Assembly: GCA_963703575.1 (NCBI GenBank)
Contig: CAVPEU010000015.1
Coordinates: 19,762 to 83,761, forward strand
Reading direction: 5' to 3'
Length of the DNA stretch: 64,000 bases
Source: an uncultured Chloroflexia bacterium
Lineage (GTDB): Bacteria > Chloroflexota > Limnocylindria > Limnocylindrales > CSP1-4
This document shows positions 1 to 64,000 of the stretch, piece after piece (the first letter of the stretch is position 1; each line of letters begins with the position of its first letter). The position numbers and the translations under genes are program-made. The notes under the pieces are model-generated. The model had not been told where the DNA came from, did not search any database, and saw nothing but the letters and a program-made list of their open reading frames with translations.

Positions 1-445
1 GGGACGAGGACCAGCTCCCAGAACACGTAGAACAGGAACAGGTCCAGGGCGACGAACACGCCCGTCATGCCGACCTCGAGGACGAGGAAGGAGATCATGT
101 ACTCCTTGACCCGGTTCTGGATCGGCCGGAACGAGGCGAGGATGCTGATCCAGGTCAGCGTCGTGGTGAGCACGACCATCGCCATCGACAGTCCGTCCAC
201 GCCGACCTTGTACTGGATCCCGAACAGCGGGATCCAGGGGGCCTGGTCGACGAACTCGAAGCCCGGCCGGCCGGGCGTGAAGCCGATGAGCAGGATCAGC
301 GAGACCGCCCACGCCGCGAGCGCGAAGCCGAGCGCGGTATAGCGGATGAGGTCCGTCCGCTTGCCCGGCAGGAACCCGACGACGATCGCGCCCAGCAACG
401 GCAGGAACGTGATCAGCGAGACGATCGGGAAGTCGGACACGTTCA

Positions 446-446
<1 letters not shown>
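1..446 (-). CDS. nuoM: NADH-quinone oxidoreductase subunit M, N-terminal part; gene continues past the window edge
   Basis: Absent from the ORF track because it runs off the window. My minus-strand translation from the ATG at 446-444 gives MNVSDFPIVSLITFLPLLGAIVVGF...DLFLFYVFWELVLV, a polytopic antiporter-like subunit. Its start overlaps the nuoL stop by 1 nt. Confidence 0.85.
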
Positions 447-2494
<2,048 letters not shown>

Positions 2495-2509
2495 CGTCGT
2501 CCCGCTGCC

Positions 2510-2842
2510 CTATTGCCGCATCGCGTCGTACTCGTCGACGAGCGGCGTCCTGCGGTTGCGGAAGATCGCGATCACGATCGCGAGCCCGACGGTCGCCTCG
2601 GCGGCGGCGGCCGCCATCACGATCAGGACGATCACCGACGCGGTGGTTTTGAGCGAGGGGCTGAACGCGCCGAACGCGATGATCGCGAGGTTGACGGCGT
2701 TGAGCATCAGCTCGATCGACATCAGCATGCTGATCGCGTTCCGCCGGGCCAGGAACCCGAACGCGCCGATCGCGAACAGCAGGCCGGCCAGGACGAGGTA
2801 CGCGTCCAGGGACTGGGAGATCCGGTCGAGCATCGAGAGCAT
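2510..2842 (-). CDS. nuoK: NADH-quinone oxidoreductase subunit K
   Basis: Last 110 aa of the 2510..6346 ORF (MLSMLDRISQSLDAYLVLAGLLFAIGAFGF...). Three TM helices typical of NuoK. ATG at 2842-2840 overlaps the nuoJ stop by 1 nt. Confidence 0.9.
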   Translation of the reverse strand: MLSMLDRISQSLDAYLVLAGLLFAIGAFGFLARRNAISMLMSIELMLNAVNLAIIAFGAFSPSLKTTASVIVLIVMAAAAAEATVGLAIVIAIFRNRRTPLVDEYDAMRQ

Positions 2843-3378
2843 CAGTCGTCCGCCCCGCGCTCGCGCTTGGCGAGGAACACGCCGCCGACCACGGCGGCCA
2901 GGAGCAGGACGCTCACGACCTCGAACGGCAGGACGTAGTCCGTGAACAGCGCGTTCGCCACGTCCTCGGTGCTCGTCCAGACCCGGCCGGCCGTCTGCGG
3001 CCAGTCCGTGGCGGTCACGGTGACCGCGATCAGGATCGCCAGCACCACTGCGGCGATCGCCGCCGGGAGCGCCTGTGTCTGGAACACCAGGCGGCTGGGC
3101 GCGGCCTTGGTCTGGGTGATCATGATCGCGAACAGGACCAGCACGCTGATGGCGCCGATGTAGACGAGTACCTGGGCGCCGGCCACGAGCGGTGCCCCGG
3201 CCATGACGTACAGGCCGGCGAGCGCGCCGAAGGCCACCATCATCGCGAGGCCGCAGCGGATGATGTCGCGCATGCTGACGACCAGCAGCGCGGCACCGAT
3301 CATCACGCCGGCGAACGCGAGGAAGAGCAGGTCGTCCCAACCGATCCCGAGCAACGGGATCGTCCCAGGCAGCGTCAC
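2842..3378 (-). CDS. nuoJ: NADH-quinone oxidoreductase subunit J
   Basis: 178-aa membrane ORF with a NuoJ-like sequence (AGAQVLVYIGAISVLVLFAIMITQ) and operon context. Confidence 0.9.
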   Translation of the reverse strand: MTLPGTIPLLGIGWDDLLFLAFAGVMIGAALLVVSMRDIIRCGLAMMVAFGALAGLYVMAGAPLVAGAQVLVYIGAISVLVLFAIMITQTKAAPSRLVFQTQALPAAIAAVVLAILIAVTVTATDWPQTAGRVWTSTEDVANALFTDYVLPFEVVSVLLLAAVVGGVFLAKRERGADD

Positions 3379-3387
3379 ACGTCCCTC

Positions 3388-6300
3388 TCAGTGATCGTGG
3401 GCGTGGCCCGACCCGTTCCCGGACGCGGCCAGCGCCGCCTGTCCGGTCCCGTGGCCGTTCCCGTTCCCGTTCCCGTTTGCGAGCGAGGCCGGCAGGACCG
3501 GGAGGAGCCGCGAGGAGTCGAGGAGGCGTCCCTCGGCCCGCGCCCGCTCCGCCCAGTCGCGCTCGCGCCGGACGTAGCTCATCTCCGTCTCGCGTTCGAC
3601 CGCGGCCAGCGCGAGGAGGTCGATCATCGGCTCCTCGCGGGACGTGTGGCTGAGCTCGAACTGGTCGCTGTCGCGGACGGCATCGTATGGACAGGCGTCG
3701 ACGCAGATGCCGCACAGGATGCAGCGGCTCTCGTCGACCTCGTACTTCTGCAGGACCCGCGGCTTGGGCATCAGCGCGCCGGTCGGGCACGTCTCCGCGC
3801 ACCGGCCGCAGGACACGCAGGGCGTGTCGTTGAGGCTCATGTCCAGCGGCGTCGTCACCAGGGTGTCGAAGCCGATCCGCATGAAGTCGTAGCACGCCGC
3901 GCCGACGACCTCGGCGCACACGTTCGCGCAGCGGCCGCAGTCGATGCACCGCGACGGCTCCCGGAGGATGAACGCGTGGCTGTCGTCGCGGATGTAGTCG
4001 TGGTTGACGCCCGTGAACCGGTTCTCGGTCACGCTGCGGTAGCCGGCGCCCTGGTGGAACGCGGGCTCCAGCGTCCGGAGCGTGGTCCCGTACTCGATGC
4101 CCAGCCGGCGCAGGTCGCAGAACCCGATCGCCTCGCAGGTGCACTGGAGGCAGCGGGTGGACTCCGCGACGGCCTCGTCCCGGGTGTACGGGATCTCGTA
4201 CTCCATGTAGCTGGTGTTGCGGGCATCCGCCTCGAGGGCCTTGAGGCGGTAGCGCGGCTCCTTGATCTCGCCCGTGAACGGGACGATCGAGAGGAACTCG
4301 GGCTGCGGCTCGGCGAGCGTCTGGCGGGTGCGGATCGCCGCGAGGTCCTGGCCCTTGAGGTAGGCGTCCACCGCGTAGGCGGCACGGCGTCCCTCGGCGA
4401 TCGCCTGGACGACGGTCGCGGCGCCGATCCGCACGTCGCCGGTGCCGAACACGCCGGGCCGGGCCGTCTCGAACGTGACGGCATCCGCGCCCAGCCGGCG
4501 CTGCTTCGTGGCGACCGGGCCGTCGGAGCCGGGACCGATCCAGCGCAGGTCCGGGCCCTGGCCGATGGCCAGCAGCACGCGGTCGCAGGGGATCGTGAAC
4601 TCCGTGCCGGGCGCGGGCTCCGGGCGCCGCCGGCCGGAGGCGTCGGGCTCGCCCAGCTGCATCCGGATGAACTCGACGCCGGTCACCTTGCCGGTCTGCT
4701 CGTCCGTGATGACGCGCGTCGGGCCGGCCTGGAAGATCGCCGTGACCCCTTCCTCGATCGCCTCGTGGACCTCGCCCGACGCGGGCATGTCCTTCATGTC
4801 GCGCCGGTAGACGAGGGTGACCTCCTTCGCGCCCTGGCGGATCGACGTTCGGCTGCAGTCCATCGAGGTGAAGCCGCCGCCGATGACGACCACGCGCGAG
4901 CCCTTGTGCCCCGGGTACTCGAGGCCGAGCGTCGCCGTGCGCAGGTATTCGAGGCCGTCGATGACGCCGTCGGCGTCCTCGTCGGGGATGCCCAGCTTGT
5001 TGGTGTCGTAGCAGCCGATGGCGACGACGACCGCGTCGAAGCCCTGGTTCTGCAGGTCGTCGAGCGTGAAGTCCCTGCCCAGCTCCTGGTTGCACCGGAG
5101 CTGGCCGCCCAGGCGCAGGACCGACTCGTACTCGGCCTCCAGGACCTCGACCTTGGGCAGGCGGTACTGCGGGATGCCGTAGCGGAGCATGCCGCCGGGG
5201 GCGGGGTCCCGCTCGAAGACCGTGACGTCGTGGCCGCTGAGCAGCAGGTAGTAGGCGGCGCTCATGCCGGCCGGGCCGGAGCCGATGACCGCGGCACGAC
5301 GGCCCGACGGCGCCTGGCGCTCGAACGGGATCGGCGGATCCACGTTCTCGTCGAGCATCGACCGGAGGACCTGGTCGCCAGCGTAGCGGTGGCTGTCGCG
5401 GATCGCGATCGCCTCGTCCACCTCGTCCCGGCGGCAGTGCTCCTCGCACGGGGCCGGGCACACCCGGCCGAGCACGGACGGGAACGGGATCGTGCGCTTG
5501 AAGATCCGCGTGCTCTCGCGCCAGTTGGCCTCGGCATTCGCCTTGAGGAAGCCCGGGATGTCGATGTGGCTCGGGCACTTGTTCTGGCACGGCGGCAGGC
5601 AGTAGGCGTTGTGGTCGCTGAAGATCAGCTCGAGGTTCGTCCGCCGCAGCCGGCGCAGATCGTCGGTCTGGGTCTGGACGACCATGTCCGCCTCGGCGTG
5701 GCGGGAGCACGAGATCGGCGGGGTGTCCTCGCCCTCGACCTCGACCACGCACATGCGGCAGGCGCCGAAGCCCGGCAGCTTGGGCTCGTAGCACAGGGTC
5801 GGGATCTCGATCCCGTTGTCCCGGCAGACCTCGAGGATCGTCTGGCCCTCGAAGCCCTCCACGACGCGGCCGTCCACCTCGATCCGGATCCGGGGCGTGC
5901 TCTGCGGGCGTTGCGGCGACTGGGTCGTGATCAACCGCTCGGCGAGCGAATCCTCGCGCGGCGTGAAGGTGTCCAGGAGCGTGGGCGAGTCCGGACGGAC
6001 CTCGCGCGGTCGCTCCAGCCGGGGATCGGGGCGCGTGATCAGGTCGGCCATCTCGGCAATATCCCGGTGGGCCGCGCCGGCCGCCACCGCGATCGGGTGA
6101 CAGACGCCGGCGGGGCAGGTGCTGCGGAGGATGTGGTCGTCGATCTCGGAGCGGAAGTATCGCATCCCGCTCGTGAACGGAAGGGTGGCCAGGCGCTCGT
6201 GGTCGCATAGGCCGCTGGCCGCGATGTCGTGCGCGAGGTCCGCCAGCAGCGTCGCGTCGGTCGGCCTGGGGCGGCCGCCGGCGACCCGGTCGCCGATCTC

Positions 6301-7392
6301 GTACATCCGACGGAGCCCGATCCGGCAGGGGATCGTCTTGCCGCACGCCTCATCGGCCGAGAAGCGGGTCAGCAGCCGGGCCAGGTCCACGACGCAGGCC
6401 CGGTCGTCGGCGATCACCACCGAGCCGGACCCGATATGGGCGCCGGCCGCGCGGAGCGCGTCGAACTCGTAGGGGGTGTCCAGGAGGTCGGCCGGCAGGA
6501 GGCCGCCCGTGGGACCGCCGACGAGGATGGCCTTGAGCGTCCGGCTGCCGGTGCCGCCGACGAGCTCGACCAGCTGGCGCAGCGTCGTCCCGAGCGGGAT
6601 CTCCGCGATGCCGGCACCCTCCGGGCCCCGGAGCTGGACGAGGATCGTGCCGGGGCTGGCGCCGGAGCCGATCGCGGCGAACGCGGCACCGCCCTCGCGG
6701 ACGATCCACGGGACGGCGGCCAGCGTCTGGACGTTGTTGACGACGGTGGGCTTGCCGAACAGGCCCCGCTCGGTGGGGTAGGGCGGCCGCTGCTCGGGCT
6801 GGCCGCGGCGGCCCTCGAGGGCCTTGAGCAGGACGGTCTCCTCGCCCAGCATGTACGCGCCCTGGACCGGGCGAACCGAGAGGAACACCGGGTGGCCGGA
6901 GCCCAGGACGTCCTCGCCGGCGAAGCCGGCCTCCTCGGCCGCGAGGACCGCCGCCTCCAGCCCCGCGACCAGCGCCCCGTCATCCCCGCGGACCGCGAGG
7001 ATGGCCTGCGTGGCCCCGGTCGCGAAGGCCGCGATCACGAGGCCCTCGATGACGGTCCACGGATCGGCGGCGAGGAGCCCGGCGTCCGTGTGCACCGCGG
7101 GGTCCGCGCCGTAGCCGTTGGCGACGACGTACCGCTGGTCCGCGGGCTGCGACGCGGCGGCGCGCCACTTCTCGGCGGTCGGGAACCCGGCGCCGCCGCG
7201 CCCGCGCAGGCCGGCCGCGGCGAGCGTGGCGATCGTGCCCGTGGCCCCCAGGTCCCGGACGGCCTTGCGTAGCCCCTCGAAGGCACCGGCCCGGACGGCC
7301 GCATCCAGGTCGGCGGGGTCGGCGGCGAGCACGTCCACGCGCCCGGTGAGGACGCGGGGCCAGGCGGGCGGCGTGGCGAGGAACGTGGGCAT
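3388..7392 (-). CDS. 1334-aa fusion protein: NuoF-like FMN/NADH domain, NuoG-type 2Fe-2S domain, GltD-like FAD/NAD(P)H oxidoreductase, and multi-[4Fe-4S] ferredoxin domains
   Basis: In-frame part of the 3388..7971 ORF starting at MPTFLATPP; the ATG at 7392-7390 overlaps the upstream stop by 1 nt, and there is no stop codon for 4005 nt. Motifs: GLRGRGGAGFPTAEKW, GAYMLGEETVLLKALEG, DEACGKTIPCRIG, CYEPKLPGFGACRMCVVEV, GRVCPAPCEEHC, AVIGSGPAGMSAAYYL, VVVIGGGFTSMDC, CIDCGRCANVC, CVSCGRCAETCP, CILCGICVDACP. Confidence 0.8.
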   Translation of the reverse strand: MPTFLATPPAWPRVLTGRVDVLAADPADLDAAVRAGAFEGLRKAVRDLGATGTIATLAAAGLRGRGGAGFPTAEKWRAAASQPADQRYVVANGYGADPAVHTDAGLLAADPWTVIEGLVIAAFATGATQAILAVRGDDGALVAGLEAAVLAAEEAGFAGEDVLGSGHPVFLSVRPVQGAYMLGEETVLLKALEGRRGQPEQRPPYPTERGLFGKPTVVNNVQTLAAVPWIVREGGAAFAAIGSGASPGTILVQLRGPEGAGIAEIPLGTTLRQLVELVGGTGSRTLKAILVGGPTGGLLPADLLDTPYEFDALRAAGAHIGSGSVVIADDRACVVDLARLLTRFSADEACGKTIPCRIGLRRMYEIGDRVAGGRPRPTDATLLADLAHDIAASGLCDHERLATLPFTSGMRYFRSEIDDHILRSTCPAGVCHPIAVAAGAAHRDIAEMADLITRPDPRLERPREVRPDSPTLLDTFTPREDSLAERLITTQSPQRPQSTPRIRIEVDGRVVEGFEGQTILEVCRDNGIEIPTLCYEPKLPGFGACRMCVVEVEGEDTPPISCSRHAEADMVVQTQTDDLRRLRRTNLELIFSDHNAYCLPPCQNKCPSHIDIPGFLKANAEANWRESTRIFKRTIPFPSVLGRVCPAPCEEHCRRDEVDEAIAIRDSHRYAGDQVLRSMLDENVDPPIPFERQAPSGRRAAVIGSGPAGMSAAYYLLLSGHDVTVFERDPAPGGMLRYGIPQYRLPKVEVLEAEYESVLRLGGQLRCNQELGRDFTLDDLQNQGFDAVVVAIGCYDTNKLGIPDEDADGVIDGLEYLRTATLGLEYPGHKGSRVVVIGGGFTSMDCSRTSIRQGAKEVTLVYRRDMKDMPASGEVHEAIEEGVTAIFQAGPTRVITDEQTGKVTGVEFIRMQLGEPDASGRRRPEPAPGTEFTIPCDRVLLAIGQGPDLRWIGPGSDGPVATKQRRLGADAVTFETARPGVFGTGDVRIGAATVVQAIAEGRRAAYAVDAYLKGQDLAAIRTRQTLAEPQPEFLSIVPFTGEIKEPRYRLKALEADARNTSYMEYEIPYTRDEAVAESTRCLQCTCEAIGFCDLRRLGIEYGTTLRTLEPAFHQGAGYRSVTENRFTGVNHDYIRDDSHAFILREPSRCIDCGRCANVCAEVVGAACYDFMRIGFDTLVTTPLDMSLNDTPCVSCGRCAETCPTGALMPKPRVLQKYEVDESRCILCGICVDACPYDAVRDSDQFELSHTSREEPMIDLLALAAVERETEMSYVRRERDWAERARAEGRLLDSSRLLPVLPASLANGNGNGNGHGTGQAALAASGNGSGHAHDH

Positions 7393-8054
7393 CAGTCCTG
7401 GCGCCCTCCGTAGCCCAGGGAGGCGTCCAGCGAGGAGCGGTACGCGGACTCGAGGACGCGGTGCGCCTCGCCGGCGGCCGGTGCGGCGGTGATCGCCGGC
7501 GGCTCGAACCGCAGGTGGCGGTAGTACGTGGCGGTCCCGTAGATCATCGCGTACCAGGCGCCCGTCACCCGCGAGATGTGCTTGAGCGCGGCGACCGGCA
7601 GGTAGCCGTACTCCGCCTGCGTCTCCTCGAGGATCGCGAGCATGTCCCTGGGGTCGTAGTCGTGCGCCTCGAGGATCGCGTCGATCGGCGTGGTGTCGAT
7701 GCCCTCGAAGCGGGCGTAGTCGCCGTCCGCCACCGGGCGGCCGGAGCGCCGGAGCGCCGATTCCTCGCGCCGCTCGTCGTACGTCTCGGGCGCGCCCCAG
7801 TGGACGTGGAACCGGCCCTTCGTGTCCACGCCGCCCATGTCGATGCACTCGATCGGGCAGGCCTGGGCGCACTGGAAGCACGTCTCGCACTTGAGCGTGC
7901 CGTACTCGTCGTACAGCAGCTGCAGGCGGCCGCGGAACTTCGGCGCGACGTCCGCCCGGACCTCGGGCCACTGGATGGTCGCCTTGGGCTGGAAGAACCG
8001 CCGCAGCGTGAGGCCCATGCCGCGGACCATGCCCATCCCCGGGATCGTGCTCAT
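7392..8054 (-). CDS. nuoI: NuoI-like subunit (single 4Fe-4S motif) fused to a cysteine-free NuoE-like N-terminal domain
   Basis: 220-aa ORF. The N-terminus (MVRGMGLTLRRFFQPKATIQWPE...PKFRGR...KCETCFQCAQACP) resembles NuoI. The C-terminal part (DAILEAHDYDPRDMLAILEETQAEYGYLPVAALKHISRVTGAWYAMIYGTATYYRHLRF) resembles the NuoE N-terminal helical domain. Confidence 0.8.
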   Translation of the reverse strand: MSTIPGMGMVRGMGLTLRRFFQPKATIQWPEVRADVAPKFRGRLQLLYDEYGTLKCETCFQCAQACPIECIDMGGVDTKGRFHVHWGAPETYDERREESALRRSGRPVADGDYARFEGIDTTPIDAILEAHDYDPRDMLAILEETQAEYGYLPVAALKHISRVTGAWYAMIYGTATYYRHLRFEPPAITAAPAAGEAHRVLESAYRSSLDASLGYGGRQD

Positions 8055-8058
8055 CGGG

Positions 8059-9411
8059 TCACCCGCCCTTCACGGACTGGACCACGAGGATCGCCGCCGC
8101 GGTCAGGAACAGGTTGAGGAGCGCGGCCGGCAGCAGCCACTTCCAGGCCAGCCCCATCAGCTGGTCGATGCGGACCCGCGGCAGCGTGCCGCGCATCCAC
8201 ACGAAGATGAACACGAAGATGAACGACTTGGCCATGAACCAGACGAGGCCGGCGACCCAGTCCAGCCCGACATAGGCGACGCCGAACAGCGCTCCGGCCG
8301 CCAGCAGGCCGGAGAGGAGGAAGCCGAGCACGAGCGCCTGCCAGGCCGGCGTGGAGCTGCGGGCGAGGTAGAACGGCGCCGCGAACAGCAGCGTCAGCAC
8401 CAGGGGGCCGGCCGCGACGAGGATCGGCAGCCCGACCCCGAGCGAGCCCGGGTCCAGCGCGAGCGTGATGTGGGGGAACGGGAAGGGCGCGTTCCAGGCA
8501 CCGAAGAACAGCGTGACGATCAGCGCCGAGACGATGAACACGTTCACGTACTCGGCGAAGTACAGGAAGCCGAACCGCATGCCGGAGTACTCGGTCGCGA
8601 ACCCGGCGACGATCTCCGAGTCCGCCTCGGTCAGGTCGAACGGGGTCCGGTTCGCCTCCGCGGTGGCGGCGATGAAGAAGATCAGCGCGCCCAGGGGCTG
8701 GCGGAACACGAACCAGCTGGTGAACCAGCCCTCCTGTGCCTGCGCGATGTCGTAGACGCTCAGGGTGCCGGCCAGCAGGATCAGCCCCACCACCGAGAGC
8801 GTGAGCGGGATCTCGTAGCTCACGATCTGCGCGGCGGACCGCAGGCCGCCCACCAGCGAGTACTTGTTGAAGCTGGACCAGCCGGCCATCAGCAGGCCGA
8901 CGACGGTCATGCCGCCGACCGCGAACAGGTACAGCAGGCCGATGTTGAGGTCCTGGCCCACCAGCCCCGGGCCGAACGGGATGACCATGAACGTCATCAC
9001 CGCGGTCAGGAACACCACCACCGGGGCCAGGGTGAACACGATGCGGTCCGCCCCGGTGGGAGTGAAGTCCTCCTTGAGCAGGACCTTGAACCCGTGGACC
9101 ACCGACATCGCCGCCCCGCCGGGCCCGATCCGGTTGGGCCCGACCCGGAGGTTCATGTAGGCGATGACCTTGAGCTCCATGTAGATGATGATGAACGCGG
9201 CCGGGATGCTGAACACCAGGACCCCGACGACGGCGACCAGGAACCGGACGATGCCGATGTTCGAGGCCAGGACGTCCACGACCCACGGGCCCACGAACAC
9301 CGCGACCAGCACGGTCAGGACCGGCGCGACAACCAGCAGCAGGAACAGCAGCGGCAGCAGCACCTTGCCGGTGAGGGTCAGGTTGCCCCAGGCACGGTTC
9401 AGCATCGTCAT
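8059..9411 (-). CDS. nuoH: NADH-quinone oxidoreductase subunit H, with an N-terminal extension
   Basis: 450-aa membrane ORF with LRVGPNRIGPGG, FTLAPVVVF and EYSGMRFGFLYFAEY motifs typical of NuoH/ND1. Confidence 0.95.
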   Translation of the reverse strand: MTMLNRAWGNLTLTGKVLLPLLFLLLVVAPVLTVLVAVFVGPWVVDVLASNIGIVRFLVAVVGVLVFSIPAAFIIIYMELKVIAYMNLRVGPNRIGPGGAAMSVVHGFKVLLKEDFTPTGADRIVFTLAPVVVFLTAVMTFMVIPFGPGLVGQDLNIGLLYLFAVGGMTVVGLLMAGWSSFNKYSLVGGLRSAAQIVSYEIPLTLSVVGLILLAGTLSVYDIAQAQEGWFTSWFVFRQPLGALIFFIAATAEANRTPFDLTEADSEIVAGFATEYSGMRFGFLYFAEYVNVFIVSALIVTLFFGAWNAPFPFPHITLALDPGSLGVGLPILVAAGPLVLTLLFAAPFYLARSSTPAWQALVLGFLLSGLLAAGALFGVAYVGLDWVAGLVWFMAKSFIFVFIFVWMRGTLPRVRIDQLMGLAWKWLLPAALLNLFLTAAAILVVQSVKGG

Positions 9412-9418
9412 CGCGGCC

Positions 9419-10654
9419 CTACTTGTCGATGCCGCCCATGACCGGGTCCAGCGAGGCCATCACGGCCATCGTGTCCGCGATCAGGTTGTTGCGCATCATC
9501 GGCCCGACCAGCTGGAGGTTCACGAACGACGGGTCGTGGATCTTCATCCGGAACGGCTGGTCCGTGCCGTCGGAGATCACGTACGTTCCATACATGCCGC
9601 GGGGCGCCTCGACGGCCGCCCAGGCGCGCCCCGGGCGCGGGCGGAGCAGCCGCGGCAGCCGGGCCATGACGGGCCCGTCGGGCATGTTGTGGAGGCACTG
9701 GTCGATGATCCGGAGGCTCTGCTTGACCTCGTCCAGGCGCAGCAGGTAGCGGTCCAGCGAATCCCCGCCGGCGTGGCCGCGGGTCGGGATGTCGAACTCG
9801 AGCTCCGGGTAGACCGAGTAGGGGTGCGCCCGCCGGACGTCGAACGGGACGCCGGCCGCCCGGATGTTCGGTCCCGTGGTGCCCATCCGGAGCGCCGTCT
9901 CGCGGTCCAGCACGCCGATGCCCCGCATCCGGCGCACGAAGATCTCGTTCTCGTTGAGCAGCTGCATGTTCGCTTCGTGCTGGGCGGTCGCACGGCTCAT
10001 CCAGTCGCCGAGGCGGGACATGAACTCGTGGTTCAGGTCCCCGTTGACGCCGCCGATCCGGAAGTAGTTGAACAGCATCCGCTGGCCGGTGATGGCGGCC
10101 AGCATCTCCACGATCTCGTCGCGCTCGATGAAGCTGTACAGGATCGGGGTGAGGCCACCGAGGTCCAGCGCCATCCAGCCCATGTACAACCCGTGGCTGG
10201 CGACCCGGTTCAGCTCCCCGGTCAGGACCCGGATGTACTCCGCCCGCCGCGGCACCTGGACGTCAAGCAGCTGCTCGAACGCCATCACCGGTGCCCACTC
10301 CATGAACAGCGAGCTCACGTACTCGAGCGGGTCCACCTGGCTGAGGATGTGGTGATAGTCCGAGTTCTCGCACAGCTTCTCCACGCCGCGGTGGAGATAG
10401 CCGAGGACAGGGTCCAGGTCCACGACCTGCTCGCCGTTGATCTTGAGCACGATGCGCAGCACCCCGTGCGTGGACGGGTGCTGCGGGCCCATGTTGAGGA
10501 ACATCTCGCCGTCCCGGAGCGAGTAGAACTCGGCCTCGCGCTCGGTGCGCGGCGGGTACGGCGGGACGGCCTCGAACGCACCGATCTGGTCGTCGAGGAG
10601 GATCCGCGGGTCGTCCGCGGACGGGTGCTGGTGGGGCGCGGCGGGAGCGGTCAT
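9419..10654 (-). CDS. nuoD: NADH-quinone oxidoreductase subunit D
   Basis: Start at MTAPAAPHQ (ATG 10654-10652). NuoD motifs FLNMGPQHPSTHGVLRIVL, YLHRGVEKL, EAPRGMYG; C-terminal VMGGIDK. Confidence 0.95.
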   Translation of the reverse strand: MTAPAAPHQHPSADDPRILLDDQIGAFEAVPPYPPRTEREAEFYSLRDGEMFLNMGPQHPSTHGVLRIVLKINGEQVVDLDPVLGYLHRGVEKLCENSDYHHILSQVDPLEYVSSLFMEWAPVMAFEQLLDVQVPRRAEYIRVLTGELNRVASHGLYMGWMALDLGGLTPILYSFIERDEIVEMLAAITGQRMLFNYFRIGGVNGDLNHEFMSRLGDWMSRATAQHEANMQLLNENEIFVRRMRGIGVLDRETALRMGTTGPNIRAAGVPFDVRRAHPYSVYPELEFDIPTRGHAGGDSLDRYLLRLDEVKQSLRIIDQCLHNMPDGPVMARLPRLLRPRPGRAWAAVEAPRGMYGTYVISDGTDQPFRMKIHDPSFVNLQLVGPMMRNNLIADTMAVMASLDPVMGGIDK

Positions 10655-10656
10655 CG

Positions 10657-11205
10657 TCAGGCCTTCACGGTGCGGCGGACCACGGACGGCGTCGCCTGCG
10701 CCGGGACGTGGGTCTGCTCCATGTGGCGGACCCCGCCGCCCGGTGACCGGGCGGCATCGTCTGCCAGGTAGAAATCCTTGCGCAGCGGGAAGCTGGTGTA
10801 GTCGGGCGGCATGTAGATCCGCCGCAGGTCGCGGTTGCCCTCGAAGATGATCCCGAACATGTCGTAGGTCTCGCGCTCCATCCACTCCGCGCCGGGCCAC
10901 AGGCCGGTGAGGGTGGGGATCCGCGGGTCGTCGCGCGGCATGCCGTCCGCGATCACCCGCAGCCAGTCCGCCGTGTTGGGCGACCAGAGGTGGTAGACGA
11001 CCTGCATGTGGGTGCCGGTGTCCACCCCGGCGAGGTCGGCGAGGATCTCGAACCCCAGCTGCGGGTCGTCGTGCAGCTCGCGCATCACCTCCGGCACGTC
11101 GGCCGGCCGGATCCGGATCTCGGTCTGGTCGTGGCGCTGGCGGACGGGGCCGGTGAGGCGCTCGCCGAACTGCGCCTCGAGGCGCTTGCGGAGGCTCCGG
11201 TCCAT
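10657..11205 (-). CDS. nuoC: NADH-quinone oxidoreductase subunit C
   Basis: Start at MDRSLRKRLEAQFG (ATG 11205-11203). NuoC motif WPGAEWMERETYDMFGIIFEGN. Confidence 0.9.
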   Translation of the reverse strand: MDRSLRKRLEAQFGERLTGPVRQRHDQTEIRIRPADVPEVMRELHDDPQLGFEILADLAGVDTGTHMQVVYHLWSPNTADWLRVIADGMPRDDPRIPTLTGLWPGAEWMERETYDMFGIIFEGNRDLRRIYMPPDYTSFPLRKDFYLADDAARSPGGGVRHMEQTHVPAQATPSVVRRTVKA

Positions 11206-11207
11206 GC

Positions 11208-11963
11208 CTAGACGTCCTCCGGCACGGTGGGGCCGATCGGGCGCTCGTGCCACTGGCCGCGCCGCTCCTTGACCAGCTGGCCCAGCTTCATCATCCCGTA
11301 GATCAGGCCCTCCGGGCGGGGTGGGCAGCCCGGCACGTAGACATCGACCGGCAGGACTCGGTCGATGCCCTCGATGGTGGAGTAGCTGCGCTTGTAGCGG
11401 CCGCCGGAGCACGTGCAATCGCCCATTGCCAGGGCCCATTTCGGCTCCGGCATCTCCTCCCACAGGCGGACCAGCGGGCCGGCCATCTTCGTGGTCAGGG
11501 TGCCGGCGACGATCAGGACGTCCGCCTGGCGGGGCGAGGCGCGGAACGGGAACATGCCCCAGCGGTCCATGTCGTTCCTGGACGTTGCGGCGGACATCAT
11601 CTCGATCGCGCAGCAGGCGAGCCCGGACAGCAGCGGCCACAGGCTGTTCATCCGGATCAGGTCCAGGACGACGTCCGCCCGGGTCGGGATCACCTCGAGG
11701 GCGCCCCAACGGGCGTTGTCCCTGACGACCAGCTCGGAGCCTTCCAGGTCGCGCAGGTGCGTGTGCTCGGTCGGCAGGCCGCCGCCGTACGCCTCGGGGC
11801 GCGTGGACGCCCACAGCGTGTTGGGCACGACGATCGGCCGGGTCAGGTCCTGCGGGCCCGCCGCGGCCAGGGACGTGGGACGCTCGCCGTCCCGGCCGGA
11901 TGCCTCGGGGCCGTCGCCCGGCCCGGGACCCGGGATCGCGTCCGGCCCGGGACCGGGGGTCAT
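11208..11963 (-). CDS. nuoB: NADH-quinone oxidoreductase subunit B, with a Pro/Gly-rich N-terminal extension
   Basis: NuoB core motifs [36 protein letters not shown] (N2 cluster cysteines). ATG at 11963 makes an ATGA overlap with nuoA; an alternative GTG lies at 11990. Confidence 0.9.
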
Positions 11964-12349
11964 CGCCACGTGAGCACTCCCTTGCGCCACGCGTAGGCGA
12001 GGCCGATGAGCAGCACCGACACGAAGATCAGCATGCTCACGAAGCCGCCCAGGAGCACGTCGCGGAACACGAGCGCCCAGAGGTAGATGAACACCACCTC
12101 GATGTCGAAGGACACGAACAGGAGGGCGTAGATGTAGAACGAGATGCCGAACCGGGCGTGGGTGTCGCCGTAGGTGTCGATCCCCGACTCGTACGGGTAG
12201 CCCTTGTGGCGATCACCGCGGGTGCGGTGCGAGAGCAGCCACGCGAGCCCGATCGTCAGGAAGACGAACGAGACGCCGGCGATGGCGAACCCGACGACGT
12301 ACCAGATCCCGGTCACTTGGTCCTCGGCATCGAGCGTGGCCGGCCACAT
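11960..12349 (-). CDS. nuoA: NADH-quinone oxidoreductase subunit A
   Basis: Internal ATG at 12349 ([11 protein letters not shown]...). Three TM helices and the NuoA motif [37 protein letters not shown]. Confidence 0.85.
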
Positions 12350-12420
12350 GGGGTCGGCGCCCGCTCGAAGTGCGGTTCCTGGGCAGCCGAGACCCCTGCT
12401 CGGGGTGGCACGGCTCCCGC

Positions 12421-12429
12421 ATTCTACCA
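12421..12429 (-). promoter_or_regulatory. Candidate extended -10 element (TGgTAGAAT) for the nuo operon
   Basis: Minus strand reads gcTGGTAGAATgcggg about 70 nt upstream of the nuoA ATG. No convincing -35 element. Confidence 0.3.
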
Positions 12430-12518
12430 GCGGCGCCCGGCGCACGATCCCTCCGCCCGAGTGTCCCCGGACCTGGTGGGAGCCGCCCGCCGCCCCTCCC
12501 CGACCGGCCCGCCGTCGT

Positions 12519-13733
12519 TCAGGCGCCCGGCCGCGCGAGGCGCCGGAGGCCGTCCAGCCCGGTCCCCGGCGGCAGCCCGCGGCCGAGCACGAGGACGCGG
12601 AACCCGCCCATCCCGCTCGTGTCCATCAGCCGCACCAGCGCGGACCGGAGCGCCAGCGCATCCTGGAGCGTGGCGCCCGGGCGCCGCAGGAACGTGTCGA
12701 CCAGGGCCCCGGAGCCCACCGCGGCCAGCAGCTCCGCCTGGGTCGTCTCCCCGAGGGGCTCCAGGCCGGCCCGGGCGGCCGCGGCGCGGACGGCCGCCAG
12801 GTCCACCGTGGCGGTGAGGTCCTGGCGGCCGACGTGGCGGAACGGGTCGCCGCCGACGGCGTGCCGCGCAAAGGCGCGAATGGTCCCCCTGCGACGCGTC
12901 GGGACGTGGAGCGCGGCCGGCTCCTGCGCGTAGTCCACGAGCACGACGACGCCCCGCTCCAGCCGGCGGATGGCGGCGGCGAGCCAGCCGTCGAGCGCGA
13001 GGCAGACCTCGGTCTCCTGGCCGTCCTCGAGCTCGACGCCTTCGTCCGCGAGGCGCCGCGCGAGGTCGGGGGTCGTGGGCGCCGCCTCCACGTGCACGAA
13101 GCGGCCATGCTCGAACCCGACGAGCAGCTCGTTCGGGCCGCCCGGGCGGCCGATCACGCGGTGGACGGGCAGCGCGTCGAGCACCTCGTTGGCGACGACG
13201 GCGCCCGTCTCCCCCGGTCCGTCCGGGGCCGTGTCCGTCGCCAGCTGCGCGGCCAATCCGTCGCCGGCCAGCCGCGCCTCGAACGCCGCCAGCCGCGCCG
13301 GCTCGATCTCGACCGGCCGGTACCGCACGGCGTCGAGCAGCGGCGAGCCGAGGTCGCGGAGGCCGCCCAGGAGGCCAGCCGCCAGGCTGCCCGAGCCCGC
13401 GCCCGGCTCCGAGATCGTGAACGGCGTCGGGCGGCCCAGGGCCTCCCACGCCTGTTCCAGCAGGCGGCCGATCGCCGCGCCGAAGATCGGGTGGGCATCG
13501 GGCGCGGTCAGGAAGTCGCCCTCCCGGCCCGGACCCGCGACCGGCCGGCGATAGTAGCCATGGTCAGGCTCGTACAAGGCTCGCTCCATGAACCGGGCGA
13601 AGGTGATCGGGCCGGTGGCCTCGATCTCGGCCCGCAGGCGCGCCACCAGCTCGGCATCCTCGCCGACGTCCTCGGGGTCCGGGAGCGTCTCACGGCGGTA
13701 CCCGGGCCGGAACGCGTCGCGGTCCTCGTTCAC
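12519..13733 (-). CDS. MidA/NDUFAF7-family SAM-dependent methyltransferase (DUF185)
   Basis: Motifs FARFMERALYEPDHGYY, GDFLTAPDAHPIFG, ISEPGAGSGSLAAGLL. GTG start at 13733 makes a GTGA overlap with the upstream gene. Confidence 0.85.
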   Translation of the reverse strand: MNEDRDAFRPGYRRETLPDPEDVGEDAELVARLRAEIEATGPITFARFMERALYEPDHGYYRRPVAGPGREGDFLTAPDAHPIFGAAIGRLLEQAWEALGRPTPFTISEPGAGSGSLAAGLLGGLRDLGSPLLDAVRYRPVEIEPARLAAFEARLAGDGLAAQLATDTAPDGPGETGAVVANEVLDALPVHRVIGRPGGPNELLVGFEHGRFVHVEAAPTTPDLARRLADEGVELEDGQETEVCLALDGWLAAAIRRLERGVVVLVDYAQEPAALHVPTRRRGTIRAFARHAVGGDPFRHVGRQDLTATVDLAAVRAAAARAGLEPLGETTQAELLAAVGSGALVDTFLRRPGATLQDALALRSALVRLMDTSGMGGFRVLVLGRGLPPGTGLDGLRRLARPGA

Positions 13734-14851
13734 GGCGTCGAGGCTCCCTGCGGCGGGCCCGACCAGCGAGGCGGACGGCCGGCCCGGAGGGCGAGGCGGA
13801 TGCCCGGCCCGACGAGCGAGTGGCCGCCGAGGAGGATCGGGACGGGCGCGTCCGCGGCGGCGGCCGTCAGCGCGCGGAGCCACGGGTCGTCGATCCGCTC
13901 GGGCAGCAGCAGGTCGCTCGCGAACCGGTCCCCGGGCGCGGGCCAGGCGAGCTCGCCGGCGCCCAGGCGGTGGGCCAGGAGCACGCGTGAGTCGATCAGC
14001 GCGCCGTCCGCGAGCGCGGCCACCTGGCGCCCGAGGCTGCCGGGCCCATCGCGGTCCAGCAGCTCGCCGAGGATGCTCCGGGGCGCGCGCCGGTTCCGGC
14101 CGCCGAGGAACGCGGCCGCGGATGCCGTGCGCAGCCCTCGCTCCTCGACCAGGGCGCGCGTCCGGGACCGGGTGTGGCGCTCCAGCCAGCGGAGGTCCGT
14201 GGCGGATGTCCGGCCGGCGACGAGGAGCTCCGCGCCGGGGTCCGCCGCCAGCCGCCGGAGCGCGGCCAGGCGATCCCGGGCGCGTGCGGCAACGTCATCG
14301 GCGAGGGGGGGCAGGAGCGGCGCCCCCCGCGTGTCCTCGAGCAGCAGCACGTCCAGCGGGGAGTCCAGGTCCATCGCCAGGCGCCGGCGGCCCGCCAGGT
14401 CCCGCACGGTCACCCCCGCCACCTCCGCCAGCCAGCGGGGGAGGGCGTTGTCGGACGGAAGGTCCGGGAGGTCGCGGAGCACGTCCGGGGCCATGGCGAT
14501 CGCGACGACGTCCGCGGAGTAGCGGTGGTTGGCGAGGGCCGCCGGCGTGGCGGCCGCGGCCGCTTCGACGAACCTGCGCCGGTCGTCGCGGGTCGCCAGC
14601 GGCAGCGCGCCCGCCCCCAGGACGACCAGGCCCTCCGGGCGCAGCTCCTCCACGAGCCGGCGGAGCCGGGCACCGAATGGGGTATCGTCGGGTGGCTCCC
14701 GCCGGACGACGGCCCTCGTCGCACCCGCCGCGAGGAACGCCGCGCGGTGATGCTCGGCCAGCGCGGTCCGGGCGGCGTCGAGCGCGCGCTCGAGCGGACC
14801 GGCATCGGTCGCGAGCGCGGGGGCGAGGATCAGGACGGTGACCGGGGCCAT
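13730..14851 (-). CDS. Hypothetical protein (373 aa), translationally coupled to the MidA-like gene
   Basis: Long ORF with a coding-like codon pattern. I recognise no family. Confidence 0.65.
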   Translation of the reverse strand: MAPVTVLILAPALATDAGPLERALDAARTALAEHHRAAFLAAGATRAVVRREPPDDTPFGARLRRLVEELRPEGLVVLGAGALPLATRDDRRRFVEAAAAATPAALANHRYSADVVAIAMAPDVLRDLPDLPSDNALPRWLAEVAGVTVRDLAGRRRLAMDLDSPLDVLLLEDTRGAPLLPPLADDVAARARDRLAALRRLAADPGAELLVAGRTSATDLRWLERHTRSRTRALVEERGLRTASAAAFLGGRNRRAPRSILGELLDRDGPGSLGRQVAALADGALIDSRVLLAHRLGAGELAWPAPGDRFASDLLLPERIDDPWLRALTAAAADAPVPILLGGHSLVGPGIRLALRAGRPPRWSGPPQGASTP

Positions 14852-14887
14852 GCACCCCCGAGTCTACCGACGCGGAGGTGACCCGCC

Positions 14888-15484
14888 GTGGGCCGGGTGC
14901 GCGCGTACATCGGGCTGGGGGCGAACGTCGGCGACGCGGCCGGCACGCTTGCGGCGGCCGTCCACGCCCTCGCGGCGCTGCCCGGCGTGCGCCTGCGCGG
15001 CGTCTCCCGGCTGTACGCGACCGAGCCGGTCGGGGTAGTGGACCAGCCCGAGTTCAGGAACGGGGTCGTGGCGCTCGACGTCCCGGGAGGGCGCGACCCC
15101 GCGGACCGGGCCGGCGCCCTGCTGGTAGCCCTCAAGGGGCTGGAGCGGGGGTTCGGGCGGCAGGCCCGCGGGCACTGGGGGCCGCGCGAGCTGGACCTTG
15201 ACCTGCTCGTCTTCGGACGCCACCGCCTGGACGTGGCGCGGCCGCCGGAGGGCCGGAGCGACGACCCGGCGAAGGCCGCCCTGCCGCTCGTGGTGCCCCA
15301 CGTCGAGGCGCGGCACCGGCTGTTCGTCCTGGCGCCGCTGTCCGACCTGGCGCCGGGCCTGGTGCCGCCGGGCTGGGGCGAGACCGTGGCGACGGCCGTC
15401 GCGCGGCGGCGCGCCGAGGAGGGACCGGCCGCCGCGCGGCCCATCGCCACCTGGGACGGCTCCGGCTGGCGCCCGCTGGGCTGA
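14888..15484 (+). CDS. folK: 2-amino-4-hydroxy-6-hydroxymethyldihydropteridine diphosphokinase
   Basis: AYIGLGANVGD, SRLYATEPVG, QPEFRNGVV and WGPRELDLDLL motifs. GTG start. Confidence 0.9.
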   Translation: MGRVRAYIGLGANVGDAAGTLAAAVHALAALPGVRLRGVSRLYATEPVGVVDQPEFRNGVVALDVPGGRDPADRAGALLVALKGLERGFGRQARGHWGPRELDLDLLVFGRHRLDVARPPEGRSDDPAKAALPLVVPHVEARHRLFVLAPLSDLAPGLVPPGWGETVATAVARRRAEEGPAAARPIATWDGSGWRPLG

Positions 15485-15489
15485 CCCCC

Positions 15490-15508
15490 CAGTCCGGGAA
15501 CCGGGCTG
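15490..15508. terminator. Possible bidirectional hairpin between convergent folK and glpX
   Basis: CAGTCCGG-gaa-CCGGGCTG, 8-bp stem including one G-U pair. No U-tract. Confidence 0.25.
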
Positions 15509-15513
15509 CGGAC

Positions 15514-16494
15514 CTACAGCCGGACCGCCGGCGGCCGCTCGCGATCGAACATGTGGACCGTGTCCACGAACCGGATCTGCTTCATCTGGTAGGCCATCAC
15601 CAGCGAGTGCGTCCGTGCGCCGCCGCCGAAGAAGCGGACGCCCTGGAGCAGCTCGCCCGGCGTCACGCCGGTCGCCGCGAACACGAGCTGATCGCCGGAC
15701 GCCAGGTCCTCGGTCCGGTAGACCCTGTCCTCGTCCGCGTGACCCATCATCTGGACGGCCCGCTCGCGCTCCTCGTCGTTGCGGAACCGGAACCGGGCCT
15801 GGATCTCGCCGCCCAGGCACCGGAGCGCCGCCGCCGTGATCACGCCCTCCGGGGCGCCACCGATGCCCATCACGGCATGCACCCCGGTGCCCTGGACAGC
15901 GCAGGCGATCGCCGCCGACAGGTCGCCGTCGCTGATGAGCTTGATCCGGGCGCCGGTCGAGCGGACCTCGGCGATCAGGTCGGCATGCCGCGGCCGGTCG
16001 AGGATGATCACCGTGATGTCCTCGACCTTGCGCCGGAGCGCCTCGGCGATCCGCCCGCAGTTCTCGGCCGGGGAGACGGTGATGTCCACCGCGCCGGCGG
16101 CCACCGGCCCGACGCACAGCTTCTCGAGGTACGTGTCCGGGGCGTTGGTCAGGCCGCCCTTCTCGGACGCGGCGAGGACCGTGATCGCGTTGCCCTGGCC
16201 GGTCGCGACGAGGTTCGTCCCCTCGAGCGGGTCCACGGCGATGTCCACGGCGTTCGCGCTGCCGCCGCCGGGCCGCCCCACCTGCTCGCCGATGTACAGC
16301 ATCGGCGCCTCGTCCCGCTCACCCTCGCCGATCACGATCGTGCCCGCGATGTCGGTCTCGTCCATCGTCCGGCGCATCGCCTCGACGGCGGCACGGTCCG
16401 CCCCGTCGCGCTCGCCACGGCCCATGAACCGCGCGGATGCGATGGCGGCGGCCTCGGTGACCCTGACCATCTCGAGCGCCAGAAGCTGTTCCAT
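15514..16494 (-). CDS. glpX: Class II fructose-1,6-bisphosphatase
   Basis: Start at [17 protein letters not shown] (ATG 16494). GlpX motifs [30 protein letters not shown]. Confidence 0.9.
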
Positions 16495-16562
16495 GCGGCG
16501 AGTCCCTCCTCGGGTGGCTCGGGAAGCGTGACCTCCGCGGGGCGGAGGGCTCCAGGTCGGTC

Positions 16563-18110
16563 TCAGTGGCGGAAATGGCGTCTGCCGGTGAACACCATGG
16601 CGAGGTGGTGGCGGTCGGCGACCTCGATCGCCATCTCGTCCCGGATCGAGCCGCCGGGCTGGATGATCGCGGTGATGCCGGCGTTGGCGGCGATCTGGAT
16701 CCCGTCGGGGAACGGGAAGTAGGCGTCCGCGGCCATGACGGAGAGCTTCGCCCGGGCCCCCGCCCGCCGGAGCGCGATGTCCACCGACGTGTTCCGGCTC
16801 GCCTGCGCGGCGCCGATGCCGATCGTCGCGGCGTTCCGCACCAGCACGATCGCGTTGCTGCGCACGTGGCGCACGGCTCGCCATGCGAACAGCAGGTCGG
16901 TCAGTTCGCCCAGTGTCGGGTGGCGCCGGGTCACGACCTGCAGCTGGCCGCGATCCAGGTCCAGCGCGTCGAGCCCCTCGACCAGCAGCCCGCCACCGAC
17001 GCGCTTGAAATCCAGGTTGGCGATGCCGTAGTCGCGCATGCCGTCGGTCGGGGACGGCGGGATGGCCAGCAGCTCCAGCCCGGGCCGAGCCCGCAGGATG
17101 CCGAGCGCCGCCTCCGAGAAGCCCGGGGCGACGATGGCCTCGTAGGAGTTGGCCGCGATCTCGCGGGCCGTGGCCCCGTCCAGCTCCCGGTTGACGCCGA
17201 CGATGCCGCCGAAGGACGCGACGGGATCCGTCTCGAGCGCCTTTCGATACGCCTCCACGAGCTCGTCCGCGGTGGCGATCCCGACCGGATCCGTGTGCTT
17301 GACGATCGCCACCGTCGGCGAGGTGTAGTCCGTCGCGATCCGGTAGGCGGCGTCGAGGTCGAGCAGGTTGTTGAACGTCGGGGGCGTCCCGGCGAGCTGG
17401 GTCGCGTCGGCGAGCGAGCCGGACCGGTGCGTCGTCTCCCGGTAGAACGCCGCCCGCTGGTGCGGGTTCTCGCCGTACGGCAGGTCGGCCACCTTCTCGA
17501 GCACCAGGGCCAGGCGCTGGGGGTAGATGTTGCCCGAGATCTGGTTGAGGTAGGCGGCGATCTCCGCGTAGTAGGCGGCCACCGTGCTGTAGGTGTCAGC
17601 GGCGAGCCGGTAGCGGGTGTCCGCCGAGACCTGGCCCAGCGAGCGCATCTCCTCGAGCACGATCGGGTAGTGCTCGGGCCGGCAGACGGCGGTCACGCCG
17701 GCGGCGTTGCGGGCCGCCGCCCCGAGCAGCGCGGCGCCGCCGATGTCGATCATCTCGATCGCCTCGTCGATGCCGATGTGGCCGCGCCCGACCTCGGGCG
17801 CGAACGGCTTGACGTTGACGACGACGAGGTCGATCAGGCCGATCCCGTGCTCCGCGAGCTGGTCCAGCTGCTCCTGGACGTCGCGACGGGCGAGGATCCC
17901 GGCGTAGATCGCGGGATGGAACGTGCGGACCTGTCCGCCCACCAGCGGCGGGACGGCCGTCAGGTCGCCGACCGACGCGGCCTCGATGCCGTCCGCGGCC
18001 AGGTGCTCGCGGGTGCCGTCGGTGGCGTAGAGCTCAACGCCCAGGCGCTGCAGCTCGCGGGCGAATCCGGAGAGCCCCTCGCGGTTGGCGACCGACAGCA
18101 GTGCACGCAC
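16563..18110 (-). CDS. purH: Bifunctional AICAR formyltransferase / IMP cyclohydrolase
   Basis: 515-aa ORF ([13 protein letters not shown]..., [12 protein letters not shown]-like, C-terminal FTGRRHFRH). GTG start. Confidence 0.95.
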
Positions 18111-18274
18111 CTTGCGTGGGTCCTCCCTCCGGGCGTCCGGTCCGGCGCCCCGTGCACGGCCAAGTCCGGGGACGTGTCCCCGGACGCTCCGGGCGGGCGC
18201 GTTCAGGCGCGAGTATATCGTGGCGCCGTGGCATACTCGGACGGCCCAAGTCCCGGCCGGACCGCCCGGCAGCC

Positions 18275-18721
18275 GTGGAGACCAAACGCGTGCAGCTCTT
18301 CCCCTGGGAATACCTGTTCCGCTCGTTCAACAAGCACAACTTCCCGGACCTGTACAACCCGCTCTGGATCGCGTCGCTCGTGATGCTGATCGCGACCGTC
18401 GTGTTCTACAACGTGCGGACCCGCCAGCTGCACCGGCACAAGGTGTACCTGGAGATGTACGAGTGGCTCCTGTGGACAGGGATCATCGTGTTCAGCCTGA
18501 TGCTGGTGTACACGGTCTTCCAGTTCGACTGGGTCATCGTCCTGGCCACGCTGGTGATCGGCCTGGGCACGCTGGCGTGGGTCCGCTTCGTCCGGTTCCC
18601 GCCCTACTTCCGGGCGTACGAGCGCCAGCTCGCCAAGCAGCGCTACTACTCGCGCGACCGGTTCTCCAAGCCCGAATCCACGATTCGGACGAAGTCCACG
18701 CGCCGGCGCCGGCGCCGCTGA
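18275..18721 (+). CDS. Small membrane protein with an Arg-rich C-terminus
   Basis: Part of the 18101..18721 ORF. Hydrophobic helices begin after VETKRVQLFPWEY. The GTG start at 18275 is my guess. Confidence 0.55.
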   Translation: METKRVQLFPWEYLFRSFNKHNFPDLYNPLWIASLVMLIATVVFYNVRTRQLHRHKVYLEMYEWLLWTGIIVFSLMLVYTVFQFDWVIVLATLVIGLGTLAWVRFVRFPPYFRAYERQLAKQRYYSRDRFSKPESTIRTKSTRRRRRR

Positions 18722-18736
18722 CGGGGACGGTGCGCC

Positions 18737-19231
18737 GTGCCGATCGAGGTCCGGCGGTTCGGCGTCGGGCACCGGCGACCCGAGGGGCCGGCCGGTACGG
18801 CCGGCATCGAGGGGCAGGTCATCGAGAGCGGCGGCTCCGGGGTCATCACGGAGCTGGCGTTCGGCCGGCGGGCGCGGATCGCCCCCCACACCAACCCCAG
18901 CACCACGTACTTCCTCGTGATCGAGGGCGGCGGCTGGGTCGGCGTGGGCGACGAGCGGACGCGCGTGACGGCGGGCGAGGCGGTCGTCTGGCCCCCGCAC
19001 GAGCTGCACGCGGCCTGGACGGACGGGGCACCGATGCGGGCGATCGTGGTGGAGCTCGCCGCCCCGACCCCCGCGCTTCCCGGCGCGGTCGAGGGAGCGG
19101 CACGGGGGATCGCCCCGGGCGCGGCAAGCGTCGGCCGCGTCGGGCGAGGCGAGGGTGGGCTTGCGCCGCGCCCGGTGGGCCGGTCCGTCCGCGACCCCTC
19201 GCCCGGCGCCGACGAAGGCGAGCCGATCTAG
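18737..19231 (+). CDS. Cupin domain protein
   Basis: HTNPSTTYFLVIEGGGWVGVGDERTRVTAGEAVVWPPHELH resembles a cupin two-motif core. GTG start. Confidence 0.65.
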   Translation: MPIEVRRFGVGHRRPEGPAGTAGIEGQVIESGGSGVITELAFGRRARIAPHTNPSTTYFLVIEGGGWVGVGDERTRVTAGEAVVWPPHELHAAWTDGAPMRAIVVELAAPTPALPGAVEGAARGIAPGAASVGRVGRGEGGLAPRPVGRSVRDPSPGADEGEPI

Positions 19232-19422
19232 CCTGGGCGCGATCCCGGCCTGTTCATCATGTGGGCAGCGGTCACAGCGATCCTCATCGGCGGCGCGATC
19301 GGCATCATCGCGATCGCGGTCCGACTCGGCACCCGCCGGTAGATCGCGCGGTCCCTGCCGTTCCGGGACGGCTTGCAGAACCTGGCTGCCGCCGCGGCCG
19401 GCCCGTGCCGCCCGATCGGCGG

Positions 19423-20067
19423 TCACGCCTCCGCGGCGAGGTGGGCGCCGAGACCGCCCAGGACGCGGGCGGTCATCCCCCACACGTTGAGGCCATCGAT
19501 CGGATAGGCCGCATAGCGGAGCTGCCAGCCCGGGACCTCGCGCTCGACGCGGACCAGCGGCGCGTCGGGCAGGAACGCCCGCACCGGCGCCTCCAGGATG
19601 GCGGCGACCTCCGTGGGCTGCGCGACGAGGACCGGGTGCCTCGCCGCGACGGCGACGACCGGCGTCACGCGGAAGTTGCTCACCGGGATCCACTGGACGG
19701 GCAGCGTCCCGATCACCCGCACGCCGGCCTGCGCGGCATCGAGGCCCACTTCCTCGGCCGCCTCGCGCAGGGCGGTCGCGACGAGGTCCTCGTCCTCCGG
19801 CTCGGCGCTGCCGCCGGGAAACGACACCTCGCCCGAGTGATGCCCGCCCCGGTCCGCCCGTTCGGTCAGCACGATCCGTGCCTCGCCCTCCTCGCCCGGG
19901 AACACGAGCACGAGCACGGCCGCCAGGCGGCCCGATCCGGCCGGCTCCCACCCGGGTCGTGGCTGCGGGCCGCCGGTCGCGCGGAGCACCGGCAGCAGCG
20001 CCGTGGGCCCGTCGGGGAGGATCTCCGGCAGGACATCGAGCCGGCGGACGGCGTCCTCGAAGCGCAT
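19423..20067 (-). CDS. NUDIX hydrolase (CoA pyrophosphatase-like)
   Basis: Nudix box GEVSFPGGSAEPEDEDLVATALREAAEEVGL. Confidence 0.85.
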   Translation of the reverse strand: MRFEDAVRRLDVLPEILPDGPTALLPVLRATGGPQPRPGWEPAGSGRLAAVLVLVFPGEEGEARIVLTERADRGGHHSGEVSFPGGSAEPEDEDLVATALREAAEEVGLDAAQAGVRVIGTLPVQWIPVSNFRVTPVVAVAARHPVLVAQPTEVAAILEAPVRAFLPDAPLVRVEREVPGWQLRYAAYPIDGLNVWGMTARVLGGLGAHLAAEA

Positions 20068-20092
20068 CGGGCGTCGGAGATCGCGGGGCGCG

Positions 20093-22849
20093 CTAGTTCA
20101 CGAGCTCGCCGTCGTCCGAGCCGTCCGGCTCGTCGAGCGGCGGCAGGTCGAACGCCGAGCGCCCGCGACCGCCCGCGCCCGCGGCCGCGGTCTCGCGCCC
20201 GGCGCCCGGCGATCGCGCGTCGCGCCGGTCGCCCGCGTCCGTGACGACGGTCCCCGACTGGGCGGTGAACAGGAGCGTGCCCGACACCGGGTCCGCGTCC
20301 GCGACCACCGTGTCCCCCGGCCGGAACGTCCCGGACAGGAGGGCCCGCGCGAACGGGTTCTCGACCAGCCGCTGGATGGTCCGCTTGAGGGGGCGGGCAC
20401 CGAACGCCGGGTCCGTGCCCTCGCGCACGATCAGCCGGCGCGCGGCCGGCGTGAGCTCGAGCGCGAGGTCGGTGGCGGCGATCCGCGCCTGCAGCTCGAC
20501 CAGCTGCAGGTCCGCGATCGCCACCAGCTCCGCGTCCGTGAGGGCGTGGAACACGATGACCTCGTCGACCCGGTTGAGGAACTCGGGCCGGAACTGGCCA
20601 CGGAGCGCCTCGGTGACCTGGCGCTTCATCGCCTCGTACGTCTCGCCCTCGGGCCGTCCTGCGAACCCCTGGATCTGCTGCGAACCGACGTTGCTGGTCA
20701 TGATCAGGACGGTGTTCTTGAAGTCCACCGTCCGCCCCTGCGAGTCCGTCAGGCGCCCGTCGTCCAGCACCTGGAGCAGGACGTTGAACACGTCCGGGTG
20801 CGCCTTCTCGATCTCGTCCAGCAGCACCACCTGGTACGGCCGGCGCCGGACGGCCTCGGTCAGCTGGCCGCCCTCCTCGTAGCCCACGTAGCCGGGAGGT
20901 GCCCCGAGGAGCCGCGAGACCGCGAACTTCTCCATGTACTCGCTCATGTCGATGCGGACCATCGCCTGCTCGTCGTCGAACAGGAACTGGGCGAGCGCCC
21001 GGGCGAGCTCGGTCTTGCCCACGCCCGTGGGCCCCAGGAACAGGAACGAGCCGATGGGCCGGCGGGGGTCCTTGAGGCCCGCGCGCGCCCTCCGGACCGC
21101 GTCGGAGACCGCGGCGATCGCCTCGTCCTGGCCGATGACGCGCCGGTGCAGCCGCTCCTCCATGTGGACCAGCTTCTCCAGCTCGCCCTCCATGAGGCGC
21201 GTGACGGGGATGCCCGTCCAGGCCGCGACGATCTCCGCGATGTCGTCTGCGGTGACCTCCTCCTTGAGCAGCGAGCCCGGGCCCTGGAGCGCGGCGAGGG
21301 CCGCCTCCTGCGCCTTCATGCGCTCCGCCAGCTCGCCGGCCCTGCCGTACTTGAGCTCTGCCGCGCGGCCGTAGTCCGCCTCTCGCTCCGCCTGCTCGAT
21401 CCGGACCTGGAGCTGCTCGATCTCGGACTTGGTGGCCCGCATCGCGGCGATCGCCGCCTTCTCGGCCTCCCAGCGTTGCTTCATCGCGCCGGCCTGTTCC
21501 GCGATCTCGGCCAGTTCCTTCTCCAGCGCGTCCAGCCGGGCCTTCGACGCGTCGTCGGTCTCCTTGCGCAGCGCCTCGCGCTCGATCTCCAGCTGGATCC
21601 GGCGCCGCTCGAGCTCGTCCAGCTCGATGGGCATCGAATCGATCTCCATCCGCAGCCGGCTGGCGGCCTCGTCCACCAGGTCGATCGCCTTGTCGGGCAG
21701 GAAGCGCTCGGTGATGTAGCGGCTGGACAGGGTGGCGGCGGCGACCAGCGCGGAGTCCGTGATCCGGACGCCGTGGTGGACCTCGTAGCGCTCCCGGAGG
21801 CCGCGCAGGATCGAGATCGTCTCCTCGACCGTCGGCTGGTCCACGACCACCGGCTGGAAGCGCCGCTCCAGCGCCGCGTCCTTCTCGATGTGCTTGCGGT
21901 ACTCGTCCAGCGTCGTGGCGCCGATCGTGTGCAGCTCACCGCGCGCGAGCATCGGCTTGAGCAGGTTGGACGCGTCCATCGCGCCCTCGGCGGCACCCGC
22001 CCCGACGACCGTGTGCAGCTCGTCGATGAACAGGATCACGCGGCCCTCGGAGTCCTTGATCTCCTTGAGCACGGCCTTGAGGCGCTCCTCGAACTCGCCG
22101 CGGAACTTGGAGCCGGCGATGATCGACCCCAGGTCGAGCGCGACGACCCGCTTGTCCTTGAGGCCCTCGGGGACGTCGCCCCGGACGATCCGCTGCGCCA
22201 GGCCCTCCGCGATCGCGGTCTTGCCGACGCCCGGCTCGCCGATCAGCACCGGGTTGTTCTTGGTCCGGCGGCTGAGGACCTGGATGACGCGCCGGATCTC
22301 CTCGTCCCGGCCGATGACCGGGTCCAGCTTGCCGGCGCGGGCCTCCGCGGTCAGGTCGCGGCCGTACTTCTCGAGGGCCTGGTACGTGCTCTCCGGGTTC
22401 GGGTTGGTCACCCGCTGGCCGCCACGGACCGTCCGGAGGGCGCCCAGGATCGCCTCGCGCCCGGCGCCGTGGCGGTCGAGCAGCTGCTGCCCCTCGCCGC
22501 CGGCCTCCGCGACCGCCAGCAACAGGTGCTCGGTCGAGGTGTACTCGTCGCCCAGGCGGTGTGCCTCGTCCTGGGCACGCTCGATGAGCCGCTTCGTGCG
22601 TGGGTCGAGCGTGAGCGAGCCGCCCTGGATCCGGGCACGACGGGCGAGCAGCGCGGCCAGCTCGCCCCGGAACGCGGCCAGGTCCACGCCCAGGCGCCGG
22701 AGCGTCTCGGCGGGGATCCCGTCGTCCGGCTCCAGGAGCGCGGACAGCAGGTGCTCGACGTCGAGCACGGGGCTCTGGAGCCGCTCGGCGAGCTGCTGGG
22801 CGGCGATGACGGCCTCCTGGGCCTTCTCGGTGAAGCGATCGAGTTGCAT
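20093..22849 (-). CDS. clpB: ATP-dependent chaperone ClpB
   Basis: 918 aa. Clp N domain, two AAA+ modules ([21 protein letters not shown]) and a coiled-coil middle domain. Confidence 0.95.
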
Positions 22850-22887
22850 GTCCGGTTCTCTGCAGTGGGTGTCGTTGGGATGGATGG

Positions 22888-24024
22888 TCAGTGGGCCGTC
22901 CGCGGATCGGGCTGGTCCGCGAGGTCCAGGAACCGCCGCGCCGCGTCCTGCGCGACGTCGTCCAGCTTCGTCGGGAGCACGACCCGGACCTTCACGTACA
23001 GGTCGCCGCTGCCGTCGCCCTTGAGCTTCGGCATACCCCGGCCGGTGAGGCGGAAGGTCTTCCCGGCCTGGGTCCCGGCCGGGACCGTGAGCAGGATCCG
23101 GCCCTTGAGCGTGGTCACCGGCACCTCGGCGCCCAGCAGCGCCTCGCGCAGCGTGACCTGGAGCTCGCGCTCCAGGTCCGCGCCCCGGCGCGTGTAGACG
23201 TCATGCGGCCGCAGGCGCACGGTCACGACGATGTCGCGTCCGTCCGGGCCCTTGCCGCTCAGCCGGACACGGGTGCCGGTATCGGCTCCGCGCGGGATCC
23301 GCACCTCGTACCGCTTGCCGTCGATCTCGACCAGGCGGGTGGTGCCGTGGAACGCCTCCTCGAGGGTCAGCTCGGCCGGTGCCTCGATCTCCGCGGGCCT
23401 CGGCTTCGATCGCGCGACCCTGCCGGCCCCCGTCCCGCCCGTCGGGGTGCCGTCGAAGCCCATGTTCCCGAGGATCTCCTCGAACGAGGGGCTCGAGCTC
23501 GTGGACCGGCGTCCGGCCGCGCGCTCGCGGGCGAAGTCGCGCGTGCCCGTTGCCGTCGAGGCACCCGCGGTCGCGCCGGAGAAGAACATCCGGAAGAAGT
23601 CGGAGAAGCCGCCCTCGCCGCCGCCGGCGGTCCGGAACTCGTAGCGGACATTGCCCCGGCGATCGGCGCCCCCCGCCCCCGCGCCCCCCGCCCCCGCGCC
23701 AGTCGCCCCCGCGCCCCCCGCCCCGTAGCCGAAGCCGGCGAACGGCCCGCCGGGCCCGAACGGGTCGGCGCCACCGCGGCCGTCCCCGGCGCGCTGGAAC
23801 TGGTCCCAGTTCGCGCCGAGGGCGTCGTACTGCTTGCGCTTCTCCGGATCCGACAGGACGGCGTTCGCCTCGTTGATGTCCTTGAACCGCTTCTCGGCGC
23901 CCGTGTCCCCGGGGTTCCGGTCCGGATGGTGGGCGCGCGCGAGCTTCCGGAAGGCCTTCTTGATCTCGGCCTGCGTGGCCGTCCGCGGCACGCCCAGGAT
24001 CTGGTAGTAGTCCCGGTATTCCAT
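22888..24024 (-). CDS. J-domain co-chaperone lacking the Cys-rich zinc-finger region (CbpA/DnaJ class II-like)
   Basis: J domain [33 protein letters not shown], a Gly/Ala-rich linker and a DnaJ C-terminal domain. No CxxCxGxG repeats. Confidence 0.9.
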
Positions 24025-24043
24025 GGGCGTACCAGCGGCGACC

Positions 24044-26518
24044 CTAGACCACGACCTGGGGCTGGTCGGGCGGGAACGGGGTCCGGCGGACGCGCGCGGC
24101 GGGCTCCGGCTTCGTGCCCTGACCGCCGCCCTCGCCCACCGTCGGCACCGCCTTGAGCGGCTTCGGCCGGCGGCGAAGGGCGGCCTCGAGCACCTCGTTC
24201 ATCGTGTCCACGAGGACGAGCTTCAGCTGCTTGCGGACGTCCTCCGGGATGTCGCGCAGGTCCTTCTCGTTCTTCCTGGGCAGGATGACCATGCCCGCGC
24301 CCGACAGGTGGGCCGCGAGGATCTTGCTCTTGAGCCCGCCGATCGGGAGGACCCGGCCCCGGAGCGTGATCTCGCCGGTCATCGCCACGTCCTTGCGGAC
24401 CGGGATCCCGGTGAGCGCGGACACCATCGCCGTCGCCATGGTGACGCCGGCTGACGGGCCATCCTTGGGGGTGGCGCCGGCGGGGACGTGGATGTGCATG
24501 GTGTGCTTCTCGAACACCTCGCGCTCGATCCCCAGCTCCGCCGCGTGCGACCGGATCCAGGACAGCGCCGCCCGCGCGGACTCGCGCATCACGTCGCCCA
24601 GCTGGCCGGTGAGGATGAAGTCCTCCTTGCCCTCCATCAGCGTGACCTCGACGGCGACGACGTCGCCACCGACCTCGGTCACGACGAGGCCCGTCGCGCT
24701 GCCGGTCTGGTCCTCGGCCTCCAGCTCCCCGTACTCGAACCGCGGCGGGCCGAGGAACTCGAGGAGCCGCTTCACGTCCACCACCGTCTTGCGCTTCCGT
24801 CCCTCGGCGACCTGCCGGGCGACCTTGCGCATGATGTTCGCGAGCTCGCGCTCGAGGTTCCGTACACCGGCCTCGTGCGTGTAGGCCTGGACGAGCTCGA
24901 CGAGCGTCGCCTCGGGGATCTCGATGTGCCGGGGCTTGAGGCCGTGGTTCTCCATCTGCTTGGGGACCAGGAACCGCTTCGCGATCTCGACCTTCTCACG
25001 CTGCGTGTAGCCCGGCAGCTGGATGACCTCCATCCGGTCCCGCAGGGCGGCCGGGATGGGTTCCAGGAGGTTGGCGGTCGCGATGAACAGGACCCGGGAC
25101 AGGTCGAAGGGGACTTCGAGGTAGTTGTCCTGGAAGCTGAAGTTCTGCTCCGGGTCGAGGACCTCGAGCAGCGCGGACGACGGGTCGCCCCGGAAGTCCA
25201 TGCCGATCTTGTCCACCTCGTCCAGCATGAACACCGGGTTGTTGGTGCCGGCGGTCTTGACGCTCTGCACGATACGGCCCGGCAGGGCGCCGATGTAGGT
25301 CCGCCGGTGGCCCCGGATCTCGGCCTCGTCGTGGATGCCGCCCAGGCTCATCCGGGTGAACTTGCGGCCCATGGCCCGGGCGATGCTCTTGCCCAGGCTC
25401 GTCTTGCCCACGCCGGGAGGCCCCACGAACAGCAGGATGGGGCTGCGGATCTTGTCCGCCAGGCTGCGGACCGCGAGGTACTCGAGGATCCGCTCCTTGA
25501 CCTTCTCGAGGCCATAATGGTCCTCGTCCAGGATCGTGGCGGCCTCGCGGATGTCCAGCCGGTCGTCCGTCGCGACGTTCCACGGCAGCGACACGAGCCA
25601 GTCCACGTAGGTCCGGATGACGCCCACCTCCGGGGAGGCGGACGGGATCCGGCTCATCCGGTCGATCTCCTTGATCGCCCGGTCGCGGACCTCCTCGGGC
25701 ATGCCCGAGGACTCGACCTTCTCGCGCAGCTCGTTGATCTCGGCCTGCTGCGGGTCGTCCTCGCCCAGCTCGCGCTGGATGGCCTTGAGCTGCTCGCGGA
25801 GGATGTACTCCCGCTGGGTCTTGTCCATCTCGGACTTGACCTCGCTCTGGATCTTCCCCTTGAGATCGAGGATCTCGATCTGGCGGGCGAGGAACCCCGA
25901 GACGAGCTTCAGGCGCTGCTCGGCGTCGATGGTCTCGAGGAGCTCCTGGCGCTGCTCAGTGGACATGTCGGGGCTGTAGGCGACCATGTCCGCGAGGAGG
26001 CCCGGATCCGTGATGTTGCGGGCAGCGACCGCCGCCTCGGGGGGCACGGGGGCGCCGGTGGCGACGTACTGCTCGATCTGGGCCTGGACGCTGCGGATGA
26101 GGGCCTGGATCTCGAGGCCGGTGAGGGTCTCGTCGTGCAGCTCCTCGATGCGCGCGGCGAGGTAGGGCGAGGTCTGGGCGAAGCCATGGACCCGGATGCG
26201 TCCCTGGCCCTGGACGATCGCGCGCACCGTGCCGTCCTGGAGCTGGACGACCTGGGCGATCTTCGCGAGCGTGCCGATGGAGTACAGCTCGGACGGGTCG
26301 CCGACCTCCTCCTGCTCCGCGTGGCGCTGGGTCACCAGCGCGATCGGGCCGCTGCTCTCGACGGCGGCGTTGAGCGCGGCGACGCTCTTCTCGCGCCCCA
26401 CCTGGAGCGGAACGATCATCTCCGGGAAGATGACCGTCTCCCGGAGTGCGACGAGGGGCACCTCGCGGATCGCGGGGGACGCCTGCTGCTCCTCCGGGCT
26501 GGACGGTCGCTTGGCCAT
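24044..26518 (-). CDS. lon: ATP-dependent Lon protease
   Basis: Start at [10 protein letters not shown] (ATG 26518) after AAGGAGA. Walker [10 protein letters not shown] and catalytic PKDGPSAG. Confidence 0.95.
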
Positions 26519-26603
26519 CAGAATTGTCTCCTTGGGTGCCGGCCGGCTGGTCCGGCTCGACGGTTCGATTGTGCGGTGTTCGGTGTGCGGATCCGGCGGT
26601 CGA

Positions 26604-27017
26604 TCAGGTGGCGGATCCTCCGGGTGGCTCGGGACCCGCGCCCCGGGTGGCCGCCGCGGGGGTGGCCGCGCGCCCGGCCGTGCGGCCGGATCCGCCGTTC
26701 CCATGCTGGTCACGGGTCCCTTCGTCGTAGAGCGCCTCGAGGATGCGCTTGCCGAGCCGCTCCTCGAGCTCGAACAGGGTGCGAACCCCGGCGAGGTTGA
26801 CGCCGCGGTCTCGCGTGAGGTGCCGGATCCACAGGATGCGGCGAATGTCCTCTTCCGAGTACAGGCGGATGTTGGTGGGCGTGCGCGCCGGACAGACCAG
26901 GCCCTCGTCCTCGTAGATCCGCAGCGTGCGCGGGTGAGCCGACACGAGCGTCGCCGCCACGCTGATGACATACACGGGCCGTGTCGGATCGCGGTCCGGC
27001 CGGCGCGCAGTCGCCAT
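26604..27017 (-). CDS. hspR: MerR-family heat-shock repressor HspR
   Basis: [27 protein letters not shown] MerR-type HTH. Sits between hsp20 and lon; start overlaps the hsp20 stop by 1 nt. Confidence 0.85.
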
Positions 27018-27526
27018 CAGGCCTCAGCCCTGCCCGCGGTGGCGGGGACGCCGGGCTCGACGCCCTTCGCCTCGCCGGTGGCCGCCGGCCGGATCTGGAT
27101 CTGGCGTGGCTTGACCTGCTCGGCCCTCGGGATGCGGAGCTTCAGCACGCCGTGCTCGAAGGTGGCGTCCGCCTTGTCGGCCTCAAGGCCGCTCGGCAGG
27201 GTCACGGTGCGCATGACGCTGCCCCGCGAGATCTCGCGCACGATCCAGTCACCCTGGTCGTCGGTCCGCTCGCTGCGGTCCTCGGCGCGGATCGTGAGGG
27301 TGCCGTTCTCCACGGTGATGTCCACGTCCTCGGGCTTGATGCCCGGCAGGTCGGCCTCCACGAGGAGGGCGTCCGGCGTGGTCCGGACATCGAGCGGCAG
27401 CCGGGCGAACCCCCCGCCGTCATAGCTTGTGAACGGCCGGAACACCGTGTCATCGAAAAGGCGGTCCATCGCCTGGCGAAGCGTCAACAGCTCGCTGAAG
27501 GGCGACGGGCGGCGAACGAGCGTCAT
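27017..27526 (-). CDS. Hsp20/alpha-crystallin small heat-shock protein
   Basis: alpha-crystallin domain (DVRTTPDALLVEADLPGIKPEDVDITVENGTLTI...GVLKLRIPR). Confidence 0.9.
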   Translation of the reverse strand: MTLVRRPSPFSELLTLRQAMDRLFDDTVFRPFTSYDGGGFARLPLDVRTTPDALLVEADLPGIKPEDVDITVENGTLTIRAEDRSERTDDQGDWIVREISRGSVMRTVTLPSGLEADKADATFEHGVLKLRIPRAEQVKPRQIQIRPAATGEAKGVEPGVPATAGRAEA

Positions 27527-27623
27527 CTGTCGAACCTCCTGCTGGGTTGCCGGCGGGTCTGCCCCGCCGGTCCTGGTGCGGGTCCCCGACGAGCCGCCCT
27601 GGAGTGCTCATCGGGCAATGCGT

Positions 27624-27654
27624 AGGCTAGAACCCTGACAATGGCGTTGTCAAG
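27624..27654 (-). promoter_or_regulatory. Promoter (TTGACA-N18-TAGCCT) overlapped by a HAIR-like inverted repeat, CTTGACA-N7-TGTCAGG
   Basis: Minus strand reads CTTGACAacgccatTGTCAGGgttcTAGCCT about 100 nt upstream of hsp20. The 7-N7-7 format matches the HspR operator CTTGAGT-N7-ACTCAAG. Confidence 0.5.
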
Positions 27655-27758
27655 ATAAGTATCCTAAATCTCGCCTACATCGACGGGCGCCATGCGTCCA
27701 GGAGGGACGCGGCGCCTCACCGGCGCGATCCCGCCGGCGCCAGGCTCGGCTCCGGTGC

Positions 27759-28430
27759 CTATTCCTCGGCCGCGGTCCCGATCAGCTGCTCACGGAGCTC
27801 CGGCTCGCAGTCGGGCCGCCCGATCGCGATCACCTTGTCGCCCTCGGCGAGAACCGTGTCCGCCCGAAGCTGGGTGGGCACGCCTTCGCGGATCACGCCG
27901 AACAGCGAGCAGCCGAGGGGCACGGCCAGGTCCAGGGCGATCTTGCCGATGGCCGGCGACCCGCGCTGGAGGCGCGCCTCGATGATCTCCAGCTCGCCCA
28001 CCCCCAGGGCGGCCAGGTGGAGCAGCTCGTGGACCGGGATGTCCTGCTCGATCGAGCCGAGGATCATCCGTGTCGGGCTGATGATCTCGTCCACCCCGAG
28101 GTGCCGGAACAGCTCCTCGTTCTTCGGGTTGTTGACCCGGGCGATCGTCCGCCGCACGTCGAAGTGGTGCTTCGCCATCTGGCAGATCACGAGGTTGTCC
28201 TCGTCGTCGCCGGTGACCGCGGCGACCACGTCCGCACGGTTGGCGCCGGCCTCGCGGAGGTACTTGCCCTCGCACCCGTCCTGCGGGATGACCACGGATC
28301 CGATCTCGTCGGAGATCTGGTCCGCGCGCCTGCGGTCCTTCTCCATCAGGGCGACCTCGTGCCCCGACTCGATGAGCTCCTTGGCCAGGTAGTACCCGAC
28401 CTTGCCGCCGCCCACGACCAGCACGAACAT
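27759..28430 (-). CDS. trkA: Trk/Ktr-type potassium uptake regulatory protein (RCK N and C domains)
   Basis: VVGGGKVGYYLAKEL Rossmann motif plus a C-terminal RCK_C-like region. Confidence 0.85.
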   Translation of the reverse strand: MFVLVVGGGKVGYYLAKELIESGHEVALMEKDRRRADQISDEIGSVVIPQDGCEGKYLREAGANRADVVAAVTGDDEDNLVICQMAKHHFDVRRTIARVNNPKNEELFRHLGVDEIISPTRMILGSIEQDIPVHELLHLAALGVGELEIIEARLQRGSPAIGKIALDLAVPLGCSLFGVIREGVPTQLRADTVLAEGDKVIAIGRPDCEPELREQLIGTAAEE

Positions 28431-28433
28431 CGA

Positions 28434-28958
28434 TCAGGCCTCCGTCGGGTTGACCGCGCCGGCACCGCCGCCGCCCGCCGCCGCGGGCTCCCCGTGCTCC
28501 CCGTGCTCCCCGTGCGAGTGCCCCCCCAGGGAGGGGTAGATGCCGGGGGCCGGTGGCACGGCCTGGCCGATGAACCCGAGCACGGCAGCCGTCATCAGGT
28601 TGGTCCGGCACAGCGACGCGATGCCGAGGTGGGCATAGGCCTCGGCGCGCACCGGGTCGTTGATCTTGGCGATCGTCTGGCGGGCGCGCAGGGCCTCCAC
28701 GGCCAGCTGCGCGGCCATGACGTTGCGGTTGTCACCCTCGGTCAGCGACAGGAACAGGTCGGCGTCCTCGGCCCCGGCCCGTCGGAGGGTGTCCTCGTCC
28801 GTGCCGTCGCCGCGAAGCGCCGTGCCGCGGAACGTCGAGGGCAGGCGATCGAACGCCGCCGTCGAGATGTCGAGAATCAGGATCTGCCAGCCGGCACGGT
28901 CCAGCTCGTCGGCCAGCCTGGCGCCGACGCGGCCGCAGCCGATGATGACGGCTTTCAT
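28434..28958 (-). CDS. TrkA-N (RCK N-terminal) domain protein
   Basis: Last 174 aa of the 28434..31754 ORF (MKAVIIGCGRVGARLADELD...). ATGA overlap with the USP gene. Confidence 0.8.
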   Translation of the reverse strand: MKAVIIGCGRVGARLADELDRAGWQILILDISTAAFDRLPSTFRGTALRGDGTDEDTLRRAGAEDADLFLSLTEGDNRNVMAAQLAVEALRARQTIAKINDPVRAEAYAHLGIASLCRTNLMTAAVLGFIGQAVPPAPGIYPSLGGHSHGEHGEHGEPAAAGGGGAGAVNPTEA

Positions 28959-29413
28959 GCTTGCTCCTCGGGCATCGCCTCGCGAATGACCCATACCGCG
29001 CAGGGCGCGTTCTTCAGGACGTAGGGAACGGTCCGGCCGATGGCGAAATCGCCGCCGAAGCGTCGTCGGAACGGCAGGCCGCAGATGATCAGGTCCGCCC
29101 CCCGCTCCGTCGCCTCGTCGACGATCGCCGCGCCGACGTCGCGGGCCTGCAGGAGGACCGTATCGAGCTTGTGCTTGTGTGCCTCGGCGACCGCCTCGGC
29201 GATGTCGAGGACCCGCTGGGCATCCTCGGAGCGGCTGGCGACGTCCGCGTCCAGGGGCAGCGTCCAGTCGATCTCCACGACGTGGACGCCCACGAGCTCC
29301 GCGTGACCCGCCCGGGCGACGTCGGCGGCGAGGGCCACGATCGGCCGGTCCGTCCGGCCACCGGACAGCGCCACGACGGCGCGCCGGAACTGGGGTGCCG
29401 ACGAGTCGGCCAC
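28955..29413 (-). CDS. Universal stress protein
   Basis: 152 aa with USP-like AIVDEATERGADLIICG and TVPYVLKNAPCAVWVI. Confidence 0.85.
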   Translation of the reverse strand: MADSSAPQFRRAVVALSGGRTDRPIVALAADVARAGHAELVGVHVVEIDWTLPLDADVASRSEDAQRVLDIAEAVAEAHKHKLDTVLLQARDVGAAIVDEATERGADLIICGLPFRRRFGGDFAIGRTVPYVLKNAPCAVWVIREAMPEEQA

Positions 29414-29524
29414 GAGACCTGGGAGCCTCCTCGCTGACGGCGACGACGACGGGTGACGACTGCGCCAGGGGCCGGTCGCCGCGCCGGGTCACCATACCAC
29501 CCGCCCGGTTCGGCGACGACCGGC

Positions 29525-31600
29525 TCAGCGCCCGGTCGCGGGCTCGTCCGGCGGCAGGCCCGTCTCGGCCTCGCCCGGCCCGAACTTGGCGGGCTCGTCG
29601 CGCCGGTACGGGACGTCCACCACCACGGTGTGGGGACGCCCGAGCAGGACGGTTCGCAGCCGTCGAGAGGACTGGTTGTAGAGGATCCTCTCCCACCAGT
29701 TGCGGGCGACATACTCCGGCACCACGACGAACGTGATCGGCTCGGGCTTGTCCGGCGGCCAGGCCCGGTCCAGGACGTCCAGGTAGGCCACCAGCGGCCC
29801 CGCCAGCGCCCGGTACGGCGACTCGACGATGACCAGCGGCACGCCGGGGACCTGCTGCTCCCAGCGCTGGCGCAGGCTCGCGGCATCCTCGGGGTCGGCG
29901 CTGATGTAGACCGCCAGGACGTCGTCCGCCAGGGATCGGGCGACGTTGATCGCGCGGACCGCGGCTCGGTTCAGGGTCGGGACCGGCACGATCGCGCGCT
30001 CTTCGCGCATGGGGGCCGGCAGCACGAAGTCCGCGCGGACGGCGAGCTGGCGCCCGGACGCCGCGTACTGGCGCTTCACGAACAGCATGGTCGCGACCAG
30101 CACCGGGATGAGGACCGCCACGATGTAGGCGCCGCGGTCGAACTTCTCGACCAGGACGATGACCAGGACGACGAACGTGAGGGCGGCGCCGAACGCGTTG
30201 ACGCCCAGCCGCCACCACCAGCCGCTCTGGCGCCCCCGGAGCCAGTGCAGGACCATGCCGCTCTGGGACAGCGTGAAGCACACGAACACGCCGACGGAGT
30301 AGAGCGGGATCAGGCTGGTCGTGTTGCCGCGGAAGGCGACGTACAGCCCGGCGGCGATGGCGGCCAGGGCGATGATCCCCCAGCTGTAGGCGAGCCGGTC
30401 GCCGCGGACGGCGAACTGGCGCGGGAAGTAGCCGTCCTCGGCCAGGATCGCGGCCAGCCTGGGGAACGCGTTGAAGCTGGTGTTCGCGGCCAGGAACAGG
30501 ATCAGCGCCGTCGCCACCTGGAACAGGTAGAACAACGGGCTGGCGGTCCCGAAGGCGGTCTGGGCGACGAGGGCGATGACCGTGGGTCCCCCGGACAGCT
30601 CCCGGGACGGGACGATGTCGTAGGCGCGGGCGATCACGGTCACGCCGATGAAGATGACGCCCAGGAGCATGGCCATGGCCAGCATCGTGTTGCCGGCGTT
30701 CTTCGATTCCGGGGGCTTGAACGCCGGCACGCCGTTGGCGATGGCCTCGACACCGGTGAGTGCGACGGAGCCGCTCGCGAACGCGCGCAGGATCAGGAAG
30801 ATCCCGAGGGACTCCGTGCCCAGGTGGACCGCCTGGGGCTGGTGGGGCAGCGCCGCCGCCGTGCCGTTGATGATGCCGAACACGCCCGCGCCGACGATCC
30901 ACAGCGCGAGCCCGACGAACAGGTAGGTGGGGACCGCGAACACGTTGCCCGACTCCCGGAGACCGCGCAGGTTGCCGATCGTGATCAGGGCGATCACCCC
31001 GACCGCGACCTCGAGCCGGACCAGCTCCAGGCCGGGCGCGATCGAGATGAGCTGGTCCATCGCGGACGACGTGGAGACGGCGACCGTCATCACGTAGTCG
31101 ATGAGCAGCGCCGCGGCCGCGATCAGGCCCAGGATCGGGCGCAGCTCCTGGCGGGCGACCGCGTAGGCGCCGCCCCCGCCCGGGAACGCGTTGCACACCT
31201 GGCGGTACGAGATCGCGACCACGGCCAGGAGGATCGAGATGGCGATCGCGACCTCGATCGAGATGAGCAGCGCGCCCGCCCCCGCGAGCACGAGCACCCG
31301 TAGGATCTCCTCGGTCGCGTAGGCGGACGAGGAGATCGCGTCGGAGCTGAAGATCGGGAGCGCGAGGCGCTTCGACAGCCGCTCGCCGATCTCCTCCTCG
31401 TTGGCCAGCGGTCGGCCGATCAGCCAGGCCTTCACGCGCGCCCACGTCCGCTCGACCCCCGGGCGGGGCATGGACGCGGTCGGCTTGGCGACCAGCTGTC
31501 CCGGGCCCGTGTACCGGAAGTAGGCGGAGTGGGGTCGATCGACGCGGACGCGCCGGTCCGCTGGCTTGCGGCCCTTGATGGGCCGGCGTCCACCGATCAT
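29525..31600 (-). CDS. APC-superfamily permease with a C-terminal cytoplasmic domain (paralog 1)
   Basis: 691 aa; FSSDAISSSAYATEEIL, about 12 TM helices and a roughly 200-aa soluble tail. Lies next to trkA genes, as in actinobacterial ceoBC loci. Confidence 0.85.
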   Translation of the reverse strand: MIGGRRPIKGRKPADRRVRVDRPHSAYFRYTGPGQLVAKPTASMPRPGVERTWARVKAWLIGRPLANEEEIGERLSKRLALPIFSSDAISSSAYATEEILRVLVLAGAGALLISIEVAIAISILLAVVAISYRQVCNAFPGGGGAYAVARQELRPILGLIAAAALLIDYVMTVAVSTSSAMDQLISIAPGLELVRLEVAVGVIALITIGNLRGLRESGNVFAVPTYLFVGLALWIVGAGVFGIINGTAAALPHQPQAVHLGTESLGIFLILRAFASGSVALTGVEAIANGVPAFKPPESKNAGNTMLAMAMLLGVIFIGVTVIARAYDIVPSRELSGGPTVIALVAQTAFGTASPLFYLFQVATALILFLAANTSFNAFPRLAAILAEDGYFPRQFAVRGDRLAYSWGIIALAAIAAGLYVAFRGNTTSLIPLYSVGVFVCFTLSQSGMVLHWLRGRQSGWWWRLGVNAFGAALTFVVLVIVLVEKFDRGAYIVAVLIPVLVATMLFVKRQYAASGRQLAVRADFVLPAPMREERAIVPVPTLNRAAVRAINVARSLADDVLAVYISADPEDAASLRQRWEQQVPGVPLVIVESPYRALAGPLVAYLDVLDRAWPPDKPEPITFVVVPEYVARNWWERILYNQSSRRLRTVLLGRPHTVVVDVPYRRDEPAKFGPGEAETGLPPDEPATGR

Positions 31601-31645
31601 GGGCTGGTTCGCGACGACCTCGTGCGGGTGCTGGGCGACCCCTCG

Positions 31646-33670
31646 TCAGGTGCCGGAGCGACGATACGGCACGTCGGCGATCACCGTGTGCTCGCGACCC
31701 ATGAGTGCGGCCTTGAGCCGCTTGGCCGTCTGGTTGTACAGGATTCGGTCCCACCAGCGCTTGGCCACGTATTCGGGCAGCACGACGATCGTGGTGGGCG
31801 TCTCGCGATCCGGCGGCCAGGCACGGTCCAGCACCTCGAGGTAGGTCACGACAGGCCCGACCAGCGCCCGGTACGGCGACTCGACGATCACCAGCGGGAC
31901 CTCCGGCAGCTGCCGTTCCCAGCGTGTGCGCAGGCTGTCGGCCTCCTCGGGATCCGTGGTCACGAACACCGCCTGGAGCATGGACGGGTCGCTGGCCAGG
32001 GAACGCCCGAACATCACCGCCTGGATCACCGAGCGATTGATCCCGTTGACCGGGATCACGACCCGCTGGTCGCGGTGCGGCCGCTCGAACACGAGATCCT
32101 CGCGGACGTCGAGCTCCGCGGCCTGGCCGTCGTACTGGTGGCGCACGAACAGCATCAGGCCGACCAGCGTCGGGATGAGCGCGATGACGACCAGCGAGGT
32201 CGGCGCCTTGACGGAGGTGACGACGACCGCGATGACCGCCGTCAGCGCACAGCCGACCGCATTGATCGACAGGCGGTAGCGCCAGCCCGGCTCGCGGGTC
32301 GCCAGCCAGTGCCTGACCATGCCGGCCTGCGAGATCGTGAAGTCGATGAACACGCCGACCGCGTACAGGGGGATCAGCGCGTGGGTGGCCCCGCCGCCGA
32401 CGATCACCAGCAGCGCGGCGACCACGCCAAGCAGCACGATTCCCTGCGAGAAGGCGAGTCGGTCGCCGCGGAACGCGAACTGGCGCGGGATGAACCCGTC
32501 GTCGGCCAGCACCGCCGCCAGCCGTGGGAAGGCGGCGAACGAGGTGTTGGCGGCCAGGAACAGCAGCAGCGCCGTGAACGCCTGGAACAGGTAGAACCCG
32601 ACCGTGTCCCCGTAGACGTGGCGGGCGATCTGGGAGATGATCGTCTGCTTGGGTTCGTCGATGGGCATGATGTGGAAGTTCGCCGCCAGGAACGTGATGC
32701 CCACGAACAGGACGCCCAGGATGACCGCCATCGTCATCAGCGTCCGCGCCGCGTTGCGCGACTCGGGCTTCTCGAAGGCGGGCACGCCGGTCGCGATCGC
32801 CTCCGTGCCGGTGAGCGCGACGGCACCGGACGCGAACGCGCGGAGCAGGATCAGGATCCCGACATCGCGGGCCGTCTCGGTCGTGGCCCGGATCACCTCG
32901 GGCGACGGCGCCGGACCCGTGTCGCCCTGGGCGACGATCCGGAACACGCCCATCGCGATCATCAGGAACGCGCTGCCCAGGAACAGGTAGGTGGGGATCG
33001 CGAAGATGTTGCCCGCCTCGCGGACGCCGCGCAGATTGCCGAGCAGGATCAGGCCGATGGCCGTGATCCCGATCTCCACCCGCAGCGGATCCAGCGCCGG
33101 GACCGCGGACGCGATCTGCTCCACGGCCGAGGAGGTCGAGACGGCGACCGTCATCGTGTAGTCGATCATCAGCGCGGACGCGGCCACCAGCGAGGCGAGT
33201 CGGCCGAAGTTCGCCTTCGACACCGAGTACGAGCCGCCGCCTGTCGGGTAGGCGATGCAGACCTGGCGGTAGCTGAAGGCGACGATCGCGAGCAGGATCG
33301 CGATCGCGATGCTGACCTCGATGGACAGGCTGAACGCGGCCCCGCCGACGCCCGCCAGGATGAACGCGAGGACGATCTCCTCGGTCGCGTAGGCGGAGGA
33401 CGAGATGGCGTCGGAGCTGAAGATCGCGAGGGCCTTCTTCTTCGACAGCCGCTCGCCGGCCTCCTCCTCGTTGGCCAGCGGCCGGCCGATCAGCACCTGC
33501 TTGACCCGCGCGAAGGCCTGGCCCATGGGTGTCGTCGGGGCGCTGGCGGCGGCCTTCGCCGTCAGCTGGCCGGGGCCGGTGTAGCGGAAGTACGGCGCGT
33601 GGTAGCGCTCGACGCGGACCCGCCTGTCGCCCGGCTTGCGGCCGCTCAGCGGCCGCCGTCCCCCGATCAT
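31646..33670 (-). CDS. APC-superfamily permease with a C-terminal cytoplasmic domain (paralog 2)
   Basis: 674 aa. Colinear with the neighbouring paralog from the shared N-terminus MIGGRRP..GRKP.DRRVRV.R.H..YFRYTGPGQL. Confidence 0.85.
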   Translation of the reverse strand: MIGGRRPLSGRKPGDRRVRVERYHAPYFRYTGPGQLTAKAAASAPTTPMGQAFARVKQVLIGRPLANEEEAGERLSKKKALAIFSSDAISSSAYATEEIVLAFILAGVGGAAFSLSIEVSIAIAILLAIVAFSYRQVCIAYPTGGGSYSVSKANFGRLASLVAASALMIDYTMTVAVSTSSAVEQIASAVPALDPLRVEIGITAIGLILLGNLRGVREAGNIFAIPTYLFLGSAFLMIAMGVFRIVAQGDTGPAPSPEVIRATTETARDVGILILLRAFASGAVALTGTEAIATGVPAFEKPESRNAARTLMTMAVILGVLFVGITFLAANFHIMPIDEPKQTIISQIARHVYGDTVGFYLFQAFTALLLFLAANTSFAAFPRLAAVLADDGFIPRQFAFRGDRLAFSQGIVLLGVVAALLVIVGGGATHALIPLYAVGVFIDFTISQAGMVRHWLATREPGWRYRLSINAVGCALTAVIAVVVTSVKAPTSLVVIALIPTLVGLMLFVRHQYDGQAAELDVREDLVFERPHRDQRVVIPVNGINRSVIQAVMFGRSLASDPSMLQAVFVTTDPEEADSLRTRWERQLPEVPLVIVESPYRALVGPVVTYLEVLDRAWPPDRETPTTIVVLPEYVAKRWWDRILYNQTAKRLKAALMGREHTVIADVPYRRSGT

Positions 33671-33682
33671 CCGGCCACCGCG

Positions 33683-34405
33683 TCAGATCCCGTACGCGAG
33701 CCTGGCGACCAGCCGCTCCGGCAGGCCGAGGCTCATCATGCGCGCCTGGACGACCGAGACGTCGTAGGCGGTCCGCTGCCAGGTTGCCGCGCCGGCGTCG
33801 GTGTCCAGGAGCAGCCAGGACGCGGCCGGGATGCCGTCCCGCGGCTGTCCCACGCTGCCGGGGTTGAGCAGCGCCCGCCGGCCCTCGAACACCAGCCGCG
33901 ACCCGGACCCCGGGCTCATCGTCTCGAGTCGCCCGTCCTCTTCGATGTAGGCCACCGGGACGTGGGTGTGCCCGTTGAGGCCGGAGCTCGTGGTCATCGC
34001 CGCGATCCCGGCGCGCGCCAGGGGCGTGGTGGTCACGTACTCCCAGGTCGGGTCCCGCGGGCTGCCGTGCACCAGCGTGAAGCCCTCCAGCTCCAGCCGT
34101 TCCGGCAGCGTCGCCAGCCAGGCCCGCGTGTCAGGGGCGATGGCGGTCCGCGTCCATTCCATCGCGCGCCGTGCATCCACGTTGAACCACTCGATCTCCG
34201 GCCCGCCCAGGGCTGCGGCGTCGTGGTTGCCGCGAACCCCCCGGGCGCCGATGTCGCGCAGGCGGGCAACGACCTCGTCCGGGTCCGGGCCGTAGCCCAC
34301 GACATCGCCCAGCTGCCATACCTGGTCCACGGACGGGACCGCGGCGAGGACGGCATCGAGCGCCGCGAGGTTCGCGTGGATATCCGAGAGGACGGCGACG
34401 CGCAC
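33683..34405 (-). CDS. Metallophosphoesterase (YfcE/MJ0936-like)
   Basis: Motifs SDIHAN, GDVVGYG, GNHD, GHTH. Confidence 0.85.
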   Translation of the reverse strand: MRVAVLSDIHANLAALDAVLAAVPSVDQVWQLGDVVGYGPDPDEVVARLRDIGARGVRGNHDAAALGGPEIEWFNVDARRAMEWTRTAIAPDTRAWLATLPERLELEGFTLVHGSPRDPTWEYVTTTPLARAGIAAMTTSSGLNGHTHVPVAYIEEDGRLETMSPGSGSRLVFEGRRALLNPGSVGQPRDGIPAASWLLLDTDAGAATWQRTAYDVSVVQARMMSLGLPERLVARLAYGI

Positions 34406-34515
34406 CCCCGGAGGGTAGCGCAGCGGATCGCGTCTGAATGGGGCGCAGCGTGGCCTCGTGCCCGGCGCCCCGCCGCCGCACCTGGCCTGATGCCCGGCGC
34501 CGGACCGACCGCCGC

Positions 34516-35082
34516 TCAGAGCGGCCGGCGCCGCCGTTCCGCCGGGTCTCGCGGGAAGCGGGGGTCGATCGGGCCGTGCCTCGGAACGATGACCAGGCGA
34601 TGCGCCTCGAGGCCGGGGACACCGGGGTCGTGGACTAGGACCGGTCCGGCCCGGAGTGCCTCCAGCGCGGGACGGGCCGCCGCCAGCTCATCGTCCAGGG
34701 GCACGCGCTTCCAGGCGACGAGGACGCCGTCCGGTGTCGCCAGCGGCAGGGCCACCTCGACCAGCTCCGCGAGGCTCGCGACCGCGCGGGCCGTGACGAT
34801 CGGCCAGGCCGCGCGGTCGCGGCGACTGCGGGCGAGGGCCTCGGCCCTTGCCGTCTCGGCATGGACCCGCCCGCCCAGGCCGGTCGCCTCGATCACGGTC
34901 GCGAGGAAGCGCACCTTCTTGCCCACGGAGTCGACGAGCAGCGTCCGCTCCGCGCCCAGGGCAGCGGCCAGCGGCAGTCCCGGGTAGCCGCCCCCGCTGC
35001 CGAGGTCGAGCAGCGCTGCGGCGCCGCGCTCGCGGAGCAGCGGGGCCGCAGCCAGGCTGTCCAGCACGTGGAGCCGGGCCAC
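34516..35082 (-). CDS. rsmG: 16S rRNA (guanine527-N7)-methyltransferase RsmG; true start probably further upstream
   Basis: LDLGSGGGYPGLPLA SAM motif. RsmG-like sequence continues upstream of the GTG at 35082 (see finding). Confidence 0.85.
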   Translation of the reverse strand: MARLHVLDSLAAAPLLRERGAAALLDLGSGGGYPGLPLAAALGAERTLLVDSVGKKVRFLATVIEATGLGGRVHAETARAEALARSRRDRAAWPIVTARAVASLAELVEVALPLATPDGVLVAWKRVPLDDELAAARPALEALRAGPVLVHDPGVPGLEAHRLVIVPRHGPIDPRFPRDPAERRRRPL

Positions 35083-35465
35083 GTCCCCAGGGTCCCGGAT
35101 CGCGGTCAGGTTGATGGAGGTGGTCCACGCCAGCAGGAAGCGCGCGTGGGCGTCGATCGCCTCGCGCGCGACCGGCTCGAGTCGGAGCCCGAGCGCCGCC
35201 AGCCCCGCGTCGAGGACGGCGTGGTACCCGGGCGGGAGCGGTGGAAGGTCCTGAACACGCGTCGGGAGCGGACCTCTCGGTCGGTCCAGGGCACCCTCCT
35301 GTGGTCGCAGTGCCAGGCCCGCCCGGGAGCCGCTCCCGGCGCCGTTCGTTCGCTGCGGCAGGCATCACCCGGTCTGGCGCGATCCGTTCGGTTCCGGCCC
35401 GGGTCTCCCCGTGGCCTCTCGCGGATCGCGCTCCCCGGTGCGCGCACGCTGCATGCGGAGTGCGG

Positions 35466-35494
35466 ACGTTAGGGGGGCGCCTCGACACCGTCAA
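35466..35494 (-). promoter_or_regulatory. Candidate sigma-70-type promoter TTGACG-N17-TAACGT for rsmG
   Basis: Minus strand reads ccTTGACGgtgtcgaggcgccccccTAACGTccg. Confidence 0.4.
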
Positions 35495-35500
35495 GGCCTG

Positions 35501-35559
35501 TTATCCACGAATCGCGTGCCGATTCAGCGGACTGTGGACAATGTCTCCGCCTGTCCACC
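35501..35559. promoter_or_regulatory. Cluster of three DnaA-box-like 9-mers
   Basis: TTATCCACG (35501-35509), TGTGGACAA, which is TTGTCCACA on the minus strand (35533-35541), and CTGTCCACC (35551-35559). The cluster lies directly upstream of the -35 element. Confidence 0.4.
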
Positions 35560-35677
35560 ATCCGGCGTGCGACCGAGGGCCGATCGGCCTCGCGAATCGT
35601 CCCGTCCGGCCCACCGGACCGTGGTTCGAGTCCCGGCGTCAGCGCTCCGGGAGGCAGGGGCGAGGCCGGCGGTCAGG

Positions 35678-36061
35678 TTACGACTGCGCCGTGCGCCCGC
35701 CCGCGCGAACCGGCCGGCCGAGCGTCCGGCGGACCACGTCGATCACCTCGTCCACGTACTTGTCGGCCTCGCCGCGCTCCGCTGCCGTCCGGATGCAGCC
35801 CTGGACGTGATCCTCGAGGACGAGGATCGACACGGCGTCGACGGCCGCCCGGAGCGCGGCCGTCTGCTGGAGGATGTCGACGCAGTATTCCTCGCGCTCG
35901 ATCATGCGCGCGATCCCGCGCACCTGGCCCTCGAGGCGGCTGAGCCGTCGGACGAGCTGGGCCTTGTCCTTGGAGTAGCTGTGGCGGAAGGTGTCGTGAT
36001 CGGCGCCGTGGTCCGACGCCGATCGGGTGGGGGGCTCGACCATGGTCGCATGATACCCCAT
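35678..36061 (-). CDS. csoR: CsoR/RcnR-family metal-sensing repressor with a C-H-C ligand pattern (CsoR-like)
   Basis: RLSRLEGQVRGIARMIEREEYCVDILQQ....LEDHVQGC. An alternative ATG lies at 36043. Confidence 0.85.
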   Translation of the reverse strand: MGYHATMVEPPTRSASDHGADHDTFRHSYSKDKAQLVRRLSRLEGQVRGIARMIEREEYCVDILQQTAALRAAVDAVSILVLEDHVQGCIRTAAERGEADKYVDEVIDVVRRTLGRPVRAGGRTAQS

Positions 36062-36070
36062 GGGAGTATC
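36052..36070. promoter_or_regulatory. Imperfect palindrome GATACCCCATGGGAGTATC, candidate CsoR operator
   Basis: ATACCCC/GGG(A)GTAT arms resemble published CsoR operators (ATACCC..GGGTAT type). It spans the first ATG of the csoR ORF. Confidence 0.4.
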
Positions 36071-36130
36071 CAGGCAACCCGTTCCCGTGCCGACGCCCCG
36101 ATCGCCCGGAATGAGTAGACTTCACGGCCG

Positions 36131-36457
36131 ATGGATCATCGCGGACTCCGGGCGCGCCTCACCGGGGCCGCCTGCACGTCGTGCGGTGCGGCCATCCCGG
36201 TCGACCGGATCGCGATCCTCGCCGACCGGGGTGATCTCGCCTTCGTCGAGCTTGCCTGCCCCCGCTGCGGCAGCCGGACGATGGGCGTCGTGATCGCCGC
36301 GGGGCCCGGCCAGCCCGTCCTGGATACCGCCGCGGACGCCCGCCTCGCCGGTGGGCCACCGGTTGACCGGGACGATGTACGCGCGATGCGCCGCTTCCTG
36401 GCCGGTTGGGACGGCGACCTCCGCTCCCTGCTCGAATCCCACGGCGGCGCCCCGTGA
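36131..36457 (+). CDS. Small zinc-ribbon protein (hypothetical)
   Basis: 108 aa with CTSCG...CPRCG. Its stop overlaps the next gene's start (GTGA). Confidence 0.6.
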   Translation: MDHRGLRARLTGAACTSCGAAIPVDRIAILADRGDLAFVELACPRCGSRTMGVVIAAGPGQPVLDTAADARLAGGPPVDRDDVRAMRRFLAGWDGDLRSLLESHGGAP

Positions 36458-37095
36458 CGTCGCGGGATGGCACGCGTCCCGCGTTCGCGCACGCGAGCGA
36501 GGCGGAGCTCGCCCGGATCCTGGACTTCTACGACGTCCGCTGGGCGTACGAGCCGGACACCTTCCCCATCGGCTGGAACCTCGAGGGTGACGTCGTCGAG
36601 AGCTTCTCGCCGGACTTCTACCTGCCGGATCTCGACCTGTACGTCGAACTCACGACGCTCAAGCAGAAGCTGGTGCGCAAGAAGAACCGGAAGCTCCGCC
36701 GGCTGCGCGAGCTGTACCCGGACGTCCGTATCAAGCTGTTCTATGCGCGCGACTTCCGGGCGCTGCTGCTCAAGTTCGGGCGGCTCGCGCTCGTGGACGA
36801 GCTGACCGGGACGAGCGGCCAGGCGACCCCGCCGCGGTCGGTCGTGGCGGGTGGGAATGCGAGTGCCGTTCCCGCCGGCGCTGCCGTTCCCGCCGGCACG
36901 GCCGTTCCCGCCGGCACGGCCGAGGACGACGCGATCGGCGACCGGTCGGCCGAGCCGCCCGACGCGCCGCCCGCCGGACCGGCCTCGACCCCCCGGGGCC
37001 GTCGCCGCGGACGCCGCCGGCGTGGGCGGACCGGAGAGGCCGCCGCGACGGTCGCAGCGCGGGCCGGCGAGGGCCCCGACCGGCCCATCGCCTGA
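36454..37095 (+). CDS. Hypothetical protein with a PD-(D/E)xK-like core and a repeat-containing, Arg-rich tail
   Basis: GTG at 36454 in the frame of the 36406..37095 ORF. SPDFYLPDLDLYVELTTLKQK resembles a restriction-endonuclease-fold motif. Confidence 0.6.
   Translation: MTSRDGTRPAFAHASEAELARILDFYDVRWAYEPDTFPIGWNLEGDVVESFSPDFYLPDLDLYVELTTLKQKLVRKKNRKLRRLRELYPDVRIKLFYARDFRALLLKFGRLALVDELTGTSGQATPPRSVVAGGNASAVPAGAAVPAGTAVPAGTAEDDAIGDRSAEPPDAPPAGPASTPRGRRRGRRRRGRTGEAAATVAARAGEGPDRPIA
36865..36918 (+). repeat. 3 x 18-bp in-frame tandem repeat (AVPAGA/T)
   Basis: gccgttcccgccggc(g/a)c(t/g) occurs three times consecutively. Confidence 0.8.
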
Positions 37096-37192
37096 CCCGC
37101 CCGCCGGAGGGCCGTGCGCCGGATCGCCGGACGCGCGATGATCGAACCCAACCTCGGACCCGTCCATACGTGGAGGCAGCCCCGACCTTCCG

Positions 37193-37759
37193 ATGAGCCG
37201 CACCGCCGATCTCCAGGGCGACGTCGGCGACGTCCTTCTCACCGAGGAGGCGATCGCCGCCAAGGTGGCCGATCTGGGCCGCCGGATCACGGCCGACTAC
37301 GCCGGCCGCAGCCTGACGCTGGTCAGCGTGCTCAAGGGCTCGCTGCCGTTCATGGCCGACCTGATGCGCCAGATCCCGTTGCCGCTGCGCATCGACCTGA
37401 TGGAGGTCAGCTCCTACGGCGGCGCGGCGACCGAGTCGTCCGGCCTGGTCCGGATCCTCAAGGACCTGTCCGCGTCCATCGCCGACGAGGACGTCCTGCT
37501 CGTCGAAGACATCATCGACACGGGGCTCACGCTCAACTACCTCGTCCGCTACCTGCGCGGCAAGAACCCCGCCTCCCTCCGTATCTGCACGCTCCTGGAC
37601 AAGCCCGCCCGCCGCCTCGTGGACATCCCGGTGGACTACGTCGGGTTCGAGATCCCCGACCAGTTCGTCGTCGGCTATGGCCTCGACTACGGGGAGCGGT
37701 ACCGCAACCTCCGCTTCGTGGGCGTGCTGCGCCCCGAGGTCTACACGCCGGCCGACTGA
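37193..37759 (+). CDS. hpt: Hypoxanthine phosphoribosyltransferase
   Basis: PRPP motif VLLVEDIIDTGLTL, plus KGSLPFMADL and VVGYGLDYGERYRNL. Confidence 0.95.
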   Translation: MSRTADLQGDVGDVLLTEEAIAAKVADLGRRITADYAGRSLTLVSVLKGSLPFMADLMRQIPLPLRIDLMEVSSYGGAATESSGLVRILKDLSASIADEDVLLVEDIIDTGLTLNYLVRYLRGKNPASLRICTLLDKPARRLVDIPVDYVGFEIPDQFVVGYGLDYGERYRNLRFVGVLRPEVYTPAD

Positions 37760-38181
37760 TGCACCGTCGACCGCTCGGCAACGGCCGTCGCCTGGCGCTC
37801 CTGGGCGCGATCATCGTCGTCATCGGGTCGGTGCTGCCGTGGTACGGCATCGGCGGCCAGGAGGGCCAGCTCTCCGCGCTGACCATGACGGCGTTCGACG
37901 GCACCGGGATCCTGGCGTTCTTCGCCGCCCTGGCCACGCTTGCGCTGGTCGCGCTGCCGTACGCCGCCGGGGAGCGGCCGGTAGCCATCGACCGGGGCCT
38001 CACGTTCGGGTTCCTCGCGCTGCTGGCGGTGATCGGGGTGCTGCTCTGGGTGCCCGATGTCCTCGACGCGCCCGAGGGGCTGCTGCCGATGCGAGCCTAC
38101 GGGTTCTGGATCGCGGCCCTGGGGACGATCATCCTCGCCCGCGCCGCGTACGACATCTCGCTGGAGCCGCCGCATCGCTGA
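37759..38181 (+). CDS. Hypothetical membrane protein (140 aa)
   Basis: ATG at 37759 overlaps the hpt stop by 1 nt (the A of TGA is the A of ATG). About four hydrophobic helices. Confidence 0.6.
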   Translation: MHRRPLGNGRRLALLGAIIVVIGSVLPWYGIGGQEGQLSALTMTAFDGTGILAFFAALATLALVALPYAAGERPVAIDRGLTFGFLALLAVIGVLLWVPDVLDAPEGLLPMRAYGFWIAALGTIILARAAYDISLEPPHR

Positions 38182-38220
38182 GGCAGGCCGGGCCGCGGAG
38201 ATCCGCGACCCCCGCGACCC

Positions 38221-39024
38221 TCAGCCGCCGAGGTACGCCTTGCGGACCTCCTCGTCCTCGAGCAGCGCCTGCGCCTCGCCGGCGCGCACGATCCGGCCAG
38301 TCTGGAGCACGTAGCCGCGATCGGCCACGCCGAGCGCCATCAGCGCGTTCTGCTCGACCAGGAGGATCGTGGTGCCCTGCCGGTTGATGTCCCGGATGAT
38401 CGAGAACACCTCCTGGACCAGGATCGGAGCGAGGCCCATCGACGGCTCGTCGAGGAGCAGCAGCTTCGGCCGGGTCATCAGGGCGCGACCGATCGCGAGC
38501 ATCTGCTGCTCGCCGCCCGACAAGGTGCCGGCTTGCTGCGAGCGCCGCTCCTGCAGCCGCGGGAACAGCTCGAACACGCGATCGAAGTCGGGTTGCAGGT
38601 GGCGGCGATCGGACCGGCTGTAGGCGCCCATGTGCAGGTTCTCGAGGACGGTCATGCGGCCGAAGATCCGACGGCCCTCGGGCGACTGGCCGATGCCCCG
38701 GCGCACGAGCTGGTGGGCCGGGACGTGGGAGATGTCGTCGCCGTCGAATTCCACGCGACCGCTCCGCGGATGGAGCAGCCCATGGATCGTCTTGAGCGTC
38801 GTGGTCTTGCCCGCTCCGTTCGATCCGAGCAGGGTCGCGATCTCGCCGCTGTGCACCTCGAGCGAGATGCCCTGGAGCGCGTGGATGTGGCCGTAGTAGG
38901 TGTGCACATCCGTCAGCCGCAGGACGACCTCGGTCCCACGCGGGGTGCCATCCGCCGCGGTCGCAGGCGTGGCCGGCGTGGCCGGTTCGTCGAGGTCGCC
39001 CGCCGGGACCGGCTGCCCCGTCAC
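38221..39024 (-). CDS. livF: Branched-chain amino acid ABC transporter ATP-binding protein LivF
   Basis: GSNGAGKTTTLK, LSGGEQQMLAIGRAL, LLLLDEPSMGLAP. Confidence 0.9.
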   Translation of the reverse strand: MTGQPVPAGDLDEPATPATPATAADGTPRGTEVVLRLTDVHTYYGHIHALQGISLEVHSGEIATLLGSNGAGKTTTLKTIHGLLHPRSGRVEFDGDDISHVPAHQLVRRGIGQSPEGRRIFGRMTVLENLHMGAYSRSDRRHLQPDFDRVFELFPRLQERRSQQAGTLSGGEQQMLAIGRALMTRPKLLLLDEPSMGLAPILVQEVFSIIRDINRQGTTILLVEQNALMALGVADRGYVLQTGRIVRAGEAQALLEDEEVRKAYLGG

Positions 39025-40070
39025 GCCGCCGCCCCCTTGCCCAGGTACGCCTCGATCACGCGTGGGTCGTTGCGCACGACCTCTGGCGAGCCCTCCGCGA
39101 TCTTGTCGCCGTGGTCGAGCACCGTCACCCGGTCGCTGACCCCCATCACGACACGCATGTCATGCTCGATCAGCAGGATCGTCACCCCGAGCTCGTCCCG
39201 GATACGGCTGATCAGGGCGGTCATCTCGGTGGTCTCGACCGGGTTCATGCCCGCGGTCGGTTCGTCGAGCAGCAACAGCTTGGGCCGGCTGGCCAGGGCC
39301 CGGGCGATCTCGAGCCGGCGCTGGTCTCCGTACGGCAGGTTGCGGGCCAGCTCCTCCTCACGATCGTCGAGTCCCACGTAGCTCAACCACTGGCGGGCCT
39401 GCTCGCGGCCGGTCCGCTCCTCGCTGACATGGCGACCGAGGCGCAGCACGGCGTCCAGCGGCGTGGCGTGGAGCCGGGCGTGCATGCCCACGAGCACGTT
39501 CTCGAGCGCCGTCATGTTCTGGAACAGGCGGATGTTCTGGAATGTCCGGCCGATGCCGAGGGCCACGATCTCGTGTGGTCGGGCGCTGCGGAAGATGGCG
39601 ACACGACGCAGCAGATCCCCGTACCAGGGCGGCCGGATCACGGCGACGAGCAGCGAGCCGACGAGGAGCCCGAAGGCGAGCAGCAACAGGACCTGACCGA
39701 CGACCTCGAGCCCGCCCGCGAACGCGAGCAGGGACAGGACGAGCGCGGGCACGGGAAGGACGAACCAGAACAGCGGTTCGGCCCACGCGCGCACCGGGCG
39801 GGAGATCATCTGCCGGCCCATGAACTCGACCCCGCCGGACGTGGGGTCGTACAGCCCGGCGATGATGTTGAAGAACGTCGTCTTGCCGGCGCCGTTCGGC
39901 CCGATCAGGCTCACGATCGAGCCGGTCGGGATGTCGAAGTCGATGTCGCGCACGGCCACCAGTCCGCCGAAGCGCTTCGTGACCTGTCGAGCGTGGAGGA
40001 TCAGGCTCGGCTCCGCGCCCGCCGTCGCCAGCGGCGCCTGGGCCATGGCGGAGACCTGGCTCGTGGTCAT
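39021..40070 (-). CDS. livG: Branched-chain amino acid ABC transporter ATP-binding protein LivG, with a hydrophobic insertion
   Basis: GPNGAGKTTFFN, GIGRTFQNIRLF, YGDQRRLEIARAL, LLLLDEPTAGMNP. An extra stretch of about 75 aa sits between Walker A and the Q-loop. Confidence 0.9.
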   Translation of the reverse strand: MTTSQVSAMAQAPLATAGAEPSLILHARQVTKRFGGLVAVRDIDFDIPTGSIVSLIGPNGAGKTTFFNIIAGLYDPTSGGVEFMGRQMISRPVRAWAEPLFWFVLPVPALVLSLLAFAGGLEVVGQVLLLLAFGLLVGSLLVAVIRPPWYGDLLRRVAIFRSARPHEIVALGIGRTFQNIRLFQNMTALENVLVGMHARLHATPLDAVLRLGRHVSEERTGREQARQWLSYVGLDDREEELARNLPYGDQRRLEIARALASRPKLLLLDEPTAGMNPVETTEMTALISRIRDELGVTILLIEHDMRVVMGVSDRVTVLDHGDKIAEGSPEVVRNDPRVIEAYLGKGAAA

Positions 40071-41296
40071 GCTTCGCCGACCCCCCCGGATGTGATGTCC
40101 GCAGGCAGACCGTCATCGGCCGCCTCGTGCAGCTCCTGGCGCCTTCGCCGGCTCGGGAACAGGCCCTCGGGTCTCAGCAGCATCATCAGGACCAGGGCCA
40201 GCCCGTACAGCAGGTACTGGTAGTTGAGGAAGTTGATCGAACCCAGGTCGATCGTCATCGGACCCAGGCCGAACCTCGGGATGCCGAGGCCCTGCACGAA
40301 GTTGCCGAGCTGCTTGAGGCCCTGGCTCTGGATCTCGTAGATGATGAAGGCTCCGGCCATGACTCCCCAGATGTTGCCCATCCCCCCGAGCACGACCATC
40401 GCCAGCGCCGTGAACGACACCGTGAACCCGAACTGCTCGGGCGACACCGATGACAGCTTGGCGGCGAAGAAGACTCCCGCCAGGCCGGCCGTCGAGGCCC
40501 CGATCGAGAACGCGAGGAGCTTGGTGCTGACGGTGTTGATGCCCATGCTGGCCGCGGCCAGCTCGTCCTCCCGGATCGCCACCCAGGCCCGGCCGACCCG
40601 GGAATCCTGGAGCCGGTACAGGAGCATCGTGGCGACCGTGACGATCGCCAGGACCGTGACGTAGTACGGCCACGGGTTGGTGAACCCGAAGCCGTTGATG
40701 CCCAGGAACCCGTACAGGTTGGGCTGGGCGATGCTGGTGATCCCGTTCGTGCCGTTGGTGTACGGGTCGGCGTTGCGGAACACGACCGGCACGATCTCAC
40801 CGAACCCCAGGGTGACGATGGCCAGGTAGTCACCGCGCAGGCGCAGCGTGGGTGCGCCGAGAAGGAGGCCGAAGATCGCCGCCGAGAAGGCCCCGATCGG
40901 CAGCATCAGCCAGAACGGCGTGGCGAGACCCGAGTAGCCCGACGCGCCGTACGCCATGGTGTAGGCGCCGATCGCGAAGAACGCCGCATAGCCCAGGTCG
41001 AGCAGGCCCGCCAGGCCCACGACCACGTTGAGGCCCAGGGCGAGGAGCACGAACACGCCCGCGTCGGCAAAGCCGAACACGAAGTCGTTCTGGCGCCCGA
41101 AGCCGTTGAACGGCGGGACGATCGCCAGCACCGGCAGGACGACCATCACGAGGGCCATCGCGAACACGATCGTGGTCGACTGGTGGTGGCCGAAGAAGCC
41201 GCGGGCCACCTGTACGACCCGGCGCGCGCGCGCGCCGATGCCGCTTCTCCCGCTGCCCGCCGCCGGGGCTCCGGTCCGACCCCTCGAACCGCTCAT
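40067..41296 (-). CDS. livM: Branched-chain amino acid ABC transporter permease LivM
   Basis: 409-aa polytopic ORF, LivM-like (LLDLGYAAFFAIGAY, GDYLAIVTLGFGEI). Confidence 0.9.
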   Translation of the reverse strand: MSGSRGRTGAPAAGSGRSGIGARARRVVQVARGFFGHHQSTTIVFAMALVMVVLPVLAIVPPFNGFGRQNDFVFGFADAGVFVLLALGLNVVVGLAGLLDLGYAAFFAIGAYTMAYGASGYSGLATPFWLMLPIGAFSAAIFGLLLGAPTLRLRGDYLAIVTLGFGEIVPVVFRNADPYTNGTNGITSIAQPNLYGFLGINGFGFTNPWPYYVTVLAIVTVATMLLYRLQDSRVGRAWVAIREDELAAASMGINTVSTKLLAFSIGASTAGLAGVFFAAKLSSVSPEQFGFTVSFTALAMVVLGGMGNIWGVMAGAFIIYEIQSQGLKQLGNFVQGLGIPRFGLGPMTIDLGSINFLNYQYLLYGLALVLMMLLRPEGLFPSRRRRQELHEAADDGLPADITSGGVGEA

Positions 41297-42333
41297 GCTC
41301 GATCCGTCAGCTGCTGGCCGAGGATGCCCGTGGGTCGGAAGACGAGCACCAGGACCAGGGCGCCGAACACGGCGGCCTCGCTCCAGCGACCGTACCCGAA
41401 GACCGACGCCAGCACCTCGATGAAGCCGATCATGAACCCGCCGATCGCGGCTCCCGTCGTATTGCCGATCCCGCCCAGGACCGCTGCCGTGAACGCCTTG
41501 AGGCCGGCCTGGAAGCCGAGGTCGAACTTGCTGATGCCGAAGTACAGGCCCTGGACCACGCCGGCGGCCCCGGCCAGCGCCGAGCCGATGAAGAACGTGA
41601 GGGCGATGGTCGTGTTGATGTCCACGCCCATGAGCTCGGCCGCCTCACGGTCCATGGCCGTGGATCGCATGGCTCGACCGAGCCGGGTCCGGTTGATGAA
41701 CAGCTGCAGGGCGGCCATCAGCACAAGGGACAGCACGATCACGAACAGGTTGACCTCGCGGATCACGACCGGCCCGAACGTGAGCTCCGGATTGGGCATG
41801 ATCTGCGGGATGGTGACGATCGAGTTGCTGATCGTCACGTAGATGATGTTCTGCAGGATGAAGCTGACGCCGATGGCGGTGATCAGGGGCGCCAGTCGAG
41901 GCGCGTTGCGCAACGGCCGATACGCCAGCCGCTCGATCAGCACGCCCACCACGCCCATGACGAGCATCGACACCAGGAAGGCGACCACGAGGATGACCGC
42001 GAGCAGGATCGGGTCGCTGATCGCGCCGCTGAAGCCCAGGGTGGTCAGCAGCCACCACGACACGAAGGAGCCGACCATGAATATCTCGCCGTGGGCGAAG
42101 TTGATCAGCTCGATGATCCCGTACACCATCGTGTAGCCGAGCGCGATGAGCGCGTAGATCGCGCCGATGGTGAGCGCGTTGATGAACTGGTCCTGCGCCT
42201 GCGCTCCGGCGCCGATGATCATCAGCAGGTACGCGGCGACGAGGCTGGCCGCCACCCCGATCACTGCATTCCATCGACCCGCGCTCAGGCGTATCGATCT
42301 CGGGTTAGGTCCGGCCGCGGCGGCGGTGGTCAT
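41293..42333 (-). CDS. livH: Branched-chain amino acid ABC transporter permease LivH
   Basis: 346-aa polytopic ORF, LivH-like (YALIALGYTMVYGIIELINFAHGE). Confidence 0.9.
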   Translation of the reverse strand: MTTAAAAGPNPRSIRLSAGRWNAVIGVAASLVAAYLLMIIGAGAQAQDQFINALTIGAIYALIALGYTMVYGIIELINFAHGEIFMVGSFVSWWLLTTLGFSGAISDPILLAVILVVAFLVSMLVMGVVGVLIERLAYRPLRNAPRLAPLITAIGVSFILQNIIYVTISNSIVTIPQIMPNPELTFGPVVIREVNLFVIVLSLVLMAALQLFINRTRLGRAMRSTAMDREAAELMGVDINTTIALTFFIGSALAGAAGVVQGLYFGISKFDLGFQAGLKAFTAAVLGGIGNTTGAAIGGFMIGFIEVLASVFGYGRWSEAAVFGALVLVLVFRPTGILGQQLTDRA

Positions 42334-42453
42334 TCGGCCCTCATGGCTCCAGTGAGGTAACGCGGGGCAGGGGATCGCAGCCCTGCGACCGATCGTGGGA
42401 CATGGATGCCGGGGCGCTCGCGAGACGCGCGCCCCGGCATCGCACTCAGATCG

Positions 42454-43734
42454 CTACTTGACCGGATCCGCGGTGAAGTCGCGCTGCTTGAGGAACGCCC
42501 AGTCCTTCGTCGTCGGGTCGTACTTGTAGTACGAGATCGTGTGCTGGGTGGTGTCGCCGTTCGCATCGAAGCCGACCTTGCCGAGCACCGTGTCGTAGGT
42601 GTGGGTCGTGTCGGCGACGTACGCCCGGACCGCCTCGCGCAGCTGGGCGAGATCGGTCACGCCCGTGCCAACGGCCTTGAGTGCCTGCAGGAAGACCTGG
42701 GTGCACGCGTAGCCGGGGGCGCTGTAGGAACCGGGGTCGGTGTTGAACTTGGCCTTGTAGTCGGCCTTGAACTTGTCGGGGTTCGGGATGTCGTGGATGG
42801 CCGCGACGGTGCCGTAGGTGTTCATCGCACCATCCGGGCCGGCGACGTTGAGGAACGAACTGGCCGTGTCGGCCGAGCCGTCGACGATGCCGTCGCCACC
42901 GACCAGCGGGATGTTCGACAGGCCCTGCGTGGCCATCTGCTTGCGGAACAGGCCGATGCCCGAGGTCGTGACGCCGCCGTACATGATGATGCCCGGGTTG
43001 AGCCCCTTGGCCGTCGTCACGTAGCTCGTGAAGTCTGTCGTGGAGTCCGGCACGCCGTCGCGCTTGGCGATCGTGCCGCCGAACGTGGTGTACGCATCCG
43101 TGAAGCCGTCAACGAGGCCGACGCCGTAGGTCTGGGTGTCGTCGAGGGCGTAGGCCGTCTTCGCACCGGCGATGTTGTAGGCGATGTCGGCGGTGCCGGC
43201 GCCCTGGTTGTCGTCGGTCGTCGCCACGCGCACGTACGCGAGCTTGTCGGGGTTCGTCTGGCGCAACGCCTTGGCGGCGTCGCCCTTGGTCAGGCCCACG
43301 GCCGTGTTGGCCGGGCTGCACTGCATCAGGCCCGCGCCGTTGCCGACCGGGATCTCGGCCTGCGCGACGTTCGAGTTGTACGGGCCGACCACGAACAGCA
43401 CGGCCGGGTCGTTCGCCAGCGTCTGGATGTTCTTGGCGCCCTGGTTCGGGTCGTGCTTGCCGTTGAGGGCGTCGTCCTGCTGGTTGATCGTGACCGTGAA
43501 GCCGTCAACGGGGTTCTGCTCGACGGCGAGCTGGACGCCGTTCGCGGTCGGGACGCCGTTGGGCGCCTCGCCACCGCTCATCGGCAGCTCGATGCCGACC
43601 TTGACGGCCAGGCCCCCTCCTCCTCCGCCGCCAGTGGCGCTGCTGCCGCTGCTGGTAGCGGCCGGGGTGCTGCTGCACGCCGCGGCGATGATGGCCAACG
43701 CAGCCATGGCCGCGCCTACACGCGCGAACTTCAT
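42454..43734 (-). CDS. Branched-chain amino acid ABC transporter substrate-binding lipoprotein
   Basis: Start at MKFARVGAAMAALAIIAAACSS (lipobox) after GGAGGAGG. Type I periplasmic binding fold. Confidence 0.9.
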   Translation of the reverse strand: MKFARVGAAMAALAIIAAACSSTPAATSSGSSATGGGGGGGLAVKVGIELPMSGGEAPNGVPTANGVQLAVEQNPVDGFTVTINQQDDALNGKHDPNQGAKNIQTLANDPAVLFVVGPYNSNVAQAEIPVGNGAGLMQCSPANTAVGLTKGDAAKALRQTNPDKLAYVRVATTDDNQGAGTADIAYNIAGAKTAYALDDTQTYGVGLVDGFTDAYTTFGGTIAKRDGVPDSTTDFTSYVTTAKGLNPGIIMYGGVTTSGIGLFRKQMATQGLSNIPLVGGDGIVDGSADTASSFLNVAGPDGAMNTYGTVAAIHDIPNPDKFKADYKAKFNTDPGSYSAPGYACTQVFLQALKAVGTGVTDLAQLREAVRAYVADTTHTYDTVLGKVGFDANGDTTQHTISYYKYDPTTKDWAFLKQRDFTADPVK

Positions 43735-43902
43735 GAACGCCTCCTCCATTTCCCCTCGCCGATGCCCGGGAGCAGCCGATGCTCCCTGGCCGTGCCGACG
43801 TCCCTGATTGGCCGAGTAGGGAACGTCCTCGGCGCGGGGGTGACGGGAGCACGGGGCGAGAGACCCATTCGCCCCGCAGCGATGGCGGCGGAGCGATGCC
43901 GT

Positions 43903-43930
43903 ATCATAGGCATCAGCGACACGGATGCAA
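43903..43930 (-). promoter_or_regulatory. Candidate promoter TTGCAT-N16-TATGAT for the liv operon
   Basis: Minus strand reads cTTGCATccgtgtcgctgatgccTATGATacgg, about 170 nt upstream of the binding-protein ATG. Confidence 0.35.
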
Positions 43931-44083
43931 GGTGTCGCCGTTTGCTCCGGGATGGCTGTCGAGCCTCGAGTCGCTCGCCTCCCGGCCCCTGAACCGGCGG
44001 CGAGGCGTGGCCGCCCCCTCCGATCCCATCGGGACGGGAGCATCGCGCATCGACCGCTCGCTGTACGAGGTTCGCGCATCGGC

Positions 44084-44545
44084 GTGGAGTACCAGGTAAG
44101 ACCGGCACGCATCACCGACATCGATCGCCTGACCGCCATCGGCCACGCGTCGCTCCCGGGAGCCGGTCGCGGGTCGCTCGATGCCGCCGGCCTGCTTCGT
44201 CAGCTCGTCTACTTGCCGAACGCGAGCCTGGTCGTCGCCGAGGCGCGACGGGAGCTCGTGGGCGGGGCGCTGCTCGTCCTGCGTCCGTCGGTCGTGTCCG
44301 GCGGCTACGTCGGGACGATCGACCTCCTGATCGTCGCCCCTGGCCACGACGCGGATCGCGTGACGGCCGTACTCCTGGAGGAGCTCCTCCGCTCGGCGAG
44401 CAACAAGGGTTGCTCGACCGTCGAGGCGACGGAGCCTTCCGATCCCGCGGATCTCGCCCGCCTCGAGCAGGCCGGGTTCGCTCCCGCCGGACCGACGCTC
44501 CGGCGACCCGTCGCGGCGGCCGGCTCGTCCGCTCGTCGCACCTAG
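44084..44545 (+). CDS. GNAT-family N-acetyltransferase
   Basis: IDLLIVAPGHDADRVTAVLLEELL is motif-A-like. The GTG start at 44084 is a guess within the 43925..44545 ORF. Confidence 0.6.
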   Translation: MEYQVRPARITDIDRLTAIGHASLPGAGRGSLDAAGLLRQLVYLPNASLVVAEARRELVGGALLVLRPSVVSGGYVGTIDLLIVAPGHDADRVTAVLLEELLRSASNKGCSTVEATEPSDPADLARLEQAGFAPAGPTLRRPVAAAGSSARRT

Positions 44546-44596
44546 CGCCCCGGGCAGCCGGATGGTCCCGGACCGCCCATCAACATAGGAGTCAAC

Positions 44597-45913
44597 GTGA
44601 GCAAGAATGTCGCCGTCTTCGTGGACGTGGCGAACATCTTCTACGCGGCCAAGGCGGCCGGCGTGGACATCGACTACGTCACGCTGCTGAAGTCGGCCAC
44701 CGCCGGGCGTGACTTCGTCCGCGCGTACGCCTACACCGGGCTCGACCCGGAGAACGAGAACCAGCGCAACTTCCACCAGTTCCTGGCCCGCCACAACTAC
44801 AAGGTGGTGAGCAAGGACATCCGCAAGTACGGCGACGGCAGGGTCAAGGCGAACCTCGACATCGAGCTGGTCGTGGACATGATGAAGACGGCGCGCAACC
44901 TCGACATCGCCGTCGTCGTGTCCGGGGACGGCGACTTCGCCTCCGCGATCCGCGCCGTCCAGGAGATGGGCGTGCGGGTCGAGGTGATCAGCTTCCGTGG
45001 CAACACGTCGTCGGACCTGATCGAGGTCGCCGACCTGTTCACGGACATCACCCAGATCGCCAAGGTGGACAAGGGGTCCACGCGCTCGGGCCGTCGCGTT
45101 GCGGATGACGAGGAGGACCTGTCGATGACCGAGGTCCCCGAGAAGCAGTCCGAGGGCACCGGTCGCGGCCGCGGTCGCGGCCGGGGTCGCGGCCGGATCG
45201 AGCGCGAGGGGACGCCGGTCGCGGCATCGTCGCGCCGCGCGGGCCGGAGCGCCGACGTGGCGAGTCCGGCCATCGTTGCGGCCGCCGCCGGCGGGGGCCT
45301 GATCGCGCTGCCGGGCGAGAAGCTGTCCCGGGCGGCCGCCGCGCCGGTCGCCGGCGGGGACGTCGTCGAGGAGGCGGCCGAGATCGACGTGGTCCGCGCC
45401 GCCGAGGGCGGCGAGGGCGAGGCCGGGGAGGCTCGTCGACGTCGCCGACGCCGGGGCGGCCGCGGCCGGGCCACGGCCGGCACGAGGGCGTCGACGTCAT
45501 CGAGGGCGAGGAGGTCGAGGCCACCGCGGGCGAGGCCGTCGAGGCCGTCGAGGCCGAGGCGCCCGCAGCGCGTCCGGCGCGCACACCGTCGGGTGACCTG
45601 CCGACGCCGTTCGACGACCTGGACCTGCTCCAGTCGTCCCGCCCGGCGCCCAGGTCCACTCCGTTCGGATCCGTCTGGGATCGCCAGCTCGGCACCCCGG
45701 CGCCACGTCCGGCCGCCGGCGGCCCGGCGCCGCTCCCTGATGAGGAGGAGGACCTCGAGGAGCCGGAGATCCCGGAGTACCTCATCGCGGAACAGCGGCG
45801 CGGCAACCAGGCCCGCGGCAACCAGGGCCGCGGCGGCCGGGGTGGCGCGCGAAGCGCCTATGCGGCAGCGGTCGACCGCGAGCGCTACGGGGGCGGTCGT
45901 GGCACCACCATGA
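44597..45913 (+). CDS. NYN (LabA/DUF88) domain protein; the 3' third of this frame looks out of frame (probable frameshift)
   Basis: VAVFVDVANIFYAAK, DIELVVDMM and VVVSGDGDFASAI form the NYN core, followed by an RG-rich linker. After about 45470 the codon pattern is non-coding-like. Confidence 0.75.
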   Translation: MSKNVAVFVDVANIFYAAKAAGVDIDYVTLLKSATAGRDFVRAYAYTGLDPENENQRNFHQFLARHNYKVVSKDIRKYGDGRVKANLDIELVVDMMKTARNLDIAVVVSGDGDFASAIRAVQEMGVRVEVISFRGNTSSDLIEVADLFTDITQIAKVDKGSTRSGRRVADDEEDLSMTEVPEKQSEGTGRGRGRGRGRGRIEREGTPVAASSRRAGRSADVASPAIVAAAAGGGLIALPGEKLSRAAAAPVAGGDVVEEAAEIDVVRAAEGGEGEAGEARRRRRRRGGRGRATAGTRASTSSRARRSRPPRARPSRPSRPRRPQRVRRAHRRVTCRRRSTTWTCSSRPARRPGPLRSDPSGIASSAPRRHVRPPAARRRSLMRRRTSRSRRSRSTSSRNSGAATRPAATRAAAAGVAREAPMRQRSTASATGAVVAPP

Positions 45914-46563
45914 GCCGGTACGCGGAGCCAAGCCGACGCACGGGCGCCGGTGGCGGCGCCGGTGGCGGCGGCGCCATGGGCGGTGGGCGCGGCGGCCAGC
46001 AGCCGTCGCGCGGGCCGCGCCCGGATCGCCCCGAGCGTCCGGATCGCCCCGAGCGATACGACCGGGCACCGCGGACCGGCGGCAGCGCCGAGCCGTGGAG
46101 CGAGGTCCCGCCGGAGCTCGAGGAGCTGCTCCGCGCGCAGATGGCCAAGGGCCGGCCGGTCGAGGCTCGGGCCGGCGAGCCCGTCGCCGAGGCGGCCGCC
46201 GAGGCCCCGAAGCGCCGGACGACCCGGAGCCGGGCCGCTTCGACGGCACCGGCCGCCGAGCCTCTCGCCGAGCCCGTCGCCGAGGCGGCCGCCGAGGCCC
46301 CGAAGCGCCGGACGACCCGGAGCCGGGCCGCGGCACCGGCGCCCGTCGCCGAGTCGGCGACCCAGGCCGGGACCGCCGAGCCTCTGGCCGAGCCCGTCGC
46401 CGGGACCGCCGAGCCCGAGGCCCCGAAGCGCCGGACGACCCGGAGCCGGGCCGCGGCACCGGCGCCCGTCGCCGAGTCGGCGACCCAGGCCGGGACCGCC
46501 GAGCCCGAGGCCCCGAAGCGCCGGACGACCCGGCGCAAGGTCGCGGATTCGGCCGAGGGCTGA
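45910..46563 (+). CDS. Repeat-rich Ala/Pro/Arg protein; probably the C-terminal continuation of the NYN gene
   Basis: ORF as listed in the track. Its frame is open and coding-like from about 45470 but has no ATG, GTG or TTG before 45910. Confidence 0.55.
   Translation: MSRYAEPSRRTGAGGGAGGGGAMGGGRGGQQPSRGPRPDRPERPDRPERYDRAPRTGGSAEPWSEVPPELEELLRAQMAKGRPVEARAGEPVAEAAAEAPKRRTTRSRAASTAPAAEPLAEPVAEAAAEAPKRRTTRSRAAAPAPVAESATQAGTAEPLAEPVAGTAEPEAPKRRTTRSRAAAPAPVAESATQAGTAEPEAPKRRTTRRKVADSAEG
46177..46540 (+). repeat. In-frame tandem repeats (periods about 93, 120 and 90 bp) encoding four copies of EAPKRRTTRSRAA
   Basis: gaggccccgaagcgccggacgacccgg recurs at 46201, 46294, 46417 and 46507. Blocks of 60 or more nt are identical at 46321 and 46441. 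Confidence 0.85.
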
Positions 46564-46591
46564 GCGCCCCGGTTACCTTCGCCCCGCCGCC

Positions 46592-47830
46592 GTGGACGGC
46601 TTCCTGACCGTCGGCCAGCCGGTCGCGGTCGCGGCCGTCCACGCGATGCTGGGCTCCAACGTCCCGCACGCGGTGCTCCTCACGGGGCCCGCATCGGTGG
46701 GCAAGCTGTCGCTCGCCCTGGACCTCGCGGCCGCGCTGCTGTGCACCGGGGCGACCGGGAGTGCCCGGCCGTGCCGGACGTGCCGGGGCTGCCGCATGGT
46801 CGAGCACGGCAACCATGCGGACGTCCACCTCCTGGTTCCCGGGGGGCCGGGCGGGCAGATCCGGATCGGGGACCGCGACCATCCCGAGCCGGGGACGGTA
46901 CGCGGGCTCCTGCGCGAGCTCGCGCTGCTCCCCGTCGAGGGCGGTGAGCGAGTCGCGATCATCCGCGACGCGCAGCGCATGAACGAGGACGCCCAGTCCG
47001 CGTTCCTCAAGACGCTCGAGGAGCCGCCCGCCGGCGTCACGCTCATCCTCCTCGCCGACGACGAGGACCGGCTCCTGCCCACCGTCCGGTCGCGCTGCGC
47101 GCGGGTGCGCCTCGGCGCCGTCGGCGTGCGCGACGTGGAACGCCTCCTGGCGTCGCAGGGCCTTGCCGACCCGCCCACCGCGGCACGCCTCGCCCGGCTG
47201 TCGGCGGGTCGGTCCGGGCTCGCGGTGGCCTACGCGAGCGCTCCCGAGGCGGAGGTGATCCGGGGCGAGCTCACGCGGACGCTCCTCGACCTCCTCGGCC
47301 GGAGCCGCGCCGCGCGCCTGGGGGCGGCCAGGGACCTCGTCGGGCGAGCGGGCGCGCTCGCGGCGCTGCTGGCGCCCGCCCTCGAGGGGTCGACGGAGAG
47401 CCCGAAGCGGCGGGGACGAGGCGCGAAGGCGCCGGGCTCGGTCCGGCCGCCCGCGGCGGCGGACGACCGTGCGTCGGCCGGCGACGGGGAGGCGGGCGCC
47501 ACCCAGCCGGCCGCGGATGCGGCTCCCGACGAGGCCGCGTCCCGCGTCCCGGCGGCCGAGCGTCGTCGCGCGCTGGCGGTGCTCCTCGACGCGTGGCGGG
47601 ATCTCGCGCGGGACCTGGCCCTCGCGCAGGCCGGATCCGTCGCCGAGGCCCGCCAGACGGCGCTGCTCGAGGAGCTGGAGGCAGCCGCCCGCGGCCTGCC
47701 GTCCGGCGCCGCGGCGGGGGCGCTCGCACGCATCGTCCGCGCTGGCGAGCTCCTGGACGCCAACGTCAGCCCGGAGCTCCTGCTCGACGTGCTGCTGCTC
47801 CGCTGGCCGCGCCTCGAGGGCGCGGCGTGA
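46592..47830 (+). CDS. holB: DNA polymerase III subunit delta'
   Basis: HAVLLTGPASVGKLSLA, CRTCRGC, NEDAQSAFLKTLEEPP, TVRSRC. GTG start at 46592 within the 45950..47830 ORF. Confidence 0.85.
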   Translation: MDGFLTVGQPVAVAAVHAMLGSNVPHAVLLTGPASVGKLSLALDLAAALLCTGATGSARPCRTCRGCRMVEHGNHADVHLLVPGGPGGQIRIGDRDHPEPGTVRGLLRELALLPVEGGERVAIIRDAQRMNEDAQSAFLKTLEEPPAGVTLILLADDEDRLLPTVRSRCARVRLGAVGVRDVERLLASQGLADPPTAARLARLSAGRSGLAVAYASAPEAEVIRGELTRTLLDLLGRSRAARLGAARDLVGRAGALAALLAPALEGSTESPKRRGRGAKAPGSVRPPAAADDRASAGDGEAGATQPAADAAPDEAASRVPAAERRRALAVLLDAWRDLARDLALAQAGSVAEARQTALLEELEAAARGLPSGAAAGALARIVRAGELLDANVSPELLLDVLLLRWPRLEGAA

Positions 47831-48141
47831 CGGGCGCGTCCGGAGCCGCTCGCGTCCGCCTGGAGGCGAGGGTCCGTGGTCGCGTCCAGGGCGTGGGCTA
47901 CCGCGTGTTCGCGCTTCGCGAAGCGTCCCGGCTGGGGCTCGGCGGGTTCGTCGCGAACGAGGCGGACGGAAGCGTGCGCGTCGTCGCCGAGGGAGAGCGC
48001 GCGGACCTCGAGGCGCTGCTCGAGCGGCTCGAGGAAGGGCCTCCGGCCGGATTCGTGGACCGCGTCATCACGCGCTGGGAGCCGGCCCGGGGCATCGGGT
48101 CCGGGTTCCGCATCGCCAGCGGTGCCCACCGGGGCGACTGA
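47827..48141 (+). CDS. acyP: Acylphosphatase
   Basis: RVRGRVQGVGYRVFA and GFVANEADGSVRVVAEG. GTGA overlap with holB. Confidence 0.85.
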   Translation: MTGASGAARVRLEARVRGRVQGVGYRVFALREASRLGLGGFVANEADGSVRVVAEGERADLEALLERLEEGPPAGFVDRVITRWEPARGIGSGFRIASGAHRGD

Positions 48142-48230
48142 GCCAGGGCCCATGGGCATTCCCCCGCCTGCTCGCGGCACGCGCCCCCGCGGCACGGCGG
48201 GCCCGCGGCACGCGCCCCCGCGGCACGCGC

Positions 48231-48310
48231 CGGTGATGCACACGTGGATCAGGACGACGAGTTCGCCGCACGGTGATCCACGCCTGGATCAGGATGACGA
48301 TGTCCCCGCA
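48231..48310. repeat. 2 x 40-bp tandem repeat, each unit carrying an 18-bp palindrome
   Basis: cggtgatgcacacgtggatcaggacgacgagttcgccgca followed by cggtgatccacgcctggatcaggatgacgatgtccccgca. Palindromes at 48234-48251 and 48274-48291. Confidence 0.75.
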
Positions 48311-48368
48311 CGGCTCGCCCGCCAAACCCCGGGTTCGGCCCCCGGGCCACGCTCGGGGACCGCCCGGT

Positions 48369-48386
48369 TGATCCACACGTGAATGA
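48369..48386. repeat. Third, degenerate copy of the 18-bp palindrome (TGATCCACACGTGAATGA)
   Basis: Direct reading of the sequence. Confidence 0.6.
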
Positions 48387-48588
48387 GGGCCGGGGGACGG
48401 TGACCGGGGGATGGAGCCCGCGGGATCGGGCCCCAGGGGACCGGGGCCCGTGGGATGGGGCCCGGGGACACACCCGGGTCGAACCGGCGCGGCCCGGTGC
48501 CCGCGCGCACCTCCCCGGACTCCTGCCGGACCGGGCTGGGACGACCCGCCCATTCCCCCCGTGGGTGCCCGCGCGCACCCTTTGACCC

Positions 48589-48849
48589 ATGGACGACCGG
48601 ATCCCGGCGGAGGAGCTGCCCCACCTCTACCGAGCCGTGCTCGACACCGTCTCACGACTCGAGCACCTCGGCGAGCGCGAGCTCGCATGGCGGATCCGGC
48701 AGGACGCCCTGAAGGTGTACTCGACGCGCTGGGACGAGCGCGGGCGTCGTTCCCTCGAGCGGCTCAACCGCGAGGCACAGCGGGGCGTCGCCGCATCGCG
48801 ACGCGCGGCCGAAGGGGCGGCCCTCAGGACGAGGATCGAACCCGCCTGA
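48589..48849 (+). CDS. Hypothetical 86-aa helical protein
   Basis: Coding-like codon pattern (low GC at position 2, high at position 3). No obvious Shine-Dalgarno sequence. Confidence 0.55.
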   Translation: MDDRIPAEELPHLYRAVLDTVSRLEHLGERELAWRIRQDALKVYSTRWDERGRRSLERLNREAQRGVAASRRAAEGAALRTRIEPA

Positions 48850-48904
48850 GCCGCGGATTCGCGCCCGGCGCGAGGGCGGCACGCGGGCGGCACAACGCCG
48901 GCGC

Positions 48905-49240
48905 GTGCCCGACCGGCGGCGTACGCTGCGGGGGATGCCCGCCCCGACCCTCATCGCCACCCTGATCGACCGCGCCCTCGCGGGCTTCGACGCGCTCGCC
49001 GGGACGGCCGGGCCCGTGACCGAGGAGTGGCAGTACGTGACCGACCTGGGGACCGTTTGGCGGGCGCGCCTGCGGGCGGTCGCGCAGGCGCGCGGCGCGG
49101 AGGAGGCTCCGGCCGGCGCGGAGGAGGCGCTGGATGCCCTGGTCGTGGAGACGGGGCGAATCACCGACCCCCACCGCGCGATCGACTGGCTGTCCACGCT
49201 GCCGCAGGTCGCGCTGGCCGCACTGGGCGAGGCCGGCTGA
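48905..49240 (+). CDS. Hypothetical protein (alternative ATG at 48935)
   Basis: ORF whose stop overlaps the next gene's start by 1 nt (the A of TGA is the A of ATG). Confidence 0.5.
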   Translation: MPDRRRTLRGMPAPTLIATLIDRALAGFDALAGTAGPVTEEWQYVTDLGTVWRARLRAVAQARGAEEAPAGAEEALDALVVETGRITDPHRAIDWLSTLPQVALAALGEAG

Positions 49241-49926
49241 TGCGCTTCGGGGATCCGCGGCCGGACGGACGGGCGATCGTCTACGCGCGGATCCAGGCCG
49301 ACCCGCTGGTCGCGCGGGCGGCCGACGTGCTCGCGGGGGCGACGGGCACGCAGCGCCTGCTCGCGCGGGCGGTCATGAACGGCGAATCCACCGCACCGGA
49401 GGTGTGGCGGACGATGTTCCCCGCGCTGTTCGGGCCCTCCGCCCCGGCGCCCGGCGACCCGGTCAGGGACCGCTCCGAGGCGATTCTCGCGGTCTCGCTC
49501 CAGGTCGCCGATCGCGGCGAGCAGGCACGAAGCCAGTTCCGGGGCGCCATCGTGGAGTCGCTCACCGAGCGACTGCTGGAGGCGAGGACGGGTCCCGTGC
49601 GGCGCGAGCGCCGGATCCTGTTCGACGGCGTGCCGTCCGAGATCCACCCGTACGACGTCACCGTGGAGCAGGCGGCGGCGGCCGAGGCCTGGGACTGCAA
49701 GTGGGGCGCGCGCGGGATCAAGGCGGACGTCCTCCACCAGCTCGACGACGCGCGGCGCAACGCGGCGGCGGAGGGAACGCGGCTGCTGGTCGGCCTGGTG
49801 GTGTTCGACGCGCGCCGCTCGTGCGAGGTCCGGCTGGTGCGGGAGCGCGGCCCGATCGCGCTCGAGGGGCTGAGGCTGATCGCGCTCGAGGGGCTGGACC
49901 GGCTGGCCGGGCGGAAGCCGGCGTGA
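49240..49926 (+). CDS. Hypothetical 228-aa protein with a possible PD-(D/E)xK motif
   Basis: ATG at 49240 in the frame of the 49027..49926 ORF. IHPYDVTVEQ...AEAWDCKWG is nuclease-fold-like. Confidence 0.6.
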   Translation: MRFGDPRPDGRAIVYARIQADPLVARAADVLAGATGTQRLLARAVMNGESTAPEVWRTMFPALFGPSAPAPGDPVRDRSEAILAVSLQVADRGEQARSQFRGAIVESLTERLLEARTGPVRRERRILFDGVPSEIHPYDVTVEQAAAAEAWDCKWGARGIKADVLHQLDDARRNAAAEGTRLLVGLVVFDARRSCEVRLVRERGPIALEGLRLIALEGLDRLAGRKPA

Positions 49927-50762
49927 GCGCGCGGGCCGGGGCCCTGCCGCCCGGCATGACCGTCTCGTACCGTGTTCGCTTCGACGAGTGCGGGCCGGAC
50001 GGCATCGCGCGCACCTCGGCCCTGCTCCGGTACGCGCAGGATGTCGCGTGGATCCACTCGGAACGGCTGGGGTTCACCCGCGATTGGTACCTGGACCGTG
50101 GCCTCGCCTTCGTCGTCCGGGCCGCGGAGCTGGCGGTCCTGCGCCCTGTCCGGCCGGGCGCGGCCCTCGCCGTCTCGACGCGGGTGACGGGCTTTCGGCG
50201 AGTCTGGGCGCGGCGCCGAACGGAGGCGGTCACGGATGACGGCACGCTCGCGATGTGGGCCGTGACCGACTGGGTGATGACCGACGCCCGTGGGATGCCC
50301 GCCCGCATCCCGACCGACGTTTCGGGCCAGTTCGCGATGCCGTCGGGCGAGTTCGAGCCCGTGCGCGTCGCGCTGCCACCGACGCCCCCCGACGCCGTCA
50401 TGACCCGCTCCCTCGTCCGGCCGCAGGACCTGGACCCGATGACGCACGTCAACAACGCGGCGTACGTCGACTACCTCGAGGAGGCTGTCCGGGCGGCCGG
50501 AGCCCGCGGCGCAGGCTCGGTCTCGGCGGTTCCCCGCCGGATCCTCCTCGAGTACCTGGTGCCCGCCGCGCCCGGCGCGCGCCTGCTTGGCGCGGCCTGG
50601 CCGGACGCCGCGGTAGGCGACGCGTCCGGCTGGGCGTGGCGCCTGTCGAACGAGGACGACCACGAGGACGACCACGAGGACGACAGGGAGCTCGCGCGCG
50701 GGCGGCTCATCGAAACGGCCGCTCGAAACGGCCGCGGCGACGCCATGACGCGGCCGGCCTGA
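49923..50762 (+). CDS. Acyl-ACP thioesterase (double hotdog)
   Basis: YRVRFDECGPDG... in the first hotdog domain and DLDPMTHVNNAAYVDYLEEA in the second. GTGA overlap with the upstream gene; an alternative ATG lies at 49956. Confidence 0.8.
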   Translation: MSARAGALPPGMTVSYRVRFDECGPDGIARTSALLRYAQDVAWIHSERLGFTRDWYLDRGLAFVVRAAELAVLRPVRPGAALAVSTRVTGFRRVWARRRTEAVTDDGTLAMWAVTDWVMTDARGMPARIPTDVSGQFAMPSGEFEPVRVALPPTPPDAVMTRSLVRPQDLDPMTHVNNAAYVDYLEEAVRAAGARGAGSVSAVPRRILLEYLVPAAPGARLLGAAWPDAAVGDASGWAWRLSNEDDHEDDHEDDRELARGRLIETAARNGRGDAMTRPA

Positions 50763-50785
50763 TCGAGGGTCCCCGGACGCCGGGG

Positions 50786-50837
50786 GTGCGCCCTCCGGTC
50801 CGGGCCGCGGGCGGTGCGCCCTCCGGCCCGGGCCGCC
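50786..50837. repeat. Two copies of a 24-bp GC-rich repeat separated by a 4-nt spacer (28-bp period), intergenic
   Basis: ggtgcgccctccgg(t/c)ccgggccgc occurs twice, at 50786 and 50814. Confidence 0.7.
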
Positions 50838-51021
50838 CGACCCAGGACTTTCGGGCCAGGACCCCGATGTCCGGACCTGTGGGCGTCCGCGCACCGGGCA
50901 CGGGCGCGACCCAGGACGATGGGACCATCGCGTCATGGCGCGCGCGCCGCTGGCCGGTAGCCTCTGCTGAGAGGTGTGACCCGAGGGAGGCGCACCCACC
51001 CGCCAATTCGCAGAAGGTGCC

Positions 51022-52575
51022 TTGGACGTCCTGACCTCGGCCGCCGCCATCCTGGTCGCCGCCGCCCTGATCGGGGCGCTGGCGGGCTCTGCCGGGTTTG
51101 CCGCATTCGTCGTCCGCCGCCAGAACCAGCGTCTTGCTTCTCTCGCCGAGCGGTTGACGCGCGCGGGCGACGAAGGCGAGCTGATCGCGCTGGACGCCGA
51201 GCGGATCGGCGATCCGCGGCTGCGGGCCGCCTTCAGCAATCTCGCCGACCGTGTCGCCGACACGTGGCGGCTCGCCACCATCGACCCGCTGACCGGCATC
51301 GCCAATCGCCAGGCCGTGCTGTCACGGGTGGAGGAGGAGCTCGCGCGATCGACGCGCTATCACCACCCGATGTCGGTGATCCTGGTCGACCTGGACCACT
51401 TCAAGCGGCTCAACGATTCCCACGGCCACGCCGCCGGGGACGCGATGCTGCGCAACGTCGCCCAGCTGCTGGCGGGGAACGTGCGCGAGGTCGACGTCGC
51501 CGGCCGGTACGGGGGCGAGGAGTTCCTGGTCGTCCTGCCGGAGACGGACGTGGACGCGGCGGCCGCGCTGGCCGAGAAGCTGCGCCGGATCATCGCCGGC
51601 GCCGAGGTTCGCACGGTCGAGGGCGAGCACCTGTCGATCACGATGTCGGCCGGGGTCGCCGGTGGCATGGGCAACGTGCTGCACCTGGACGCGCTGGTGC
51701 GCGACGCGGACGCGGCCCTTTACTCGGCGAAGGCGCTGGGGCGCGACCAGGTGTTCGTGTTCCGCGAGACCGGGGACGCCGACACGATCCGCCGAGCTCC
51801 GATCACGTCCGCCGCCCGCAGCCACGCGCTCGACGTCGGTCGGGCCGCGATGCGCGCCGCCCAGGACGCCCTGATCGCCACGCTGGCCGGGCGGCCGGCC
51901 TGGGCCGGCAAGCCGTCCACGCTGATCGCGGAGGCCTCCATCTCACTCGCGCGGGCCATCGAGCTGCCCGAGGGCGAGCTGGAGCGCATTCGTACGGCCA
52001 GCCTGCTCCACGACCTGGGCAAGGTCGCGATTCCCGAGGAGATCCTGGCCAAGCCCAGCGACCTCGTCGCGTCCGAGTGGCGTGTGGTGACCGAGCACCC
52101 GAAGATCGGCCAGGTCGTGCTCGAGCAGGCCGGCGCCCTGCGTGACGCGGCCACGATCGTCCTTCACCACCACGAGTGGTACGACGGGCGGGGCTACCCG
52201 ATGGGCCTGGCCGGCGCGGACATCCCGATCGGGGCGCGGATCGTGTCCATCGTGGACGCGTACGAGGCCATGATCGCCGGGCGGCCGTACCGCGACGCGA
52301 TCTCGCACGAGGAGGCGATCGCGGAGCTGCGGCGGATGGCAGGCGTGCAGTTCGACCCCGAGCTCGTCGAGGTGTTCGCGGTGTTGTACGAGAACGGCGT
52401 TCCCTGGGAGCCGGACGAGCACCACCACCACGAAGCCATGCCCGCGGAGCTGGAGCCGGTCACGCTCGGACCGGGGAACGCGCGGCGCCAGCTCCAGGGG
52501 CGGCCCCGCCGCGACACCCGGACCAACGCGGAGATCCACGACCAGCTGCACGAGCGGCGTCGCCGCGCGGGCTGA
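51022..52575 (+). CDS. Membrane-anchored GGDEF diguanylate cyclase fused to an HD-GYP phosphodiesterase domain
   Basis: N-terminal TM helix; RYGGEEF; HDLGK; HHEWYDGRGYP. TTG start. Confidence 0.9.
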   Translation: MDVLTSAAAILVAAALIGALAGSAGFAAFVVRRQNQRLASLAERLTRAGDEGELIALDAERIGDPRLRAAFSNLADRVADTWRLATIDPLTGIANRQAVLSRVEEELARSTRYHHPMSVILVDLDHFKRLNDSHGHAAGDAMLRNVAQLLAGNVREVDVAGRYGGEEFLVVLPETDVDAAAALAEKLRRIIAGAEVRTVEGEHLSITMSAGVAGGMGNVLHLDALVRDADAALYSAKALGRDQVFVFRETGDADTIRRAPITSAARSHALDVGRAAMRAAQDALIATLAGRPAWAGKPSTLIAEASISLARAIELPEGELERIRTASLLHDLGKVAIPEEILAKPSDLVASEWRVVTEHPKIGQVVLEQAGALRDAATIVLHHHEWYDGRGYPMGLAGADIPIGARIVSIVDAYEAMIAGRPYRDAISHEEAIAELRRMAGVQFDPELVEVFAVLYENGVPWEPDEHHHHEAMPAELEPVTLGPGNARRQLQGRPRRDTRTNAEIHDQLHERRRRAG

Positions 52576-52649
52576 ACGATCGTCCGGCGCGGAACCCCAT
52601 CACCGCGTGCGTGCCGGGATCGGCGCCGGGACTGCCTCCGGAGAATCGG

Positions 52650-52676
52650 GGCGGCCCGCCGCAGGGGCGGGCCGCC
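52650..52676. terminator. Bidirectional terminator hairpin between the GGDEF gene and csp
   Basis: GGCGGCCCGCC-gcagg-GGCGGGCCGCC, a perfect 11-bp stem. Confidence 0.5.
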
Positions 52677-52683
52677 GGGCCGG

Positions 52684-52887
52684 TCAGGCCGAACGCACCT
52701 GTGAGGCGCGCGGGCCCTTGGGGCTCGTCTCGATCTCGAACAGCACGCGCTCGCCGCCGACGAGGCGATCGAACTCGAGCGAGGAATCGAGGGCGCCGCG
52801 ATGGAAGAAGTATTCCTTCGCATCCTCGGCGGTGATGAAGCCGAAGCCGCGATCGGCGACGACCTTCTTGATGGTACCGGTGGTCAT
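52684..52887 (-). CDS. cspA: Cold-shock protein
   Basis: MTTGTIKKVVADRGFGFITAEDAKEYFFH, 67 aa, preceded by a GGAGGT Shine-Dalgarno sequence. Confidence 0.9.
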   Translation of the reverse strand: MTTGTIKKVVADRGFGFITAEDAKEYFFHRGALDSSLEFDRLVGGERVLFEIETSPKGPRASQVRSA

Positions 52888-53065
52888 GAGGACCTCCAAC
52901 GCTTCCCGAACGGGGATTGCAGAACGCACGGTCCGTTCGAGAAGGGGGTCGACCACACGAAGCATCACCACGAGTCGCGGTGAGCCCTGATCATCGCACA
53001 GATGTTCGATCCGCGCCACCGCCGGCGAGCGGGCCTGCCGCGCGCGGCGGCAGGCGATCCGCGCG

Positions 53066-53094
53066 TTGACGTCGCGTTTCTTGCCTTCTATAGT
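53066..53094 (+). promoter_or_regulatory. Near-consensus promoter TTGACG-N17-TATAGT
   Basis: Direct reading of the sequence, about 60 nt upstream of the 53154 ATG. Confidence 0.55.
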
Positions 53095-53099
53095 TTCTT

Positions 53100-53129
53100 C
53101 CGAACCTGTTCGGCACCAGGATTGGTGCC
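53100..53129 (+). promoter_or_regulatory. Two adjacent perfect palindromes just downstream of the -10 element
   Basis: CCGAAC-ct-GTTCGG (53100-53113) and GGCACCA-ggat-TGGTGCC (53112-53129). Confidence 0.4.
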
Positions 53130-53153
53130 CCAGGCGATCGGCGAGAGAGGCTC

Positions 53154-53894
53154 ATGAAGCTCACACACCGCCAGTCCGCGGCCGTGGCCGCGCTGCTCGA
53201 CCTCTACGCCGACAGTCGAGAGCAGCCGATCGCCTACCGCCAGGTTGCCGAGCGCCTCGGGGTCGCGCCGACGACGGCCTACCGCATGCTCCGGCTGGCC
53301 GAGAAGATGGGGTACCTGCGGGCGATCTACGCGGCCCGTCCCGCGGAACGCTCGGCCGGCCGGTCCGCCGTGTTGTTCGAGCCCACCGATCTCGCGCGGC
53401 GGACGATCGCCGCGGTCGCGGGCCCGCCGCCTGACGAGGCGTGGGAAACGACGCGGGCCCGCATCCTCGACGCGCTCGCGTCACCCGAGGCAGCGGCGTA
53501 CAACGACGCGCTCCGGGACCTGCTGGCCGGCCTGGAGGAGCCCGGAACGCCGGTCGACGTTGCCGGCCGCACGATCGCCGCCCTGATGATCAGCCTCGAG
53601 CAGTCCCGCGAGGGCGTGGACGACACGGACCTGCTCGACCGCATCGCGAGGCCGGGGACCCGGTTCGGGGTCGCCACGCTCGGGGGCATGCTCCTGGGCC
53701 TTGCCTGGGCGGACCGGGCCACGCGGACACTCGCCGATCGGCTGGACCGCCAGGTCGACCGGTTCGAGTCGGCGCTGGCCGAGCTTTCCCCGGAGCAGTC
53801 GAGCGCCATCGCCGGCTTCGTTGCCCAGCTCGATGTGGCCCTTCGAGCTCGGCGCCGACGGCGCCTGGGCAACGGCCATCGGTCCGGGAGTTGA
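53154..53894 (+). CDS. Putative winged-helix transcriptional regulator (246 aa)
   Basis: The N-terminus ([49 protein letters not shown]) looks like an HTH. The remainder is unknown. Confidence 0.65.
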
Positions 53895-54013
53895 AGGGAC
53901 CGCAGGTGTCCATCGTTCCGAGCCGCAGGCAGGTCGGGACCGGCCGGATGGTGGTCGAACCCCCGGACGTGCGCGCGGACCTGGAGAGGGCGGACCGGGG
54001 AAGGGGAGCGTCC

Positions 54014-54250
54014 GTGGCCACGACCTACGAGCGGGTGAGGCGATGCCTCGTCGAGCAGCTCGGCGTCGACGAGCGCGAGGTCGTCCCGGAGGCTTCGCTG
54101 GTCGACGACCTGAACGCAGACTCGCTGGACCTCGTGGAGCTCATCATGAGCCTCGAAGAGGAGTTCGGGATGGAGATCCTGGACGAGGAGGCCGAGGGGA
54201 TCCGTACGGTCCGGGACGCGGTCGAGTACTTCGAGGCGCGCGTGGCCTGA
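54014..54250 (+). CDS. acpP: Acyl carrier protein
   Basis: [23 protein letters not shown] phosphopantetheine site. GTG at 54014 follows GGGGAAGGGGAG; alternative starts at 53948 and 53906. Confidence 0.85.
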
Positions 54251-54264
54251 CCGGTGGCGGTCGA

Positions 54265-57200
54265 TCAGCCGAGTCGCCGCCGGCTCCGGCCGCTCGGCGA
54301 CGGCTCGGCAGGAGATCGAGCCCGGTTGGTTTCCGGCGTAGAGGTCCAGGGGCGTCGCCACGACATCGGCCTGGCGATGGGCCAGGCCGTCGCGGCGACG
54401 CCCCTCACCCCTTCATCCGGCGCGCCGCCGGAACCCGGGTCGGTCGGCCGGCGGGAGGACGGCCACCAGCTGAGGTCACCGAAGATGGCGGTGATCGCCG
54501 GAACGAGGAGGCTGCGCACGATGAACGTGTCGACGAGGATGCCGACGGCGACCGCCACGCCCACCTGGAGCAGCATCTGGAGCGGCGCCGAGATGAGGGC
54601 GAGGAACGTCCCGGCCAGGATGATCCCGGCCGACGTGATCACCGTCCCGGTGCGGGCCGACGCGATCCGGATCCCGTCCCGGATTCCGCGACCCTCACTC
54701 TCCTCCCTGATGCGGCTCATCAGGAAGATGTTGTAGTCGGCGCCGATCGCGACGAGGAGCACGAACACGAGGAGCGGGATGAAGTAGTTGACCCCGGCGT
54801 GCCCCAGCACGTCCTGGAACAGCAGGGTGACGAGCCCGAGGCTGGTGGCATACGAGAGGAGCACCGAGCCGACCAGGAACAGCGGGGCGACGATGCTGCG
54901 GAGCAGCAGGATGAGGACGAGGAGCACGCCGGTGACCGTGATCAGGGCCACGCGCTGGAAGTCCTCGCCGATCGTCGTCTGGATGTCGGCGAACTCGGCG
55001 ATCGGGCCGCCCACCAGGACCCGGGCGCCGTCGCCGAAGGACGACCCCTCCCCTGCGGCCGCGGCGCGCGCGACGCGCACGGCCTCGAAGGATGTCGTCG
55101 CATACGGATCGCCGTTGACCGTCGCGATCAGGCGAGTCGTGCGGTGATCGGCGGACACGAACGCGGCGAGCAGCTGCTGGGCCGCGCTGCCGGCGTCTCC
55201 CGGCAGGCTGGCCGGCAGGAAGTAGTCATCGGGACGCGCGCTGAACTGTGCGGCGAGGGCGTCCATCGCCTGCCTGAGCCCGTCCAGCGATTGCCTGAGC
55301 TGCTCCTGGAGCTTCGTGGCCTCGGCGCTGGCCGGCAGGCTCCTGGGGAACAGGAGCGCGTCTGGCCGGTCCGCGAAGGTCGTGGACAGGTCGCGGAGCG
55401 CGCCGGCGAGCCGGCCGACCGTCGCCGGATCAGGCTTGTCGCGCAGCTGCTGCAGGGCACCGGTAGCGGTCCCGAAAGCGGGGGTGGACGTGACCTCCGG
55501 GTACGCGGCCGCGAGCTCCTGCAGATACCCGCCGATGGCCTGGAGGAGTGCGGCCGTGCTCGCGGCCGAGCTCGCGCCCGGGGTCGCGGGCGGCGAGGAG
55601 AGCAGCGTCGAGAGCTGGGTGAGCTGGGCGCTGACCCGGGCGCCGGCCCGGAGTTCCTCGACCCCGCTCCGCAGGGCGGTCAGGTTGCGTGTCACGTCGG
55701 TGTACGCGGGCCCGCTCGCCACGTCCGGGAACGCGGTCCCGAGCGCCGCCAGGTACGCCCCGGCCGCATCGAATCCGGCGAGGGTGTCCGGGCTCGCGAG
55801 CTGCGAGGCCAGGGCCGACGGGTCCGTCGGCAGCTGCATCTGCTTCGAGAGCGCGGCGATCTGGCCCGAGGGCCGCATCTCCGCGGGCGTCTGCTGCGTG
55901 CCCTGCGGGTCGACGACGCTGCGCACGGTCTTGATCCCGGGCACCGTGGCCACCTGTGCGGCGATGGCCTGTACCTTCGCCAGCGAGGCCGGGGTCGTGA
56001 GATCGGCGGCCGGGGTATCGACGAGCACCGTCACCGGGAACAGCTCGCCCTTGTTCAGGTGCTGGCCGGCGACCTCGAACCCCTGTCGCGCATCGGAGTC
56101 GCCCGGGAGCTCGCCGAGGAGGTCGAAGCTCGATCGCAGGCCGGGCACGGCCAGGGCGGGCAGGATCATCACGGCGATGATCACGATCGTGACCATGCCC
56201 GGGCGGTCCGTGATGAGGCGCGCGAGCCGGTTCCAGAAGCCGGTCTCGGAGAGTGCGCTCCCATCCTCCTGGTGGCGCGGCCAGAACAGGTAGTGACCGA
56301 AGACGCCCAGCAGCGCCGGGGCCAGCGTGAGCCCGGCCAGCAGCGTGATGAACACCGTCAGGGCCAGCGCCGGGCCGGTCGTCTGGATCATCTCGAAGCG
56401 GGCGACGACCATCGAGCCCAGCCCCACGATGACCGTGGCGGCGCTGGCGCTGATGACCGCCCCGATTCGCCGGACGGTCGTCCGGGAGGCGGTGTGCCAA
56501 TCGTCGCGCTTCACCTCCTCGCGGAAGCGGGAGATGAGGAAGATCGTGTAGTCGGTGCCGATCCCGAACACGAGGACGACGAGGAACGAGTCGAGCAGTG
56601 TCGAGATCTTGAGCCCGCCCTGGGCCAGGTAGCCGAGCGCGCCGCGGGAGACGAGGAAGGCAGACCCGATCGTGAGCAGGGGCACGAGGGCCGCCAGCGG
56701 GGCGCGGTAGATGAGGAGCAGGATGCCGATGACCAGCAGGACCGTGATGATCGTCGTGCTGCCGGTCGCCCGGATGATCGCGTCCAGGAAGTCGGCCCCG
56801 ATGCCGGCCGAGCCGGTGACATAGACGTGCAGACCCTCCGGCTGCGTCGCCGCGACGTGGTCGCGCAGCGCGTAGACCGCATCGTTGGAGCTCGTCTGGA
56901 AGGGCGCCACGGACAGCTCGACCTGGGCGAGCTCGACGGTTCCGTCGCTGCTCCGCAGGCTGGCGGCGAGTTCCGGGTGATCGGCGGCGGTGACGATGCT
57001 GGTGATGACGTGCGTTGCGGCGGGCGCGTCCGGCCCGGCGAGCCAGGTGGCCGTCTGCGCCAGGTAGGCGCGGTCGGCATCGGTCAGGCCGCTGGCCCGG
57101 TACAGGACCAGGGCCCCGGTGCCCGGGGCCGACTCGCCGGGGAAGGCCCGCGCAAGGACGGTTCGGGCCTGGATCGCCTCGGCGTCCTTCGGCAGGAAGC

Positions 57201-57330
57201 TGGACTCGTCCGCCGAGCCGACCACGGCGAGGCTGGGGGCGAGCACCATTGCCCCGACCGCCAGGGCGACCCAGATCGCGATCACCAGGTATCGCAGGCG
57301 GAAGACGAGGCTACCCAGAGCGTCGAACAT
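54265..57330 (-). CDS. MMPL-family (RND superfamily) transporter
   Basis: 1021 aa with two 6-TM bundles, motifs like GTDYTIFLISRFREE and GADYNIFLMSRIREE, and a large central soluble insert. Confidence 0.9.
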   Translation of the reverse strand: MFDALGSLVFRLRYLVIAIWVALAVGAMVLAPSLAVVGSADESSFLPKDAEAIQARTVLARAFPGESAPGTGALVLYRASGLTDADRAYLAQTATWLAGPDAPAATHVITSIVTAADHPELAASLRSSDGTVELAQVELSVAPFQTSSNDAVYALRDHVAATQPEGLHVYVTGSAGIGADFLDAIIRATGSTTIITVLLVIGILLLIYRAPLAALVPLLTIGSAFLVSRGALGYLAQGGLKISTLLDSFLVVLVFGIGTDYTIFLISRFREEVKRDDWHTASRTTVRRIGAVISASAATVIVGLGSMVVARFEMIQTTGPALALTVFITLLAGLTLAPALLGVFGHYLFWPRHQEDGSALSETGFWNRLARLITDRPGMVTIVIIAVMILPALAVPGLRSSFDLLGELPGDSDARQGFEVAGQHLNKGELFPVTVLVDTPAADLTTPASLAKVQAIAAQVATVPGIKTVRSVVDPQGTQQTPAEMRPSGQIAALSKQMQLPTDPSALASQLASPDTLAGFDAAGAYLAALGTAFPDVASGPAYTDVTRNLTALRSGVEELRAGARVSAQLTQLSTLLSSPPATPGASSAASTAALLQAIGGYLQELAAAYPEVTSTPAFGTATGALQQLRDKPDPATVGRLAGALRDLSTTFADRPDALLFPRSLPASAEATKLQEQLRQSLDGLRQAMDALAAQFSARPDDYFLPASLPGDAGSAAQQLLAAFVSADHRTTRLIATVNGDPYATTSFEAVRVARAAAAGEGSSFGDGARVLVGGPIAEFADIQTTIGEDFQRVALITVTGVLLVLILLLRSIVAPLFLVGSVLLSYATSLGLVTLLFQDVLGHAGVNYFIPLLVFVLLVAIGADYNIFLMSRIREESEGRGIRDGIRIASARTGTVITSAGIILAGTFLALISAPLQMLLQVGVAVAVGILVDTFIVRSLLVPAITAIFGDLSWWPSSRRPTDPGSGGAPDEGVRGVAATAWPIARPMSWRRPWTSTPETNRARSPAEPSPSGRSRRRLG

Positions 57331-57545
57331 CGAGGGGGCTCCCTTGCTGGCGTTTCGAGTTCAGTGGTCCGTTCGGATAAGCAAAGAAACACAATAGTGC
57401 AACAGCGACGACTGCACCGGAACGACGGCAGCGCCGGCAGGGACCGTTCGTCCCGTGGCCGGGAGCCGTCCGGGGTCGCGTTGCCGTGGCCGGTCCTCGC
57501 GTGCACAGCGCGCGGAGTCGGAGCCGTCGGGCACGACGATGCCAC

Positions 57546-60275
57546 TCATCGCCGAGCTTCTCGCCGAGCTTCCTCGCCGGCGAGGCGCGACGAGCCGGCG
57601 CCCGTGCGGCCGGCTCGGCGACGCCCGACCCACTTCTGGACCTCGATGGCGCCGAACCCGAGCGTGGAGGCGACGAGAACGACCGCGAGCTGGACCGGGG
57701 TCAGCGCGGCCGTCTCGAAGATCGGCTGGAGAGCCGGGACGAACAGGAGCGCGAGCTGGATGGCGAACGTGACGGCCACCGCCATCGTCAGCGGCAGGTT
57801 CGATCGGGGCCCGAGCCGGAAGAAGCTCTCCGTCTCCGAGCGGACCGCCAGCGCCCCCCCGAGCTGGAGCAGCGCGAGGGTGGTGAACACCATCGTCTGC
57901 CACGGCCAGCCCCGCCCGACGGCGTACGCCTGGACCGCCAGCGTCACGCCGGCCATGAACAGGCCCACCCAGATCGCCTGCTGCCACAGGCCCCGGGCGA
58001 AGATCGACTCGGTCGGGGCGCGTGGTGGCCGCCGCATCGCGCCCGGCTCGACCGGTTCGACACCCAGGGCGAGCGCGGGGAAGCCGTCGGTGACGAGGTT
58101 GATCCACAGGATCTGGACGGCGATGAGCGGGAACGGGAGCCCAAGGAACGGCGCGAGCGCCATGACCCATATCTCGGCGGAGTTGGTGGTCAGCAGGTAG
58201 CGCACGAAGCGCCGGATGTTGTCGTAGATCCGGCGGCCCTCCTCGACGGCCGCGACGATCGTGGCGAAGTCGTCGTCCGCGAGGACCATGTCGGCGGCTT
58301 CCTTGCTGACCTCGGTCCCCGTGATGCCCATCGCGACGCCGATGTCGGCGAGCTTGAGCGCCGGCGCGTCGTTGACCCCATCGCCCGTCATCGCGACCAC
58401 GGCTCCCCGGCGCCGCCAGGCGTCGACGATCCGGAGCTTCTGCTCGGGGTTCGTCCGCGCGTACACCGCGACATCGGCGACGATCGCGTCGAACGCGTCG
58501 TCGTCGAGCGCCTCGAGCTCGGTCCCGCTCAGGCTCCGGCCGCCCTCGCGCAGCACGTCGATCCGGCGGGCGATCGCGGCCGCCGTGAGCGGGTGGTCGC
58601 CGGTGATCATGACCGGCGTGATGCCGGCCGCCCGGCAGGCCGCGATGGCCGGGGCCGAGGCCAGCCGTGGCGGATCGGCCATGCCCACGATGCCGATCAG
58701 GTGCAGCCCCCGCTCCGCGTCGTCGAGCCGGGCCGGGATGTCGGTGATCTGGCGCTCCGCGAACGCGAGGACGCGGTAGCCGTCGGCGGCGTAGCCCTCG
58801 GCAACCTGCTCGGCCCGCACCAGCAGCGCGGCATCCGCAGGGTCGAGCAGCGGCCCGATCGCTTCGAGGGCGCCCTTGACGGCGACCCAGACATGCCCGG
58901 CCTCGGCGTGCAGGGTCGCCATCCGCCGGCGTGCGGAGTCGAATGTCAGCTCCTCGACCCGCGGGGCCGCGGCGACGAGGTCGGCCGGGTAGACCCCGCG
59001 CTTGGCGGCCAGCGCGAGCAGCGCCGCCTCGGTCGGGTCGCCGGTGATCGTCCACGGGTCTCCGTGCCGCGCCGGCGCGCGGAGCGATGCGTCGTTGCAG
59101 GCGGCGGCGACACGGGCGAGCCGGTCGAGCGCCGGGTCATCGGCCGGCTGTGGCTCGAACGTGCCCTCCGGGGCATAGCCATCGCCGGTGACCCGGTACT
59201 CCGCGTTCGGCGTCCAGACCCGCTGGACGAGCATCCGGTTCTGGGTGAGGGTCCCGGTCTTGTCGCTGCAGATGACGGTCACCGAGCCGAGCGTCTCGAC
59301 GGCCGGCAGCTTGCGGATCAGCGAGTGGCGCCGGGCCATCCGCCGGGCGCCCAGCGCCAGGGCGATCGTCACCACGGCCGGCAGGCCCTCGGGGATCGCC
59401 GCCACCGCGAGGCTCACCGCCGTCAGGAACATGACGTCCACCGGCTCGCCACGGGCGACCCCTGAGACGAACACGAAGACGCACACGACGAACGCCGCGA
59501 CGGCCAGTCGCTTGCCGAGCGTCGAGAGCCGTCGCTGGAGCGGGGTCTGGCCGCTGCCGTGCTCCTGGAGCAGCTCGGCGACCCGTCCGAGCGCCGTGTC
59601 CATGCCGGTCGCGACGACGACCCCCAGGCCGCGCCCGTAGGTCACGGCCGTGCCGCTGAAGCCCATGTTCCGCTGGTCGGCCAGGAGCGCGGCCGTGACC
59701 GCGGGGAGGGGTGCGGTCGTCTTGATCGCCGATTCCGACTCGCCGGTCAGGGCCGCCTCATTGATCCGCAGCGACTGGGCCTCCAGCAGGCGCAGGTCGG
59801 CGGTCACGATGTCGCCGGCATCGAGGCGCACGACGTCACCCGGCACCAGCTCCGTCGCAGGGACGATCGCCGTCTCGCCGTCGCGGACGACACGGCTGGA
59901 CGGGCTCGTCATCCGCTTGAGGGCGTCCATCGCCTTCTCGGCCTGGTACTCCTGGACGAAGCCGACGATCCCGTTGAGGGCAACGATGGCGAGGATGACG
60001 ACCGTGTCCTTGAGGTCACCGATCACCGCCGTGATGACCGCAGCGCCGATCAGGACCAGGATCATCGCGTTGGTGAATTGCTCGGCGAACAGGCGCCAGG
60101 CTGGTTTGACTGCCCGCGCGAGGAGCTCGTTCGGGCCGTCCCGCTCGAGGCGGACGCGGGCCTCGAAGGACGTCAGCCCGGTGACGGGATCCGATCCGAG
60201 CGCCGCCGCGACATCCCGGGCCTCGATCGTCCAGGGATCCGGCACCGCCCTCGTGGGCTCGGCTGTCTCGCTCAT
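57546..60275 (-). CDS. P-type (P2A-like) cation/calcium-transporting ATPase
   Basis: [38 protein letters not shown]. Confidence 0.9.
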
Positions 60276-61315
60276 GACGTCGACACCCAGACCCCACCCA
60301 GGAGCAGGACGTAGGCGAGCAGGACGCCGACCGCGTCGGGCTCGAGGCGGCGGATCCGCGTCTCCGTCCCGTGGATCACTGCGGCCATGGCCAGCGCCAT
60401 GAGGAGGATGGCCCCGACACCGGCGACCGCCTGTGCGGGCGCGACGGCCGCCAGGATCGGGCCCGGGGTGTAGGCGAGATCCGCGGCCAGCAGCGCCACC
60501 ATGTTGAATGCGTTGCTGCCGAAGAGATTGCCGACGGCGAGATCGTGGGCGCCGATCCGGACGGCGGTGAGCGATGCGACGAGCTCGGGCAGTGAGGTTG
60601 TCGCGGCGAGGAGGAACGTGCCGATGAAGGTCTGCCCGACCCCCGTCTCGTTCGCGATCCCCTCGGCCGACAGCGCTACCGCGGGCGCCGCCAAGAGAAT
60701 GACAGCCGCCGCGAGCATGAAGCGGAGGACGACACGGCGAAGCGGAACGCCGGCCGCCGCCTCGCGGCCCCAGCCGATCGGCGCGATCACCTCGCCGCTC
60801 CCGTCTCGTTCGCGGCGGCCCGTCGTGCGGGTCCGGTGGATCCAGGCCGTGGCGGCGAGATAGCCGGCGACCATGACGATCGTCTCGACGCCGACCCAGC
60901 CGATGGCGACTGGCTGTCGCACGAGCAACGCGAGGAGGGCGACCGACGTCAGGGCGATGGCGACGGCCGCCAGTCGCGCCTGGCCGAGACCGACCTGCGT
61001 CCAGACACGACCGCGGTACACGAGATCGACCAAGGCCAGGATCGCCATGTTCGCCATGCTGCTGCCGAACAGGTCGCCGACCGCGAGGTTCGGGGCGCCC
61101 GCCAGGGCCGCGCTCATGTCGGTCGCGATCTCGGGCAGCGAGGTGGCGCCGGCCAGCAGGAACATCCCGACCACCAGCCCACCGAGACCCGTCCGCTCCG
61201 CGATCGCATCGCCGCTCCGGGCGAGGACGATCCCGGCCCCGCCGACGGCGCCCGCGGACGACCCGAACACGAGCACCAGCTCGGGCAGGCCGAATCCGGA
61301 CAGCGCATCCAGCAT
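60272..61315 (-). CDS. CaCA-family sodium/calcium exchanger (YrbG-like)
   Basis: Start at MLDALSGFGLPELV (ATG 61315). Two alpha-repeats, GDLFGSSMANM and GNLFGSNAFNM. ATGA overlap with the ATPase gene. Confidence 0.85.
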   Translation of the reverse strand: MLDALSGFGLPELVLVFGSSAGAVGGAGIVLARSGDAIAERTGLGGLVVGMFLLAGATSLPEIATDMSAALAGAPNLAVGDLFGSSMANMAILALVDLVYRGRVWTQVGLGQARLAAVAIALTSVALLALLVRQPVAIGWVGVETIVMVAGYLAATAWIHRTRTTGRRERDGSGEVIAPIGWGREAAAGVPLRRVVLRFMLAAAVILLAAPAVALSAEGIANETGVGQTFIGTFLLAATTSLPELVASLTAVRIGAHDLAVGNLFGSNAFNMVALLAADLAYTPGPILAAVAPAQAVAGVGAILLMALAMAAVIHGTETRIRRLEPDAVGVLLAYVLLLGGVWVSTS

Positions 61316-61793
61316 GGCGTGACGCCTACGCCCAGGACACGAAACGGACGGATCCCGCCGAGGGGCGGGCGGCCTCCGCGTCCGTGCCGGCGGACGCCCG
61401 CTTGTCGGTCGCGGGCAGGACGTGCATCCCGGTGGGTTCGACGGTTGCCATGCCGCGCTCCTTTCGGTGCCCTCCGGCGGCGAGAGCGTTCCCTCGTCCG
61501 TGAACGCTCGGCTGGCATCAGCCGTCGCCCAGCGCAGCCGCGACCTGCCGCCGGACGATCCGGCAGCGTGGCGACCCGGGTCACACCGATTGTCGGGCGA
61601 CCCGATCGCGTCCGGGCAGGGCCGACTGACCCGATCGGGCCTTGCCGGTGGTCTGCGCGCGCCGTGACGATGCGGTCTCGGGCGTCCGTCTTCCGGACCG
61701 AGCGCGCCAGCTCGACCGAGATTGCTGAACGGACGGGCCTCTCGCGCGGGTGCGTCACGCGCGGGTCGCGGGTGTGGTTCAGGCGGACCCCAC

Positions 61794-61906
61794 TGATCCA
61801 CCTGTGGATCGTTTCAGCCATGTTCGCGCACGGATCCGTGCCCAACGCCCGAGTTCGCGGGGAGCGCCACGCTCGCAGGAGCCTCCGGTGATCCGCCTGT
61901 GGATCA
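61794..61906. repeat. Two further copies of the 18-bp palindrome, within about 95-bp-spaced direct repeats
   Basis: TGATCCACCTGTGGATCG (61794-61811) and TGATCCGCCTGTGGATCA (61889-61906). Each is followed by ..GCCATGT(T/C)CGC..GATCC(G/A)TGCCC. Confidence 0.6.
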
Positions 61907-61999
61907 CATCGGCCATGTCCGCCACTGATCCATGCCCCAACCTTCCGGAAGGCGCGCCCCACGTGTCGAACGCCGCCCCGAGAGTCGAACGGCCGTGGG

Positions 62000-63061
62000 C
62001 TATCCGGCGATCCCCAGGCGCGTCGCGACATCCTCGTAGCCGGGCGCCTCGGCATAGAGGCGCTCGAGATCGGACCGGGCTCGCTTCGGTTGGCCGGCGG
62101 CCTCATAGGCGAGGGCCCGTTCGTAACGGAGCGCGTGGAGCAGCTCCGCGGGCCGATCGGCCGTCCGCCGAAGGGTCTCCGACAGCACCGCCGCAGCTGC
62201 ATCGGGCAGGCCGAGCTCGCGCATCGCCGTCGCCCGGTAGAGACGGAGCGCGGCGTGGATCGCGGAGTCGTTGGGCGCGTTCTCACCGAGACGGGCAGCC
62301 TCCTCGAGCGCCGGACGGTCGGCCGGGTGCCCGCGAACGAGCAGCTCCGCCAGCGACAGGCGGACCACCGGGTCATCGGGCGCCAGCGCCTGCAGCCGGC
62401 GGAGGGCCGTCATGGCGTCGGCCTCGCGCCCGAGCTGCTGGTACGCCTCGACCAGGGCGAGGAGGGCGCCATCGAGGCTCGGCTCGAGGGAGGCGGAGAT
62501 CTCGTCCGTGACATGGAGGACGAGCGTCGCCGTGATCCCGTACCGCTCAACGGTGCGGCCGAGCTGGTCCGGTATCGCCACGGCTGCCTCAAGGTCGGTC
62601 GCCGCCTCTTCGAACGCCTCCGCCCGGAGGGCGAGGCAGCCGGCCAGAAAGGCTCCGTCAGCCAAGTGGGTGGCGGCGCGGAGGTGGTCGAGCGCCGTGT
62701 CGTGGTCGCCGTTGACGAGGGCTCGACAGCCGTCGACGAAGGCCCGCTCATCGGCCGGCGTCACCAGCCTGCGGAAGAAGGACATCGTCAGCCTCTGGCC
62801 GGGCCTCGACGTCCCGCTGGGCGGCGGGACGGAGCCGAGCGGCGCCCCGGCGACCGGGCCGGGACCTGGGGATGCCTGGCGCTGGACCGTCGTCCAGTAG
62901 AGCCCGGTCCCGGGCAGCCCGATCGTCGTGCGTCGCCCACGCGATCCACCGAACGTGACGTGGGCACCACGCGTGCCGACCGAGAGCGATGGCCCGGACT
63001 TGCTCAGATTGACCGTGAGGCCGGGCGCGACCCGCAGCCGGCGGAAGAACCGGTAGCTCAT
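62000..63061 (-). CDS. DUF4236-like N-terminal domain protein with a TPR-like C-terminal region
   Basis: Start at MSYRFFRRLRVAPGLTVNLSKSGPSLSVGTRGAHVTFG (ATG 63061). Helical repeat region follows. Confidence 0.8.
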   Translation of the reverse strand: MSYRFFRRLRVAPGLTVNLSKSGPSLSVGTRGAHVTFGGSRGRRTTIGLPGTGLYWTTVQRQASPGPGPVAGAPLGSVPPPSGTSRPGQRLTMSFFRRLVTPADERAFVDGCRALVNGDHDTALDHLRAATHLADGAFLAGCLALRAEAFEEAATDLEAAVAIPDQLGRTVERYGITATLVLHVTDEISASLEPSLDGALLALVEAYQQLGREADAMTALRRLQALAPDDPVVRLSLAELLVRGHPADRPALEEAARLGENAPNDSAIHAALRLYRATAMRELGLPDAAAAVLSETLRRTADRPAELLHALRYERALAYEAAGQPKRARSDLERLYAEAPGYEDVATRLGIAG

Positions 63062-63329
63062 CCGTGTCGCCTCTCGTGGTCTCGACGGCGCCGGCCCGCC
63101 GACGCCTCTCGCCGTCCCGTATCTCACCGCCAGCTCAGTTTGCCCACGATACCGCGCCGGGGGCGCACCGGGATCCGCGCCGGCGGCTGTGGCCGGTCCG
63201 GCCACCCCGTGATCGAGGGGACCCTGACCCGGGCTAGACTCTGACCCATGGGAGAGGAACCACGAACGATGCGTGACCTGCTGCGGCGCGGCGCAGGGAC
63301 GGAGCCGACGGAGTACCGGTTGGCTGCGC

Positions 63330-64000
63330 GTGACTGAGGCCGCCCTGCCCATCGACCGGCTCCTCGCACCGTTCCGCGCGTTCGCCGCCAACAGCGCGGC
63401 AAGCGGGATCCTCCTGATCGCCGCGGCGGTCGTCGCGATCCTGTGGGCCAACTCGCCGTTCGCCGCCTCCTACCTTTCGCTCTGGGACACCCATCTCACG
63501 ATCGGCGTCGGCGACGCGGTGCTGTCGAAGAGCCTGCTGCACTGGATCAACGACGGCCTGATGGCCATCTTCTTCTTCGTCGTGGGTCTCGAGATCAAGC
63601 GCGAGGTTCTCGTCGGCGAGCTGGCGTCGATCCGTCGCGCGGCGCTCCCGATCACGGCGGCGGTCGGTGGGGCGCTCGTCCCCGCCCTGATCTTCGTCCT
63701 CATCGTCGGCTCCGGCGAGAACGCCCGTGGCTGGGGCATCCCGATGGCAACGGACATCGCGTTCGCCCTCGGCGTGCTGGCCCTGCTGGGTGACCGGATC
63801 CCGGTCGGGCTTCGTGTCTTCGTGGCAGCGCTGGCGATCGTGGACGACCTGCTGGCGGTCCTGGTCATCGGGTTGTTCTACACCTCGGACATCTCGATCC
63901 TGGCGCTCGCGGCCGCCGGAGGGTGCTTCGCCGGGCTCGCCGCCGCCAACCTCCTCGGGGTCCGGCGACCGGTCGTCTACGGCGTCCTCGGTCTCGCGCT
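63330..64000 (+). CDS. nhaA: Na+/H+ antiporter NhaA, N-terminal part; continues past the window edge
   Basis: Absent from the ORF track because it has no stop in the window. My translation: VTEAALPIDRLLAPFRAFAANSAASGILLIAAAVVAILWANSP...WINDGLMAIFFFVVGLEIKRE...ALAIVDDLLAVLVI. An alternative GTG lies at 63273. Confidence 0.85.
   Translation, partial: MTEAALPIDRLLAPFRAFAANSAASGILLIAAAVVAILWANSPFAASYLSLWDTHLTIGVGDAVLSKSLLHWINDGLMAIFFFVVGLEIKREVLVGELASIRRAALPITAAVGGALVPALIFVLIVGSGENARGWGIPMATDIAFALGVLALLGDRIPVGLRVFVAALAIVDDLLAVLVIGLFYTSDISILALAAAGGCFAGLAAANLLGVRRPVVYGVLGLA

Follow-up and report, generated by a model that had tools for sequence, protein, structure and literature searches.

StnABC and the related Nfn-Bfu enzymes (NfnABC and NsoABC; PDB: 8oh5, 9bov, 9n5u) are soluble NADPH:NAD+/ferredoxin transhydrogenases. 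The hallmark motifs of the GltD/NfnL flavoproteins have been described (PMC7483475), and the electron wiring of Nfn-BfuA is Y-shaped, its third branch being idle (PMC12018979). Among membrane-linked systems, Nuo-Bfu complexes are predicted in Geobacter, Deferribacteres, Planctomycetes, and Nitrospirae (Schut et al. 2022, PMC9304861), in a survey that mentions neither a split of NuoI nor a Chloroflexota form of Nuo. The Mbx-like operons (Degli Esposti 2015) are derived from Mbx and hydrogenases and were proposed to reduce NAD(P)+, while the 11-subunit complex I, NDH-1, and Fpo use ferredoxin or F420H2 via unrelated adaptor subunits. We found no prior description in the literature of an NADPH-type input module nested within NuoI.

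The window, a 64,000-nucleotide stretch of Chloroflexota DNA, carries on its minus strand the Pfam-assigned genes nuoA (11960 to ~12349), nuoB (11208 to ~11963), nuoC (10657-11205), nuoD (9419-10654), nuoH (8059-9411), nuoJ (2842-3378), nuoK (2510-2842), nuoL (446-2494), and nuoM (1-440), the last cut by the window end. All are intact with coupled overlaps; start codons, and overlaps of 4 nt, were identified for those upstream of the module (8059..12349). N2 cysteines and Q-site motifs follow the canonical pattern, no NiFe ligands were found in these complex I genes, and no other nuoE, nuoF, nuoG, or nuoI was found within the window. Between nuoH and nuoJ lie two minus-strand reading frames, ORF220 (220 aa; 7392..8054) and an ORF of 1334 aa (3388..7392), with the stop codon of the former overlapping the ATG of the latter (TGATG). 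This position, in a conserved nuoABCDH-[module]-JKLMN operon, agrees with the proposal in the initial annotation that the longer ORF encodes an electron-input module for complex I. The operon is conserved in 80 Limnocylindrales loci, 68 of them with a clean three-gene layout, and the same nested layout recurs in distant Chloroflexota (loci L085, L089, and L091); every family member is a metagenome-assembled genome or metagenome sequence. An NDUFAF7-like methyltransferase adjoins the operon.

The 1334-aa ORF is real and, as first reported, free of stops for 4005 nt, from the ATG at 7392 to the stop at 3388. At 72% GC, this DNA has long chance ORFs in every frame; the Pfam and NCBIfam matches in the 1334-aa frame have E values of 1e-17 to 1e-165 and follow the domain order given earlier (Complex1_51K, NADH_4Fe-4S, Fer2_4, Fer4_20, Pyr_redox_2, Fer4_Nqo3, Fer4). 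The frame is open as far as 7971, where the added stretch overlaps the upstream gene in another frame. Each motif quoted in the initial annotation could be located by residue number: GLRGRGGAGF (aa 61-70), NGYGADP (aa 92-98), GEETV (aa 183-187), CGKTIPC (aa 350-356), CYEPKLPGFGACRMC (aa 534-548), HNAYCLPPCQNKCP (aa 594-607), GSGPAG (aa 704-709), GGGFTSMDC (aa 838-846), CIDCGRCANVC (aa 1149-1159), CVSCGRCAETCP (aa 1192-1203), CILCGICVDACP (aa 1224-1235), and a Gly/Asn/His tail at the C-terminal end. Neither Pfam nor PDB comparison found a molybdopterin domain in the ORF, as had been stated.

The headline of that annotation, a single-ORF fusion, describes a singleton. The one-piece form, in which NuoF' is in frame with a StnC-like/NuoI-C protein, is a rare variant of a normally two-gene arrangement: an exact copy occurs on one 88.6-kb contig only, while two overlapping genes, encoding NuoF' (~445 aa; 444 aa in locus L001) and the StnC-like protein (~887 aa), are present at about 76 of the 79 related loci that are informative. 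The other 155 members of its 90% cluster are likewise split, with a StnC-like protein of 884-888 aa. Close relatives have a stop (a TGATG overlap or TAG) just ahead of the internal ATG at 6051, which is conserved. That stop falls in a hypervariable junction (6052..6084), where the window version is stop-free and one nucleotide longer but retains an SD-like GGGA and the ATG (6051-6049). There is a nearly even chance that the long ORF comes from an indel introduced in sequencing or assembly, or from an event that is very recent and confined to one strain, rather than from a meaningful fusion, in which case the real products would be NuoF' (~447 aa) and an 887-aa protein. Other seemingly fused loci are consistent with this, as L002 and L057 contain obvious frameshifts and L012 departs from the consensus CPAGVC found at the C-terminal end of NuoF'. 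However, several substitutions, not a single homopolymer slip, separate the junction from that of relatives, the spacer is naturally hypervariable (the relatives' stop is a TAG upstream, a TGATG, or within the next gene), and the adjoining nuo genes are intact. The question touches only the observed fusion and is compatible with our preferred explanation of the module.

The StnC/NfnA-Bfu-like protein begins at Met448 (887 aa; 3388..6051), is a separate gene in relatives (884-889 aa at 82-91% identity), and matches 9bov_A (1e-160), 8oh5_C (1e-139), and 9n5u_A (1e-141). Its N-terminal plant-type [2Fe-2S] domain (aa 501-580; 5653..5892; PF13510), resembling N1b/FS2, has cysteines invariant in the family. 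A GltD/NfnL-like insertion (aa 594-1015; 4348..5613), delimited by PF14691, PF07992, and alignment to StnC, opens with HxxxCxxxCxxxCP and provides two [4Fe-4S] sites, a predicted FAD site (GSGPAG), and a predicted NADPH site (GGGFTSMDC...VYRRDMKDMPAS); at the FAD-proximal cluster, His668 takes the place of the Lys/Glu ligand. All cluster cysteines are invariant in the family alignment, as is a YRRDMKDMPA loop, which fits the NADPH-dependent GltD and not the NAD-dependent PreT. In StnC, both NADPH and FAD bind at the homologous position (PMC10482914). The full-length homology to this subunit, together with the YRR loop, favors the suggested NADPH link; for the ferredoxin-linked input offered alongside it, we found no evidence. 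Pfam and the StnC alignment place the second half of a split N5-type motif (CLQCTCEAIGFC) and a HydA-type FS4 pair (CIDCGRCANVC and CVSCGRCAETCP) in the next segment (3778..4152), the most constrained of the protein (93% mean identity, dN/dS 0.10). The protein ends in a tail (3388..3606) that is poorly conserved by identity and dN/dS, consisting of a conserved helical stretch and then a Gly/Asn/His-rich end.

Between the FS4 pair and the tail, profile and alignment assign the motif described as a third NuoG/HydA-like cluster to the C-terminal half of NuoI instead (aa 1206-1262; 3607..3777; YEVDESRCILCGICVDACPYDAV...FELSH; TIGR01971 positions 71-116 of 121), which is invariant in the family. 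The N-terminal half (positions 1-65 of 121) is predicted at aa 1-80 of ORF220, with a single 4Fe-4S motif, CETCFQCAQACP; a conserved linker connects it with a truncated NuoE (NuoE') that consists of the helical N-terminus (aa ~121-190; Pfam 2Fe-2S_thioredx 1-63 of 145). As read from these profiles, NuoI is in two pieces, one in ORF220 and the other at the last Cys motif of the 1334-aa protein. When spliced, the halves cover TIGR01971 positions 1-116 of 121 with 95.5 bits, versus 48 and 58 bits singly, and align colinearly with the NuoI of E. coli (30% identity) and with diverse other NuoI (32-38%), with the splice point in a variable inter-motif loop. AF2 models of the spliced protein have low confidence (pLDDT 40-45). 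As the two FS4 motifs pair as in HydA and StnC, with 32-aa spacing, CILCGICVDACP and the single motif of ORF220 are each left without a partner, and this suggests that the NuoI halves complement each other. The last two motifs of the long protein are 20 aa apart, a spacing that also resembles an ordinary 2x[4Fe-4S] ferredoxin, so the proposed pairing of CILCGICVDACP with ORF220 draws on the homology to StnC. The initial annotation overlooked both the split and the nesting of the module within NuoI.

The interruption of NuoI might itself be taken as decay, with the cassette having merely broken nuoI, the nuo operon a relic, and the module a soluble enzyme; nothing else counts in favor of this, and we consider it the remotest of the readings. 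The cysteines of both NuoI halves are invariant (dN/dS 0.21 for the C-terminal half and 0.21-0.23 for the two), no nuo gene is damaged, and hundreds of species and distant classes keep the layout. Moreover, the Fdh-like domain is missing from the StnC-like protein exactly at the attachment point of NuoI-C.

NuoF' (aa 1-447; 6052..7392) has the FMN-domain fold, SLBB, and N3 domain (PF01512/PF10589; alignment to E. coli NuoF). It had been called degenerate, and its motifs are indeed altered, with N-G-Y-G-A-D-P in place of NADExEPG and N3 ligands Cys350, Thr353, Cys356, and Cys396; the change is conserved across the family, however, and is not random degeneration. Conservation is ~93% in the Gly-rich loop; GEE and three of the N3 cysteines do not vary, the fourth N3 ligand is always Thr/Ser, and deeply diverged lineages share the N-[AG]-Y-G-A-D variant. 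The persistence of these pocket motifs across deep lineages suggests that NuoF' still does something specific. One possibility, which we hold to be real but doubtful, is a dual-input or transhydrogenase-coupled complex I: NuoF' with FMN would oxidize NADH while the GltD domain handles NADPH, with both donors feeding electrons to the junction cluster and on to quinone; alternatively, the module would also equilibrate NADH and NADPH. The Y-shaped wiring would permit two inputs, and the replacement of E. coli Glu95 is a conservative Asp, but in the flavin/nicotinamide pocket Tyr and Gly stand in for Asp92 and Glu93. The N3 ligands also erode by lineage (here Cys2 has become Thr/Ser, whereas L089 has Gly for Cys3), and NuoF' and NuoE' evolve ~2-4x faster than the path from GltD to NuoI, with a dN/dS of 0.37-0.39, the same as the unconserved tail, versus 0.10-0.23 along the GltD/FS4/NuoI path. 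NuoF' and NuoE' might act as a scaffold or provide a second site.

The subunits are homologous to the bifurcating Stn, Nfn-Bfu, and HydABC enzymes, and the Nuo-Bfu predictions in other phyla provide a precedent for a bifurcating or confurcating complex, co-oxidizing NAD(P)H and ferredoxin to reduce quinone. The annotation had raised flavin bifurcation by such analogy. However, Pfam found no 2Fe-2S domain at the N-terminus and no ferredoxin clusters at the C-terminus of NuoF', and no 2Fe-2S domain of NuoE in NuoE'; absence of the extra BfuB and NuoE-type clusters marks non-bifurcating homologues (PMC9304861). The FAD of the GltD domain in StnC/NfnA is, in addition, a non-bifurcating flavin. As the clusters that separate bifurcating from non-bifurcating homologues are missing, bifurcation is unsupported and very improbable here.

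We propose, with a probability of roughly 0.6, that the product of the ORF is the peripheral module for electron input in a respiratory complex I specific to Chloroflexota, which transfers electrons from NADPH to quinone without bifurcation. Judged by homology, a soluble three-gene cassette of the Stn/Nfn-Bfu type, encoding a NuoE-like protein, a NuoF-like protein, and a NuoG N-terminus with an inserted GltD domain, would have entered the nuoI gene in an operon of the 11-subunit type; NuoE' would have acquired the N-terminal half of NuoI by fusion, and the C-terminal half would have joined the end of the StnC-like protein, replacing its Fdh-like domain. NADPH would donate a hydride to the FAD of the GltD-like domain, and single electrons would pass via its two [4Fe-4S] clusters, then the split-N5 cluster, and so reach the HydA-type pair at its junction cluster. 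They would exit through the second FS4 cluster, the branch idle in soluble Nfn-Bfu, into two NuoI clusters built from two polypeptides. Their onward route would be N2 (NuoB) and then quinone (NuoD/NuoH), and this transfer would drive proton pumping by NuoL/M/N. The second branch, which links the 2Fe-2S cluster with the NuoF' pocket by way of an N3-like cluster with 3-Cys+Thr ligation, is kept under weaker constraint and could serve as a scaffold or secondary site. Complex I and Stn-type modules are reversible, and the NADPH-type site would also suit a quinol:NADP+ reductase driven by the proton-motive force, supplying NADPH for biosynthesis or CO2 fixation; this is unlikely, as the window contains no sign of lithotrophy and the operon's neighbors are housekeeping genes (PurH, GlpX, ClpB, DnaJ). 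If forward NADPH oxidation is correct, a soluble NADPH-oxidizing enzyme module has been wired into complex I of soil Chloroflexota through a split of NuoI.

The module shares with StnABC/Nfn-Bfu the gene order (NuoE-like, NuoF-like, then 2Fe-2S with the GltD insertion and HydA-type clusters), the hallmark motifs HxxxCxxxCxxxCP and CxxCxCxxxxxC, the FAD and NADPH (YRR) sites with an R239 equivalent, and a residue-by-residue alignment over ~710 aa. In contrast to those enzymes, it is membrane-linked via nuo genes and predicted to be non-bifurcating, NuoI-C replaces the Fdh/molybdopterin-like domain, NuoF' has an altered pocket, a 3-Cys N3, and none of the extra clusters, NuoE' without its 2Fe-2S domain is fused to NuoI-N, and His replaces Lys at the FAD-proximal cluster. 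The Nuo-Bfu operons likewise replace the NADH module of complex I with HydABC/Bfu-type subunits, but their BfuB/BfuC cluster sets are complete, the GltD domain is absent, NuoI is intact, and they occur in other phyla. The Mbx-like operons belong to the complex I family as well and also have a GltD-type NAD(P)H flavoprotein in the place of NuoI; there NuoI is substituted, whereas here it is kept but split, with the GltD domain embedded in a NuoG-like chain. The nuoABCDHIJKLMN backbone is that of the 11-subunit complex I, NDH-1, and Fpo, although here a pyridine-nucleotide module is covalently joined to NuoI. Finally, the canonical 14-subunit complex I has homologous NuoF, NuoE N-terminal, and NuoG N-terminal folds in its N-module, and the same Q- and P-modules with canonical N2 and Q-site, but its NuoE/F/G are encoded between nuoD and nuoH and not inside nuoI; the Chloroflexota module adds a GltD flavoprotein domain, lacks the NuoG molybdopterin-like domain, divides NuoI between two polypeptides, and likely accepts electrons from NADPH via FAD rather than from NADH via FMN.

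The minus strand encodes, in this order, an NDUFAF7-like methyltransferase, nuoA, nuoB, nuoC, nuoD, nuoH, a 220-aa ORF (ORF220; 7392–8054), a 1334-aa ORF (3388–7392), nuoJ, nuoK, nuoL, and nuoM. The genes are coupled by overlaps of 1–4 nt, and nuoM is cut off by the window end. The full set of nuoA, B, C, D, H, (I), J, K, L, M, and N, with three antiporter-like subunits, is present in two related loci from other genomes, L001 and L002. The N2 cysteines of NuoB are canonical (GLACC, GDC, GCPP), and NuoD contains the quinone-site motifs GPQHPSTHG and GYLHRG; NiFe ligands were not found in the NuoB or NuoD of the window, nor was a further nuoE, nuoF, nuoG, or nuoI found elsewhere in the 64 kb. 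We interpret the system as a complex I with an alternative input module, derived from the soluble transhydrogenase Stn, and a split NuoI.

Some neighboring genes have features of their own. Mitochondrial NDUFAF7 methylates the NuoD homologue; the NDUFAF7-like SAM methyltransferase (PF02636; 12519–13883, minus strand) lies directly upstream of nuoA, as it does in L001 and L002, and an NDUFAF7-like gene has also been reported adjacent to the 11-subunit complex I of Actinomarina. NuoH (8059–9411, minus strand) is 450 aa long versus 325 aa in E. coli. It contains a further ~70-aa hydrophobic segment, which probably forms two more TM helices and is located between the parts that align with E. coli residues ~274 and ~269–321; NuoH is shorter (321–372 aa) in the related loci L085, L091, and L084. 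NuoB (11208–11990, minus strand; putative start codon) carries a Pro/Gly-rich N-terminal extension of ~100 aa, for a total of 249–251 aa, as in L001.

The 1334-aa ORF extends from an ATG at 7392 to a stop at 3388; the initial annotation, which described it as a single-ORF fusion forming an electron-input module of complex I, placed it correctly, on what is the minus strand, and every motif it quoted is present. Pfam and NCBIfam matches (E-values 1e-15 to 1e-165) reproduce the domain order: Complex1_51K (aa 59–228), NADH_4Fe-4S (aa 336–420), Fer2_4 (aa 501–576), Fer4_20 (aa 598–675), Pyr_redox_2 (aa 700–1001), and Fer4_Nqo3 and Fer4 (aa 1142–1239), all encoded on the minus strand. Among these matches there is no molybdopterin domain, again as annotated. 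The GC content of the window is ~72%, and every frame holds long ORFs; because of this composition, the real gene is overlapped in other frames by spurious ORFs of 1278 aa (2510–6346, minus strand) and 939 aa (3391–6210, plus strand), which could mislead gene callers and arguments from ORF length.

The single-ORF fusion itself is not typical of the family. The nearest database relatives (82–91% identity) are 884–889 aa long and cover only the C-terminal two thirds, and the exact 1334-aa sequence is on record from one 88.6-kb contig, while the rest of its 90% cluster, 155 members, measures 884–888 aa. In the syntenic operon of L001, the NuoF-like part (NuoF'; 444 aa) and an 889-aa protein are encoded by separate genes with a TGATG stop/start overlap. 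A clean three-gene layout, comprising NuoI-N plus NuoE-N, then NuoF', then Fer2-GltD-FS4-NuoI-C, occurs in 68 of 82 related loci. A stop at the NuoF'/Fer2 junction is missing from only three of the 82 (L012, L002, and L057); of these, L002 and L057 contain frameshift garbage, and L012 departs from the consensus directly before the junction. The junction is a hypervariable spacer of ~20 nt, located 5' of the conserved ATGGCCGACCTGATC and containing an SD-like GGGA. In relatives it includes a TAG, TGATG, or downstream TGA stop, while the window version is stop-free and 1 nt longer. Given this hypervariable, stop-free junction and the split genes of the relatives, we attribute the fusion to a recent in-frame indel or to an error of assembly; the downstream start is kept either way.

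In a search of solved structures, aa 502–1214 match, over their whole length, the large subunit of the soluble Stn/Nfn-Bfu transhydrogenases (9bov_A, 1e-160; 8oh5_C, 1e-139; 9n5u_A, 1e-141), and aa 24–434 align with the NuoF-like partner subunits of the same enzymes. Like StnC, NfnA, and NsoC, the protein contains a 2Fe-2S domain, a GltD insertion flanked by HxxxCxxxCxxxCP and CxxCxCxxxxxC, and then the FS4 clusters; the two flanking motifs are hallmarks created by the incorporation of GltD within a NuoG-like protein (PMC7483475). It differs from StnC in lacking the C-terminal NuoG/Fdh (molybdopterin-like) domain. The alignment stops at ~aa 1214, decaying exactly at the entry of the Fdh-like domain of StnC, and the chain goes on as ...YEVDESRCILCGICVDACPYDAV..FEL, so that a NuoI C-half stands where StnC has its Fdh-like domain.

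Canonical NuoI is one polypeptide with two CxxCxxCxxxCP motifs, whereas here ORF220 carries one motif and the C-terminus of the 1334-aa protein carries the other. ORF220 starts like NuoI (YPE..RFRG..CETCFQCAQACP) but contains a single Cys motif. CIDCGRCANVC and CVSCGRCAETCP form a pair as in HydA/StnC, which leaves the last Cys motif of the 1334-aa protein and that of ORF220 as mutual partners. Against the NCBIfam NuoI profile (TIGR01971), ORF220 aa 12–77 match positions 1–65 of 121 and the 1334-aa C-terminus matches positions 71–116; spliced, the halves cover positions 1–116 with 95.5 bits. E. coli NuoI (30% identity) and diverse canonical NuoI (32–38%) align colinearly with this spliced sequence, and the splice point falls in the variable inter-motif loop. 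AlphaFold2 models of the chimera reached a pLDDT of 39.6 from a single sequence and 45.2 when eight rows of canonical NuoI were supplied, levels too low to support a fold search.

Further along, ORF220 resembles NuoE in its N-terminal helical part, and the 2Fe-2S domain is missing. BLASTP found no match between ORF220 and E. coli NuoE; the assignment is based on profile matches and on distant members in which NuoE is complete. Between the NuoI-N half and the NuoE-like part lies a linker (aa 81–120; 7815–7694, minus strand; RFHVHWGAPETYDERREESALRRSGRP) that has no recognisable homology but hardly varies within Limnocylindrales and probably makes a structured contact.

NuoF' corresponds only to the NuoF core (PDB chain positions 113–526 of 584). 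It shares with canonical NuoF the Gly-rich FMN loop, the GEE motif, and NNV(E)T; GLRGRGGAGF, GEET, and VVNNVQTL are 90–100% conserved, with the first Asn variable. However, the NADExEPG pocket (E. coli N90–G97) reads NGYGADPA (D92Y, E93G, E95D), and the four Cys ligands of N3 are replaced by C350, T353, C356, and C396. Of 69 sequences, 42 have Thr at the second ligand position, 26 have Ser, and 1 has Cys, while the other three Cys are invariant; in the distant locus L089 the third Cys is lost instead. The pocket variant N-G-Y-G-A-D-P is conserved in the family and common to L089 and L091. A reading of NuoF' as simply degenerate was rejected as stated, since deep lineages keep the variant motif, though overall constraint is relaxed: NuoF' and NuoE-N show 66–68% mean identity and dN/dS of 0.37–0.39, and the GltD/FS4/NuoI path evolves more slowly (84–93%; 0.10–0.23). 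All nuo-embedded forms end NuoF' with CP[AT]GxC (aa 426–431; 6100–6117, minus strand), with the variants CPAGVC, CPTGHC, and CPTGKC, and CPACVC in L085; candidate roles for this motif are a vestigial metal site or a connection to the GltD cluster domain.

The Cys residues of the 2Fe-2S domain, both GltD clusters, the split-N5 cluster, the FS4 pair, and both NuoI halves are invariant, as are GSGPAG and YRRDMKDMPA. The GltD-like domain has the marks of the GltD/NfnL type, namely the FAD-binding GxGxxG, a second Rossmann GGGxxxxD, and a basic YRR after beta-2. The YRR loop is as in the NADPH-dependent E. coli GltD and StnC, whereas the NAD-dependent PreT has ARE there; by these motifs, the domain is predicted to be of the NADPH-dependent type. 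His668 (5374–5397, minus strand) is invariant, and every nuo-embedded form has His at this place, which is the fourth-ligand position of the FAD-proximal [4Fe-4S] cluster. This ligand is Lys in Stn/Nfn-Bfu and Glu in NfnL, and because L089 and L091 also have His, His668 looks like a clade-specific ligand switch.

In Nfn-BfuA, electrons follow the route FAD-A7-A6-A3-A2-A1-B1, with A2 at a Y-junction; the third branch there leads toward the Fdh-like domain and carries no flow (PMC12018979, PMC10482914). The 1334-aa protein has a complete FS4 pair, and the NuoI-C half follows 20 residues later, at the place of the third branch; on this basis we propose a path through NuoI. Electrons from NADPH would pass to FAD and the two GltD clusters, then via the split-N5 cluster and the junction cluster to the second FS4 cluster, and from there through N6a/N6b of the two-chain NuoI to N2 and quinone, with proton pumping by the membrane arm. 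The 2Fe-2S/N3'/NuoF' branch would be a scaffold or a secondary NADH site. Bifurcation, also considered at the outset, appears unlikely because the distinguishing clusters are missing: in the Bfu core, BfuB has N-terminal 2Fe-2S and C-terminal 4Fe-4S clusters and BfuC a 2Fe-2S cluster, all absent here, and ORF220 matches only positions 1–63 of 145 of the NuoE profile, without the cluster cysteines.

A scan of species-representative genomes identified at least 579 relatives, the best 80 of which are all Limnocylindrales/Chloroflexota MAGs. The ORF220 chimera comprises 2,947 clusters at 90% identity, labelled 'ferredoxin', 'hypothetical', or 'subunit E'; distant members (26–31% identity) keep the NuoI-N half, some with a complete four-Cys NuoE. 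Among these distant members, named relatives belong to Chloroflexi, Ca. Limnocylindria, and Ktedonobacterales. The nesting is the same at L091, L089, and L085; L091 and L089 encode NuoF' and a StnC-like/NuoI-C protein. In L091 (6481–17865; a Chloroflexi MAG), the nested module follows nuoABCDH, without nuoJKLMN after it, and genes for a flavin reductase, a small ferredoxin, and pyruvate:ferredoxin oxidoreductase are found downstream.

Locus L085 (1321–6023), from an organism of 49% GC, begins with a fusion of NuoI-N to a complete NuoE, followed by two module proteins. The first of these combines a Trx-like 2Fe-2S domain, a canonical NuoF, and a GltD at the C-terminus with a second dinucleotide site that is either degenerate or NADH-like; the other is a 265-aa NuoG N-terminus ending in the NuoI-C half. 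L085 is a sister design and a mirror image of the window family, with canonical NuoF and altered GltD there and altered NuoF and intact GltD here. The widespread proteins of ~1030 aa with a NuoE-NuoF-GltD arrangement were rejected as members of the same system, as two of them (P0027 and P0120) occur in soluble hydrogenase-type operons; L085 was the only nuo-embedded case among the tests of this type.

Complex I is usually seen as an NADH (or ferredoxin/F420) enzyme, and to our knowledge its use of NADPH has so far been achieved only with engineered NuoF. The most far-reaching reading, to which we assign a probability of roughly 0.4, is that a pyridine-nucleotide-oxidising N-module arose in complex I a second time, independently, when an 11-subunit ancestor received a soluble Bfu/Stn-type operon within its nuoI. 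The product would be a natively NADPH-specific, proton-pumping complex I, joined through a two-polypeptide NuoI ferredoxin domain; in the abundant, uncultured Chloroflexota of soils it would be the chief point of entry to respiration. Limnocylindria/Ellin6529-type bacteria are very abundant in soils and groundwater, and redox-balance models for them would change if their complex I is naturally NADPH-linked. The module proteins are labelled by pipelines as 'FAD-dependent oxidoreductase', 'formate dehydrogenase major subunit', 'ferredoxin', and 'NuoE', so metabolic reconstructions will score complex I of these organisms as incomplete.

We found no prior account of this architecture in the open-access literature, although absence there is no proof, and the Limnocylindria papers found there do not discuss complex I. 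Related systems include Nuo-Bfu in other phyla, mbx-like operons with GltD in the place of NuoI, and 11-subunit operons, the last in their ordinary form in papers on heliorhodopsin and deep-sea Chloroflexi. Set beside these, the window would represent a case of modular rewiring in which an N-module was gained inside nuoI, a different place from the classical nuoEFG insertion, with the 2x[4Fe-4S] ferredoxin domain of NuoI divided over two chains and a function given to the third branch of the Y-junction, which is idle in Nfn-Bfu.

Follow-up and report, generated by a model that had tools for sequence, protein, structure and literature searches.

Genes at the locus

The window, that is, the whole stretch of 64,000 nucleotides that was analysed, carries a complex I operon on its minus strand (Table 1). 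NuoA, B, C, D, H, J, K and L were all present, with Pfam matches far above the cut-offs; M and N lie off the window. No nuoE, nuoF or nuoG gene was found between nuoD and nuoH in the Pfam annotation of that region. Directly after nuoH comes an ORF of 220 codons, which starts 4 nt past the nuoH stop. Its own stop overlaps the next start (TGATG), with a NuoF-like gene following 1 nt downstream as the first part of a 1334-aa ORF that runs almost to nuoJ. The genome has a G+C content of about 72% and contains many spurious long ORFs. Annotation pipelines call the 220-aa gene “NAD(P)H-dependent oxidoreductase subunit E” or “ferredoxin”.

Table 1. Genes, domains and motifs of the nuo operon in the window, with the basis of each assignment.
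Feature	Position	Strand	Basis or remark
nuoL	446-2494	-	Pfam match
nuoK	2510-2842	-	Pfam match
nuoJ	2842-3378	-	directly downstream of the NuoI C-terminal half
C-terminal extension, conserved (RETEMSY.RRERDWAERA..GR...R.LP.LP), with Gly/Asn/His-rich tail at its end	3388..3603	-	relatives' tails
NuoI C-terminal half (residues 1210-1263): KYEVDESR beta-strand, motif II CILCGICVDACP, NuoI-specific FELSHTSREEP.IDL segment	3604..3765	-	NuoI profiles
Motif II, CILCGICVDACP	3688-3723	-	invariant in 59/59 tails
BfuA/StnC-like part: Fer2 [2Fe-2S], GltD/NfnB-like FAD and NAD(P)H domain, NuoG/HydA-type dicluster	3766..6054	-	Pfam, 9bov_A
In-frame junction (..AAHRDIAEMADLI..); stop and restart between two genes here in relatives	6037..6075	-	relatives' loci
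NuoF/BfuB-like flavoprotein domain (residues 1-446 of the fused 1334-aa ORF)	6055..7392	-	Pfam domains, structure-profile match
220-aa protein: NuoI N-terminal half, linker, NuoE N-terminal helical domain	7392..8054	-	translation, profile matches, homologues
NuoE/BfuC N-terminal helical domain (residues ~121-187), without thioredoxin-like [2Fe-2S] domain	7494..7694	-	PF01257
NuoI N-terminal half (residues ~1-85): N-terminal helix/TLxxFF..T..YP segment and first ferredoxin motif	7800..8054	-	NuoI profiles
Motif I, CETCFQCAQACP (residues 56-67)	7854..7889	-	invariant in 80/80 loci
nuoH	8059..9411	-	PF00146, E 2e-105; directly upstream of the 220-aa gene
nuoA, nuoB, nuoC, nuoD	9419..12352	-	Pfam matches

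The 220-aa protein

This protein contains one CxxCxxCxxxCP motif, CETCFQCAQACP, and C70 (codon 7845-7847), giving five cysteines in total with none beyond residue 70. Two such motifs on one polypeptide, the hallmark of NuoI, were not found in it. Residues 8-83 matched NuoI profiles in their first half only, namely positions 12-88 of 180 in NF004536 (E 2e-14) and 1-65 of 121 in TIGR01971 (E 6.5e-13). The scores of 48-53 bits are far under the curated cut-offs of 113-212. Among solved structures, TYKY/NuoI chains matched best, over residues 8-74 only (E 1.3e-11).

After a linker of about 35 residues, residues 124-186 scored 36.7 bits against positions 1-63 of 145 in PF01257 (NuoE family), a model whose gathering score is 24.8. 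The best solved matches of this domain were 9bov_C, 9n5u_C (NfnC) and 8oh5_A (StnA). Positions 64-145 of the profile were unmatched, and since only 34 cysteine-free residues follow the NuoE match, the thioredoxin-like N1a domain is absent. These matches support the reading of the predicted protein as a fusion of the NuoI and NuoE N-terminal parts.

An earlier note on this DNA, made from the sequence alone, had described a single motif with one extra cysteine and a NuoE helical bundle lacking the thioredoxin-like domain. Both descriptions held, and the profile alignments that it proposed returned the NuoI and NuoE homologies given above. It had also considered that a second motif might have been overlooked: none lies within the 220-aa ORF, but one is present on the next protein.

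The second half of NuoI

The C-terminal part of the downstream protein, encoded immediately ahead of nuoJ, contains CILCGICVDACP followed by FEL.H..R, invariant in 59/59 relatives. The best matches of this tail were NuoI models, in their second half (TIGR01971 positions 71-116 of 121, E 9e-12, 45 bits), and the two ORFs thus match complementary parts of the same profile. Joining both halves artificially gave a continuous TIGR01971 match over positions 1-116 of 121, with 98 bits against a curated cut-off of 113; taken singly, both ORFs stay below every curated NuoI cut-off. A profile built from 24 natural pairs of N-terminal half and tail retrieved TYKY/NuoI chains first among solved structures (best E 1.8e-36), and its positions 9-135 aligned without a gap (127 residues) to positions 85-211 of the TYKY/NuoI chain. 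When the databases were searched with the joined profile, the best 120 matches consisted largely of C-terminal pieces of the big protein or other gene calls of it rather than of canonical NuoIs.

An AlphaFold2 model of the joined window halves had a pLDDT of 78-92 across the ferredoxin core when computed with an alignment of recorded proteins that included canonical NuoIs from a representative search, and of 39 without one. The top 49 Foldseek matches of the model in the PDB were all NuoI/TYKY/NdhI chains, with a core RMSD of 3.5 A to both E. coli 7nz1_I and T. thermophilus 2fug_9. Because canonical NuoIs were in the alignment and the length of the join was chosen by hand, both the model and the gapless alignment are biased in favour of the NuoI fold.

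In the solved homologues StnC, NfnA and HydA, CIDCGRCANVC pairs with CVSCGRCAETCP. This leaves CILCGICVDACP as an orphan motif, and the sole other orphan in the operon is motif I of the 220-aa protein. Motif II lies 20 residues past the preceding CP motif, a spacing equally compatible with a clostridial-type dicluster that includes the preceding motif. All eight NuoI cysteines are present and invariant. With the second motif on the downstream protein, N6a- and N6b-type clusters could therefore be ligated, each by cysteines from two polypeptides. The usual place of NuoI, between nuoH and nuoJ, is retained, with the N-terminal half after nuoH and the C-terminal half just before nuoJ. Taken as predicted proteins, these matches show that NuoI is split in this nuo operon, with motif I on the 220-aa protein and motif II and the rest on the downstream protein.

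The genes nested between the halves

The last part of the 1334-aa ORF before the NuoI tail combines Fer2, a GltD/NfnB-like domain (FAD, NADPH, two [4Fe-4S], CLQCTCEAIGFC motif) and a NuoG/HydA-type dicluster domain (CIDCGRCANVC ... CVSCGRCAETCP), the combination by which Nfn-type BfuA/StnC is recognised. It matched 9bov_A (E 8e-161), 9n5u_A (1e-141) and 8oh5_C (1e-139) over chain positions 4-700. The alignment ends at about 700 of the 1172-1178 positions in StnC/NfnA chains, and the NuoI C-terminal half comes next; the C-terminal FdhF-like (molybdopterin-fold) domain of BfuA/StnC was not found in the window. The GltD FAD motif and the NADPH-type YRR motif were intact.

The NuoF-like part aligned to BfuB chain positions 113-526 of 584 only (E 3e-99 to 5e-102). 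It lacked the N-terminal [2Fe-2S] and the C-terminal 2x[4Fe-4S], and the cluster set B1-B5 of BfuB was not found. Nor was the [2Fe-2S] of BfuC found in the window, where the BfuC part gave matches of E 4e-10 to 2e-8. The FMN loop GRGG(A/G)G(F/Y)P and the GEET and PPYP motifs were retained. In the window's family the NAD-site motif ADE(G/S)EPG(T/A)F has other residues in place of its acidic and aromatic ones (GYGADPAVH) in 64 of the 75 members, and one of the four N3 (B1/N3) cysteines is missing in 73 of the 75.

For all three parts the best solved matches were 9bov/9bp5, confirmed as C. saccharolyticus NfnABC, and 8oh5, confirmed as S. ovata StnABC. These matches show the predicted products of the nested genes (NuoE-like, NuoF-like and Fer2-GltD-ferredoxin) to be homologues of the Stn/NfnABC (Bfu) transhydrogenase. 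Since the NuoI halves flank Bfu genes in the C-B-A (E-F-G-like) order customary for them, the operon reads nuoA-B-C-D-H-[I_N::E_N]-F'-[Fer2-GltD-Fd::I_C]-J-K-L....

The 1334-aa ORF corresponds to two separate genes, a NuoF-like one of about 441 aa and another of about 890 aa, in 68/68 relatives with a readable junction. The in-frame fusion was found in the window only and may reflect a 1-nt assembly difference at the junction. Domain content and gene position support the view that the 220-aa protein physically links the Q-module and the flavoprotein module, much as the earlier note had envisaged with its adaptor, but the giant NuoF fusion to which that adaptor was to be tethered is two genes in the relatives. 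What had been overlooked is that the partner, by homology, is not a rearranged NuoEFG but a module of the Stn/NfnABC type.

Conservation in relatives

There were 2947 protein clusters related to the 220-aa protein. Genes for a relative were found at 539 genome loci or more, and full-length homologues are 70-91% identical. In all 80 loci examined, out of these at least 539, the homologue had exactly five cysteines at the same positions with an invariant motif I, and the tightly coupled downstream gene was kept. Hundreds of Chloroflexota from soil and fresh water share the predicted split-NuoI wiring. The four cysteines of motif I are invariant even across distant families with only 25-40% identity. 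C70 is not conserved outside the window's family, and is Ala or Val in distant families sharing the architecture.

Nesting inside a split NuoI was also found in at least five divergent arrangements (L081, L083, L085, L087 and L089), which differ in domain distribution and some of which have a complete NuoE and a HydB-type NuoF. The complete tails of the divergent lineages all end in RCI(F/Y)CG.CVE.CP...(F/Y)EL; the L083 tail stops at a contig end inside motif II. The position of the halves between nuoH and nuoJ also holds in L081 and L087. The thioredoxin-like domain with its four cysteines, and with it the [2Fe-2S] site of BfuC, was found in the distant relatives P0251/L081, P0262 and P0265, and P0150 keeps two of the four cysteines. 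L081 also has the N- and C-terminal cluster domains of BfuB, and the canonical NADH-site and N3 motifs are fully present in L081 and L087.

Favoured and alternative readings

The reading that we favour, with a probability of roughly 0.78, is a complex I in which a pared-down NAD(P)H dehydrogenase of the Stn type, incapable of bifurcation, would serve as the N-module and be held in place by two [4Fe-4S] clusters that are each formed by two polypeptides. In 2x[4Fe-4S] ferredoxins, and in Nqo9, a cluster takes three cysteines of one motif and the fourth, before the proline, from the other motif. This bears on the adaptor proposed in the earlier note, with one cluster fewer in the NuoI position. 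On such a reading the motif and C70 would make a single [4Fe-4S], and the Fe-S chain would be a cluster short between the input module and N2. The ORF itself does have just one motif and one extra cysteine, and all five are invariant in the family. Yet the fourth cysteine of such a motif ligates the other cluster in ferredoxin folds, C70 gives way to Ala or Val in the distant families, the neighbouring protein carries a complete and invariant second half of NuoI, and the two halves, when joined, match NuoI from one end to the other. We rejected C70 as the fourth ligand of a single cluster, as it is unconserved beyond the family. The claim of a missing cluster is not supported, given the second motif and the NuoI-specific sequence at the C-terminus of the downstream protein, and we consider the one-cluster adaptor improbable. 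Another pairing would join the last motif of the big protein with the preceding CVSCGRCAETCP in a self-contained clostridial-type 2x[4Fe-4S] domain, the NuoI N-terminal half being a structural remnant that does no more than anchor the module to NuoH. Pfam Fer4_7 indeed covers residues 1193-1239 as one dicluster domain, and the 20-residue spacing is compatible. However, CVSCGRCAETCP pairs with the upstream CIDCGRCANVC in all solved homologues (HydA/NuoG/StnC fold) and therefore cannot serve a second partner. The sequence around and after the last motif (KYEVDxxRC...FEL..Y/H..R) is NuoI-specific, and the invariance of the motif I cysteines across families of 25-40% identity would be unexpected for a remnant. 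A self-contained dicluster is thus unlikely.

That the 220-aa ORF is an artefact, either a truncated or frameshifted nuoI or a mis-assembly with incidental NuoE similarity, could be suspected from the base composition, the many spurious long ORFs and the possible 1-nt difference in the neighbouring ORF. Full-length homologues at 70-91% identity in at least 539 independent genome loci and 2947 protein clusters, a NuoE domain exceeding the Pfam gathering score and the recurrence of the architecture in distant lineages make the chance of this negligible. A frameshift or pseudogene was rejected on conservation, in agreement with the earlier note, and the same five cysteines recur in every locus examined. 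A further possibility, which we entertain tentatively, keeps the same anatomy and takes NADH at the NuoF-like FMN as the main entry, with GltD as an NADPH site of accessory or regulatory function, or one that carries out transhydrogenation as a side reaction. The retained FMN-loop, GEET and PPYP motifs, the fully canonical NADH site and N3 of L081 and L087 and the selection that clearly maintains the NuoF-like gene speak for it. The altered NAD-site motif in 64/75 of the window's family, the loss of an N3 cysteine in 73/75 and the intact GltD FAD and NADPH motifs speak against it.

Proposed mechanism and origin

In the shared-cluster complex that we favour, the N6a/N6b-type clusters of NuoI would both be assembled where two polypeptides meet. 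Attachment of the input module to the Q-module would therefore be obligatory. The NuoE-type helical domain of the 220-aa protein would dock on the flavoprotein. Hydride from NAD(P)H would enter at the GltD-type FAD, with the NuoF-like flavin as a possible further electron entry. Electrons would then pass from the GltD clusters through the NuoG-type dicluster domain and the reconstituted NuoI to N2 in NuoB and on to quinone, whose reduction would drive the NuoH/J-N proton pump. The choice of nucleotide and the activity or inactivity of the NuoF-like flavin site are judged from motifs only. The window version would be a simple dehydrogenase that does not bifurcate, because the cofactors by which a bifurcating Bfu core is defined have all been lost: the [2Fe-2S] of BfuC and, in BfuB, the N-terminal [2Fe-2S] and C-terminal 2x[4Fe-4S]. 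NuoE and NuoI lie far apart in canonical complex I. With a linker of some 35 residues here, either the module sits differently or the linker is extended. The simplest origin would be the insertion of a single three-gene bfuC-B-A cassette into the nuoI loop that separates the two motifs, so that both fusions would have arisen at once.

Complex I is usually described as three modules held by protein-protein contacts alone. Here the input module is genetically nested within a core Q-module subunit, and the NuoI clusters would need assembly across the subunit interface. Such clusters would be a new principle for bolting on a module, and raise the problem of which Fe-S insertion step joins the chains. 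The nested module would also tie the soluble Stn/NfnABC transhydrogenases to respiratory complex I via the dicluster “side branch”. Limnocylindria, an abundant soil and freshwater class, may feed NADPH into the respiratory chain. It is conceivable, though doubtful, that the Limnocylindria-type enzyme is a proton-pumping NADPH:quinone (or dual NADH/NADPH) oxidoreductase with a Stn-derived FAD site, and that less reduced relatives of the L081 type, whose full NuoE and HydB-type NuoF with extra clusters retain the whole BfuBC cofactor set, are membrane-bound and couple NADH, NADPH, ferredoxin and quinone by bifurcation or confurcation, held by the shared clusters of split NuoI. Because of the gene names “subunit E” and “ferredoxin”, metabolic reconstructions from genomes could miss NuoI, NuoE and NuoG in such organisms and conclude that they have no complex I.

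Comparison with known systems

The pair of halves resembles NuoI/Nqo9/TYKY (NDUFS8), whose clusters N6a and N6b connect NuoG to N2, in the N-terminal segment, both motifs, their spacing and the FEL..Y.R.DL sequence after motif II. It is likewise encoded between nuoH and nuoJ, and the joined halves align to solved chains without gaps and are predicted to adopt a similar fold. Unlike NuoI, the domain is divided over two polypeptides, with three gene-equivalents (~1.3 kaa) nested between the motifs. With NuoE/Nqo2/HoxE/BfuC the 220-aa protein shares the N-terminal helical domain (profile positions 1-63) adjoining a NuoF-like gene. The window's family differs in lacking the thioredoxin-like domain and its four cysteines (N1a/C1), and in the fusion behind a NuoI half. 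HoxF of NAD-reducing [NiFe] hydrogenases has a NuoE-like N-terminal domain without a cluster.

In Mbx-like operons of Thermotoga and proteobacteria, a gltD-related flavoprotein replaces NuoI (Degli Esposti 2015, PMC4758237). A GltD-type NAD(P)H flavoprotein is thus joined at the NuoI position of a complex I-like enzyme in both cases. The Mbx case, however, is a substitution in an Mbx-type (non-quinone) complex, whereas the nuo operon here keeps both NuoI halves and NuoE/NuoF-like parts. Nuo-Bfu and Mbh-Bfu are predicted membrane complexes (Schut et al. 2022, PMC9304861). In the parts of that account that we consulted, Nuo-Bfu has 14 subunits A-N with BfuABC in the NuoEFG position, an additional flavin subunit is present in the Mbh-Bfu of Dehalococcoides, another member of the Chloroflexota, and neither a split NuoI nor a GltD domain is mentioned for Nuo-Bfu (PMC9304861). 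Compared with Nuo-Bfu as described there, the window's family is Nfn-type (GltD) and nested in nuoI, and would be non-bifurcating in the window. In the open-access full texts searched, we found no description of a split NuoI or of a GltD-type module nested in nuoI.

StnABC (Sporomusa ovata, 8OH5) and NfnABC (C. saccharolyticus, 9BOV/9BP5; archaeal, 9N5U) are Nfn-type Bfu electron-bifurcating enzymes (PMC10482914, PMC11829005, PMC9304861). They are the best solved homologues for all three parts of the nested module and share its domain order of Fer2, GltD and dicluster. In contrast to them, the window's BfuC lacks the [2Fe-2S], and its BfuB lacks the N-terminal [2Fe-2S] and the C-terminal 2x[4Fe-4S] (ferredoxin site). 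The inactive FdhF-like domain (StnC residues 683-1172) is replaced here by the NuoI C-terminal half. The dicluster “side branch” of soluble NfnABC is regarded as a non-functional remnant (PMC11829005). StnABC and NfnABC are soluble, whereas the module in the window is encoded within a complex I operon.

Domain content and operon context of the 220-aa protein

In profile alignments against the NuoI and NuoE families, the 220-aa protein matched the first part of each. NCBIfam NuoI models covered residues 8-83 only, each by the first half of the model only (NF004536 positions 12-88 of 180, E 2e-14; TIGR01971 positions 1-65 of 121, E 6.5e-13), with scores of 48-53 bits against cut-offs of 113-212. 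Residues 124-186 matched positions 1-63 of 145 of the Pfam NuoE family PF01257 at 36.7 bits, above the gathering score of 24.8, and only 34 residues, none of them Cys, followed. Four cysteines (C56, C59, C62 and C66) lie within CETCFQCAQACP, the CxxCxxCxxxCP motif labelled motif I, and the fifth is C70. These half-model, above-threshold and Cys-free features bear out the earlier note's description of a NuoI-like protein with one such motif and an extra Cys, joined to a Cys-free NuoE N-terminal domain.

Relatives of the protein formed 2947 protein clusters, and a homologue was encoded at 539 loci or more in a collection of one genome per species. In all 80 loci kept and fetched, the homologue had exactly five Cys at identical positions and an invariant motif. 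A chance or frameshift origin of the ORF was therefore rejected; the earlier note had likewise seen no obvious frameshift. Most of the 80 loci bear record titles naming Chloroflexota/Chloroflexia or Candidatus Limnocylindrales; a few name Thermomicrobiales, Anaerolineaceae or Sulfomarinibacteraceae. Databases name the gene “NAD(P)H-dependent oxidoreductase subunit E”, “ferredoxin” or “hypothetical protein”. Long antisense or out-of-frame ORFs over the operon (two are tabulated) are by-products of the ~72% G+C content and not genes.

The ORF sits within a minus-strand nuo operon ordered nuoA, B, C, D, nuoH, 220-aa gene, 1334-aa ORF, nuoJ, K, L, with nuoM extending beyond the window edge; no nuoE, F or G was found between nuoD and nuoH in the window operon. 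Four nucleotides separate the nuoH stop from the start of the 220-aa gene, whose stop overlaps the following start (TGATG). The first domain encoded by the 1334-aa ORF is NuoF-like. After it come, in this order, Fer2_4 with a [2Fe-2S] cluster, an FAD/NAD(P)H domain of GltD type that includes the Fer4_20 clusters, a dicluster domain of NuoG/HydA type (Fer4_Nqo3) and one more CxxCxxCxxxCP motif (motif II). The Gly/Asn/His-rich tail of the protein (NGNGNGNGHGTG...GHAHDH) follows a conserved helix-like extension, RETEM.YIRRERDWAERA..GR, and a His-rich C-terminus was seen repeatedly across the family. The “giant” protein of the earlier note is one chain in the window only, where the NuoF-like and Fer2-GltD genes are joined in frame (..AAHRDIAEMADLI..), but two genes in 68 of 68 related loci, where a stop codon interrupts the junction (TGA 52, TAG 10, TAA 6) and the second gene starts at M(M)ADLI. 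The junction length differs by 1 nt between the window and the related loci L005 and L047, and the fusion is either recent or an assembly error.

Features of the window operon and arrangements of divided NuoI (I_N and I_C, N- and C-half of NuoI)
Locus	Feature	Coordinates	Strand	Remarks
Window	nuoA, B, C, D	9419-12352	-	
Window	NuoB ORF	11208-11990	-	~90 extra Pro/Gly-rich N-terminal residues, if the GTG start is right; Pfam domain from residue 126
Window	nuoH	8059-9411	-	long, 450 aa; ~60 residues ahead of Pfam match, insertions inside it
Window	220-aa ORF	7392-8054	-	translation with five Cys
Window	1334-aa ORF	3388-7392	-	
Window	Altered NuoF-like motif sites	7081-7131, 6325-6345, 6196-6210	-	family-wide changes
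Window	NuoF-like/Fer2-GltD junction	6037-6075	-	
Window	Gly/Asn/His-rich tail	3391-3477	-	
Window	nuoJ, K, L	446-3378	-	
Window	218-aa ORF	7461-8117	+	antisense over 220-aa gene
Window	1527-aa ORF	3388-7971		overlaps nuo operon
Window family	nuoA-B-C-D-H-[I_N::NuoE N-domain]-[short NuoF]-[Fer2-GltD-Fd::I_C]-J-K-L			
L081	nuoA-B-C-D-H-[I_N::full NuoE, four Cys]-[HydB-type NuoF]-[Fer2-GltD-Fd::I_C]-J-K-L-M-N			NuoF has [2Fe-2S] at its N-terminus and 2x[4Fe-4S] at its C-terminus; small-protein family of 1204 clusters, one named Thermoleophilia
L083	D-H-[I_N::NuoE]-short NuoF-[Fer2-GltD-Fd::...]			contig ends inside motif II of tail
L085	nuoA-B-C-D-H-[I_N::NuoE N-domain]-short NuoF-[Fer2-GltD-Fd::I_C]			nuoJ-N not downstream
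L085 (GCA_016190715.1)	nuoA-B-C-D-H plus module, then flavin reductase, ferredoxin, pyruvate:ferredoxin oxidoreductase genes	5481-13281		last-named genes in place of nuoJ-N
L087	H-[I_N::NuoE]-[NuoE-like + NuoF + GltD, 1048 aa]-[265-aa mini-NuoG::I_C]-J-K-L-M-N			
L087	GltD fused behind NuoF, then mini-NuoG::I_C	2076-6023		fusion of 1048 aa with NuoE-like N-terminus
L089	nuoB-[I_N::NuoE N-domain]-NuoF-[Fer2-GltD-Fd::I_C]	8392-13515		separate cluster
L088	P0390, unsplit NuoI of 216 aa	258-908		between nuoH end and nuoJ start

The second half of NuoI

NuoI is divided between the two proteins, with an Nfn-type module nested between its halves. The best NCBIfam matches of the last 128 residues of the 1334-aa protein were the second halves of NuoI models (TIGR01971 positions 71-116 of 121, E 9e-12; NF004537 positions 100-146 of 204), exactly complementary to the coverage of the small protein. 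An artificial join of small-protein residues 1-87 and big-protein residues 1211-1334 matched TIGR01971 continuously over positions 1-116 of 121, scoring 98 bits where the cut-off is 113. Motif II, CILCGICVDACP, and the subsequent FEL.H..R..P.IDL were invariant or nearly so in 59 of 59 relatives with a readable tail. The claim of the earlier note that one cluster is missing was thus not supported.

A profile from 24 natural pairs of N-half and tail ranked the TYKY/NuoI chains of solved complex I first (best E 1.8e-36, profile 9-135 on chain 85-211, gapless); the small protein alone reached 1.3e-11 over residues 8-74 only. AlphaFold2 gave the joined window halves a pLDDT of 39 without an alignment, and of 78-92 over residues 41-110 with an alignment of the recorded halves and canonical NuoIs. 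The top 49 PDB matches of this model in Foldseek were all NuoI/TYKY/NdhI chains, and its core superposed on E. coli 7nz1_I and T. thermophilus 2fug_9 with an RMSD of 3.5 A. Since the length of the join was our choice and canonical NuoIs were part of the alignment, these results show compatibility and are not independent proof.

In the solved homologues StnC, NfnA, HydA and NuoG, the equivalents of CIDCGRCANVC and CVSCGRCAETCP make one dicluster domain, which leaves the third motif of the big protein unpaired in its own chain. Motif I is the sole other unpaired motif of the operon. In 2x[4Fe-4S] ferredoxin folds, such as clostridial ferredoxins and Nqo9, each cluster draws three Cys ligands from one motif and its fourth, the Cys next to Pro, from the other, so both NuoI clusters would be common to two polypeptides.

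An unsplit NuoI was encountered on a 1105-bp ENA contig (L088). Its N-half belongs to another type, the canonical one, and its C-half and extension, with 81% DNA identity to window positions 3553-3749, are of the Limnocylindria family type. G+C climbs from ~0.6 to ~0.76 across the junction, and the contig is an assembly chimera or else a real relative in which NuoI is undivided.

Divided NuoI in other lineages

More distant fusions of the NuoI N-half with NuoE turned up among 1.84 billion representative proteins, bringing the documented arrangements to six. The four Cys of motif I were invariant across the families of all six; C70 was not. Every complete arrangement ended its last protein with the NuoI C-half, RCI(F/Y)CG.CVE.CP...(F/Y)EL. 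The split architecture predates the window family. Its simplest history would be a single insertion of a bfuC-B-A cassette, from the electron-bifurcating Bfu family, into the inter-motif loop of nuoI, after which bifurcation cofactors would have been lost lineage by lineage.

The C-half in L087 is borne by a mini-NuoG of Fer2, a His-type cluster and a dicluster. The domain distribution in this locus marks GltD as a movable accessory, the junction of NuoG dicluster and NuoI C-half being constant. The antiporter-like subunits of L085 are either elsewhere or absent. L089 has a true NuoB (CCAIEM...GCPPRPE) clustered only with split-NuoI, NuoF and GltD genes, and no further nuo genes were found within 9 kb; it forms a locus of its own or, possibly, encodes a smaller complex.

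Proposed electron path

Judging from motifs, hydride would pass from NAD(P)H to the GltD FAD, the NuoF-like flavin being another possible entry. Two GltD [4Fe-4S] clusters would carry electrons on to the NuoG-type clusters and dicluster domain, then to N6a/N6b-type clusters of the reconstituted NuoI, N2 in NuoB and quinone, with NuoH and NuoJ-N pumping protons. The location of the NuoI-N/NuoE-N fusion between nuoH and the NuoF-like part supports the adaptor role proposed in the earlier note. Only ~35 residues link its two domains, whereas NuoE is far from NuoI in canonical complex I.

The anatomy is shown; the direction of electron flow, the nucleotide used and what the NuoF-like domain does are likewise read from motifs. 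The main functional rival, in which NADH at the NuoF flavin stays the principal entry, appears rather unlikely. The GltD FAD motif (VIGSGPAG) and NADPH-type segment (VIGGGFTSMD...VYRR) are intact. In the NuoF-like domain, the NAD(H)-site motif CNADEG(D/E)PG(A/T)F is replaced by ANGYGADPAVH in 64 of 75 family members; the short-NuoF relatives L083 and L085 share the GYGADP change. The N3/B1 motif CGKCxPC has become CGK(T/S)IPC, losing one Cys (73/75), and LCGLG has become LCDHE, with a new His beside the fourth Cys (65/75).

Comparison with known systems

In the open-access literature, as far as its text was available, no description was found of a NuoI split across two polypeptides or of an Nfn-type module nested in nuoI. 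The operon most likely encodes a complex I whose input module is an alternative one, attached in a way that is unreported in the open-access literature searched. Known related systems are the soluble Stn/NfnABC enzymes (PMC10482914, PMC11829005, PMC12018979), the predicted complexes “Nuo-Bfu”, in which BfuABC takes the place of NuoEFG, and “Mbh-Bfu” (PMC9304861), and an Mbx-like operon with a gltD-related flavoprotein instead of NuoI (PMC4758237).

The best solved homologues of all three nested parts were subunits of Nfn-type Bfu enzymes, namely StnABC of Sporomusa ovata (8OH5) and NfnABC, including that of Caldicellulosiruptor saccharolyticus (9BOV/9BP5). The Fer2-GltD-dicluster part aligned to chain positions 4-700 of 9bov_A (E 8e-161), 9n5u_A “NfnA” (1e-141) and 8oh5_C (1e-139). 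The NuoF-like part matched 9bov_B, 9n5u_B and 8oh5_B (E 5e-102 to 3e-99) over positions 113-526 of 584 only, and the NuoE-like part matched 9bov_C, 9n5u_C and 8oh5_A. Unlike the bifurcating Bfu core (PMC9304861), the window version lacks the BfuC [2Fe-2S] and the N-terminal [2Fe-2S] and C-terminal 2x[4Fe-4S] of BfuB. StnC and NfnA carry an inactive FdhF-like domain after the dicluster domain (StnC residues 683-1172), and the dicluster/FdhF-like branch of NfnA is considered a non-functional remnant (PMC11829005). Where StnC and NfnA have this FdhF-like domain, the big protein has the C-half of NuoI.
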